A DNA stretch of 64,000 nucleotides from Eledone cirrhosa (lineage: Eukaryota). Under the pieces are notes generated by a model that worked only from the letters and a program-made list of their open reading frames with translations, did no database searches and was not told the DNA's origin. The DNA lies in assembly GCA_964016885.1 (NCBI GenBank), contig OZ024741.1, positions 227,726,001-227,790,000 of the forward strand, in the 5' to 3' direction. Shown here piece after piece: positions 1-64,000 of this stretch. The position numbers and the translations under genes were made by a program. Position 1 is the stretch's first letter, and every line of letters begins with the position of its first letter.

Positions 1-210
1 CTCTACTTGAAATACTCACTCTTTACAACTCCCTCCTACTTGCCGCCTTGATTTTTCACGGTGCCCGCTGGTCCTTATCGTAAATTTCTGTTACGATAAA
101 AACTAATACTCCCCTCACCCACAAGTTAATGTATTTCCTTTCAACGACATCTTCTCCTTTCTGGTCGTCCCGGCTTGATTATTTTCCTTTTCTTTCTCTT
201 CTTCCCTGTT

Positions 211-323
211 AATTTCTTTCTGATGAAATGCGATAAGTCTAACGTAATGTAATTGAGCATTGCACTATGCAGTCAGTGAATGTAGATGGTTATGTAATCG
301 TACAGAAACGTGTTATAGATAAT
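211..323 (+). ncRNA. Degenerate type I hammerhead-like motif (probable PLE pseudo-LTR end)
   Basis: CTGATGA at 220-226, partial stem II (TGCGAT..ATCGTA), GAAAC-GT-GTT at 305-314; stem I pairs poorly; followed by (CA)n/(TA)n. Confidence 0.35.
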
Positions 324-362
324 TTCTTCCTGCTTTTCTTGGTACCATACTTATACTTACTT

Positions 363-411
363 ACACACACACACACACACACACACATACACACACACAC
401 ACACACACACA

Positions 412-464
<53 letters not shown>

Positions 465-475
465 ATATATATATA
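363..475. repeat. (CA)n-(TA)n microsatellite
   Basis: Directly visible; similar tracts separate most elements in the window. Confidence 0.95.
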
Positions 476-655
476 ACAAAGGAATTGTGGTAAGGAACCA
501 GATGGACCATATCGCACCAGACTACTTAATACGTGGGAAATAGGAAAAAGTATGACCCCGACGGCAGAGCTCAAGCCGTTTCGACGTCTATTTCTGGTCC
601 AGAAATAGCTGTCGAAACGGCTTGAGCTCTGCCGTCGGGGTCATACTTTTTCCTA
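476..655. mobile_element. Fold-back mini-element, family A (PLE pLTR tail plus 3' half of HHR)
   Basis: Near-perfect palindrome 541-655 (TAGGAAAAAGTATGACCCCGACGG..CCGTCGGGGTCATACTTTTTCCTA); homologous to the ends of the PLE at 26479-29203; flanked by (TA)n. Confidence 0.8.
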
Positions 656-1004
656 TATATATAGCCGTGTGTGTGTGTGTGAGTATTACAGACTTCTGCA
701 CAGTTTCAGTGTAACAAATTCCACTCACAGGATATTGCTAAACCGAGCGATTTAGTTGTAGGTATTGAAGCTAACCACGCAGCCATGACTGTGCCTGTTA
801 TTAGATCAATGAATAATCTTAACAGACAACGAGAAAAAAAATTTTTTCTGGAAAAAACACACTCTTTTTAAACAAACAGCTTGAAAATTTTTCTTTTTTT
901 AACTCTGAAAAATGCCAGTTTTGTTTGATAAAAACAGTTTTAAAACTGAAGTTCATTTTCTTCAAATGTGTAATTGCTTTTATTTATTATTTTTATTATA
1001 ATCA

Positions 1005-1160
1005 TGGCCCTTTACGTTCTGAGTTCAGCTTTGGTTAGCTTTGCCTTTCATCCTTACGGGGTCGATAAAATCAAGCAGCAATAATGCACTGGGGTCGATT
1101 TAATCGACTTTCCCGCTCCCCAAAATTTGCTGGCCTCGTGCCTAATGTAGAAATCATTAT
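1005..1160 (+). mobile_element. tRNA-derived SINE, 5'-truncated (Nin/Deu-like core)
   Basis: GAGTTCA B-box remnant and TTTGCCTTTCATCCTTACGGGGTCGATAAAA core shared with the other copies in the window. Confidence 0.75.
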
Positions 1161-1256
1161 AATTACTTTTATGAATTTGATATCTCAATCATGATATTAT
1201 TTAACCGGAAAATTTGCCCTAATGAACATCAAGCTGCTACGTGCCGCCTCAGATAT

Positions 1257-2560
1257 TTATGACGTATCAGCGGGTCCTTGCTGTTCTAAGTAAGCATGCC
1301 TTTTAGGGTGTTCCAAAAAGGAGGCTGAGTTGTTGGTTTTTAAACAGCCTTGGAAACTCTTCGAGAGCGTATCTACCGCTTCTGTGACGTTGAGGACAAC
1401 CTTGATTTCATGACAGTCCCAAATCCTTTTCAGTTCCCAATTTAGATCCTGATGCCAGTTAATTTTCTCCTTCTCCTTTTCTTCCACTCTTGTATCAAAG
1501 GGGTAAACTACATCTATATTCAAACAAAATCCTTTTTCCTTGTCAAAAACCACCAGGTCAGACCTATTGTTTTCTAATTTTTTGTCCGTTTGTATCCCGA
1601 TCGTTTCCAATCACCGACTCTGGCTTATTCTCATACCACCTCTCAGAGTGAGGTAAATTATTCAGTTTGCATAAGTGCCACTGAGTCACCTTTCCTATGA
1701 TATCATTCCTCCATCCTTTATATTGAGTCTGGGCTATGTGTTTATACTCGGATACGTTGTGAGCCACAGCCCCACCTCTCTCTCCACATATCTTACATGG
1801 CGGACTAGCCTTCTCCTTGTCAATATGATGTTTCATCCACTTCATTCTAAGGGCTTGCAGCTCGTAGCACTCCCTCTTTATTTAACCAGTTCTATGTCTG
1901 CTAATCTCTGAATTCTGTTTTCTTCAAAACGATGCTATGAAGAGCTTTTTCATTCAGGTTGTTCCTCTCTTTCCTCTTTGTTGTTACTTCTTTCGTGGAC
2001 TTCTGCTAGTCTATTGTCTCCTCCTCAATACAGCCTTAATCATTGTCTCATCACTCTCAGACACATATTTATGTAAGCATCTCTTCTCCAACCGAATGCA
2101 GTTCTCCATGCTGATAAGACATCTTCCACCTTAAGATCTCTTCGAGTACAATCTATCAACATCATGAAACATACAATAGGTAGTCATTAATTTTCTTGTC
2201 CTTCTATCCTGTTCTTTTTGCTCGTTTACATTCGATGTAAGAATTCCTGCACTATACCTAATAATAGACACAGCTCAGGAATTTACTGCACTTATGGATT
2301 TCTACTATTCAGATGTAATTTTCTCCTTATTTATTCAGATCTTATCATCTCCTTCATTTTATTGTCCTTGATGTTATCTGCTTCCAGGACACCCAAATAC
2401 CTAAATTCCTCTTCGGTGTCGATCTCCTTTATCATCTCACCCCTTGGTGCCTCGATTCATTTGCTTTTTTTTCAATTTATCTCTCCTCATTTCTCGGACT
2501 CGACACTTATTAACACCAAATTTAATACATATATCATTGCTGAAAATACGAACAAAAATT
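1257..2560 (-). mobile_element. Old decayed Dong/R4-like RLE non-LTR retrotransposon 3' part
   Basis: Broken ORFs colinear with 9826-11478: CKICGE..H zinc knuckle, RSDLVVFDKEK..IDVVYP (PD-D/ExK-type RLE), YLGVLEAD. Confidence 0.85.
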
Positions 2561-3127
2561 ATTATTATGGATGGTGTGAACGGTAAATATGATAATTAGT
2601 GGATTTGCTACTGCCTGTTGAGTCTCAATAAGGACCTTAGACGAACATTACTTTCCTGAGTGTATATGTAGTACTTAACTGGGTCGTATTTTGTAGGAGA
2701 GCAATTTGTAATTCAAGTACATTTTGCTTAACAGATACTCAGATACACAGCTCCTATGATGACTAAAATTATCATTCGTGCAATTATATTCTGTTAATTC
2801 TTCAATTCTTTTCAATGTTATGTTGTGGTCTTCTGAGATGGTAACATTGACACCTATTTCTGAGTATAACTAATATATCAGATCTGTTGTGTTCAACTCT
2901 ACTTTCTGTTCGGATTGTGAAATATCTTGCGTTTGTCTCACATTAATGACACTTTCTGAGATATGCTGGTACCACTTATTTGACACCTGATATACTTTTC
3001 TTTTTAATTAACCAGTGACCTTGTCGAGTCTTCTTTTACACTTCTTTCGATTTAGCATTTTCTACGTGCTTCATTATTTCTACACAGAGAATATTTCACA
3101 CTTTCACCACTGTCTTTGACCACTGTC

Positions 3128-3983
3128 TTAGTACTCAATGCTTGGTCTTCTGTGGAGATCAGCACTCTCCCTTTTTAGACTGGTCGACTGGTGGTTCAGG
3201 AAGCGTTCCTTAAATCGGCCCTCCGCCATACCCACATAGGTAAGCCCGAAGCTTGTCCCCTTCAACTGCAATGCAACACACCCGCTGTAATTTATGAAGC
3301 TGTGGTCACTTCCAACCGACCAAATCAACCACAGGAGGTCAAATCCTGTGTGGGTATGGCGGAGCGCCGATTTAAGGAACGCTTCCTCAACCACCAGTCG
3401 ACCTTTAGGTACCCGGACAGACGTTCATCCACGAAACTCGCGAACCACGTATGGTCCCTCAAGGACCCAAGTATAGACTACTCCATTCAATGGAAAGCCA
3501 TCACTAAGTCCAAGCCATACGCAAGGGGAAATCCGTCGTGTGGACTATGTATTGATGAACGAATAAATATTCTAAAGAGATTATGTAATAGTGATTGCCT
3601 AAACACGAGAAATGAATTCTTCACACGTTGTCCACACGTCTCCAAACACCTCTTACATAACTACAAAGCTCCGGATTGAATCACAACATCCTAATTTTCT
3701 TATCAACTAGAAACTTTTCGAACTTTCGCAGTTATCTCCCTTACACGCCTCGCACGCTTTTTAGTATTGCCTGTGTGAGGTGACGGTTTCTGCGCATGCG
3801 CGTTCGTACGGTTGTCCTTCCTGTTCCGTATGACCATGTCCGTTACGAGCTGAGGATCCGCTAAGGTGAAACAATTGTTCTCGGTATGGTGAACTAACTG
3901 TTGTGTAACCACTTCTACCTAACTCGTCCCATGGACTGAGTGCTCTACCACTACGGATATTACCTTCCAGTGTTCTACCACTA
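3128..3983 (+). mobile_element. 5'-truncated Naiad-like PLE: GIY-YIG endonuclease, 3' UTR and pLTR, with a 5' inversion
   Basis: ORF 3191-3679 has VIY..(Y)VG..FKERF.NH..CGLC..E..LN..CPH. About 3180-3237 is an inverted copy of about 3348-3402. HHR at 3846; ends in (TA)n. Confidence 0.9.
3846..3883 (+). ncRNA. Minimal type I hammerhead ribozyme, family B
   Basis: CGAG-CTGAGGA-T-CC(gctaa)GG-T-GAA-ACAATTGT-T-CTCG; palindromic stem III, GUU site. Confidence 0.8.
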
Positions 3984-3997
3984 TATATATATATATA

Positions 3998-4137
3998 TAG
4001 GAAAAGAGTCAGGACCCCGACGGCTGAGCTCCGCCGTCGGGGTCCTGACTCTTTTCCTTTTACCCACTTTACTACCCATAGGATCGCGTACTCTGGTGCG
4101 TTATGGTCCACCTGGTTCCTACCACACTTCCTTCGTT
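3998..4137. mobile_element. Fold-back mini-element, family A
   Basis: Palindrome AGGAAAAGAGTCAGGACCCCGACGG-(CTGAGCTCCG)-CCGTCGGGGTCCTGACTCTTTTCCT centred on the HHR stem III loop, then pLTR tail; in (TA)n. Confidence 0.8.
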
Positions 4138-4205
4138 ATATATATATATATATATTGAAAGAGTAAAGAATAACATGGTCAACAGTACAAAAAAGAGTTT
4201 TATTT

Positions 4206-4319
4206 ACAGTTTAACAATTGTTTCACTGATTAAGTTGTTTAAAAATTGATGAACACTTGGAGCTGTGCCACTCAATTTTAAATACGTTGTTAGCTTAACC
4301 AGATCATCAGAGAAACTGT
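4206..4319 (-). ncRNA. Type I hammerhead with long stem II
   Basis: ACAGTTT(ct)-CTGATGA-T-CTGGTTAAG..CTTAATCAG-T-GAA-ACAATTGT-T-AAACTGT, then AATAAA; 2-nt insertion before the core. Confidence 0.7.
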
Positions 4320-4964
4320 TAAAATATGCTCAGTTTTCACAAATTCAAATTACAACATCATTAATAAAGAAAAATAGAGAAAAAAGAAAGTGAGAGAGAG
4401 AGAGAAAAACAGAAAAAGGAGAAAAGGAAAAAAGAGAACGGTATAGAGAAAAAAGACAGAGAGAAAAGAGGAGAGAAAGAGAAGAGAAAAGGATAAAGAA
4501 AAAAATATAAAAGGTAAATAAAAAAAATAAAGGGAAAAATAATATCAACAATAAATGAATAAATGCTAATAAACAAGTTACATCGAGGATGATACAAAAC
4601 AATACAAAATATGAAAATAAATAAATAAAAAATGTTTATATGTGTGAAGAAAAGTAAACATAATAAGATTATTGAGAGTAGTTGTGGTGTTGGTGGTTAA
4701 AATATAGAGATACGATGTTATAAACATGAAAATGTTAAATATATTCATGTATGTATTGGTTACTTTAATAAATTAATTAGATAATTAATTAATTATTTGA
4801 TTAATTAATTGTAAATTATATTAGAAGTGAAAATAATACGATAAGATATAATGTAAGAGATGAAATAAATTTAGGGAGAGAAATAGAAAGATAGAAAATG
4901 AAAGAGAAAAAATATAAAAGGTTATGATATTAGTTCATTGACAGTTGATGACAATAATAATAAT

Positions 4965-5167
4965 AATTGTTTCTACTTGAGGCACAAGGCCAGCAATTAC
5001 CCAGAGTGCATTACTGGTACTTTATTTTATCGACCTCATATGGATGAAAGGCAAAGTCAACCTCGGCGGGATTTGAACTCAGATCGTAAAAGGACGTAAC
5101 TATGCTGGAAAGCATGGCGTCCGACCCTCTACCGAAACTGCCAATCCACCTCTACCGATACTGCCAA
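4965..5167 (-). mobile_element. tRNA-derived SINE (Nin/Deu-like core)
   Basis: Reverse complement of the 14891-15078 copy; flanked by (TAA)n. Confidence 0.85.
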
Positions 5168-5984
5168 TAATAATAATAATGATAATAGGTTATTATAATA
5201 GATTTAAGTGGTACAATTTGAGTTATGGAATAGATGGGATGAATTAAGTTGGTCTAAAATTATCGAATTTGGTCGCCGTTTTATACCTACAGAAAATTGT
5301 TCGTTCAATTTTGCTGTTAAGTAGCATTTTGTTGTATTTTAAAATATGGAATAGTTCCATACTACAAAGTCCACAGTGGGACATGCCAATTTTATAGGCC
5401 ATTGCCGTTGATAACTTCATCCAGCTGATCCTGTATTCCTGGTATCTTTGAGCTGCCAGATTTTATTGGCGAGCGTCGTTGTATTCATAAGCTTCCTGTT
5501 ATTTATAGTGTCTGTGGACATACCCCCTTTTCTTGAACTCCCCCGCCGTCGAACCTATGTAGTGCCATGCTAAGTTGCCTGAATTTATTGTACATAGGTA
5601 CACTATATTTGACTCCAGGCATCTATTTTGTAATGGGCATTTATCAGGCAAATGACAGTTACATTTTGATGCTTTCCTGTGTGCCGGTTCCGCGATACGG
5701 TTTTGTATGTTGTTATGGATAGGCTGAGAATTGGGTTTGTTGATGTATTGTCGTGATGTGTTCTGACGTCTGTTTGGTTGTGATGATGTTATGTGTTTGT
5801 GTTTTATATTTGGTGTTATGGTACTTATTTGCGGGCTATTTGTATTAGAAATTCTCTTATAGTTAATAAATATATATGCGTGTGTGTATGAATATGTGTG
5901 CTGTTATATATGCACGTATGCATAAATATATATTATTAAGAATCGGGACACAGCGGCCGGGTTCTTGCCGTTTCAATAGCTATT

Positions 5985-6230
5985 CCCAGTGTGATGAAGC
6001 CCACTGTCACTTAGAGGAGAAGATCAACTCTAAAAAAATGTGTTCTGAAGATCGGAGAAACACACTGATCTAGTAGTGAAAATTCGTCACTCAGCTAAAT
6101 GTATCGTCTGGGCTCGCATTTCTGAGAGAGGGTTGATTGGCCCATTCTTCATCGACAAAACTGGTTTCACTGATATAGTCACAAAGGAACGCTATGTGAT
6201 GGTCTTGGAATACTTCAAAATGGAGCTGCA
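5985..6230 (+). pseudogene. Tc1/mariner-like transposase fragment
   Basis: Translates to HSAKCIVWARISERGLIGPFFID..VTKERYVMVL, a typical mariner catalytic-domain segment; frameshifted. Confidence 0.6.
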
Positions 6231-6841
6231 CAATAATGCCAAAAGATAATGAGATTTTGATCGGTGGCTTTCAATCGTTTAATCTAAATACATTTAGAGC
6301 AGAGTGTGGATGTGCAACATATTCCATTGGCAGACCACTTTTGAAGATTGAAACAACTATTAGGTCCATTAATATTTATTAAGCACTATTCCAAAGATTC
6401 ACCACAACTTCTTTCCATAACAGGGAACTGGTAAATTATAACACACATAACCCTATCAGTGAAGCCCTTTAGTATAGGTCAACTAACAGAAAATTGTATT
6501 ACGGTTACGAAAAAAATTCTAAATAAGCCTAAAAGGCAAAAATTAAAAACGTTCATCGCGGGCTACGCTGACTGACCTGGCGGGCCGGATTGAGGCCCAC
6601 GGACGCCCCTGATTTACAGTTTCGTTATGTCAGAAAATGAATAATGTAGACAAAAATAAAATGGAGCTGGTTTGTTTTGAGTCCTGGACAAATGTCCTCC
6701 ATGCTTTTTTTACTGAGAAACATATTCATCAAACATATTATATACGTTGTGTTACTTCAAATTAGTGTGCACGCACACACACGCACACACACATACACAC
6801 ACACATGAGTATATATATATATATATATTTATATATTTATA

Positions 6842-6912
<71 letters not shown>

Positions 6913-6927
6913 ATATATATTTATATA

Positions 6928-7052
6928 AAGTGTCAGGACACCGACGGCTCAGCTCCAGCCGTTTCGAGAGTTATATCCGAACTACGTCACCCTCAGTACT
7001 GAGTATTCTGGTGTGTTATGGTCCACCTGGTATCTTATGACACCCTCTTTGT

Positions 7053-7053
<1 letters not shown>
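6928..7053. mobile_element. Diverged fold-back mini-element, family A
   Basis: GTCAGGACACCGACGGCTCAGCTCCAGCCGTTTCG joined to the opposite-sense tail ..TTATGGTCCACCTGG..; between (TA)n tracts. Confidence 0.65.
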
Positions 7054-7150
<97 letters not shown>

Positions 7151-7157
7151 CGCCGAA

Positions 7158-7588
7158 TATCGTTTCCGGTATGCCCGGCCGACTAACTCACTTGATATGA
7201 AAATTAGGCTGCTCAGCCGTTAACATGCATAAGGAAAGTATATACTTTCAGATTTTCAATCATCTGGCAGAAAGGTATACGATGCTGACGATAGCTAATA
7301 AGCTTGAAACTATTACATCGTTCTTGTGTCAGTGTTGAACAAAAGGGCGACGATGATTGCCGAGTACTGTATGGCTTAATTCGGGCTGTTTGTTTACAAA
7401 CAAACCGAACATGATAATAAATGTTCAGTAAACCCATACGTACATATATATATGTGTGCATGTATGTATATATATATATACATACTACTGCGCGTCTGTA
7501 CACATATATGTATGTACGTATACATACTTATATTTAGGTATCAGTCGTATTAAGAGTGATAAATGAAATTTCGTTTCATTCTTTTCCA
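7158..7588 (+). mobile_element. Dispersed monomer of the about 425-bp HHR repeat (family D)
   Basis: Matches the units of the 23730-26422 array; HHR 7279-7321: ACGATG-CTGACGA-T-AGCT(aata)AGCT-T-GAAACTATTA-CATCGT. Confidence 0.85.
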
Positions 7589-7599
7589 TATATATATAC

Positions 7600-9200
7600 A
7601 AAACTGGCAATCTATATCAAGTGGAGCGCAGTACTTACCATCAACTGCTACATAATGCTGTAACTAAGGATTACCGTAAAACTAATCGGAGTGTCATTAA
7701 TAACATCAACGATGCTGGGTTTAAAATCACCTCTGAACTCAACATCCTCGACCGGACTGAACCTTTGGACCCTATTTCTCCCCACTTTACCCTGAAGGAT
7801 CACAAATCCAATTTTCCCAACAACCCCTCTATTCGGCTTATTAACCCTAGGAAGTCCGATTTAGCTAGACTTAATTAAAGGATTTTAGATAGAATTATAC
7901 CTGAAATTAGAAGCTTGGCCCCTCTTGCACTGTGGAACAATTCTTTCGCGGTGATTGATTGGTTCAACGACATATGCAACAAGGAACATTGCCGTTTTAT
8001 CCAATTCGACAACAATAATTACTACTCCTCCATCACTTTACAACTTCTTCTTAGAGCTATCAATTTCAGTAAAACGCCCACGGTGGTTAAGGATTTCGAA
8101 GTTGATGCCATCCTCAATACCCGTAAGTCGGTGACCACACTATTAGCTAAGATCTTTCTCTCCCTTATTAAGATGCATTTCCCACCAGCACATAAATATA
8201 ATAACATTTTTAATAGAAATATCATTAATATTTCTTAATGTATGACTCCTAACCTTGCACATAACATCACTGCTTCAAATTTAGCTAAATTACCTAGCTG
8301 TAGGAACACGTGCAACCCTGTAGCTAGTACTAACTGTAATTGTAGGAATCGGGTTGACTGCCCCCTATCTGGGAAATGCCTCTCCAGTAACATTGTCTAC
8401 AAATGTAATGTTGAAACACCCACGTCCCGTTGGGCCTACATAGGGTTAACCGCCAATAGATTCAAGCAGCGTCTTTACATGCATACCCATGCTTTTCTTA
8501 ACCCTCTAAGAAGGAATATGATGTAACTTTGAGCTTATATCTGGAGTCTAAAAGACAACCACACCCAATATAGGTTACACTGGGAGATCCTAGCTAGGGC
8601 TAGATCGTATAACGGAAATAAAAGACCATTTGACCTCTGCGCCGCTGAAGCCCTGGAAATACTCTACGCCAATGACCACATCTTAAACAAAAAGTCTGAG
8701 GCATTTTCGGCTTGTAAACATAAATTGCATAAAACTTTCCTGTATTACAACCCCTCATTATACCCTAACGGATAGTACGAATAATACGCGGATAATTTAC
8801 GTCTTGATGTGGTAGCTAAGTATATGTTATGTTTATACCATTACTTATTTGTATATTACCTGTATGTTTTGTGAAGGTACGTATACTTTCTCGTACGTAT
8901 ATTTGCTTGCAATTGTTATAGGTGTATATATTATATTATATATACTGGTACATGTGTATATGGTTATTGTGTATACTTGTATTTTGCGTCTGTGTGTGTA
9001 TGCGGGTTTGCAAGTATTTAGGGTGTGTGTATATGCGTACTTTGTGTTTTTGTTGACGTACGTTTAGCGAACATATGTGTATTTACCTGTAGGTAGGGGC
9101 GTGTGCGCGTTATATACGTATTTATTTGTGTATATTTATATAGGTTTATATAATTTTATGCATACACGCACACACACACATATATATATATATTTAATAA
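7600..9200 (+). mobile_element. Internally deleted Naiad-like PLE (same family as 17045-18660)
   Basis: Highly similar to 17390-17910 and 18515-18660, joined at GGTGA (about 8130). Continues into CNCRNRVDCPLSGKC, GIY-YIG (IVYKC..YIGLT) to about 8775, then TG-rich 3' UTR. Confidence 0.9.
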
Positions 9201-9477
9201 TAATTATATTATTTATAATTATATATACACTATATACAACTATAAACAGGAAAGATCAGTAATTCATTACTACCTTATTACCAGTAAAAAAAATAACTCA
9301 ATGTAAATACATCAGATGTTTTACAGAGCAGGAATATAAATTATACAATTCTCTTGTAATCTCCGTCACATCCATTCCAATGTAAATATGAAACTGTTGA
9401 TGACAACATTAATATCCATGTATCTATATGATTGTTCAGTTGAATAGGAAGTTAATTATATGTCCAAACTTTGCCAG

Positions 9478-9524
9478 TGCTCCGATGATTCCAAACGAAA
9501 GTTTGGAAGAAACGATTATCAGCA
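9478..9524 (+). ncRNA. Type I hammerhead, family C (CCGAUGA core)
   Basis: TGCT-CCGATGA-TTCCAAAC(GAAA)GTTTGGAA-GAA-ACGATTAT-C-AGCA, overlapping AATAAA. Confidence 0.7.
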
Positions 9525-9690
9525 ATAAAATGTTTTGAACATAGTTTTGATTATTGTGTAATTTATATTCCTGCTCTGTAAAACATCTGATGTATTTACA
9601 TTGAGCTATTTTTCTTACTGGTAATAAGGTACTTATGAATTACTGACCTTTCCTGTTTATAGTTGTATATAGTGTATATATAACTATAAA

Positions 9691-9740
<50 letters not shown>

Positions 9741-9742
<2 letters not shown>

Positions 9743-11478
9743 GTTGTTATTCCTTGAATCTCAGTCATTGATGTTGGTTAACTGGAAAGTCCGTTGGATT
9801 GAATATCAAGCCACTACCTGCAGCCTCAGATATTCAGGACGTATCGGAGGGTTCTTGCTGTTCCAAGCAAGCATGCCTTTTGAAGCGTTCCAAAAAGCGT
9901 GAAGGGGCCGATTTTCTTTAACCATCCCTGGAAACTTTTGGAGATAGTCCCCAGTGCGCCTATGACAATCGGGATCACTTTGACTTCATGGCAGTTCCAA
10001 ATCCTTTTCACCTCCCACTTTAGGTCCTGGTATCGGTTAATTTTCTCCCTCTCCTTCTCTTGCACTCTCGTGTCGAACGGGCAGGCCACATCCACAATCA
10101 GACACGATCTTTTTTCTTTGTCCACAACCACCAGGTCAGGTCTATTGTGTTCCAGTTTTTTGTCCGTCTGTATCCTAAAATCCCACAGCACCTTCACCAG
10201 ATTGTTCTCCATCACCGCCTCTGGCCTATGCTCATACCATTTCTCAGAATGTGGTAAATTGTTTACTTTGCACAGGTGCCAGTGGATCACCCTGCCCATC
10301 ACATCGTGTCTCCAGCCCTTATAGTGGGTCTGGGCTAGGTGTTTACACTCGGACACAATGTGAGCCACAGTCTCCTCTCTCTCTCCACAGACCCTGCACA
10401 GTGGGCTAGCCTCCTCCTTGTAAATATGGTGCTTCAACCACTTCGTTTTGAGGGCCTGCTCCTGCGCAGCCATTAGCATTCCTTCTGTAGCCTTTTTGAG
10501 GTCTCCTCTTCTCAACCAGTTCCATGTCTGTGGATCTCTAAATTCAGTTTTCTCAAAGAAGGTACTATGAAGGGATTTTCCCTTAAGGCTGCTCTTCCTC
10601 CTTGATATTATTTCCTCCTTGGACATCCCCTGGCCTACTGTCCCCTCCTTCAGTACAGTTCTGAGCATTGGCTCCTTACTATAGGTCACGTATTTGTATA
10701 GGTTGTTTTTCTCCATCTGAACACAGTCCTCTATGCTGATAAGACCTCTTCCACCCTCAGATCTCCTTAGGTAGAGTCTATCGACATCACCCCTCTTGTG
10801 GAACATGTTGTAGATAGTCAATAGCTTCCTAGTCTTCCTATCCATTTCTTTTTGTTCAGCAACATTCCATCTCAGAATTCCCGCACTGTACCTAATAATA
10901 GACACAGCTCGGAAATTTACTGCGCTTATGGCATTTCTGCTGTTCAGATGTGACTTCAATACGCTCCTTACTCTCCGAATGTATTCAGTTCTTAACAATT
11001 CCTTCATTTTTTTGTTCTTTATGCCATCAGCCTCCAGAACGCCCAAATACTTGTATCCTTCCTCAGAGTCAATTTCCTTTATCATCTCACCTGTTGGTAT
11101 CTGGATTCCGTTACTTCTGCTCAACCTACCCCTCCTCATCACAATGACTCCACATTTACCAATACCAAACTGCATACATATATCACTGCCGAAAATACGG
11201 ACAGTGTCAACAAGCACATCCAACTCCTTCTCACTTTTCCCGAAGAGCTTAAGATCGTCCATGAAGAGGAGGTGATTGATGGTAAGCTCTCCCCTTCCCA
11301 ACTTGTATCCTGCTCTCACTTTTCGCAGCATAATGGTCAAGGGCATCAGGGCAAGGACAAAAAACAGAGGGGACAGGCTATCTCCCTGGAAGATACCTCT
11401 CTTGATCTTCACGCTTCCCAAGGATACTCCAGTTGATGTCAACTCTGTCTCCCAGGACCCCATACTCCTGCCTAGCAA

Positions 11479-11479
<1 letters not shown>
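9741..11479 (-). mobile_element. Young 5'-truncated Dong/R4-like RLE LINE in (TAA)n
   Basis: Uninterrupted ORF, short 3' UTR ending GGAATAACAACAATAAT; (TAA)n on both sides. Confidence 0.92.
9826..11478 (-). CDS. RT C-terminal half, CCHC zinc knuckle and restriction-like endonuclease (N-truncated)
   Basis: GIFQGDSLSP, HLLFMDDLKL, YKYLG, CRVC..ETVAHIVSEC, RHD, RPDLVV..IVDVACP..EK..Y motifs. Confidence 0.93.
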   Translation of the reverse strand: MLGRSMGSWETELTSTGVSLGSVKIKRGIFQGDSLSPLFFVLALMPLTIMLRKVRAGYKLGRGELTINHLLFMDDLKLFGKSEKELDVLVDTVRIFGSDICMQFGIGKCGVIVMRRGRLSRSNGIQIPTGEMIKEIDSEEGYKYLGVLEADGIKNKKMKELLRTEYIRRVRSVLKSHLNSRNAISAVNFRAVSIIRYSAGILRWNVAEQKEMDRKTRKLLTIYNMFHKRGDVDRLYLRRSEGGRGLISIEDCVQMEKNNLYKYVTYSKEPMLRTVLKEGTVGQGMSKEEIISRRKSSLKGKSLHSTFFEKTEFRDPQTWNWLRRGDLKKATEGMLMAAQEQALKTKWLKHHIYKEEASPLCRVCGEREETVAHIVSECKHLAQTHYKGWRHDVMGRVIHWHLCKVNNLPHSEKWYEHRPEAVMENNLVKVLWDFRIQTDKKLEHNRPDLVVVDKEKRSCLIVDVACPFDTRVQEKEREKINRYQDLKWEVKRIWNCHEVKVIPIVIGALGTISKSFQGWLKKIGPFTLFGTLQKACLLGTARTLRYVLNI

Positions 11480-11510
<31 letters not shown>

Positions 11511-11511
<1 letters not shown>

Positions 11512-12035
11512 GTTGTTATTCCTTGAATCTCAGTCATTGATGTTGGTTAACTGGAAAGTCCGTTGGATTGAATATCAAGCCACTACCTGCAGCCTCAGAT
11601 ATTCAGGACGTATCGGAGGGTTCTTGCTGTTCCAAGCAAGCATGCCTTTTGAAGCGTTCCAAAAAGCGTGAAGGGGCCGATTTTCTTTAACCATCCCTGG
11701 AAACGTTTGGAGATAGTCCCCAGTGCGCCTATGACAATCGGGATCACTTTGACTTCATGGCAGTTCCAAATCCTTTTCACCTCCCACTTTAGGTCCTGGT
11801 ATCGGTTAATTTTCTCCCTCTCCTTCTCTTGCACTCTCGTGTCGAACGGACAGGCCACATCCACAATCAGACACGATCTTTTTTCTTTGTCCACAACCAC
11901 CAGGTCAGGTCTATTGTGTTCCAGTTTTTTGTCCGTCTGTATCCTAAAATCCCACAGCACCTTCACCTGATTGTTCTCCATCACCGCCTCTGGCCTATGC
12001 TCATACCATTTCTCAGAATGTGGTAAATTGTTTAC

Positions 12036-12037
<2 letters not shown>
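11511..12037 (-). mobile_element. Second, shorter Dong/R4-like copy (RLE domain and 3' UTR only)
   Basis: Only a few substitutions relative to 9741-10268; (TAA)n on both sides. Confidence 0.92.
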
Positions 12038-12108
<71 letters not shown>

Positions 12109-12147
12109 GCTTCATACTGTTGAGCTAACATACATTAAATTACCAGT

Positions 12148-14603
12148 ATGCTAATCAAAGATTATCTTCCTATGTCTACTAAGAACATACCAATACCATC
12201 CAGGGATACTTTAGACAAATTATTGATTAATAGTGTCAACTCTTTTATCAATAGAGTGAGATGGAGGACATTCCATTACGATAGAAACTGAACAGACAAA
12301 AACATAGATGCAAATAATTTCGACTCTTACGGCTTTAAAACTTTTAAAAGCCCACCTCACAACTTCTTATGAAACTTTTTCGAAAATGATCTAATAAAAC
12401 TAGTTAAGAACATAAGTACAGAAAACATCATAGTAGAAACAATACATTCTTAAACAACCTTAAGCCCACTATTAAAGGATTTAATAATAAAAAAAAAATT
12501 CTTGTACATGCAGATAAGACTAATAATATATATAGCCTAGATTACAATACATATAGAAAATGTATATATGAAGAACTACAAAGGTGCTATAAGAAAACCA
12601 CTATTAAAAACCTAGAGGATATAAATATAGAAGGCCATACATAGTATAGTATGTAAATTGGGACTTCAGAGACATAGACAACCATACACCCCTAACTCCC
12701 CAAGATTCTCTCTGAAAGACCATAAGGAAGACTTTAATAGTAACCCTTCTATAAGGCTAATTTTTCCCTCCAAATCTGACATTGGAATTATCAGCAAAAA
12801 AATATTAGATAGAATCATGCCCCAATTTAAGCATAAAATATATCTTAACCAGTGGGGGAAATACTGAAGTTATTGAATGGTTCAATGATATTAAAGAGAA
12901 TAAAAAAAAAAAATTATACAATTTGATATTAATTCATACTACACCTCTATTTCCCCTATCATATTAAATAATGCATTAATTATGGTTATGAACAATAGCG
13001 ACCTTACTAGATCCCAAATTGATGTCATCACAGCGGCCCGAAAAACCATAATTGCATTTGAAGATCAATTATGGACCCGCAAGCATACACATAACAACTT
13101 TGACATAACTATGGGATCTAGTGACTCGGCGCAGGTCTCTGATTTGGTGGGTCTATATCTCTTAAATAAAATTCATAGGAATTTACTCTACCTCAATGGT
13201 GATTTATACCGCGATGATGCACTACTTCTTATTGACTATAAAAAAATTAATATAGAAAGAACTAGGAAACAATTACATAACATTTTCAAAAACTTCAACT
13301 TAGGTATTACCTTAGATAAAAACACTAAAAACGTTAACTTCCTTGATGCTACCCTTTGCCTGGACTCTAAAATATATACACCCTTTCATAAACCAAACGA
13401 AAAACTACTTTATGTAGATACCAACTCTAACCACCCTAAATCCGTATTAAACTCAATTACTAAAGGAATATCAACTAGAATCTCTACTCTATCATATAAT
13501 GAAACCATATTTAACAGTAATTCCCAATACTATAGTGAGACCTTAGCTAAATCAGGCCATAAAAATGAAATTAAATTTCTACCTATAAAATCACCTAGTT
13601 ACAACATTATTTCTCACACGAGGAAAAATAATAAAAGTACTAGCCACTCTAACTCTAATACGAAGGGTAATATCAAACTTAACTCGCACCAGAATAAACC
13701 CCCCAATATTAATATAAACAGAAATATAAACAATACCTCAAAAAACATTACAAAAAACAAAAATAGAAGAACTAATACATTTTTCAATCCCCCTTTCAAT
13801 CTAAACGTCTCTACCAACTTGCCTAAGGCTTTCTTCTCAATCCTAGAAAAAACTTCCCGGTCGGCCACAAATACCATAATCTTATCTATAAAAATACAAT
13901 TAAAATCTCTTACTCTACCACACCTAACATCGCACACCATTTAGCTAGTAGTAATAAAAGGAAGATTAATAATTATTTCCAACTAATTAAATCACAACAG
14001 GGGGTAAACTTACATAGCAAGATAGTACCAGAGAATTCTAGTAGCAATAATAATAATGGTAATAGCACTAATGAAATTAATTACAATGGAAATGATAACC
14101 ACCATTACCCTAATGGTATCCCTAACAACCATGCATCTACACAAAATATAACCGGCAAGCAAACAACCAGAATAACTGTAACTGTAGAACAAATAGAACT
14201 TGCCCCTTAGCTAAAAATTGCTTAATCAAAGACATCATTTACTCATGCACAGTCAATACAAACAACTCTTCAAAAACATATCGGTTCTACTTCAAACTGC
14301 TTCAAGACGAGATATAACTCGCATCTCCACACTTTCAAAAATCGCAATCTAGCCAACTTCACTTCTTTATCTAACTACATACACTCTCTGAAAATTAGGA
14401 ATATACCATATACACTTCAATGGGAAGTAATAGATGAGGCCGCATCATATAAACGACCGAATAAATTATGTAACCTCTGTCTTCTAGAGACCCGCACTAT
14501 AATCTATTCTAAACAAAACCTCTTAAATAGAAAATCTGAAATTTTTTCCATGTGCCAACACTAACACCAACACTCTTTCCATAACTTTAAACCTAGCTGC
14601 TAG
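12148..14603 (+). pseudogene. Naiad-like PLE RT-GIY-YIG polyprotein, frameshifted
   Basis: STKNIPIPS..RVRW, LKDHKEDF..RLI, FDITMGSSDSAQVSDLVGLYLL, YRDDAL, NFLDATL, SNHP, FNPPF, CNC..CPL..C, CNLCLLE..LLN. Confidence 0.9.
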
Positions 14604-14890
14604 TATATAACAATGTCAGATCTGGATTCCTCACCACCATTAACACTTCACCTCTAGGTCACTTCTATGATCAGCTCATTCCTCTACTTAACTCCTATTT
14701 ATCTCAAACCTTTAACTCTACAATAACTATTAAGAATAAACATAAATATACCACCATTTAATATAACTACTATAGCTTACTTATATGTTATTCAGTAATG
14801 GATAGGTAATAATATAAGACATTTAATGTATTATAGGAAAATAAATTGTATTTATAATTAAATGTATAAATTAATAGCATTATATATAAG

Positions 14891-15078
14891 GGCGGTGGAT
14901 TGGCAGTATCGGTAGAGGGTCAGACACCATGCTTTCCAGCATAGTTACGTCCCTTTATGATCTGAGTTCAAATCCCGCCGAGGTTGACTTTGCCTTTCAT
15001 CCTTACGGGGTCGATAAAATAAAGTACCAGTAATGCACTGGATAATTGCTGGCCTTGTGCCTAAAGTAGAAACAATTA
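14891..15078 (+). mobile_element. Full-length tRNA-derived SINE (Nin/Deu-like core)
   Basis: A-box-like TGGCAGTATCGG, B-box GAGTTCAAATCC, core GCCTTTCATCCTTACGGGGTCGATAAAATAAAGTACCAG, AT-rich tail. Confidence 0.85.
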
Positions 15079-16092
15079 TATATAAGGGATTCACTTATAA
15101 CATAATATAATGTATATTTATAAAACAAGAGAGTTAACTAATTGGAGCTGTAAACAACTATACATTTTTTCTAAAGCTTATTTATATTTTATTCAGTAAT
15201 GGATAGATAACAATATAATGAGACCCTTAATCTATTATAGGAAAATGGATTGTATTTAAAATTAAATATAAATAAATAGCATTATATAAAAGGGATTCAC
15301 TTATAACACAATATAATGTATATTAGCACAGGGAATTTAACCAATTAGAGCTGTAAACAACTATACATTTTTTTCTATTTTTTTCTATCACATACAACTT
15401 AATCGCTAATTACCTCCCCTTAATATAGATCTCAAACTTACTTTCGGAAATTAAACCGTTAGAAGAATCATCCCAGAACAACTCGAACCCGGGATAAAAG
15501 TATAATAGGACCAATATACAATCCATAGCTTTAACTAATTATAAACATTCACTTAAATAAAATATAACCAATGCAATGGAAAAGGAAACAATAGTATTAA
15601 TACTCTCAACACATGCAGATTTGAACATTACAGAAACAATTATCACACTACATCCACCAGAAACTCATCATTTTAATACACAAACATCTGTGTCTGTTTG
15701 ATATACTTGTAAACATGTGTTATTTTATGTGATACCTTTGCCATACAGTAATTATGTATGCCTAGTAACATTGCTTGTTTCCTACCTAGCTATCCAGTAT
15801 ATGCCTAACGCATTTGCACTCTCTATACGCTTGCATATGTACTGCTAATGTCATCGTTTTACGAGTGACTTTTTGCCTTAATGCCTCTTTAATTATTATA
15901 CTATTCTCTTGTAATCTCTGTCACATGCATTCCACTCTGTGCCTCTTTAATTATTATACAATTCTCTTGTTATCTCTGTCACATCCATTCCACTCTGTAA
16001 ATATGAAACTGTTGATGACAACATTAATATCCATGTATCTATATGATTGTTCAGTTGAATAGGAAGTTAATTATATGTCCAAATTTTGCTAG

Positions 16093-16139
16093 TGCTCCGA
16101 TGATTCCAAACGAAAGTTTGGTAGAAACGATTGTCAGCA
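16093..16139 (+). ncRNA. Type I hammerhead, family C (CCGAUGA core)
   Basis: TGCT-CCGATGA-TTCCAAAC(GAAA)GTTTGGTA-GAA-ACGATTGT-C-AGCA; GUC site; AATAAA follows. Confidence 0.75.
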
Positions 16140-16516
16140 ATAAAATGTTTTGAACATAGTTTTGATTATTGTGTAATTTATATATATATCTTTATATATT
16201 TTTATGTGTATTTGGTGTATCCGTTTCTATGTGCGCGGGTACAGCTGTTGCGCGGGCTTTAGTATGTGTACGTGTTTGTATATGCATACCCATGGTGGGT
16301 GTTTTCGCGTATGCATGTGTATGTACGTATTTGGATGCGTGCATGTATATATTTAATTATTGTTGATTTCAATAACCTCTGTAATTTATTTACATTATTC
16401 TTAACTGTGAAGCCGAGAATCATTCGGTTTCCTAAAAAGAATTTTAGTCTACGACTTCATTTATACCATATACGTGGTTTTGTCTTTGTGTTTAATTGTT
16501 CTCACCGCTGCAAATA

Positions 16517-16703
16517 ATTGTTTCTACGTTTGGCACAAGGCCAGCAATTACCAGTGCATTACTGGTACTTTATTTTATCGACGCCGGAAGGATGAAAAGC
16601 AAAGTTAACCTCGGCGGGATTTGAACTCAGATCATACAGGGAGGTAACTCTAAGCTTCAAAGCATGGCATCCGACCCTCTACCGATACTGCCAATACACC
16701 GCT
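16517..16703 (-). mobile_element. tRNA-derived SINE inserted in a pLTR
   Basis: Same family as 14891-15078. Confidence 0.85.
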
Positions 16704-16842
16704 ACAAATAATTACGTATTATCTTCGTTTTTTCCGTTCATTGCCAGGGAACGTCTCAACCAAAGTATAGTCTTCCTGTCTTCCTTCGGTTGCAACTTTT
16801 TTTCGAAATATTTACTTCTGCGTTCACAGATTGATTTTTTTT

Positions 16843-16893
16843 AATTTCAGAAGATCCCGTTAAGGGTGAAAGCAGCGATTCTTTGCTTAAACT
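16843..16893 (+). ncRNA. Hammerhead-like motif, family E (CAGAAGA core)
   Basis: TTT-CAGAAGA-T-CCC(gttaa)GGG-T-GAA-AGCA(gcgattctt)TGCT-T-AAA; same core at 48520. Confidence 0.65.
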
Positions 16894-19070
16894 TTAATCT
16901 CTTATTTTAATAAATATTTGCTCTAAGGTTCTTATATATTTGATATATATTTATTCTTATCGATCCCTCGGATTTTAGTCTTCAAATTTATTATTATTAC
17001 GATTTGGCTCCCTCGCTTGAACACTCTTTTGACTTATATTCATCATGCAGAAATAACATCTGAATATTTCTACTAAGAACATACCCGTACCAAGCAGGAA
17101 GATATACCTAAAACTCCAGATACAGAAAACAGACTCGTTCATTAAAGGGTTGCGTTGACGTGCCTTTTATTTCGATAATCAGGAAAAACGGACAACAAAT
17201 AGGATAAATTTGGGCTTAAAACGTACAATAACCCTCCGACTAACCCTGCATTGCTAGCCTTCAAAAATGATGTCTTGGAACTCATACGGAGTATCAAATT
17301 TCGGAATAGAAGCAATTCCTTCCAGTAGGACCTGAAGAATAGAATTCGTTCTATTAAGGATTCTAATGCCGTGCACGTCCACTCCGACAAATCTGGCAAT
17401 CTATATCAAGTGGAGCGCAGTACTTACAATCAACTGCTACATAATGCTGTAACTAAGGATTACCGTAAAACTAATCGGAGTGTCATTAATGGCATCAACG
17501 ATGCTGGGTTTAAAATCACCTCTGAACTAAACATCCTGGACCGGAATGAACTTCTGGACCCTATTTCTCCCCACTTTACCCTGAAGGATCACAAATCCAA
17601 TTTTCCCAACAACCCCTCTATTCGGCTTATTAACCCTACGAAGTCCGATTTAGGTAGACTTAATAAAAGTATTCTTATACCTGAAATTAGAAGCTTGGCC
17701 CCTCTTGCACTGTGGAACAATTCTTTCGCGGTGATTGATTGGTTCAACGGCATATGCAACAAGGAACATTGCCGTTTTATCCAATTCGACAACAATAATT
17801 ACTACTACTCCATCACTTTACCACTTCTTAGAGCTATCAATTTCACTAAAACGCTCACGGTGGTTAAGGATTTCGAAGTTGATGCCATCCTCAATGCCCG
17901 TAAGTCGGTGATTAATTTCGACGACTCTATTTGGATTAAAAAATCCAATAGTACCCCATTCGACGTGAGTATGGGCGCCAGCGATTCTGCGGAAGTTACT
18001 GATATTATCGGCCTTTTCTTTTTTTCTCTATCAAGGAAGAATTCCCCAACGTGGGCGGTGGTTTGTATCGTGATGACGGTCTTTTGACCATGACAAAGTG
18101 CGGCCCACGCACTTGTGACATGTTCAGAAAAGAACTCAGAGCCGTCTTTAAAGACTTCAACCTTTTCATATAGGTTGAGACCAACCTCTTGGTCGTTAAT
18201 TACCTCGACGTTACCCTCAATTTGTCGAATGGCTTGCACTACCCGTATAGAGAGCCGAATGATACGCTTAATTACATAAGTAAGCATTCTAACCATCCTG
18301 CCAGCATAACCAAGAACCTGGTAAGAAACGTTTCTTTGAGGCTTTCCCGTCTATCTACAAACGAGCATATTTTCACCGACCATTCCACAAATTACAATGA
18401 AGCTCTTGCTCGGAGTGGATTTGTCGATAAGGTAGCATATACTGAGTATGAGCATAAACCTAAGAAAATTAGATCCCGACGCATTATATGGTATAACCCA
18501 CCATATAATATGGAGGTGACCACACCATTAGCTAAGATCTTTCTCTCCCTTATTAAGAAGCATTTCCCACCAGCATATAAATATAATAACATTTTTAATA
18601 GAAATGCCATTAAAATTTCTTACTCTACGTCTCCTAACCTTGCACTTAACATCACTGATTCCAAGAGTCATTTTCTCAAACACTTGCATCAATAATTTAC
18701 ACAGTAACAGTTTGGCATTTAATGATCCTGAATTATTCAACTGTCCAGCGAATGGAATACAGAACGTGACCAAAGTTTCCCTTGAGACCTATAAAATGTA
18801 TCTATCATAGATGCATTTCTCTTTAAAATACGAATTAGCCATATTCAAAATGCTACATTCAAATATATACAGCCAACGCCAATTCAATTCCTTAATGGCT
18901 TTCGAAGTGAAAGTTCCTACTCATAAGAGTAGCAACTTTCACTCTGAAAGCCATTAAAAAAATGTGAATCTACGAGTGACCTAAATATGAGATAAATGGT
19001 CTAGAGCATTCAGTTGTGCAAGTGGCGCTCCAGTACGGAATTAATAACTAAAGAACCTGTATGTATATAT

Positions 19071-19290
<220 letters not shown>

Positions 19291-19309
19291 ACATATATAT
19301 ATGTATATA

Positions 19310-19466
19310 ATGGTAGAACACTGGAAGGTAATATCCGTAGTGGTAGAGCACTCAGTCCATGGGACGAGTTAGGTGGAAGTGGTTAAACAACAGTTAGTTC
19401 ACCATACCGAGAACAATTGTTTCACCTTAGCGGATCCTCAGCTCGTAATGGACCTCGTAATGGACA
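19310..19466 (-). mobile_element. Solo pLTR end, family B, with intact HHR at 19408-19445
   Basis: Reverse complement of 3836-3981. Confidence 0.85.
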
Positions 19467-19499
19467 TCTATCTATCTTTATATATATATATAAATTGAT

Positions 19500-19680
19500 G
19501 CCGTAAAGATCTGATAGACCATTACTCACCAGAATACTCGATGCTTGGGGTAGTAGAATGTGGTAATATGAAAGAGTCAGAACCTCTACGGCTGAGCTCT
19601 TGCCGTTTTAACAGCTAGTTTGTAACTAGCTGTTGAATCACCAAGTGTTCAGTCATCGCGGCCCCGACTCTATCATATTA
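19500..19680. mobile_element. Old fold-back mini-element, family A
   Basis: ATATGAAAGAGTC..ACGGCTGAGCTC..AACAGCTAGT(ttgta)ACTAGCTGTT..GACTCTATCATAT. Confidence 0.6.
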
Positions 19681-19960
19681 TATATATGTATATATACACA
19701 CACACACAATTATAAATATATAGGACGCTAATCACGTGATAATTCTCCCGTTCGAAATTATCATTGGTAACCGATAGCTCAGTTGAATTCTTTTCTTGTT
19801 TGAAAATCTTCCTTGATGATTTGAGATTTTCACAACAAAAATTGCTGAGGTTTCCTCACAAAATATAAAAACACACGCACTTGCTGGATTTCACTTCAAT
19901 TTATTATCATAATTTCCCAGTCGGTTAGTTTAATAACCGGGTGGTTGTATATATATATAC

Positions 19961-20025
<65 letters not shown>

Positions 20026-20161
20026 CTGAATCCACGTTCTGTACTCTTGTATTTTGTTCTCCCTTATCTCCCCTTATATTTCACCTTTTCCTATGTCTCC
20101 CCCCCCCCCATATATTCTTTTTGCCTTACCCTTCACATACCTAAATGTATGTGTATGTATG

Positions 20162-20220
<59 letters not shown>

Positions 20221-20238
20221 ATGTATGTATATGTAGAT

Positions 20239-20522
20239 AGACCAGGTTTTTTTCCATTCTGAGGAAAAAAGGCAATTTTTTTTTGCTTTTAAGAAACCAC
20301 TGGTGAATGGAATAATTGCCTGATGTTGTTTATTACATTACTACTATATATATGTATATATAAGGTTCATATGAATTATCTAAGATTGTGTTTTACACAC
20401 ACACATATATATATGTGTATATATGTATATATATATGTATGTGTGTGTGTGTTTGTATTTGGTTGTGCGTGTTTGTGATATGTACGTATTTGTATGTGTA
20501 TAATTGTATAGCTATGCATGTA

Positions 20523-20557
<35 letters not shown>

Positions 20558-20578
20558 GTGTGTGTATGTGTGTGTGTG

Positions 20579-20621
<43 letters not shown>

Positions 20622-21048
20622 ATGTGTATATGTGTGTGTATATATGTATATGTGAATGTGTGTTTGTGTTTGTGTATGTATTTGTGTATGTGTATGTATG
20701 TGTTTATGTATTTGTATATGTATATTTATGTGTGAGAGTGTGTGTATGTATTTACCTTTTCGTACGTATGTGTACGTGCATTTGTGTATATTGCTTACCA
20801 CGCGTGTCTGTTCATCTACTCGTCGTTGTATCGCTGACAACTGCATAATAATCTTTATTTTTTATATATATTTTTTCTTGTATTTATTTGCGTGTGTGAA
20901 TATGTAGAGGTGTGTATATTTTTCTAATATTGTACATGCATATGTACGCATTTATGTATGTGTATGTACGTGTGTATATAGGTATGATTGTGTGCATGTA
21001 TGTATATGTATGTGTGTATGGCTATGTATGTGTATGTGTATGCATGTA

Positions 21049-21099
<51 letters not shown>

Positions 21100-21264
21100 C
21101 TATATATATATATGTGTGTATATATGTGTGTGTGGTTGTATATGAGTATGTATGGATGTGTTGATATTTAGGTGCCTATGTATGTATGTGTATATGTATG
21201 TGTATATGTGTATTTATATACACATATATATGTGTATATGTGTGTGTGTATGTATGAGTGTATG

Positions 21265-21297
<33 letters not shown>

Positions 21298-21540
21298 ATG
21301 TATGCTTTTGTGTGTGTGTGTTTGTGTGTGTGTTTGCATGTGTGGTTCTATTTTATTTTTCCTTTCCTTCTTCTCTCTCCAGCCTCACTTTCATATAGAT
21401 TGCATTTTTGTTTTTAAAATCCAAATTCAATAAACAGACCAGGATTTTTTCATTCTGAGGATTGAAAGCAACATTTTTGCTTTTAAGAAACCACTGGTAA
21501 TTGGAATAATTGCCTTATGTTGTTTATTACATAACTATAT
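20239..21540 (+). mobile_element. Non-coding element bounded by about 105-bp direct repeats, each holding an HHR (family F; 20252-20312 and 21448-21506)
   Basis: TTCCATT-CTGAGGA-(stem II)-GAA-ACCACTGGT-G/A-AATGGAA; interior is TG/TA microsatellite-rich. Confidence 0.7.
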
Positions 21541-21552
21541 ATATATATATAT

Positions 21553-22278
21553 AAATGAGGTAAATATCTCACTGAGTACTAAGTACCCATAGAGATATAT
21601 AGGGTGTCTATAATATAATTGTTGTTCTATGGTACTAAATCTAGATACCAGAACTATAAAAATTGATGAGCAGAACAAACAAACATTAAACAATCCTTAA
21701 ATAAATTAAAAAATGATTTAAATATCTACCTGTTCATAATGCTATTACCGGCGGTTTCCATCTATAAAAGATTGGAAATTCAGAGAATTTCTAATGGAAA
21801 GTAGATTTCATCAGATAGCTATTTCCTTTCTATAGGACATACGTCCCATGGTCCGCAAATATAATGCCAACTACCAGCTCGTATGAGTTATGGCCGTTAA
21901 AGTGACCCACACGTGACCCGGCCGCTAGTGCAAGCGGGAATATTACAGACTTGTTGATGACTTGGCTGCTAAAAAAAAAATAGCAGTAAGCAACAACGAA
22001 TTTTTTCTCTACATAGATTGGAGAATGTATAAAAATGAGGTAAATATCTCACTGAGTACTAAGTACCCATAGAGATATATAGGGTGTCTATAATATAATT
22101 GTTGTTCTATGGTACTAATTCGAGATACCAGAACTTAAATATCTACCTGTTCATAATGCTATGAACAGGTAGATATTTAAATCATTTTTTAATTTATTTA
22201 AAGGATTGTTTAATGTTTGTTTGTTCTGCTCATCAATTTTTATAGTTCTGGTATCTCGAATTAGTACCATAGAACAAA
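21553..22278 (-). mobile_element. Non-coding HHR element (about 480-bp period, family G) with inverted 5' end
   Basis: 21553-21745 recurs at 22033-22162; 22163-22278 is an inverted copy. Confidence 0.85.
21741..21819 (-). ncRNA. Type I hammerhead, family G
   Basis: GCTAT-CTGATGA-A-ATCTA..GAAATTC(tct)GAATTTC..TAGAT-G-GAA-ACCG(c)CGGT-A-ATAGC; GUA site. Confidence 0.8.
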
Positions 22279-22279
22279 A

Positions 22280-23270
22280 GTTAACCTCTGCGGGATTTGA
22301 ACTCTATAAAACATTATATCGGGGCTACCTCCGGCCCGTTAAAAATTAGGTTTCGACCACATCTCCACTCTTTCATAAATAAAAAACTAAGACACTCCAC
22401 TTCGCTCGCGGACGACATCACATCACAAAAGGACTTAAACATGAGCTTCTCCACGCACTGGGATATTGTCGGCAGGGCTGCACCGTACAACTTCAAGAGG
22501 AAATGCGATATTTGCCTCATGGAGCTCTACCACACCATAACTGCACCCCACAAGCTCATCAACAGCAGAGCTGAAACAGCGATAAGTTGTACACATCGCT
22601 TAAAAATATCCTTCTTCAGATGGGTTAAGGAGGAGGAGTGAAACCGTGCACCGGATCTCCCTGCAACAAGTCTTAACACCCCGGCGGGCAGGCGCTGCAA
22701 AATAACACCCAGGGAACTATCCTTGCATATCAGACCCAGCCTCAACCGGCTCAGACAAACAGATGCAGAAAAAAAAACTCTCAAAATAAGCGTTGATTAC
22801 ATGCGTATCGACAATGGTAAGGTTGTAACCTCATCTCGTAGCGGATAAAAATATTTGTCCGGGAAAGACTGCCCTAACAGCGGCCAGAGTTACCTCCCTT
22901 GACCTGCTGCAAAATCAAAACAAACTATTTTTGCGAGCAATAAACCTTGACGTGGATTTAACTCCAAAAACTCTTTCCGAGCAATGTAAGGAACACTTTT
23001 GATTATTTATGCATGCCCTTGAGAAGCCCAACTGGGCGAACATACGTAGGTGCTGTTTTAAATAAACATGTTTTAACGGTCTATTCTCCGATTTCTTACT
23101 TTCCCACGTGCTTACGCTCTGCTAATTCTCTAGCCCACTAAATATAAACACTTCGAATATTTAATACTGCCGGCACTAGTATCGAGCACCTTTGGCATAC
23201 GCTACTTGGCAAATAACTATATGTATCACCTATCTTCCCCTTTTTTTCTCTCCCTCGATACGTAAATACT
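22280..23270 (+). mobile_element. PLE 3' fragment: GIY-YIG (22297-22641), 3' UTR and pLTR with family H HHR (23011-23053)
   Basis: YIGAT..LKIRF..H..SF..TSLA..W..Y..CDICLME..LINS..SCTH; pLTR shared with 57310-57610. Confidence 0.85.
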
Positions 23271-23285
23271 GTATATATATATATA

Positions 23286-23675
23286 TAGGAACGAGTAGGA
23301 CCCCGACGGCTGAGCTCAAGCCGTTTCGACGGCTAATTCTGGACGCGTCGAAACGGCTTGAGCTCAGCCGTCGGGGTCCTACTCGTCCCTATTACCCACT
23401 CTACTACCCTAAGTATTGAGTACTTTGGTGCGTTATGGTCCACCTGGTACCTTACCACATTTCCTTCGTAATATATGTATATATATAACGAGGGAATTGT
23501 GGTAAGGAACCAGATGGACCATACCGCACAGAGTACTCAATACTTAGGGTAGTAGTGTGGGTAATAGGAAAGGTATGACCCCGACGGCAGAGTTCAAGCC
23601 GTTTCGACGGCTATTTCTTGGTCCAGAAATAGTCGTCGAAACGTCTTGAGCTCTGCCGTCGGAGCCATAGCTTTT

Positions 23676-23680
<5 letters not shown>
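23286..23680. mobile_element. Two adjacent fold-back mini-elements, family A (23286-23470 and 23487-23680)
   Basis: Each is a palindrome of GACCCCGACGG.GAGCTCAAGCCGTTTCGAC plus a one-sided pLTR tail; separated by TA repeats. Confidence 0.85.
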
Positions 23681-23729
<49 letters not shown>

Positions 23730-25322
23730 GAAAAAATGAAACGAAATTTCATTTCTCACTCTTAGTACGGCTGTTACTTAAATATAAGTATGTATACGTA
23801 CATACATATATGTATACAGACGTACAGTAGTATGTATATATATACATACATGCACACATATATATATGTACGTATGGATTTACCGACCATTTATTATACT
23901 GCTCGGTTTGTTTGTAAACAAACATCCCGAATTAAGCCGTACAGTGTTTAGCAACCATCGTTGCCCTTTTGTTCAACACTGACAAAGAAATCATGTACTA
24001 GTTTCAAGCTTATTAGCTATCGTCAGCACCGTATAGCTTCCCGCCAGATGATTGAACGTCTGAGTGTATATACTTTCCTTATGCATATTAACGGCTGAGC
24101 AGCCTAATTTTCATATCGAGTGAGTTAATCGGCCGGGCGCACAGAAAATGATAAATAGAAAAAATGAAACGAAATTTCATTTCTCACATTTAGTACGGCT
24201 GTTACTTAATTATAAGTATGTATACATACATACATATATGGATACAGACGTACAGTAGTATGTATATATATACATACATGCACACATGTACGTATGGATT
24301 TACCGAGCATTATAATAAATGCTCGGTAAATCCATACGTACATATGTGTCAGCTATCGTCAGCACCGTATACCTTCCTGCCAGATGATTGAACGATAGCT
24401 AATAAGCTTGAAACTAGTACATCGTTCCTTTGTCAGTGTTGAACAAAAAGGCAACGATGGTTGCTAAACACTGTACGGCTTAATTCGGGATGTTTCTTTA
24501 TAAACAAACCGAGCATTATAATAAATGCTCGGTAAATCCATACGTACATATATATATATATGTGTGCATGTATGTATATATATATACATACTACTGTACA
24601 TATATGTATGTACGTATTCATGTACGTACATATATATATGTGTGCATGTATGTGTATATATACATACTACTGTACGTCTGTATACATATATGTATGTACG
24701 TATACATACTTATATTTAAATAACAGCCGTAGTAAGAGTGAGAAATGAAATTTCGTTTCATTTTTTCCATTTATCGTTTTCGGTGCGCCCGGCCGATTAA
24801 CTCACTCGATATGGAAATTAGGCTGCTCATCCGTTAATATGCATAAGTAAAGTATATACTTTCAGACTTTCAATCATCTGGCAGGAAAGCAGAATGTATA
24901 CAATGCTGACGATAGCTAATAATCTTGAAACAATTCATCGTTCGTTTGTCAGTGTTGAACAAAGGGGCAACGATGGCTGCTAAACACTGTACGGCTTAAT
25001 TCGGGATGTTTATTTACAAACAAAGCGAGCATTATAATAAATTCTCGGTAAATCCATACGTACATATATATATATATGTGGGCATGTATGTATATATATA
25101 AACATACTACTGTACATATATGTATGTACGTATTCATACTTATATTTAAGTAACAACCGTACTAAGAGTGAGAAATGAAATTTCGTTTCATTTTTTCCAT
25201 TTATCGTTTTCGGTGCGCCCGGCCGATTAACTCACTCGATATGCTAATTAGGCTGCTCAGCTGTTAATATGCATAAGGAAAGTATATACTTTCAGATGTT
25301 CAATCATCTGGCAGGAAGGGAT

Positions 25323-25365
25323 ACGGTGCTGACGATAGCTAATAAGCTTGAAACTAGTACATCGT
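25323..25365 (+). ncRNA. Intact minimal type I hammerhead, family D
   Basis: ACGGTG-CTGACGA-T-AGCT(aata)AGCT-T-GAA-ACTAGT-A-CATCGT; palindromic stem III, GUA site. Confidence 0.88.
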
Positions 25366-26173
25366 TCCTTTGTCAGTGTTGAACAAAAGAGCAACGATGG
25401 TTGCTAAACACTGTACGGCTTAATTCGGGATGTTTATTTACAAACAAACCGAGCATTATAATAAATGCTCGGTAAATCCATACGTACATATATATATATA
25501 TATATGTGCATGTATGTATATATACATACTACTATACATATATGTATGTACGTATACATACTTATATTTAAGTAACAGCCATACTAAGAGTGAGAAATGA
25601 AATTTCGTTTCATTTTTTCCATTTATCGTTTTCGGTGCGCCCGGCCGATTAACTCACTCGATATGGAAATTAGGCTGCTCATCCGTTAATATTCATAAGT
25701 AAAGTATATACTTTCAGACGCTCAATCATCGGGCAGGAAAGCAGGAATGTATACGGTGCTGACGATAGCTAATAACCTTGAAACAATTCATCGTTCGTTT
25801 GTCAGTGTTGAAAAAAAGGCCAACGATGGCTGCTAAACACTGTACGGCTTAATTCCGGATGTTTGTTTACAAACAAACCGAGCATTATAATAAATGCTCG
25901 GTAAATCTATACGTATATATATATATATGTGTGCATGTATGTATATATATATACATACTACTGTACATATATGTATGTACGTATACATACTTATATTTAA
26001 GTAACAGCCCTACTAAGAGTGAGAAATGAAATTTCGTTTCATTTTTTCCATTTATCGTTTTCGGTGCGCCCGGCCGATTAACTCACTCGATATGCAAATT
26101 AGGCTGCTCACCCGTTAATATGCATAAGGAAAGTATATACTTTCAGATGTTCAATCATCTGGCAGGAAGATAT

Positions 26174-26216
26174 ACGGTGCTGACGATAGCTAATAAGCTT
26201 GAAACTAGTACATCGT
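26174..26216 (+). ncRNA. Intact minimal type I hammerhead, family D
   Basis: Identical to 25323-25365. Confidence 0.88.
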
Positions 26217-26419
26217 TCCTTTGTCAGTGTTGAACAAAAGAGCAACGATGGTTGCTAAACACTGTACGGCTTAATTCGGGATGTTTAGTTACAAACAAAC
26301 CGAGCATTATAATAAATGCTCGGTAAATCTATACGCACATATATATATGTGTACATGTATGTATATATATACATACTACTGTACGTCTGTATACATATAT
26401 GTATGTACGTATACATACT

Positions 26420-26478
<59 letters not shown>

Positions 26479-26480
<2 letters not shown>

Positions 26481-29203
26481 CGAAGGAAATGTGGTAAGGA
26501 ACCAGGTGGACCATAACGCACCAAAGTACTCAATACTTAGGGTAGTAGATCGGGTAATAGGAACGAGTAGGACCCCGACGGCTGAGCTCAAGCCGTTTCA
26601 ACGGCTAATTCTGGACCAAATGAAAATTTTTATCCTGGTATTTGAATAGCCGAGCTTCTCAGGGGGTAATTCCATATATGGTAAAAGTGATTGTCACAAG
26701 GATTGGTCAACAGTTTGTTGTTGAGACATAATAATTCTATTGTACCGCATAATAATTATATCGTACCGTGATTATGGGCTCCTTACCCTTAAAGGGTACA
26801 ACCCCAGTAGTACAGATCGGATCCGTAAACAATTAATCAGCTTCTTCCGCGACTGAGGATTTAAAATAACACAACAAACGTACCTGACCCGAGTTAACTT
26901 CCTGGACGTTACCCTTGACCTCGATAATGATCTGTACTACCCATACAGGAAACCTAACGACAACCTGCACTACATCCACCGACGGTCAAACCATACTAGG
27001 AACATTACCAATAACCTGGTTAAAAACATCTCCCTCCGCATATCTCGTTTGTCAGCTAATGAGCAGATATTCGAGGAACATGCGCCTTACTACAACCAGG
27101 CCCTCAAGCGGAGTGGTTTCCGGGAGGAAATATCCTACTGTCCAGCTTCTATTAGCGGAACCAGAAACGTAACATGGTTAAATCCTCCCCACAATGCCGA
27201 GGTGACATCTCCTATCGGGAAAACCTTCTTTAGGCTCATTGAAAAACACTTCCCACTACAACACCGCTACCACAACATAATTAACAAAAAATACCATCAA
27301 ACTCTCCTACAGCACCACACCAAACTTTGCACAAAACATCGTCTCCTCTAACAACAAAAAACTCAACCCCTATGGAAGAAATAACCTAAATAGCAGTGGA
27401 GAGCCGACCAGGAGGTGCAACTGTCCTGATGGATCCATTTTCCCCCTCGACAACAGATGCAGATATCGTAATGTGATCTACCAGTGCAACGTGAGGACGG
27501 ACACCTCCAACAAAGCCCATATAGGATTAACCGCATGTGACTTCAAGACCCGGCTATACCAATACAGACATACCTTCCGAAACCCGGCCCGGCGTCACGC
27601 CACTACACTTTCGGGCCACATATGGGACCTCAAGGATAACAATATTACCTATGATCTCACTTGGAGCTTACGGTCCAGAGCCAACTCTTACACGGGAGGA
27701 CGCCGTCCGTGCAATATATGCTCTGAGGAAACTTTACAAATGCTGTTTTCGACGGAGCAACTCCTAAACAAGAAAGATGAACTGGTAACTGCATGTAAAC
27801 ACCGATTGCGTAGGACTTACCTCGCCCTCAAACTCCAAAATGACCGGGGGGGGGGTAGACTAGGGCTATAACACCCCACTTGCCGAATTTGTATTGGGTA
27901 ACCCCTGCTTGCAAAGGTAGACCTGGGATCTTCTTCTATATCTTTTTATCACTTCCTCTATATTTCCTTCTTCCCCCATCCCTCCCTAGTCCTCCCACCC
28001 CAGTCCTCTTTCTTTGTCGTCGTCCTTTTACTTTCTCGCCCACCCGAGGCAGCCCCTCGGACCCTTGTAGCCTCAGTACCCCCACCCCTTCCCCTATTCT
28101 ATGATAGATTTGGCCGACTCCGCTTTTTATAGCAGATGTGTTAGACCCCGGATACTAGCCTTCTTATCCGATGGCTGCCCCTTTTCCGTGCTTTCTATAT
28201 TTCTTAGTGGTATCATTGCTTTAATTTCTCGTATATCAGTATTTATTTATTTATTAAATATTTTTTTGGGGGGGGGGGGGGGGATTCTGAATTAATTTTC
28301 CGTATCAAATTTTACATATACTTCGTACGAGCATTTATGTAGTTTGCACTAGAATGTTTGTATCGTGGCAGCACCCTTAGAGATAGTATTAGTATTCTTT
28401 TTCGGGATTCTGAATTATTATTTCGTATTAGTTTATTTTTTTTGCACTGGGTGGTTGCTGGCCTTGTGCCTGGGGTAGAAACCTTTATTTCGTACTGGTC
28501 TCGGGACTCTGATTTATTATTTCGTGGTAGTTTCTTTAGTATTTTGGCCCCCCATTTGTTGACCCGTCACCGTAAGATATATTCGGTTGTTTACTTATAC
28601 CTCTTAAAAGGGTCTCATTATAATTCCGTCCCACCTAGTAAACCTTTCTTTAGTCTAGCAGTACCAGTGAGAGACTTGATAGCTGTCCTTAGGTTATAGT
28701 AACCAGAAATTGTTTTTTTCTTTACATTTAATTGTTTTTTAACACTCCCGGTATTTTTCTATATATTTACCCCATATTGTTTTACTTATTGTTTCGACTT
28801 CCTCCCCTCCCCTAGTATCTTCTTTGACCTCTTGCCCAGCCGTAGTTGGCACTATCAACGCACGACTGGGTTTCCTCCACCCCCTCTCCCTCTTTCTTCT
28901 ACAGGCAGGTTCAGCTACCCCTTCCCTCCACAAATTACCATGATAGAATTATTATGTCTCAACAACAAACTTTTGACCAATCCTTGTGACAATCACTTTT
29001 ACCATATATGGAATTACCCCCTGAGAAGCTCGGCTATTCAAATACCAGGATAAAAATTTTCATTTAGTCCAGAATTAGCCGTCGAAACGGCTTGAGCTCA
29101 GGCGTTGGGGTCCTACTCGTTCCTATTAACCACTCTACTACCCTAAGTATTGAGTACTTTGGTGCGTTATGGTCCACCTGGTTCCTTAACACATTTCCTT
29201 CGT
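26479..29203 (+). mobile_element. 5'-truncated Naiad-like PLE with about 260-bp inverted pLTRs (family A parent)
   Basis: 26479-26740 is the reverse complement of about 28943-29203. Interior 26765-27871 encodes YRD., NFLDVTL, SNH, WLNPPH, CNC..C, VIY..HIG..CNICSEE..LLN..CKH. Flanked by (TA)n. Confidence 0.92.
29016..29111 (+). ncRNA. Type I hammerhead, family A (CUGAGAA core, long stem II); mirror copy at 26572-26667 (-)
   Basis: ACCCC-CTGAGAA-G..CGGCTATTC..GAATTAGCCG.C-GAA-ACGGC(TTGAGCTCA)GCCGT-C-GGGGT (consensus of both arms). Confidence 0.7.
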
Positions 29204-29427
29204 TATATATATATATATATATATATATTTTTTGTGTCTATATTGTATGTGTATGTATATTGTATCTGTATTATTTTTGACCGCCGGTCAGTCAATGGCA
29301 ACATTGAGGACCGAGTAAGTTAGATCGCAGATATAAAAGACAGCGAGAAGCGAAAACCAACCAAACAGTGAGTGTGTTCTGTTATTAATTCTGGCAATAT
29401 TACGCAAATATGACCCTCCCCAAATAT

Positions 29428-29488
<61 letters not shown>

Positions 29489-29577
29489 TATGTATACGTA
29501 CATACATATATGTATACAGACGTACAGTAGTATGTATATATATACATACATGTACACACATATATATATATATATAT

Positions 29578-30141
29578 GAAGACAAACATAGAATATTCGA
29601 AAATATTCTGTATGTTTATAATAAACATTTTGAAGACCCAATCGCTATAGAATAGAATACGTCACGTATTACAATTTGAGATTCTCGATAAAAGCAAGGG
29701 AAGTAATCTACGCGTTTCATTCTTGTTAGAAATCATCAGGATTACATATCCAATGCTTTTATCGAGAACGACACAGCTAGAGACTTATAGAATACTTAGC
29801 TGTATACAGGAACTGGTTTGAAAGAGCGGTAGCCGGTCCGGCAGAAATTAGAATTTGGATTTAATGCTCTGAAATAGCGATATATATGTGAAGACAAACA
29901 TAGAATATTCGAAAATATTCTGTATGTTTATAATAAACATTTTGAAGACCCAATCGCTATAGAATAGAATACGTCACGTATTACAATTTGAGATTCTCGA
30001 TAAAAGCAAGGGAAGTAATCTACGCGTTTCATTCTTGTTAGAAATCATCAGGATTACATATCCAATGCTTTATCGAGAACGACACAGCTAGAGACTTATA
30101 GAATACTTAGCTGTATACAGGAACTGGTTTGAAAGAGCGGT
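29578..30141 (-). repeat. 312-bp tandem repeat (about 1.8 units), each unit with an intact HHR (family I; 29703-29745 and 30015-30057)
   Basis: GTAATC-CTGATGA-T-TTCT(aaca)AGAA-T-GAA-ACGCGT-A-GATTAC, enclosed by outer stem TTCTCGATAAAAGCA/TGCTTTTATCGAGAA. Confidence 0.9.
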
Positions 30142-30158
30142 ATATTCCTATATATGTT

Positions 30159-30190
<32 letters not shown>

Positions 30191-30191
<1 letters not shown>

Positions 30192-33089
30192 TAGCAGAGT
30201 TACCAGGCGTTGCCCGGTATAACTCTCAATGGAGTAGTCGTTCAAATGAACCGAAAAACGTCCGTTAAACACGACTATAGAAGTAACAATTCATAGGCGT
30301 TGGCCCTAAAGAGGGCCTTTGAACGTTGGTTTTGAAATATCTCTGCGGCGGTGCTGCCAGCAAAGACGAATCCGATGGTAGCAATTTAAAGTTGGTGGCC
30401 CTAAAGAGAGCCTTGGATCGTTCAATCTTAAAAGTCTCAGCGGTGGAGCTGCCAGTAAAGACGAATCCAGCGATAACAATTTATAGTTGGTGGCCCTGAA
30501 GAGGACCTTTTAACGTTCATTTTGAAATATCTCAGCGGAGGTGCTGCCAACAAAGATGAATCCGATGGTAACAATTTAAACTTGGTGGCCCTGAAGAGGG
30601 CCTTGGATCGTTCACTCTTAAAAGTCCCAGCGGCAGAGCTGTCAGCAAAGACGACTCCGATTAGAGGTGGTGGCCCTTAAGAAGTCCTTCACACTACTTT
30701 GGTGTGTCGTATTTGCTTTGCTTGTTATTTGAGATATCCTAGAAAAGCATGTAACAGTCGGTAGCCACAAAAACGGCTTTGGCAAGATCATGCTGGAATG
30801 TCAAAAAAATGTGTAAATAAGATGTAGGGAAAAGTAGATTAATTAGGTTAAAACTACGGAACATCGATAGCAAAGCGTAATAACAACATATAAATGCGGA
30901 AAACGGAGACTTTGAACATTTATAACGTATAGCAAAAGCAACCTCAGCGGCGTACGTGGTATTGTCAAAAAGACAAAAATAGCACACTGATACAGCAAAT
31001 GTAAGCACTTATACAAAAAAAAAACAGCGATTACTTGTTGGCGGATGGGGTGCCTACAAAACTTCCTTATAGACTATATTTTGGGTTTTCTCGCGAGTTG
31101 CAAAAGCAAATAAGTTATGTCGGCTCCCCACTTGAGAGCAACCAACATATAGTTGACCATGGGAGAAGCACGGTTCTTCTAAATTAAGCACTACGACCGT
31201 CAGCGTCTGACCCTGTGATTTGTTAATCGACATGGCGAAACTGAGCCAGAGAGGGAATTGCAGCCTTCTGAATGTGAGAGAATGTCTTTACCGGATGGAA
31301 TGAGAGGAATCCTTGGTATGAAGACAGTATCCCCCTTACCACATCCTGTAAGGATTGTTGCCGCAATAACATGAGGCATCGCCTTTTGGACGTCCAGACG
31401 CGTGCCGTTGGAAAGCCTTCGGGGTTCCAAATTCCTGAGGAGCATGACAGGGGCACCTTTCTTAAGTCGCAGTAAGTATGGTGGCAATCCGGGAGGGTCT
31501 AGGGAGTTAAGAAATTATGTGGGGTAATTAACAACTTCGTCCGGATCAGCCATAGGGTCAAGGTACTTGTAGACGTGCAGGTTTTCAGGCAAGGGGTCGT
31601 AGTTAAAGGCCTTCAACAACCATCGTGAATTGGAAGTCCTAGAAATGCCACGTAACGATGATCGCCGCTGTTCACTTTGCAGAAGCCGGCCACGTCGTTG
31701 CTCTATGGATTCAGTATTTCGTGCAGCTGCAGTGGCAGCGGCGTCCCTGCTTCGTCGAACGGTGTGTCGTCCTTCATCCTCTCGAGCGCGAGCAGCGGCT
31801 GTTGCAGTGGCGTCCCTGCTTCGTCGAACGGCGCGTCGTCTTTCATCCTCTCGAGCGCGAGCAGCGGATGTTGCAGTGGAGTCCCTGATTCGTCGAACGG
31901 CGCGTCGTCCTTCATCCTCTCGAGGGTAAGCAGTAACAGTCGCGGCAGCATCTTTGTTCCGTCGAAGTTCACGTTGACTGTCATCCTCCTTCGCTCTTGC
32001 AGCTGCTGTCTGCACAGCATTCTGTGAGAGTCTGATCGCAGTCGCATTTACATCTTCGACGAGACGCCTTCGCTTAGACCTACTTGCATCATTAGATAAT
32101 CGACCAATGAAAGTTCTTTTCTTGGGAGCATTGTTGTTTTTAGAAAATTAAGCAGGGAGAACGATAAATAGTGGACAAATAACGTTTAAGTAAGCAAATC
32201 TAAACACGGATATAAATTGTGAAAAAATGTGATAAATCTATGTGGTCTGAGAAAGTGGGTATGTTTTGCAAGATTTTGTGAACCAGTCAAATTTCAGGTT
32301 TTAAGTTAGGGGCAACGCAGTGTACGGAAATTAAAAGGAAATTAAATAATGTGGCTACAGTGGTAGGTATATAAGTGTTAGTATGTTTGTTCAGTTCGAA
32401 CATAGCAATAAGTAAGTACTAACCATTGAAAGGGTACAGGCAAAAATGGCCGAAAAATCACAGCATGATAATCTGGAACCTTATGACCATAAACACATTA
32501 ACTAAACTTCCTTTAAGATGGCAAATGTTGAAGAAGCATGCGTTTCAGAAACATGGGGTAGGTTATACAGTGAGTGTTAATGTGAACTTCAATAGATAAG
32601 TCGAAGGGGTTTATTGCCCCCTCCCCCCCCGGGATCCCCTTGATAAGTTCAAGTAAACGTTCATGTGTTCACCTTCATTTATAAGCCATGGGTAACCAGT
32701 ACTTCTAGCTTCGTGAAAACCAAACACCAATTCAAGCAGTTATGACGTTTTGTTGCATTGATGATATCAACTTCAACATTCACCAAGTCGGTTTACTGCC
32801 CCCCAAGGGGTCCCCTACCTTAATTTCTGCGCAAGTGCATAAGCAAACAAAAGATTAATTTTGGTGAAGATGGGAGGCAAACTGCAGGAATTATGGGGCC
32901 TTTATACAGTAGTACTGCTGACTCCAAGCGAGGACCCCACAATCGATGTACGGAAAAATAAAATAGCCTACGACGCGTAATAGGACTTCAGAAACCTATG
33001 TATGAAATTTGGTGCAAATAAGTTGTAAAATATAGCAATGCATGTGCTTACACAGACAGACATCTTCTGTTTCATATATATATATATGA
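30191..33089 (-). mobile_element. Internally deleted Helitron
   Basis: 3' end CCGGGCAACGCCTGG hairpin then CTAG|T at 30191. PIF1 helicase C-terminus at about 31065-31560 ([27 protein letters not shown]; [18 protein letters not shown]; FSHGQLYV). N-terminal 20-aa repeats at 31515-32131. 5' TC-(AT)n..GTCTGTCTG is approximate. Confidence 0.9.
30298..30690. repeat. About 95-bp subterminal minisatellite in the Helitron
   Basis: TGGCCCT(A/G)AAGAGGGCC-like motif recurs near 30301, 30396, 30491, 30586 and 30671. Confidence 0.8.
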
Positions 33090-33531
33090 AAATAGAGAAA
33101 TTAATGTGAGCAAGAAGCCAACAGTAATTCATACATTTTAGTGACTATTACGTTAAGATGGAAAATATTTAACGTAAGATATGGGAAAATAATTCAATCC
33201 CAATCTCAAAAAGGGTCAAGACAAAGATTTTATCCACAGATTTTGTGTAATCCAGGGAAAAAAACCAATAGAGTCTTAACTCAGAATAAAATTAAGAGTA
33301 AATACTTATCCTTCAATTTGGAAAAATCTACAAATGCTCTATATAGTCTTAAAAAGACTATTTCACGAAACTTTTCAGTGGTGTTAGTCACGGTTGGAAC
33401 CGTTCATCAGTAGAGTTCAACACGATACCCAAAATATCACTGCTAAAATATGCCAGAAAGGAAATTTAAAAGCAGGCTAGTTACACCTCGTGTGGAATTA
33501 AGATAATAAACACACATGGAGAATATATATA

Positions 33532-33725
33532 ATAGTAGAACACTCGCGGATATATCCGTAGTCGTAGAACACTCAGTCCAAGGGACGAGTTTGGTAGAAA
33601 TAGTTCACTTCACCATACCGAGAAGAAATGTTTCACCTTATGCGGATCCTTTCAGATAGAGCTGAAGATCCGCATAAGGTGAAGCATTTGTTCTCGGTAT
33701 GGTGAACTAACTGTTGTGGAACTAC

Positions 33726-33730
<5 letters not shown>
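33532..33730. mobile_element. Head-to-head fold-back of family B pLTR ends with two decayed HHRs
   Basis: 33609-33655 is inverted against 33662-33707; homologous to 3846-3981. Confidence 0.8.
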
Positions 33731-33762
<32 letters not shown>

Positions 33763-33769
<7 letters not shown>

Positions 33770-34036
33770 ATTAAGTCAAATATGTAAAATTTGGCTACGT
33801 TTATTATAAATTATAGATATACTGCTATATATATTTCGGTGACAGCCATCATTGGCTGTGACCTCTTCAGGCAGTCCAAATTGGTTTGGAAAAGACAGGT
33901 ACACATGTTCCAAACGAATTCAGACTGCCTGAAGAGGTTACAGCCAATGATGGCTGTCACCGAAATATATATAGCAGTATATCTATAATTTATAATAAAC
34001 GAAGCCAAATTTTACATATTTGACTTAATTATTTTA
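33763..34036. mobile_element. About 274-bp palindrome with an HHR in each arm (family J; 33821-33875 minus, 33924-33978 plus)
   Basis: ACTGC-CTGAAGA-GGT.ACAGCCA(atga)TGGCTGT.ACC-GAA-ATATATAT-A-GCAGT, then AATAAA at 33994. Confidence 0.88.
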
Positions 34037-34137
34037 CATTACTCCGGAGTAAACAAACCAACCTGTGTACTTCGTCGAGTGCTACAATCTGTATGTGTCG
34101 GTAATCTGAGGTCTCGGTAAACAACCAACATATACTC

Positions 34138-34215
<78 letters not shown>

Positions 34216-34337
34216 GAGAGAGAGAGAGTTGTTGTAGGGTTGCAAGTAAATGCGTCCGTAGGCGGTATGCCGGTTGAGCAATCGATGCTCGCGCAGAGTA
34301 GAGTATACTATTATAGCTGAGATGTTTGAACATACAA

Positions 34338-34430
34338 GACATATCTGAAGACCCTTCGAATGCAGAGTCGTGTTTGATTTCTAACAGAACTTACTTCGAG
34401 CTGATCGACGAGAAACATATGTAATATGTT
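34338..34430 (+). ncRNA. Type I hammerhead with imperfect long stem II (family K)
   Basis: GACATAT-CTGAAGA..GAA-ACATATGT-A-ATATGTT, immediately followed by AATAAA. Confidence 0.7.
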
Positions 34431-34467
34431 AATAAATTGTGGTTTGAAGCATTACTGATTCCTCGTT

Positions 34468-34518
<51 letters not shown>

Positions 34519-34848
34519 AATATCTTTAAGTCGTTTGGAAGCCTCGACAATGCAAATGGGTAAATCTCCGGGTAACAAGATCCGGTGGTGGAGAGAGAGA
34601 TGTAAGTGGGTGTACGTTGAGATGCGTGGTGTGTATAAGATGTGTAGAAGAATGAAGGAAAGAGTATAAAGGATAAAATAAAAATAACAACACGAGAGAG
34701 AGTTACCTTGGGAGAGATTTAATTGTCCCTATATATTTCGGATTCACATCCATCAACTGGGGTTTTTTCCGGGGTGGGGGAAAGGTTGTCTGTCGGACAG
34801 GTGCGAAACGCCTCCTCCGCTGTTTGTTGTTTTGAATATCACCAATAT

Positions 34849-35640
34849 TCAAATATATAGGTTTTGTCTTAGTAACTTTGTGGTTCAATGCAAGGGGATG
34901 CAGAACAATTATATGAAAGCCGTAAAATAAGAAAATTATAAAAATTAACTTACTTACTAAAATTTTACTCCAACTAATTAGTTTTTGAAAGGGAATAAAC
35001 ATGGTTTCCGAATGGAACATGGAGAATACATTTCGTCATCAGGATTCAATTCTCAGCTAAGTTCCCAGGCGATGCGTGGACACAGGGAACTTATACAAAA
35101 ATAATTCAGTGGATGGACAAAAGCAAGCGGGGACTAAATTCCAGGACATTGAAACAATCACTGCCTACTTGGTCGGTGGCAAATTCAAAAGAATCAATCA
35201 CGGTGACATCGAGGTTAATCAGTGAGGAGTGGGGTGTTAATAAGACAGTAGCCTGACTATTACTATGAACTATAGTAGCAGTTTTGGCAAATTTTTGCTC
35301 AACAAAACAATTTGCAGATAATTATAAAGAATTAGTATATCTACCAACATATATATACAGATGCATACCTATGTTAGCAAATATATAGGTTTTGTCTTAG
35401 TAACTTTGTGGTTCAATGCAAGGGGATGCAGAACAATTATATGAAAGACGTAAAATAAGAAAATTATAAAAATTAACTTACTTACTAAAATTTCACTCCA
35501 ACTAATTAGTTTCTGAAAGGGAATAAACATGGTTTCCGAATGGAACATGGAGAATACTTTTCGTCATTTGGAAGTCAATTCTCAGCTAAGTTCCCAAGCG
35601 ATGCGTGGACACAGGGAACTTATACACAAATAATTCAGTG
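34849..35640. repeat. About 260-bp direct repeat pair (34849-35110 and 35379-35640)
   Basis: CAAATATATAGGTTTTGTCTTAG..AATAATTCAGTG occurs twice, about 530 bp apart. Confidence 0.85.
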
Positions 35641-35665
35641 TGTGTGTGTGTGTATTAAGGTAGAA

Positions 35666-35829
35666 TAATTGTTTCTACTTTAGGCACAAGGCCAGCAATT
35701 ACCCAGTGCATTACTGGCACTTTCTTTTATCAACCCCGTAAGGATGAAAGGCAAAGTCAACCTCGGCGGTATTTGAACTCAGATCGTAAAGGGACGTAAC
35801 TATGCTGGAAAGCATGGCGTCCGACCCTA
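35666..35829 (-). mobile_element. tRNA-derived SINE
   Basis: Same family as 14891-15078. Confidence 0.85.
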
Positions 35830-36064
35830 GAATAATACGCGTGAAACAGTATAGTAAAAGACCCATTTAATTTAATGTTTCATTGATTAGAGCATTCTAT
35901 GTAAAACTACTTAATTCGTCAATTTTCCTGGATCTTCTCCCTCTCGTTTCCCTATTTCATTTTACATTCATTTAAATCAATTACAATAATTTCTAACATC
36001 ATTTTTTAAATCAATATCAATCATATCTCCACTAAATTACGATGACTTTGTTCTGCTTCAGCAG

Positions 36065-36141
<77 letters not shown>

Positions 36142-36544
36142 GATCGATCTATCTATGTAGCTATCATCTTTGGACTACTTTGTCGTTGATGTTATCGTTT
36201 TAATAGTTTGAAGACAGATATATGGGTAAATATACATAAATAGATAGCTATAGATAGATAAATAGATAGATATGTAGGTAGGTAGGCTGTTAGGTAGATA
36301 GGTAGTTATGTAGGTAAGTAGGTTAGGTGGTAGATAGGTGGGGTGGTAGGTAGATAGGGAAGTAGGTAGTTAAGTAGGCAGGGAGATAGATAGAGATATA
36401 GAGTGATATAGAGAGATAACATGATTGCTAAATTGATAGAGAGATAGAGAGATAGAGAGAGAGATAGAGGGATAAACAACTAGAAGGGAAGATAGATAGA
36501 TAGATGAATACGTAGGTAGATAGATAGGTAGATAGATAGATATA
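36065..36544. repeat. (TATC)n and degenerate (TAGA/TAGG)n tracts
   Basis: Directly visible. Confidence 0.85.
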
Positions 36545-36777
36545 TTTCTTTATTTGCCACAAGGGCGCACAAGAAAAGGGGACAATACAAAGACATGCAG
36601 TGGATTTTACATACAGTCGTGTAAAAAATGTAAAACAAACAATTGCAACAATCGAAATCCCCAATAAGGGGGAAGCGCCACAAATGGGTTGTTTAATACC
36701 CCGTCGATAGAACAACCCTCAACTCCAGGAGCGTGTTGTGCAAGTGCTCCTTTCAGCCTTTTGCTCTCTTCTTTAAC

Positions 36778-39700
36778 CTACAGGCTTATAAACAGAGAAG
36801 GCCCAATCACTCGGGCCATTTTTGCCACATTCACCCACCTTTCAGTAAATTTACTGGGGTGCAGTGCCTCTCTCTCCACTCTGATTCTGCTTCTAAAGTG
36901 ATACTTAAAGAAGGGAATCAATTGTTGTCCGGAGAGAAAGGCGTCTGTCCTCAGTCCTCTCAATCTCGTCCACCATATAACCTCTTTCACCATAGCCCCT
37001 ATACAGAGGAAAACCGCCTCTCTTTCGTTTTTGAAAGAGGTTGGCGGTTTGATCCTTACTATGTACTCGGCAAGTCAACCGGATTTGTCCCATACGCGAC
37101 AACAGTTGTTCTGCATAGTTCCACAGTTCGGTTACGCCCGGGCAGTGTACAATTGCGTGTAGGACGGTTTCAATGTCCTGTGCGCATCTTGGACACGTCC
37201 TCTTGGAAGGATCCCTGCCGGGGCGTCCGTGCCTGTAAATCTTGTCACGAACCGGTAGAGCTTCTCGGTAGCACTGCCAGGCCAGGGACCTCTGGAAGTT
37301 GTCCGTAGGTCCCGGGCGGAAAGTCCTACCAAACAGACTGCTGAGCTCATCGTCTTCGACGCCCAGAGTCTCTTCGAGCACGTCGTCGCCCTTGTAACGT
37401 ACAATCCCTCTATAGAATGTCGAACTGGAGTCTCCACTGATTGCTGTTCCCGCTTGCCAGAGGACTGTGAGCGCCTGAGCGCATTCAATGTGCCAGGCGC
37501 CTATCGTTTTCGGTCTTTTCTTGACCCAGGACTGCAGCTCCGTCAGCGAGACGAACTGCGGGAAAGCCTGTCTCACAAACGGTGTCCACACCGGTTGGGG
37601 GTCGGTGAGGAATACCTGTAGGTGCCGCAGTCTCAGCGCATGTTTGCGCATCATCAGCCACGGCATTCCCAGTCCTCCGTTGGAAGGGTGCTGACAGCAG
37701 ACGGATCTCCTCACCAGCGGAGCCTGCTTCTTCCACAGAAACTGGAAGAGCATGCATTCTATCTTGGCAAGGTGTTCACGGGGACAAGGCATGACAGTCA
37801 AGCGATAGTAGATGACGGACGATATGAAAGTGTTCGCCACCTCCGCTCGACCTTTCAAGGACAGTTTGCACTCTTCCCACTTCTGGGTGAGCGCAAACAC
37901 CTTGGCCGTTACCTCGTTCAAGTTTTTCTCCACCTGCAGGTCAGGACCGAACCAGAACCCGAGCAATTTCACCGGTCCGTCCGTCCAGCGTCCAACGACG
38001 CTGTCGGACGTCATCGGTTTGCCTCTCCACGTACGGAGTTGCAAACCGACAGACTTGTCCGGGTTTAGTTTTGCTCCCGTCAGCGTTTCGTATTCTTTCA
38101 GTAAGTTGCCGATCACCCCCATTTCTGAGGTGCTCGGCACCATTAGCGTCACGTCGTCGGCATAAGCCGACGCCGCTTTGCGCAGTTCCGGTTCTAGAGG
38201 GATGCCCTGCAACAGCTCCAATTTCCGGAGTAGTGGCTCTAGAGTCAATACATACAGAATGGAGGAGAGAGGGCATCTATGTCGAATGGAACGCGTGATT
38301 GCGAACGGCTCCGAGCAGATGCTGGTGTGCATTGCCTCGATCCAGCCTCTGAAAACGGGATCGAAACAGGCCGCCTTGAGAACCGCTCCCAAGTACCGAT
38401 GGTCGACCCTATCGAACGCCTTAGACTGATCCAAATTGATCAGAGCCCCACCGAAGCCGGGTTTACTGCCCACCCTCTCTATGATGTATCGCATGAGGTG
38501 GAGGTTGTCGTGTATGGACCTGATCGGGATTGCACACGTTTGCGCTTTCCCTACCAGGTTCTCGACGACAAGCGCCAACCTCGTCGCTAGCACCTTGGCC
38601 AAAATCTTTAACTTTATGTTGAGCAGAGTTATGGGCCTGAAGTTGTTAATTTCGTCCCCCTTGTTCTCGTTTTTCCTGATCAGCGTTACTACGCCCTTGC
38701 CTGCAGAACTTGGAATTCTCCCGTTCTGCTGCCAATTGCAGTAGACGGCTTAGAGGACGCCAGAGAACAAGTCCGGCATGCCAATGTAAAACTTATAGGG
38801 TAGACCATCTAGACCTGGTGACTTGCGTTTCCCGCATGGCCCGGAGCGTCCCGTATCTCAGTGTCCGTGATCGGTCTTTCGCAGAACTCGGCGTCCGTTT
38901 TCGAGAGACGTGGCAAACCGTCGAGGTATGAACTAAAGTCCATTTCCCCGTTCGGCTCACCGTCGTTCTGCTCAAACAGTCGCGCAAAGTGCTGCTGAAA
39001 GGCTGCGCACATTCGCTTGGGGTCAAGTAGCACGCGCCCGTTTTGGTCTTTCAAAGACCGAATCGTGGTCTTGTTGTCACGTTTTTCCTCCGCCACTCGG
39101 GCCCAGCTGACAGCTTTCGCTCCTTCGTTTCCTAGAGCACGTGTTTTGCTTCTGACCACGCAGCCTTCGTGTTTCCCGTCGAAGAACTGGTTTAGTTCCG
39201 TTCTCGACGATAACACTCTAGCCGCATTGCCACTTCTAAGTGCCTCCTCTATCTTGGCTACTAGTTCTTTTTCTATTTTGTTTTTCTCTAAGGCTAACTC
39301 TCTGCTAAACTCCATCGATTCTACTCTAATTGTTTTCTTGAGAGAGTACCACCATCTATTGTTGACGATGGCTCCCGTTAACTGTTGCTTGACTAGTCTA
39401 CTAATCCGTTCACTGTAAGCTTTACGTGCCGGCAACGACACGTTCAGCTTTCAGTATGCGGGTCCCTGTCTATGTATTCTATCACGGTTGACTAAGCAGA
39501 CGACTAATTTGTGATCTGAGTAGGCAACCATGTGCATTCCTGGACAGCTTAATATATCCTTGTCCCTTTATGTAATGAAGAACCTATCTAAATACGATCT
39601 AGATATCCGGCTGCGGTTTGCCCACGTCCACTGTGGTGCAGTCGGGAAACCCAGTCGATAACTATCGGCCAGTTGGAATTCGCCGATTAAAGTTTTGAGG

Positions 39701-40188
39701 CTGTTTCACCCCCCGCCTCTACTGGGACATGCTCCCACATAGTCCCAACGTGCATCTAGGATACCATTCCAGTTCCCCACTAAAAGTAAGGAGCGAGATA
39801 TTCCCAGAAAAGACTCTAGACGCTTAAAGAAGTCTGGCCGTGATTGCGATTGCCCGGTCGGGGCATAAACGGCCACCAGTCTGAAGGCTCCACCTCCAAT
39901 ACTGTTCACGTCTAGGACTACCAGTCTACCCTCCGGGTCCAAGTGTACTTGCTGTACAGGTTCTTCCGAAACATGACAGCCATTCCCCTCCACCTCCTGG
40001 CTGACAGAGAGATGCGTAGATCTCAAAGTCGTCGAAGATGGGGCTTGTTGCTGCCTGTTGTGGATCCTGGACTCGGTGATGGCTATCACATCCATACCGT
40101 ATGACCTAACGTCGTTTAAATGTAGGCCCTGTTTCCATGGCATCCCTAGGCCACGCACATTCACGCATCCAACTCGTAAACTAGCCAT
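36778..40188 (-). pseudogene. Tx1-like ORF2: AP endonuclease, RT and C-terminal zinc finger
   Basis: MASLRVGCVNVRGL, AVYAP, LLVGNWN, YLDRF, SDH, RPITLLN, LDQSKAFDRVDH, AYADDVT, CPRC..ETVLHAIVHC; frameshifts and stops. Confidence 0.9.
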
Positions 40189-40314
40189 GTTGGTGAAGAA
40201 GAGTTGGAGAAAAAGGACGAAAGGTGCAATTACCTTTTCGTTTCCTGAGATCAGGTTGTTCAATCTCCATTTCATTTCTGGTGGGGGTGTTGGGTGGGGT
40301 GGGGGAAACATTTT

Positions 40315-42130
40315 AATAAGACGCGGTTAATAGGTTTTCGACTGGGGTTGCCAACATCCTGCGAAAATTGTTCTTTCAATTTCTGATAGGTTTCTATCGA
40401 AACCCTTATTAGTTTTAGGTGTGGAGACGATTCTGCTTTGACGAAAGTTTGCCCCACCTCCCCGTCTCCACCTTGGGGTTTTGGGAGATGACCTCCATCA
40501 AACTCTTGTTGTTTGTGTTGATGTATGCGTATTGTTGTTTGTGTTTTTGTTGTGTTGTTTTAGTTTGTTGTTCGTCCGGGAGTTTTCTTTTTATGGTGGG
40601 GTCTTGTGTTTGGGGTGGTGTTGGTGTTGGTTTTGCTGGTAGGAGGATGTTTGAGTGTGGTGTTGTTTGTGTTGTTGTTTGTGTCTGTAGTTGTGTGTTG
40701 GTGTTGGTGATTGGAGTTTTGGTGGTTTTGTGGTGTTTCTTTTTTGGTCTTTTATATTTCCTAGGCTCTCCTTCTTCACTTAAAGAAGGAGAAGCAACCT
40801 CATCTGTTAATGAATAACCATCGTCAGGAGTGTGGGTTAAGGGTATGTTGTGTGGTGGTGGTGTTTAGGTGTGTGTGTTTGTGGTAGTGTTTGATGGAGT
40901 GGGATGGGGTGGGGCTGTGTTCTTCAGGGGTGTTGTCCGTGTTTTTTCTGTTGTTGTTGGTTGAGTGGCTGTTTGTTTTGGTGTGTTTGCTCGTTTCGTC
41001 TGTTGCTGTACTTGTGATGGTGATTGTTTTGGTGTTGGTGTTGGTAATAGTGTTTTTTTAATGATGTTGTTGTGGTGTGTTTGTGAAGGACAGTAGGCTT
41101 TTAGGTGTGCTGTGTTACCACAGCGAAAGCAATGAAATTTACGCCCCTCCACCGAAATGTTTACTTTCTTGTTCTCGTCGATGACGACCTTTTCGGGTAT
41201 TTTGAAGATTCTCTCCGGCTTCATTTGCATCAGAATCTCCAAATCAGTACCCGCCCACCTTTGTCTAATAGACTTTCGAATTGAAAGAATGGCATCAGTC
41301 TCTAGCTCTACGAAGCCAGCCAAGATCCACCAGATGTTAATGTTTGGTGGTATATTTTTTATTTTCATTTTTGTGTCCTTTTTCCCATGTACATAGGGAA
41401 AAAGGTGAATGCTTTTGACACCATTGGTGTCACAGAATGTTTGTGGGCGAGTGCCTCGCTTTTAAACAGTACGGAAACACTTCCGTACTGTTTTCCTCGT
41501 TGGAGAAAGTCAATATTTGCTAGAGTCGTCTTTAAGATGGCTTCTATGTCTGCTTGACTAACAAATATTGGCTTTCTCGTTGTGTTGGAGACAGTCCTGA
41601 AGGTCACTATCCTTCGAACTGTCTCTTCTTTTATTTCGAGGGGTGAGTTGATTCTAAACCCACCCTTGTCTTCGAAAGTTACAAATTGTCTCCCTTGCTC
41701 GAGCATATTTCTTGCATTGGAGATGTCAAGATTTATAAAATCTTGTTTTTTGTTCACTGTTTCAGCGAAAGACATTTTTTTCTGGTGTTGCTGTTGTGTT
41801 ATCGTTGTTAGCCTCGGTGTTGGAAATCGCAATTTCTTGACGAGGTGAAATTTTATCTGTAGATGTATCTATGGAGTTGTTGTTGTTGGCTGTTTCATGT
41901 TTATGTATATTAATAGGTTTAATTCCTGTGTTTTCTTGTGTGTTATTTTTCTCCGCTTCGACGGTAGAAATTTTGAAATCTTTAAGTGGTAATATTATTT
42001 ATTTCTCTTTGTTGACAGTCGTATCCATGACGACGTCTATAGTGGAAGAAGCAGATATAACGTTAATATCTGCCTCTCTACCTCTCTTCTCTCTGTCAAC
42101 GTTCTCCAGCGTTCTTTCCACGCTATTCAT
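40315..42130 (-). pseudogene. Tx1-like ORF1 (gag-like) with CCHC knuckle
   Basis: CFRCGNTAHLKAYC preceded by ISVEGR; low-complexity T/P/Q tail; frameshifted. Confidence 0.75.
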
Positions 42131-42324
42131 GTTTTATAGTTGGCAAAATTTGATATTTTAAAACAATTTTTAAATTAAATTTTCGCCCCAATTCAGCTTG
42201 GGGGTTAATCTACAAAATGATATGTTTTTTCAAACAATTTGTTCAGTTTTTTGTATAGAAATTTACAAAAAAGCTTACCGGCGATGTTCCACGCGTCAGG
42301 CAGTTAGGGAGATACATAGATATC

Positions 42325-44487
42325 TTTCTTTATTTGCCACAGGGGCCTACAAAAATGGGACATTACAAGACGTGAAGGCGGGGGTTTTACATAAAAATAA
42401 TTTAACATTAATAAATAACAATAAAATATATAATAAAATAGCAATTGAAATCCCCAATAGGGGCAACGTTACTGCAGGGTTGTTTTATACCCCGTGGATA
42501 GAACAACCTTCAACACCAGGAACACGTTTTGTAGGTGTTCCTGTCTTCCCTCTGTTTATCTTCCTCAACCTACAGGTTTGTATACAGAGAAGGCCCATTC
42601 ACTCGGGCCATTTTTGCCACATTCACCCACCTTTCAGCGAATTTACTGGGGTGTAGCACCTCTCTCTCCACTCTCATCTTCCTTCTGAAGTGATATTTAA
42701 AGAAGGGGATAAGTTGTTGTCCGGAGAGAAAGGTGTTTGCCCTCAGTCCTTTTAACCTCGTCCACCATATTACCTCTTTCGCCATAGCCACCAGACAGAG
42801 GAAAACCGCCTCTCCTTCGTTCTTAAATGAAGGCGGCGGGGTGATCCTCACGATTGACTCGGCTGACAACTGGATGCGTCCCACACGTGACAACAGTTGT
42901 TCGACATAACTCCACAGGTCGGTCATCCCTGGGCACTGAACAATTGCGTGCAGAACGGTTTCGATGTCCTGCTCGCATCTTGGACAGGTCTTTTTGGCAG
43001 GATCTCGGCCAGGGCGTCCGTGCCTGTAGATTTTGTATCGAACTGGTAGAGCTCCTCGGTAGCACTGCCAGGCCAGAGACCTCTGGAAGTTATCCATAAG
43101 CCCTGGACGGAAAGTCCTCCCGAACAGACTGGTCAGTTTGTCCTCCTCGATGCCTAGAGTTTCCCCAAGAACGTCGTCGCACTTATCATTCACTTAATTC
43201 CCTATAGAATGTCGAAGTAGAGTCTCCGCTGATTGCCGTTTCCGCTTGGTAGAGGGCTGTGAGCAGCTGTAGGCACTCGAGGTGCCAGGCACCCATTTTC
43301 GCTCTTCGCTTGACCCAGGACTGCAGCTCTGTTAGTGTGACGAGTTGTGGAAGAGCTTGTCTCACAAACGATAGCCACACCGGTTCACCGGTCAGGAATA
43401 CCTGGAGATGGCGTATCCTCAGCGCATTTTTGCGCATCATAAGCCACGGCATGCCCAGCCCTCCGCTAGAAGAGTGTTGACAGCAGATGGATCTCCTCAC
43501 CAATGGAGCCTGTTTCTTCCAGAGTAGGCGTTCCATTTTGGTAAGGTATTCGCGGGGGCAAGGCACGACTGTCAAGCGGTAGTAGATGACGGACGCTATG
43601 TAAGTGTTCGCCACCTCCGCTCGACCTTTCAAGGAGAGTTTGCACTCAGCCCACTTCTGGGTGAGTGCAAACACCTTCGCCGTGACCTCGCTCCAGTTCT
43701 TGTCCACCTGGAGGTCTGGACCGAACCAGACCCCGAGCAATTTCACCGGTCTTTCCGTCCAGCGTCCAACGACACTGTCAGAAGGCATGGGTTTGCCTCT
43801 CCATGTGCCGAGTTGCAAACCGACAGACTTGTTTGGGTTTAGTCTTGCTCCTGTCAACGTTTCGTATTCCTGTAATAGGTTGCCGATTACCCTGATTTCC
43901 GAGGTTTACGACACCATTACGGTTATGCCGTCGGCATAGGCTGAGGCTGCTTTCCACAGTCCTGGTTCGATCGGGATGCCCTGCAACAGCTCCAATTTCC
44001 GCAGTAACGGCTCGAGAGTTAGTACATACAGAGGGCATCCCTGACGGATGGAACGCATGATTTGGAATGGCTCTGATAGGTAGCCATTCACCTTGACTGC
44101 CGAGCAGATGCTGGTGTGCATGGCAGCGATCCAGCCTCTGAAGACGGGACCGAAGCCGGCCGCCTTGAGAACTACTTCCAAGTATTGATCGTCGACCCTA
44201 TCAAATGCCTTAGACTGATCTAAATTGATCAGAGGCCCACCAAAGCCAGGTTTACACCCTACCATATCTATGATGTATCGCATGAGGTGGAGGCTGTCGT
44301 GTATGGACCTGGTCGGGATTGCACACGTTTGGGCTTCCCTACCAGGTTCTCGACGACAAGCGCCAGCCTTGTTGCTAACACCTTAGCCAAAATCTTTAAC
44401 TCTGTGCTGAGCAGGTTAAGGGCCTGAAATTGCTTATCTCATCCCCCTTGTTCTCATCTTTCCTGATCAGCGTTACTACCCCTCTGC
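42325..44487 (-). mobile_element. 5'-truncated second Tx1/L1-like copy (related subfamily)
   Basis: LDQSKAFDRV, IRQGCPL, AYADG, CPRCEQDIETVLHAIVQC; same 3' end; (TAGA)n at the 5' junction. Confidence 0.9.
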
Positions 44488-44558
44488 CTACATAGATAAA
44501 TAGATAGATGGATAGATAGATGCTGCTTTTTTTTTACGTGTAGATAGATATATAGATA

Positions 44559-45378
44559 CGAGGTAGACACAAGACTTTGAACAATCTTTGCGCATGTTAA
44601 GATCGTCATGAATGACTCTATGCACAGTGACCCCAGCCACTTAAAATTGTTTAGTAATCGCCAGAAAAGATGCACGACGGTCCGCGTTCAGAAATTTCCA
44701 ATTTTGCTGACCAGCTTTGGTGTCCTGATGTCCCTCTCCCTGCCACACGTCTCGTCGTTCTTCACCTGCTCCCTGCCCTTCTAAAACCTCACGTGACAGC
44801 GGAAAACAGTAGCCTGACTCAAGTAAGTTAATCTGTAAGCAGGCTTAACCCCTTAGCATTTACATTTCTCTATATTTACTATTGTATTTTCGCAGTAAAG
44901 GCTTTACCTCACATAATTATCTCACATAATTATCTCACATAACATTGAATCAATAAGATTTTGTTATTATTTATTTTGAGAACAATATCTGAACATCAGT
45001 ATGAGTGGCTAGTTACAGCCAGTTTGAGCAGAAAGAGGTGAGAGAATTCTGGCCGGATACGGCCGGTTTAAATGCTGAAGGGTTAAACATTTCATAGGTT
45101 TCTGCAGCGTATTTGCCGAGCTTGACACAAAACCTTATTGTATATCGAGCCTCCAAGTTGTCCTCACATCCTGACTGCATTGTGGAAACAGTCAGCTGTG
45201 ACTAATCGTGTATGACGGGTGGATTTTAAAGTGGTGTAGCGGCCCGAATCTTCAGCCTGGAAAAAGAGATTTGGCATGTTAGCTAATTATAACCATATAA
45301 AGGAGGTATTAGAACGACAGTTACGTAAGTCAATTAAAAGTGCCCGTAAAAGTCTAAAAACTTCTTGAATATACCTCG
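44559..45378. mobile_element. Mariner-type non-autonomous DNA transposon relic
   Basis: TA|CGAGGTAGACACAAGA .. TCTTGAATATACCTCG|TA imperfect TIRs with TA TSD. Confidence 0.6.
44849..45082. mobile_element. piggyBac-type MITE nested in the mariner relic
   Basis: TTAA|CCCCTTAGCATTT .. AAATGCTGAAGGG|TTAA. Confidence 0.7.
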
Positions 45379-45581
45379 TAGATAACTATAGATAGTGGTT
45401 GTTATATCACCTAGCGTCTAGCGGGTGGATGTGTCTGGACATAACTGTGTATACGAGAGCGAGGCAAAGTGGAAAATACCAAAGCACATACATTCTCACA
45501 TTATCACTTCCCGAATAAATGTGACACAATATGGTTGTCATGTGATCATATGTTTTATTATATGTTTTATATCATATGTTT

Positions 45582-45654
<73 letters not shown>

Positions 45655-45658
<4 letters not shown>

Positions 45659-47727
45659 TGCTTTGGGAGGGTCATGTTGCCAATAAGAAACACACGCACC
45701 AGTTGCTTTCACTTCAATTTATTATAAATTAAATTTCTAAATATAAGAATTTATAAATTTCCGGTTGGTTGGTTGGTTCCACAACCAGGCGATTGTTCAT
45801 ATATTGTCAAAGTTCTTTCGTCATACATTCTGTGGCCTCTTCAGTGATTGGGATTCTTTTCTTTGTTTTTGTGCCTCTCCTTTGTTCTGTCCTACGCCAT
45901 CTTGTTTTTGTGTGTGTTGTGTGTTTAGTTTGCGCATGTGTTACATCCGGGTGTCTGTGTGTGTTTATATTTGTTTATTTATTTGTTTATTTACATATTA
46001 CTAGTTGGTTGTTTGTTCTATGTGTGTGTTTTCATTTTGTCCTTAATTGTAAGTTGTGATGTTGCTATTCCATTCATGTTTTCTATTTAATTTTGGTTGG
46101 AGTTCATTTATGTTTATTGCCTCTGTGATTTGTCTAAACATTTCGTCTTTTCTGTGTGTAGATTCTATTTTTATTTCTATGTTCTCTAATTTACCCTTAT
46201 GTTCTATTTTAGCATTTTGGTGGAGTACAGATGATTCTTTACTAGCTTGAAGCTCTCGCCAGTGTTCATTTATCCGTTCTCCTATACTACGAGCTGTCTC
46301 ACGTATGTACACTATATTCTTATCTCTACATTGTCCTTCAGTACATCTTATGCTATATACTACATTTCTAGTTTTACAGTTAATATGGGGGCTTAGTTTA
46401 CATATTATACATTTCTTATCTATACAGGTAAGTCTTTGAAAAGGGTATGTATTGCTAATAAGTGTTTTTATGGAGGTACCTGGTCTTTCTACTATCTTAA
46501 TATTGAGTTTATGTTTATCTAGGCCCCTTCTAAATTTGTAAGCTAATTTACCTCTAGGGGTTGTATTGATGAACATTACACACAGGTATTTATTGCTATC
46601 ATACCATGAGTTTATTCTATTAACCTTATTCCTAGTTCTTTCTATTCTATTCCAAAATTTGTTCCTATACAAGGGGCAGGTCCCATTTGTATCATTATTT
46701 ACCATTTTTCCCATTTGATTCTGGCTCCTCTATATACTCTGATTTTATCTCTCTGATTGTAACCAGAGAACTGCATAAGGTGGATGAAGTGTTGTATGTG
46801 TCTCTCTAGTTCTTCGGGGTTGCACATGCGGGACACGTTTCTCATCACCCGTACCAAATCCGCAATCAGTATGTTGATTTTGGTGTGTGGTCCGAAACAG
46901 CTGAGTTTCGGTGGATCAGATGTTTGGAAGTCATGGGTTTGGCATAATGGCAATGAAGGATTTGCTTTTTGTTATTAATGGTATCTAACCAGAGCTCTGT
47001 GTCTAGTACAGGTAATCAATGGTTAGGGTGTTTGCTTGGGTAGTCTATAGTAACTCTAATACTCTGGTGGATGGAGTTAGCTATTTGCTGGATGCTTTCC
47101 ATTGTGTTTTTCTCTAATTCCTGACTGTTCTCTAGTGGGGGTGTTTTTACTACAATGTTTATATCATCTAGGTAGCGGGAGTACATTATCAGGGTTAAGA
47201 TGTTGCTGTTTTCTAATTGTTCTTTAAGTTTAAGTTTAAGTCTATTGTCCCATCATACCATGAATAGGTTAGCTATGTCACCTGCAATGCTAACACCAAT
47301 GGCTGCCCCCTCCTCATTAAATTTGAACATATGTTCCTTAAGGGTTAATTTTATACTGGCCCCCACCGCATGTGCAATCATTTTCTTTAGTTCATCGTGG
47401 TTTTCGGGGATCCGTATGGCTCTGGTCCACCCGGTCCATCTATCTGTGTGGGTTTTCTTGGCCATTGAGGTAATGGTAGGTGGTCTGCCTCTTGCTGGTC
47501 TTGTAGGGCACAGGTTGCTAAGGGCATATGTATCTAGATAATCATTATCCTAGGTAAGTTTAAGTAGGAGTCCTAGCTCATTGGTATCAATCCCACAGAA
47601 TTCAACATTGCTCTCACTGATCAGTGCTAAGGTCATATGTATCTAGATAATCATTATCCTAGGTAAGTTTAAGTAGGAGTCCCAGCTCACTGGTATCAAT
47701 CCCACGGGATTCAACATTGCTCTCACT
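45655..47727 (-). mobile_element. PLE of a different (non-Naiad) lineage: RT, GIY-YIG and 3' UTR with degenerate HHR (45807-45847)
   Basis: GAAIGVSIAGDIANLFM, YSRYLDDI, DYPSKHP..LPVLD, C..C..C..CKTRNVVY..YI.ETARS..ER..EH..EA..LN; HHR TCA-CTGAAGA..GAAAG(aa)CT-T-TGA. Confidence 0.85.
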
Positions 47728-47729
47728 AT

Positions 47730-48600
47730 TTGATTGTTTATGTTATGGCGTATAATTTTATATATTCTGGTACATATGGTTTGGCTATGTGTATACGGGA
47801 GTTTTGCGTCTGTGCGAGTATGCAGGTTCGTACGTATGTTGGGTGTGTGTATATGTGTACTTCATGTTTTGGTTGACTTACGTCTCCGAACATTCGTGTA
47901 TTTATATGTGGGTATGTGTGTGCGCTTGTTATATACGTATTTGTTTATTTATATACGTTTATATAATTATTTATTTATTTGTATACACGTATACACACAC
48001 ATATTTATATGTGCGTGATTTTGTATACCGATGGTAAGTGTTCTGCGTATGCTTGCGTATGTACGTATTTGTTTGCGTGTATGTATTTATTTATTTCTAT
48101 TACTTCTGTATTGTATTTATTTACTTTGCTCTTAACTCTGAAGCGGAGATTCATTCGGTCTCCTAGTTAGAATTTTAGTCTACGACTTCTGCTATACCAT
48201 TTACGTGGTTTTGTCTTTGCGTGCTATTGTTCCCACACTCCACATATGACGTATTATCTTCGTTTTTTCGTTCATTGCCAGAGAACGTCTCTATGAACCA
48301 CCCAAGAGAACATTAGTCTACGACCTCTTTTATACCATAAACGTGGTTCTGTCTTTGCGCGTAATTGTTTTTCACCGCTCCTATTAATGACGTATTATTC
48401 GTTTTTTCCCGTTCTTTGCCAGCGAACGTTTCCACGAACCAAAGTATCGTCTTCCTGTCTTCCTCGGGTTGCAACGTTTTTTGAAATATCCAGTTCTGCG
48501 TTTACAGATTGACTTTGTTAGTTTCAGAAGATCCCGTTAAGGGTGAAAGCAGCGATTCTTTGCTTAAACTTTAATCTGTTATTTTAATAAATATATGTAA
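47730..48600 (+). mobile_element. Solo 3' UTR/pLTR of family E with HHR at 48520-48570
   Basis: Links the 8930-9180 3' UTR with the 16300-16920 pLTR; AGTTT-CAGAAGA-T-CCC(gttaa)GGG-T-GAA-AGCA..TGCT-T-AAACT. Confidence 0.8.
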
Positions 48601-49097
48601 TATATATATATATTGGCGAACGAGTTGCACATATATATATATAAATGAATGAATACACATATGCATATATGTATGTATGCATGTATATATATATATATAC
48701 ATAGTTAAAAGGAAGCAAAAGGTGTAGTCCCGAGGGAAAGCTCGTCCATTCCAACTTGAAATTGAACTCAATTTTGAAAAGAATAAGTTCTCCGTTGAGA
48801 CTACACATTTTAACTGCATCCCAACATGCAGCGACTTCTACCATCTAGTTCTATATACTATAGAGTGAAAAGTGGGAAAAGTGAGTTAAAGTGAGTATAA
48901 ATCTAGTAAAAAAAATACATACAAGTAAATCGTGTTAATCAGTTGAAGGGTAACTAAAATACAGTGAGAGATTGCCGTGCTTGTCGTGATTATTAAAAAA
49001 TGCAAGTATTCGTATTAAAAGTTTACTCACGGGAGAGAAGAAAATATCATGCTGCCGATACCATAATATATAAGAGAGAAAATGCGCGGTATAAATA

Positions 49098-49266
49098 ATT
49101 GTTTCTACTTTAGGCACAAGGCCAGCAAATACCCAGTGCATTACTGGTACTTTATTTTATCGACCCGGTAAGGATGAAAGGCAAAGTCAACCTGGCGGGA
49201 TTTGAACTCAGATCGTAAAGGGACGTAACTATGCTGGAAAGCATGGCGTCCGACCCTCTACCGATA
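49098..49266 (-). mobile_element. tRNA-derived SINE
   Basis: Same family as 14891-15078. Confidence 0.85.
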
Positions 49267-49735
49267 TAATGGTGCTACATCATTACGTCAATAATCAAAT
49301 ACATGCAAAGAATTATATGTGCGGGTACAGGTGTCGCGCGGGCTTATGTATATGTGCGCGTGTTTATGTGTACGTGCTTGTATATGCATACCATGGCGGA
49401 TGTTTTCGTGTATGCATGTGTATGTACGTATATGGATGCGTGTATGCATATATTTAATTATTGTTGATTTCAATAACCTCTGTCATTTTCGTTCTACTAA
49501 TTTATTTACATTCTCGGCTTCAAAGTTAAGTATAATTGTTTCTACTTTAGGCACAAGGCCAGCAATTATTCCACTGTATAAAGTACCAGTAATACACGGG
49601 AATAATTGCTGGCCTTGTGCCTCAAGTAGAAACAATTATTCTTAACTTTGAAGCCGAGAATCATTCGGTTTCCTAAATAAAATATTAGTCTACGACTTCA
49701 TTTATACCATAAACGTGGTAAATATATATATATAT

Positions 49736-50324
49736 AACGGTTAAACTCACATGTAATAATTCTTTACACACTTCTCTCTGTGTAATATATTTGTATTTGA
49801 GCTCAGTTGAAAATTCTCTGTTCTTTGAGCTAATATTATTATTACTGTGAACTGCGGAATACTCTAATTCCGATCCTTGTATAATTAACGAGCTCCAAAT
49901 TGTTGAGCTAATAAATTCGAATGGTTGGGCTGCTCTCTCTAGCATCTCCCCAATTCATGAGAGCCGTTATTTGATGCAAATAACACGTGTTTTCGCCCTG
50001 CTCTGGGCAGCGTGTATATTTGCGTTCGCTCTTTCCATTAGGCTAGATGTGTAGCTAACAATTCCACACTTGCTGACTGAGGACCCTGTGGACTTTTACA
50101 CTACACATTTCAGTGGCGAAACGAAATAGATTCGTATCAGCAAGCTTATAGTTATAAGGTTGGTAATTTAAAACTCTACTTCGGCGATTTGATTCTGACT
50201 TAGGGTTCTTTCTATTTAATTGCCAACCCGTAGTTGTAGTTTTCCATACAGTAACGGTTAAACTCACAGGGTAATAATTCTTTACACACATCTCACTGTG
50301 TAACACACTTCTCTCTGTGTAATA

Positions 50325-50330
<6 letters not shown>
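49736..50330 (+). mobile_element. Non-coding 517-bp-period element with terminal redundancy and an HHR (50069-50144)
   Basis: AACGGTTAAACTCACA.. at 49736 and 50253; CTTGCTGA-CTGAGGA..GAA-ACGAA(ataga)TTCGT-A-TCAGCAAG; (TA)n flanks. Confidence 0.75.
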
Positions 50331-50401
<71 letters not shown>

Positions 50402-50431
50402 CACGTATCTCATGAACCAGGATTGAACCTA

Positions 50432-52572
<2,141 letters not shown>

Positions 52573-52749
52573 ATATGTATAAGCATGTATGTATATATAT
52601 ATCTATATATATATACACATATATATATATATATATATATACATAGATATAAGTATATATATTTACATAAATATACATATATATATTTATACACACACAC
52701 ACACACTTACACAAACACACACACACACATATATATATACTCACAATCT

Positions 52750-53356
52750 ACAACCAGCAAATTGCTCAAGTTACGGAGTTTGTATATCTCGGTCACAAGC
52801 TATCATCAAACAACAATGGAATGGTTGCTGCGCAGTATCGCACCGCTCTAGGTTGGGCAGCTTTCAACAAGAACAAGGAAGTACTAACATCAAAATGAGT
52901 TTCCTGTCATTTGAAGGCTAGGATCTTTGATAGTTACATTCTACCAGTTGTGTTATATGGTCTTGACTGTGTTAATTGGACGACAAGGTCACTTCAGGAG
53001 CTCTCTACATTCCAGAACCACATCGTGAGACTTATGACTGGCAAGCGGCTCAGCGACCGTATCTGTGTCAGTGAGCTGCTCAACATTACCAGACTTAGAC
53101 TAATTACATCAATTGTCAAGTCAAGAGTACTCAAACTATACGGTCATATGTGGTGTGAGTAGGTTATGCTTGGAAGGAAGGTTGGCTAGTGAGAGAAGCA
53201 GAGGCCAGCAGCCAAAATGATGGCTTGACAATGTCAACTTATGGACTGGACTTGATCTTTGCTCTTTGAACTCTGCTGCTGGTGATTGAACTTTCTGGAG
53301 AGATATCACATGTTAATGGGCAGTCTGCAACTGGCGGAGTCTAGCGTCACAAGAGA

Positions 53357-53360
<4 letters not shown>
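52750..53360 (+). mobile_element. RTE-clade LINE 3' fragment
   Basis: WAAFNK..L, KARIFDSYILPVVLYG, FQN..R, LKLYGH, RS.GQQPK.WLDNV; decayed. Confidence 0.75.
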
Positions 53361-53396
<36 letters not shown>

Positions 53397-53830
53397 GCAG
53401 ATAAAAAGACCAAAGAGCAATGAACTCTTCTAAAAGCTTACAAGGAGCTACCGACATACACGCCAATTTCTACAAAAGGAAACTGCAATGTTACTTGTAA
53501 GTAAATCAAACCCAAAGACCGAATCTTCAAATCCATTGTCAATGAAGTCTAAGGTTAGTGGCCGACCTCAATCAATATGTGGGACCAGGGAAATCCTGTT
53601 ATAGACGACACATAGCAACTAATTAATACTTTGCTTATGAGGAATTTTTTACTTAGATTGTTGCCTACTTTACTTTCCCCAATTATATCCCATGGTAATT
53701 ATTTATCAATAAATAACATTGACAAAACTACACGAATAATTACTATCATATATAAATAAATGAACAATTTAGTAATAAATGTTCAGGGCTGCTAATATAC
53801 TCACGAGACACAATTGAATATACAGCATAA

Positions 53831-53886
<56 letters not shown>

Positions 53887-54101
53887 GCAGAGGTTATATT
53901 TAATTTGTTGGGATTCAACAAGCTTAAACAGCGAATTTCAACCGTTGAGGTTGTCTTTTTTCCGGGTATGCCAATATTTATTTATAAAACAAATCTGTAT
54001 TTTATCTGATGAAAGCGCACCATAATTTACCTTGGTCGCCCTTGAAATATATATAATCAAATAAATATGGTTTTATAAATATAGTTTCCATTTATTAATA
54101 T

Positions 54102-56101
<2,000 letters not shown>

Positions 56102-57174
56102 TGAGATTCTACAGGACTAGAACAGTTTCATTCTTTAGAAATCATCAGGAATCTGGGTATCAAAATATAAGTATGGTATTTATAGGTCTCTTCAAGTGGT
56201 AGGAGAGGGTAGGGAGTGGGATGGGTGTAGGTCATTGGTTGATAGAAAAGGGAATTCATTAAAAGCTAATTCTTCAAAGCTATAGTTTATTTATGCCCAT
56301 ACCCACTCCTTCAGAAGACCGGACAAATCAAACAAGACAACACTCGCCTCCTATATTTGGGACCTCAAAAGGAACTCCACCCCCTTCACGCTTAAATGGA
56401 AAATACTCCAGAAAGCGCGCTCTTACAACGGAGGACACAAGGGCTGCGACCTTTGTATCTCAGAGAGCTACGAAATTTTATTCGCCAAGGGCCCGCTACT
56501 GAACAAACTCTCTGAACACTGCCCGAACTGCATGCACAAGAACTTTGCAACTTTCAAACACTTTAAGCCAGTGTTAAAGCCCGATGGCTAAAAACGACCT
56601 CCTCCTATTGGCCCCTATACCTCCTTCCCACCCTACCCCCACCCCTCCTCAACCTGAAATACGGCCACTATGGTTATGTGAGTACCTCTTACCTATCTGC
56701 ATTTTCTGCCTGTAGAGCTGTTTTATGTGCCTGTGTATATGCGCATATTTATTGAGTACTTATTTATTTGTATGTGTATATATTTGTGTGTATGTGTGTA
56801 TATGTTTGTTTATGTATATGTATGTGTATGTATGTGTATGTGTGCACACATATATATGTGTATGTATGTGTGTATATGTATACATATGTGTGTATGTGTA
56901 TGTATATGTATATATATATATATGTGTGTGTATGTGTATGTATATATATATATGTATATGTATGTATATATATATATATATGTGTGTGTGTATATATGTG
57001 TATGTATATGTATATATATATATATATATATATGTATGTTTGTGTATGTATGTATGTATATGTGTATATATGTGTATATGTACATATATGTATATATGTG
57101 TGTGTGTATATATGTGTGTGTATGTGTGTGTGTGTGTCTGTATGTGTATATATATGTATATATATATATATATA

Positions 57175-57245
<71 letters not shown>

Positions 57246-57246
57246 G

Positions 57247-57277
<31 letters not shown>

Positions 57278-57278
<1 letters not shown>

Positions 57279-57610
57279 CGTGGGAAAGTAAAAAAATCGG
57301 AGAATAGCCCCCAAAACTCTTTCCGAGCAATATAAGGAACACTTGTGATTATTTATGCCCTTGAGAAGCCCAACTGGGCGAAACGTACGTAGGTGATATT
57401 TTAAATAAACATGTTTTAACGGTCTATTCTCCGATTTCTTACTTTTCCACGTGCTTACGCTCTGCTAACTCTCTAGCCCACTAAATATTAACACTTCGAA
57501 TATTTAATACTGCCGGCACTAGTATCGAGCACCATTGGCATACGCTACTTGGCAAATAACTATATGTATCACCTATCCCCCCTTTTTTTCTCTTTCTCGA
57601 TACGTAAATA
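57278..57610 (+). mobile_element. Solo pLTR of family H with short inverted 5' end and HHR (about 57357-57395)
   Basis: CC-TTGAGAA-GCCC(aact)GGGC-GAA-ACGTACGT-A-GG; 57278-57308 is inverted against 57424-57453. Confidence 0.8.
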
Positions 57611-57757
57611 CTATATATATATATATATATATATGCGTGTGTGTGTGTGGTATTTGTGTGTATGTGTTTGTGTGGCTCTCTCTCTGTGTATTTATTTATT
57701 TATTTATTTAATATTTATATATATATGTGTGTGTGTGTATATATGTGTATATATATA

Positions 57758-57820
<63 letters not shown>

Positions 57821-57835
57821 ATGTATAGATATGTG

Positions 57836-57884
<49 letters not shown>

Positions 57885-57917
57885 ATATATATATGTATGT
57901 ATATGTGTGTATGTGTG

Positions 57918-58026
<109 letters not shown>

Positions 58027-58102
58027 GTATGTATGTGTGTGTGTGTATATGTATGTGTGTATATATGTGTGTATCTTTGGATATGTAGGTGTATGTATGT
58101 TC

Positions 58103-58178
<76 letters not shown>

Positions 58179-58231
58179 TATATATGTGTGTATGTGTGTA
58201 TATGTATGTGTATGTGTATATGTATATGTAA

Positions 58232-58288
<57 letters not shown>

Positions 58289-58403
58289 TATATGTATGTA
58301 CGGTGTACGTGTGTATATATATGTGTGTGTATGTGTGTATATATGTATGTATGTATATATATGTGTATATGTGTGTGTGTCTGTATATATATATATGTAT
58401 ATA

Positions 58404-58504
<101 letters not shown>

Positions 58505-58520
58505 ATGTATATACATACAT

Positions 58521-58562
<42 letters not shown>

Positions 58563-58604
58563 GTATATATATGTATATGTATGTATATATATGTATATAT
58601 ATAA

Positions 58605-58658
<54 letters not shown>

Positions 58659-59229
58659 ATATATATATATATTTGTGTATGTGTGTGTGTGTGTATATAT
58701 ATGTATATGTATATGTGTAAGCGTGTGTGTTTATGGGTGCGCGCGAGTGCTGTAGTGAGTGTGTTCTGTGAATGTGTCTGTTGATTTTAGGCATATATTT
58801 GAATAGTTTAAGAGAAATTTGAGGTTAATTGTAAGATATGCACTCAGTATTTTGAATCTGTCTGCAGAATTCTCTAAACCTTTGTTACTTAGTAGAACCT
58901 TAAAGAATTTAGCTTTTAAAGAAACTCCCTTTCCTTTAAATCTATCTACCATGACTGACCCCCACTGATCTTATAGACACCTGTTAGCTTAAGAGAAACT
59001 TAATAATAAGGAGTGGCCTGCCATCCTGAACCTGTTTATAGAATTCTTTCTGCCTTTGTTACTCTAAAAATAAAAATAAAAATAAAAATAAAAATAAATT
59101 ATAGCTTTGTAGAATTAGCTTTTAATGAATTCCCTTTTCTATCAACCAATGACCTACACACATCCCACTCCCCACCCTCTCCTACCACTTGTAGAGACCT
59201 ATAAATACCATACTTATTTTTTGATACCC

Positions 59230-59280
59230 AGATTCCTGATGATTTCTAAAGAATGAAACAGTTCTAGTCCTGTAGAATCT
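59230..59280 (+). ncRNA. Intact type I hammerhead
   Basis: AGATTC-CTGATGA-T-TTCT(aa)AGAA-T-GAA-ACAG(ttctagtc)CTGT-A-GAATCT; GUA site. Confidence 0.85.
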
Positions 59281-59473
59281 CATCTATATTAAAACTGTTA
59301 TACTCTGCAATGTATTGAGTACCTTACTTACTGTGGTTACCTCCGATTCAACCCGGAATAACGTATATATATATATTTATTTATGTATATGTATGTGTGT
59401 ATGTGTGTACGTATGTGTGTGTATATTTGTGTGTATATATATGTGTGTGTATATATGTGTGTGTGTGAGTATG

Positions 59474-59516
<43 letters not shown>

Positions 59517-59600
59517 ATGTGTGTATATGTATATATATGTATATATATGTGTATATATATGTATGTATATATGTATACGCGCATATGTATGTATGTATAT

Positions 59601-59635
<35 letters not shown>

Positions 59636-59761
59636 ATACGTGTATGTGTGTGTATATATGTATATATATATATATATGTATGTATGGTGTATGTGTGTAT
59701 ATATATGTGTATGTATGTGTGTATATATGTATATATGTATATATGTGTATGTGTGTGTGTG

Positions 59762-59798
<37 letters not shown>

Positions 59799-60247
59799 GT
59801 ATATATGTATATATATATACAAGTTAATATAAATTAATATATTTGATAAACACAAATACCAACATATCTGTGTTTGTATTGTAAATGACTAAGTTAGCTA
59901 GATTGAAAAATACTAATTATAATAATACAGTTTGCCTGTCTCGATTTAAAATAATAAATCAATAAAAACAAAGCATATTGGCATATGGCCGTGGTGCTTG
60001 GACAAATTTAAATTTCAAAATCAAACCTGTTCCGTAGACAGGTTTAAACCCTAAAATCCAAATAAGTTTCGAAAAATGAAAAAGTGAAAGAATACCGCAT
60101 TTAGATCTCCTCAGCAAGCACTAGAAAAAATTGGTATGTTTCACTTCAAAATATTTAAAAAGACTGTTTAACGCACATGGTTTTTCAACATGGCTATCCA
60201 GTGTCTAGCTGCCGCATACACGTGCTGCTAGAAATAACAGCCGTTTA

Positions 60248-63200
60248 ACTGTGTGTGTGACTGTGTCTGTGTGACTGTGTGTGTGTGTGACTGTGTGTGT
60301 GTGACTGTGTGTGTGTGTGACTTTGTGTGTATGTGACTGTGTGCATGTGACTGTGTGTATGTGACTATGTGTGTGTGACTGTGTGAGTGACTGTGTGTAT
60401 ATGACAGTGTGTATGTGGCTGTGTGAGTGTGACTGTGTGTGACTGTGTGTATATGTGACCGTGTGTGACTGTGTGTGTATGTGACTGTGTGTGTGTGATT
60501 GTGTGTGTGTGACTTTGTGTGACTGTGTGTATGTGACTGTGTGTGTGTGACTGTGTGTGTGTGACTGTGTGTGACTGTGTGTGTATGTGACTGTGTGTAT
60601 GTGAGTGTGTCTATGTGTGACTGTGTGTGTGTATGTGACTGTGTGTATGTGTGACTGTGTGTATGTGTGACTGTGAGTATGTGACTGTGTGTGTATGTGA
60701 CTGTGTGTCTGACTGTGTTTATGTGACTGTGTGTGTGACTGTTTGTATGCGACTGTGTGTATATGACTGTGTGTGTGTGACTGTGTGTATGTGTGACTCT
60801 GTGTATGTCACTGAGTTTGTGTGTGACTGTGTGGGTATGTGACTGTGTGTGTGTGACTGTTTGTGATTGTGTGTATTTATGTGTGTGTGTGTAACTGTGT
60901 GTATATGACTGTGAGTGTCTGACTGTGTGTATGTGTGTGATTGTGTGTATGTGACTGTGTGTATGTGACTCTGCGTGTGTGAATATGTGTGTATGTGACT
61001 GTGTGTGTGTGACTGTGTGCGACTTTGTGTGTATTTCACTCTGTGTGTGTGACTGTATGTGTGTGACAGAGTGTATGTAACTGTGTGCATGTGATTGTGT
61101 GTGACTGTGTGTATGGGACTGTGTGTGTGACTGTGTGTATGTGACTGTGTGTCTGTCTGTTTGTGTGTGACTTTGTGTATGTGGCTGTGTGTGTATGTGA
61201 CTATCTGTATGTGGCTGTGTCTGTGACTGGCTGTGTGTGTGTGTGATTGTGTTTTATGTGACTGTATGTTTGTGACCGTGAGTGTATATGACTGTGTGTG
61301 TGACTGTGTGTGTGTGTGACTGTGTGTGTGTGACTGTGTGTGTGTGTGACTGTATGTATGTGACTGTGTGTGGATGACAGTGTGTGTGTGTCTGTGTGTC
61401 TGTGACTGTGTGTGTGTAACTGTGTGTATGTGACTGTGTATCTGGCTGTATGTGTGACTGTGTGTATGTTGGTGTGTATGTGTCATTGTGTGCGTGACTG
61501 TGTGCGGGACTGTGTTTATATTACTGCGTATGTGACTGTGTGTATGTGAGTGTGTGTACATGACTCTGTGTGTGACCGTGTGTATGTGACTGTGTGTATG
61601 TGACTGTGTGTGTAACTTATGTATGTGACTGTGTGTATTTGACTGTGTGTGTGACTGTATGTATGTGACTGTGTGTGTGTGACTGTGTGTGTGACTGAGT
61701 GTGTTACTGTGTATGTATGACTATGTGTGTAACTGTGCGTGTGACTCTGCCTGTGTGACTGTATGTGTGTGTGACTGTGTGTGTGTGTGACTGTGCGTGT
61801 ATGTGACTGTGTGTATGTGGCTATGTGTATGTGACTGTGTGTGTGTGACTGTGTGTATGTGACTGTGTGTATGTGGCTGTGTGTGTGTGACTGTGTGTGG
61901 CTGTGTGTGTATGTGACTGTGTGTGACTGTGCGTGTATGTGATTGTGTGTGTGTGACTGTGTGTCTGTGACTGTGTGTGACTGTGTGTATGTGCCTGTGT
62001 GTGTGTGACTGTGTGTGTGTGGCTGTGTGTATATGACTGTGTGTGTATGTGCCTGTGTATATGTGTGACTGTGTGTATGTGTGACTGTGTGTATGTGACT
62101 CTGGTGTATGTGACTGTGTGTCTGACTGTGTGTATGTGATTGTGTCTGTGTGACTGTGTGTATGTGTCTGTGTGTATATGACTGTGTGTGTGTGACTGTG
62201 TGTATATGACTGTGTGTGTGTGACTGTGTGTGTATGTGACTGTTTGTGTGTGTGACTGTGTGTGACTGTGTTACTGTGTGTCTGTGTCTCTTTCTGTGAC
62301 TGTGTGTGTGTGACTGTGTTCAGTGACTTATGTGCATGTGACTGTGTGTATGTGACTGTGTGTGTGACTGTGTGTATGTGACTGTGTGTATGTGACTGTG
62401 TGTGAGTGACTGTGTGTATGTGACTGTGTGTGTATGTGACTGTGTGTCTGTGTATGTGACTGTGTGAATGTGACTGTGTGTATGTGACTGTCTGTGTGAC
62501 TGTGTGTATGTGACTGTGTGTATGTGACTGTGTGTGTGTGGCTGTGTGTGTGTGTGACTGTATGTATGTGACTGTGTGTGGATGACAGTGTGTGTGTGTC
62601 TGTGTGTCTGTGACTGTGTGTGTAACTGTGTGTATGTGACTGTGTATCTGGCTGTATGTGTGACTGTGTGTATGTTGGTGTGTATGTGACATTGTGTGCG
62701 TGACTGTGTGCGGGACTGTGTTTATATTACTGCGTATGTGACTGTGTGTATGTGAGTGTGTGTACATGACTCTGTATGTGACCGTGTGTATGTGACTGTG
62801 TGTATGTGACTGTCTGTGTGACTGTGTGTATGTGACTGTGTGTATGTGACTGTGTGTATGTGACTGTGTGCATGTGACTGTGTGCATGTGACTGTGTGCA
62901 TCTGACTGTATGTGTGACTCTGTGTATGTGACTGTGTGTATGTGAATGTGTGCATGTGACTGTGTGTATGTGACTGTGTGCATCTGACTGTATGTGTGAC
63001 TGTGTGTGTGTGTGACTGTGTGTGTGTGTGACTGTATGTATGTGACTGTGTGTGGATGACTGTGTGTGTGTGTGACTGTGTGTCTGTGACAGTATGTGTG
63101 TAACAGTGTGTATGTGACTGTGTGTATCTGACTGTGTGTGTGACTGTGTGAATGGCGGTGTGTGTATGTGACATTGTCTGTGTGACTGTGTACGGGACTG

Positions 63201-64000
63201 TGTTTATATTACTGCGTGTGTGACTGTGTGTATGTGAGCGTGTGGATGTCACTGTGTGTGTATGTAACTGCGTGTGTATGACTGTGTGTATATGACTCTG
63301 TGTATGACTGTGTGTATGCGAATGTTTGTATCTGACTGTGTGTGTGACTGTATGTATGTGACTGAGTGTATACGACTGTGTGTGTGACTGTGTGTGTGAC
63401 TGTGTCTGTGTGACTGTGTGTGTGTAACTGTGTGTGTGACTGTGTCTGTGTGACTGTGTGTGTGTGTGACTGTGTGTGTGTGACTTTGTGTGTATGTGAC
63501 TGTGTGCATGTGACTGTGTGTATGTGACTATGTGTGTGTGACTGTGTGAGTGACTGTGTGTATATGACAGTGTGTATGTGGCTGTGTGAGTGTGACTGTG
63601 TGTGACTGTGTGTATATGTGACCGTGTGTGACTGTGTGTGTATGTGACTGTGTGTGTGTGATTGTGTGTGTGTGACTTTGTGTGACTGTGTATATATGAC
63701 TGTGTGTATGTGACTGTGTGCGACTGTGTGTGTATTTGACTCTGTGTGTGTGACTGTGTGTGTGTGACAGTGTGTATGTAACTGTGTGTATGTGATTGTG
63801 TGTGACTGTGTGTATGTGACTGTGTGTATGACTGTGTGTATGTGACTGTGTGTGTGGTGTGTGTGACTGTGTGTGTGTGACTGTGTGTGTGTGTGACTGT
63901 ATGTATGTGACTGTGTGTGGATGACAGTGTGTGTGTGTCTGTGTGTCTGTGACTGTGTGTGTGTAACTGTGTGTATGTGACTGTGTATCTGGCTGTATGT
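60248..64000. repeat. Degenerate (TG)n-GAC satellite (GTGACTGTGTGTAT-like units)
   Basis: Continuous to the window end; landmark GGATGAC near 61372, 62580, 63054 and 63919. Confidence 0.95.

Follow-up and report, generated by a model that had tools for sequence, protein, structure and literature searches.

Introduction

The closest described systems to the repeat reported here are the animal retrozymes and the Penelope-like elements (PLEs). Animal non-LTR retrozymes are ORF-less units of a few hundred bases that carry one type I hammerhead and occur as partial tandems, with PLEs proposed as the elements that move them (PMC7229834; bioRxiv 10.64898/2026.07.22.740005), and animal retrozymes have been argued to be non-autonomous PLEs themselves (bioRxiv 10.64898/2026.07.22.740005). 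In PLEs, inverted 5′-truncated copies and a tail at one end only are standard (PMC8557442), and pLTR hammerheads, their dimeric activity and circular templates were proposed earlier (PMC4209133). In vitro, both target strands are cut and extended by a purified PLE protein with a predicted dimeric form, which initiates at two internal sites of the RNA on either side of the tail; hammerhead cleavage is not needed in this system, as hammerhead mutants still insert (PMC11167929). Our literature search, which covered main texts, few of them from subscription journals, found no paper beyond those cited that counts how ends are paired or sets 5′ ends against the predicted cut; the PMC11167929 supplement, which deals with genomic ends, may be relevant here. 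Nor did it find a twin-priming model of Penelope in the main texts covered.

The repeat family of Eledone cirrhosa described below offers a countable test of how PLEs come by their inverted ends and what purpose their hammerheads serve, and the counts argue against the ribozyme or self-priming as a general cause. Like the animal non-LTR retrozymes, its unit is ORF-less, a few hundred bases long, equipped with one type I hammerhead and found in partial tandems, with Penelope-like elements likewise the proposed movers (PMC7229834; bioRxiv 10.64898/2026.07.22.740005). Unlike those retrozymes as described there, the Eledone copies are dispersed, comprise at most about two units, lie in (TA)n and have head-to-head arms; those retrozymes give linear and circular monomers (PMC7229834). 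Among public runs, no RNA run was listed for the Eledone unit. With endonuclease-bearing PLEs the unit shares 5′ truncation, partial tandems, an inverted 5′-truncated copy, a tail at one end, TA-repeat targeting and microhomology joins (PMC8557442, PMC3846280), and it differs from them in having no ORF and a tail of about 100 nt, as against the 30-40 nt given in PMC8557442. We propose that the unit is a putative non-LTR retrozyme, or non-autonomous Penelope-type element, of an already known kind.

Architecture of the locus

The window, the whole 64,000-nucleotide stretch of the E. cirrhosa genome to which all positions refer, contains the insertion at 21553-22278. Unit coordinates (u) equal 22036 minus the window position and are counted on the minus strand. 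Along the plus strand the order is (TA)n, a full unit, u480-382, u318-291, inverted u298-414, a 28-bp repeat piece and a truncated Penelope-like element. The (TA)n target tract (21536-21552) adjoins the 3′ end of the insertion, here called site A. Next to it, on the minus strand, lies the full retrozyme unit (21553-22035; u1-480 plus overlap), recognised by unit parsing and family search, which shares 92-96% identity with the 40 other best copies of the family. Three minus-strand features are found within it: the type I hammerhead motif (21741-21819; u217-295), with a predicted cleavage between 21746 and 21745 (u290/u291); a long imperfect RNA hairpin of 64 nt from fold prediction (21672-21735; u301-364; z −3.7), with its 5′ foot 10 nt downstream of the predicted cut; and site B, TTTTTATA ending at u381 (21655-21662), in a predicted unpaired linker.

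Upstream of the full unit, parsing on the minus strand gives a partial tandem copy of u382-480 (22036-22134), fused over a deletion to u291-318 (22135-22162, the reverse complement of u291-318 at 28 of 28 positions). A preliminary description of this DNA had put about 60 bp as missing from one arm, and the direct arm indeed lacks 63 nt (u319-381), likely by a later deletion, whose right breakpoint falls on site B (u381/u382). Site B was considered as a deletion hot spot and rejected: the join at 22135 is the only one of 27 same-orientation joins in the family to fall there. The head-to-head junction is a 21-bp perfect palindrome (22135-22180) with arms at 22135-22155 and 22160-22180 around the 4-nt loop ATGC (22156-22159), in keeping with the hairpin first described at this place. 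The inverted copy that had been noted beyond 22162 is equally present: u298-414 lies in opposite orientation at 22160-22277 on the plus strand. Its outer end, u414, coincides with neither of the sites A and B, and no TA follows it. It is followed on the plus strand by a 28-bp fragment of another dispersed repeat, presumably SINE-like (22277-22304, by sequence comparison), and by a 5′-truncated copy of an autonomous Penelope-like element (22309-23287, by protein and family comparison) in which a 3′ repeat is present together with the GIY-YIG end of an RT-endonuclease ORF of 927 aa. This copy likely inserted later, removing the outer end of the inverted arm.

The upstream copy had also been said to start precisely at the ribozyme cut. 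The longer arm is compatible with that start, but the two arms have TAT in common at 22160-22162, so the breakpoint may lie anywhere in u291-294. The direct arm can equally well be read as starting at u291, 292, 293 or 294, and one of these four places its start precisely at the cut. Independent confirmation of the head-to-head junction was sought in public contigs from three runs of one sample, none of which spanned it.

The repeat family

The unit represents an ORF-less repeat of about 480 bp that is dispersed in several hundred copies in the genome. A 20-nt anchor has at least 325 exact copies in the genome assembly (G000), and a search with the unit returned 2137 first-look candidates, the best 40 of which were scored. 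The repeat period is 480 at the 21553-22278 locus and about 478 across the family (range 478-480), and the longest stop-to-stop frame inside the unit is 72 aa. From best-match searches, the first 100 of 169 exact matches to u296-322 and end-targeted searches over u267-340, we parsed 259 loci into 183 distinct insertions with 314 arms. In this sample, which was partly chosen for long copies, 57 arms are longer than one unit, and several carry two hammerhead motifs. No long tandem arrays of the unit were seen among the parsed loci, where copies reach at most about two units. The combination of a partial tandem, an inverted 5′-truncated copy and a one-sided tail is present in the family, and the preliminary reading of an ORF-less PLE-type element thus holds as a no-ORF unit with Penelope-type architecture. 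The autonomous element that flanks the present copy was ruled out as the direct parent, having no sequence in common with the unit; in the one autonomous family compared (L290, L291), no shared sequence matched better than E 0.1.

The hammerhead motif

The hammerhead claimed at 21819-21741 was recovered with its core. CUGAUGA, GAAA and GUA occur in order, stem I has 5 bp, stem II has 6 bp and a long loop, stem III has 3 bp and a GCC loop, and all three helices can be drawn. Among 152 distinct copies, the 5′ core with its flank is exact in 117 and the 3′ part in 103, and several versions of stem II, set apart by compensatory changes, characterise different subfamilies. Pairing at all six stem II positions is kept in 129 of the 152 copies; shuffling the 5′ and 3′ strands among copies gave 77 on average and 88 at most. 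In this comparison a few events are counted many times because the copies are related. The copy at 21741-21819 carries a private G-to-A change in stem II.

A search of Rfam at gathering and E-value thresholds matched no hammerhead model. The unit lacks the G10.1-C11.1 pair at the base of stem II, a criterion given in the text of PMC4209133, and has there an A opposite G or C plus one extra base on each side. Further, in the minimum-energy fold predicted for the circular unit, the hammerhead helices are absent and other helices form. As modelled, the motif is a type I hammerhead and its self-cutting is predicted.

Two fixed 3′ ends and their pairing

The 314 arm ends comprise 124 at site A (the unit end), 127 at site B and 63 elsewhere, and 118 of the B ends fall at exactly u381. 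The two sites lie about 100 nt apart and both read TTTTTATA; a TA repeat directly follows 103/124 A ends and 112/127 B ends. Among 94 head-to-head junctions, 63 join an A arm to a B arm, none joins A to A, two join B to B, and 29 have at least one untyped end. Thus 63 of the 65 insertions with both ends typed are AB (p 6e-17 vs free choice). Compared with endonuclease-bearing PLEs, as their published accounts describe them, the rule of one A and one B is here a counted one. The inverted ends of the family are set by two fixed 3′ sites and not by the ribozyme. One arm per start site is a sharp rule, directly testable in the published in vitro system, and it is a firmer result than the cluster of junctions at the cut described below. 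The unrelated autonomous Penelope-like family of the flanking copy likewise has two 3′ ends in 17 loci: eight of its arms terminate at a single internal position with TA after it, and ten end about 165-195 nt further on.

In the preliminary description the inverted end was made by self-priming: self-cleavage would create the template 5′ end, and the cDNA would fold back on itself (TAT on ATA) and prime its own second strand. Self-priming has been proposed for Penelope palindromic junctions in the text of PMC3846280, and at u291 the sequence permits a terminal stem of 3 bp around a loop of 4 nt. The family departs from the signature of such a fold-back, an inverted arm contained in its partner and a symmetric junction. 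Near-symmetric junctions make up 14 of 94, and the other 80 are not of this kind. In 32/63 AB insertions the B arm extends past the A arm by more than 15 nt; these inverted arms hold sequence that is absent from the other arm and are therefore not fold-back copies. Together, the two counts refute self-priming as a family-wide rule. Since the A arm always has u382-480 and a first-pass B arm does not, neither arm of such an insertion was copied from the other. Inner junction points are spread over the whole unit, and the expected pile-up of inversion points at the cut did not appear. Arm identity was tried as a further test of fold-back and set aside: the arms of near-symmetric pairs show no greater likeness (3.6 differences per 100) than those of distant pairs (1.8). 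For the copy at 21553-22278 itself, the inverted arm passes B without stopping, as a fold-back would, and this model requires the 63-nt deletion to be later. We regard self-priming at a ribozyme-made end as improbable.

Both arms of an insertion come from the same source, as indicated by minority letters common to its two arms (0.88 per 100, vs 0.12 in random pairs; 48 pairs). Of the 94 junctions, 57 have an overlap of 1-10 nt, 20 contain extra bases and 17 are blunt. The head-to-head end probably joins two separately primed cDNAs, a reading drawn from these sequence comparisons. A Penelope-type RT-endonuclease, probably dimeric, would act in trans and cut both strands of a (TA)n target; one cDNA would start at each of the sites A and B, with circular or multimeric RNA from one source as the template; and both would stop early, their 3′ ends annealing head to head by microhomology. 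In the copy at 21553-22278 the cDNAs would have stopped at u291-294 and u298-301 and annealed via TAT/ATA. The u414 end of its inverted arm, which is not B and has no TA, counts against joining of two cDNAs; a self-primed second strand would explain that end with no further events needed. Also counted against it are the tail of about 100 nt, the result that the one autonomous family compared shares no sequence with the unit, and the near-symmetric junctions at the cut described below. Given that u414 lies beside later-looking insertions, this locus alone fits both a two-cDNA fusion and a fold-back.

Joining of two cDNAs has a counterpart outside the PLEs. In L1 twin priming, the second target strand primes a second cDNA, which gives a 5′ inversion joined by microhomology. 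Unlike in L1, where the second start is a chance internal A-rich match, the second start in Eledone is a fixed site. An overlap of hundreds of bases between the arms is frequent in Eledone, and it calls for two RNAs or for a template that is circular or multimeric. The green anole element Poseidon in vitro resembles the Eledone family in its two tail-bounding RT starts, in the cutting and extension of both strands and in a dispensable hammerhead; in the accessible account of that work there is no bulk strand difference, and the two sites are not tied to the two arms of one insertion (PMC11167929).

5′ ends and the predicted cut

A 5′ end made by the ribozyme should leave 5′ ends at the cut, and most arms read through it: the cut is crossed by 75/124 A arms and 84/127 B arms. 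In 99 unselected arms, 95 reach u292 and three stop at u291 by longest match; the rest read through. Three of 95 at u291 is unusual for a single base (p 0.009) but not over the four bases of equal reading (p 0.24), and the rate ratio for ends at u289-296 is 2.1 (p 0.058). Genome-wide searches for copies that break off downstream of an anchor gave 59 and 81 rows, from which 43 and 74 ends were kept after 16/59 and 7/81 rows with read-through, small indels or out-of-range ends were dropped; the two row sets overlap. Each end was spread across its overlap interval. Scored in this overlap-aware way, ends at u289-294 show no excess in either set (8.5/43 vs 7.4 expected, p 0.46; 9.0/74 vs 8.2, p 0.44). 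One end (L226), called u287 overlap-aware and u291-292 by longest match, would raise 8.5 to 9.5 against 7.4. Longest-match scoring puts 7/59 rows at u291, one of which (L221) is a substitution. This pile was dropped as evidence, as the longest match lumps up to four breakpoints and overlap-aware scoring erased it.

More ends than expected fall at u295-301 (16.1 vs 8.6 in the 43-end set, 21.1 vs 9.6 in the 74-end set), and this excess is significant only with TA-joined ends included. This A/T-rich stretch is located where the predicted 64-nt RNA hairpin has its 5′ foot. About 6 of at least 325 anchored arms were found to end at the cut, a minimum, given that some ends escape the search. The 5′ ends of the family generally do not pile up at the cut, contrary to what the preliminary description would have them do, and the predicted cut likely marks the start of a few copies only, the one at 21553-22278 included. 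A second pass that stops at u290-300 is seen in several arms exceeding one unit (L141, L072, L053, L134, L062, L211, L216, L234).

Hairpin-type junctions at the cut

The coincidence of the junction with the cut is real for the copy at 21553-22278, yet it is not a family rule. We searched for hairpin-type junctions with both arms spanning u301-308, which gave 30 places; 6 were excluded by alignment and 19 by eye, leaving five family matches (the copy at 21553-22278, L062, L184, L208 and L254). The end of the longer arm falls at u289-294 in each of the five. Three registers occur, all compatible with u291 ±1, and to this extent the idea of a ribozyme-made 5′ end retains support. Two equally wide control windows, searched with 9-nt arms and judged by eye, gave one family match in 3 places and none in 31. 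Without the copy at 21553-22278, the cluster amounts to 4/5 in one of three windows (p 0.045). Near-symmetric junctions are also more frequent with an arm end at u288-301 (7/23) than otherwise (7/70; p 0.025), and the place where the two arms of the copy at 21553-22278 meet is a modest hot spot for them. That local sequence or RNA structure causes this hot spot has, in our estimate, an even chance; run-off at a ribozyme-cut 5′ end is a possible cause to which we give rather less than that.

Two of the four sister junctions bear on self-priming. In L184 and L208 a short B arm reaches the cut without u382-480, which is present in the partner, an A arm; these are therefore two-cDNA fusions and not fold-backs.

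A minor pathway may account for the cluster. In it, hammerhead-cut linear templates would let both cDNAs run off at u291, the ends annealing after trimming of a few bases, with the copy at 21553-22278 and its four sisters as products. Consistent with this are the five of five hairpin junctions at the cut vs one and none in the controls, the unselected arms at u291 when a single base is considered, the covariation of stem II, and the coexistence of linear and circular monomers in other animal retrozymes, as the text of PMC7229834 describes. Further, no end falls at the identical ATAGC pentamer at u214 (6 ends, with an anchor about half as common). These points are opposed by the overlap-aware counts and the loss of significance over four bases, by the position of the excess at u295-301, where it stems from TA-joined ends at the foot of the predicted RNA hairpin, and by a natural 4-bp hairpin, TAAT-GCT-ATTA, which is centred on u294 and used by 3/5 of the junctions. 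In addition, RNA reads of the anole element neither began nor ended at the cut, in the data that the accessible text of PMC11167929 presents. We consider this pathway tenable, at somewhat less than an even chance, and cut RNA may template a minority of insertions.

The same observations fit a coincidence, in which ordinary truncation within an A/T-rich micro-palindrome at the foot of the RNA hairpin put the junctions there and the ribozyme had no role in their position. The natural hairpin at u294 would supply that micro-palindrome, u289-294 shows no excess of ends while the excess at u295-301 comes from TA joins, and near-symmetric junctions are found at u297-346 too. Against it, stronger 5-bp micro-palindromes at u315-336 yielded no hairpin-type junction in the control window, and the copy at 21553-22278 and L184 use registers other than that of the natural hairpin. 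We place coincidence just short of an even chance. The five junctions are a lead for ribozyme activity in vivo, at slightly less than even odds, and not proof of it.

Taken with the joining of two separately primed cDNAs, the minor pathway would imply an asymmetric RT dimer that always makes one cDNA per fixed site, the two on opposite target strands, with both cDNAs running off and forming a hairpin junction whenever the template is a hammerhead-cut linear RNA and not the circle. This combined scheme we think unlikely; if true, it would provide genomic evidence of ribozyme cutting in the germ line that shapes a minority of insertions.

Neighbouring elements

The autonomous Penelope-like family that flanks the copy (22309-23287; L290:1279-4059; L291), which we take to be Neptune-like, has 49,055 first-look candidates and intact 927-aa ORFs. 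Its protein has a long low-complexity insert between RT and endonuclease and a cysteine motif before GIY-YIG, a label that comes from Atlas and visible motifs. Pfam matched no family on either the flanking ORF piece or the 927-aa ORF, and a pattern search found no canonical hammerhead core in this family. Decayed Penelope-like ORF pieces with 26-50% identity to the 927-aa protein lie at 3257-3637, 5265-5636, 7540-8742, 12148-14579, 17021-18644, 26764-27823 and 56295-56540.

A second hammerhead-bearing repeat of about 425 bp occupies 23728-26430 as a tandem with a head-to-head inverted copy; its minimal hammerhead motif occurs on the plus strand at 24906, 25329, 25759 and 26180 and on the minus strand at 24026, and also at 7285. 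Right behind a TA tract, a near-perfect G+C-rich palindrome of about 100 bp (23290-23387) with related copies nearby is likely the head-to-head junction of another repeat. At L272:1440-1560, a different repeat family has a hairpin junction whose inner end contains a 12-nt word of u298-309, with a hammerhead-like motif downstream of the junction. Finally, 30 copies of one short palindrome mark a tandem array at G000:C1:318605394-318976960, whose period is about 1.4-1.8 kb.
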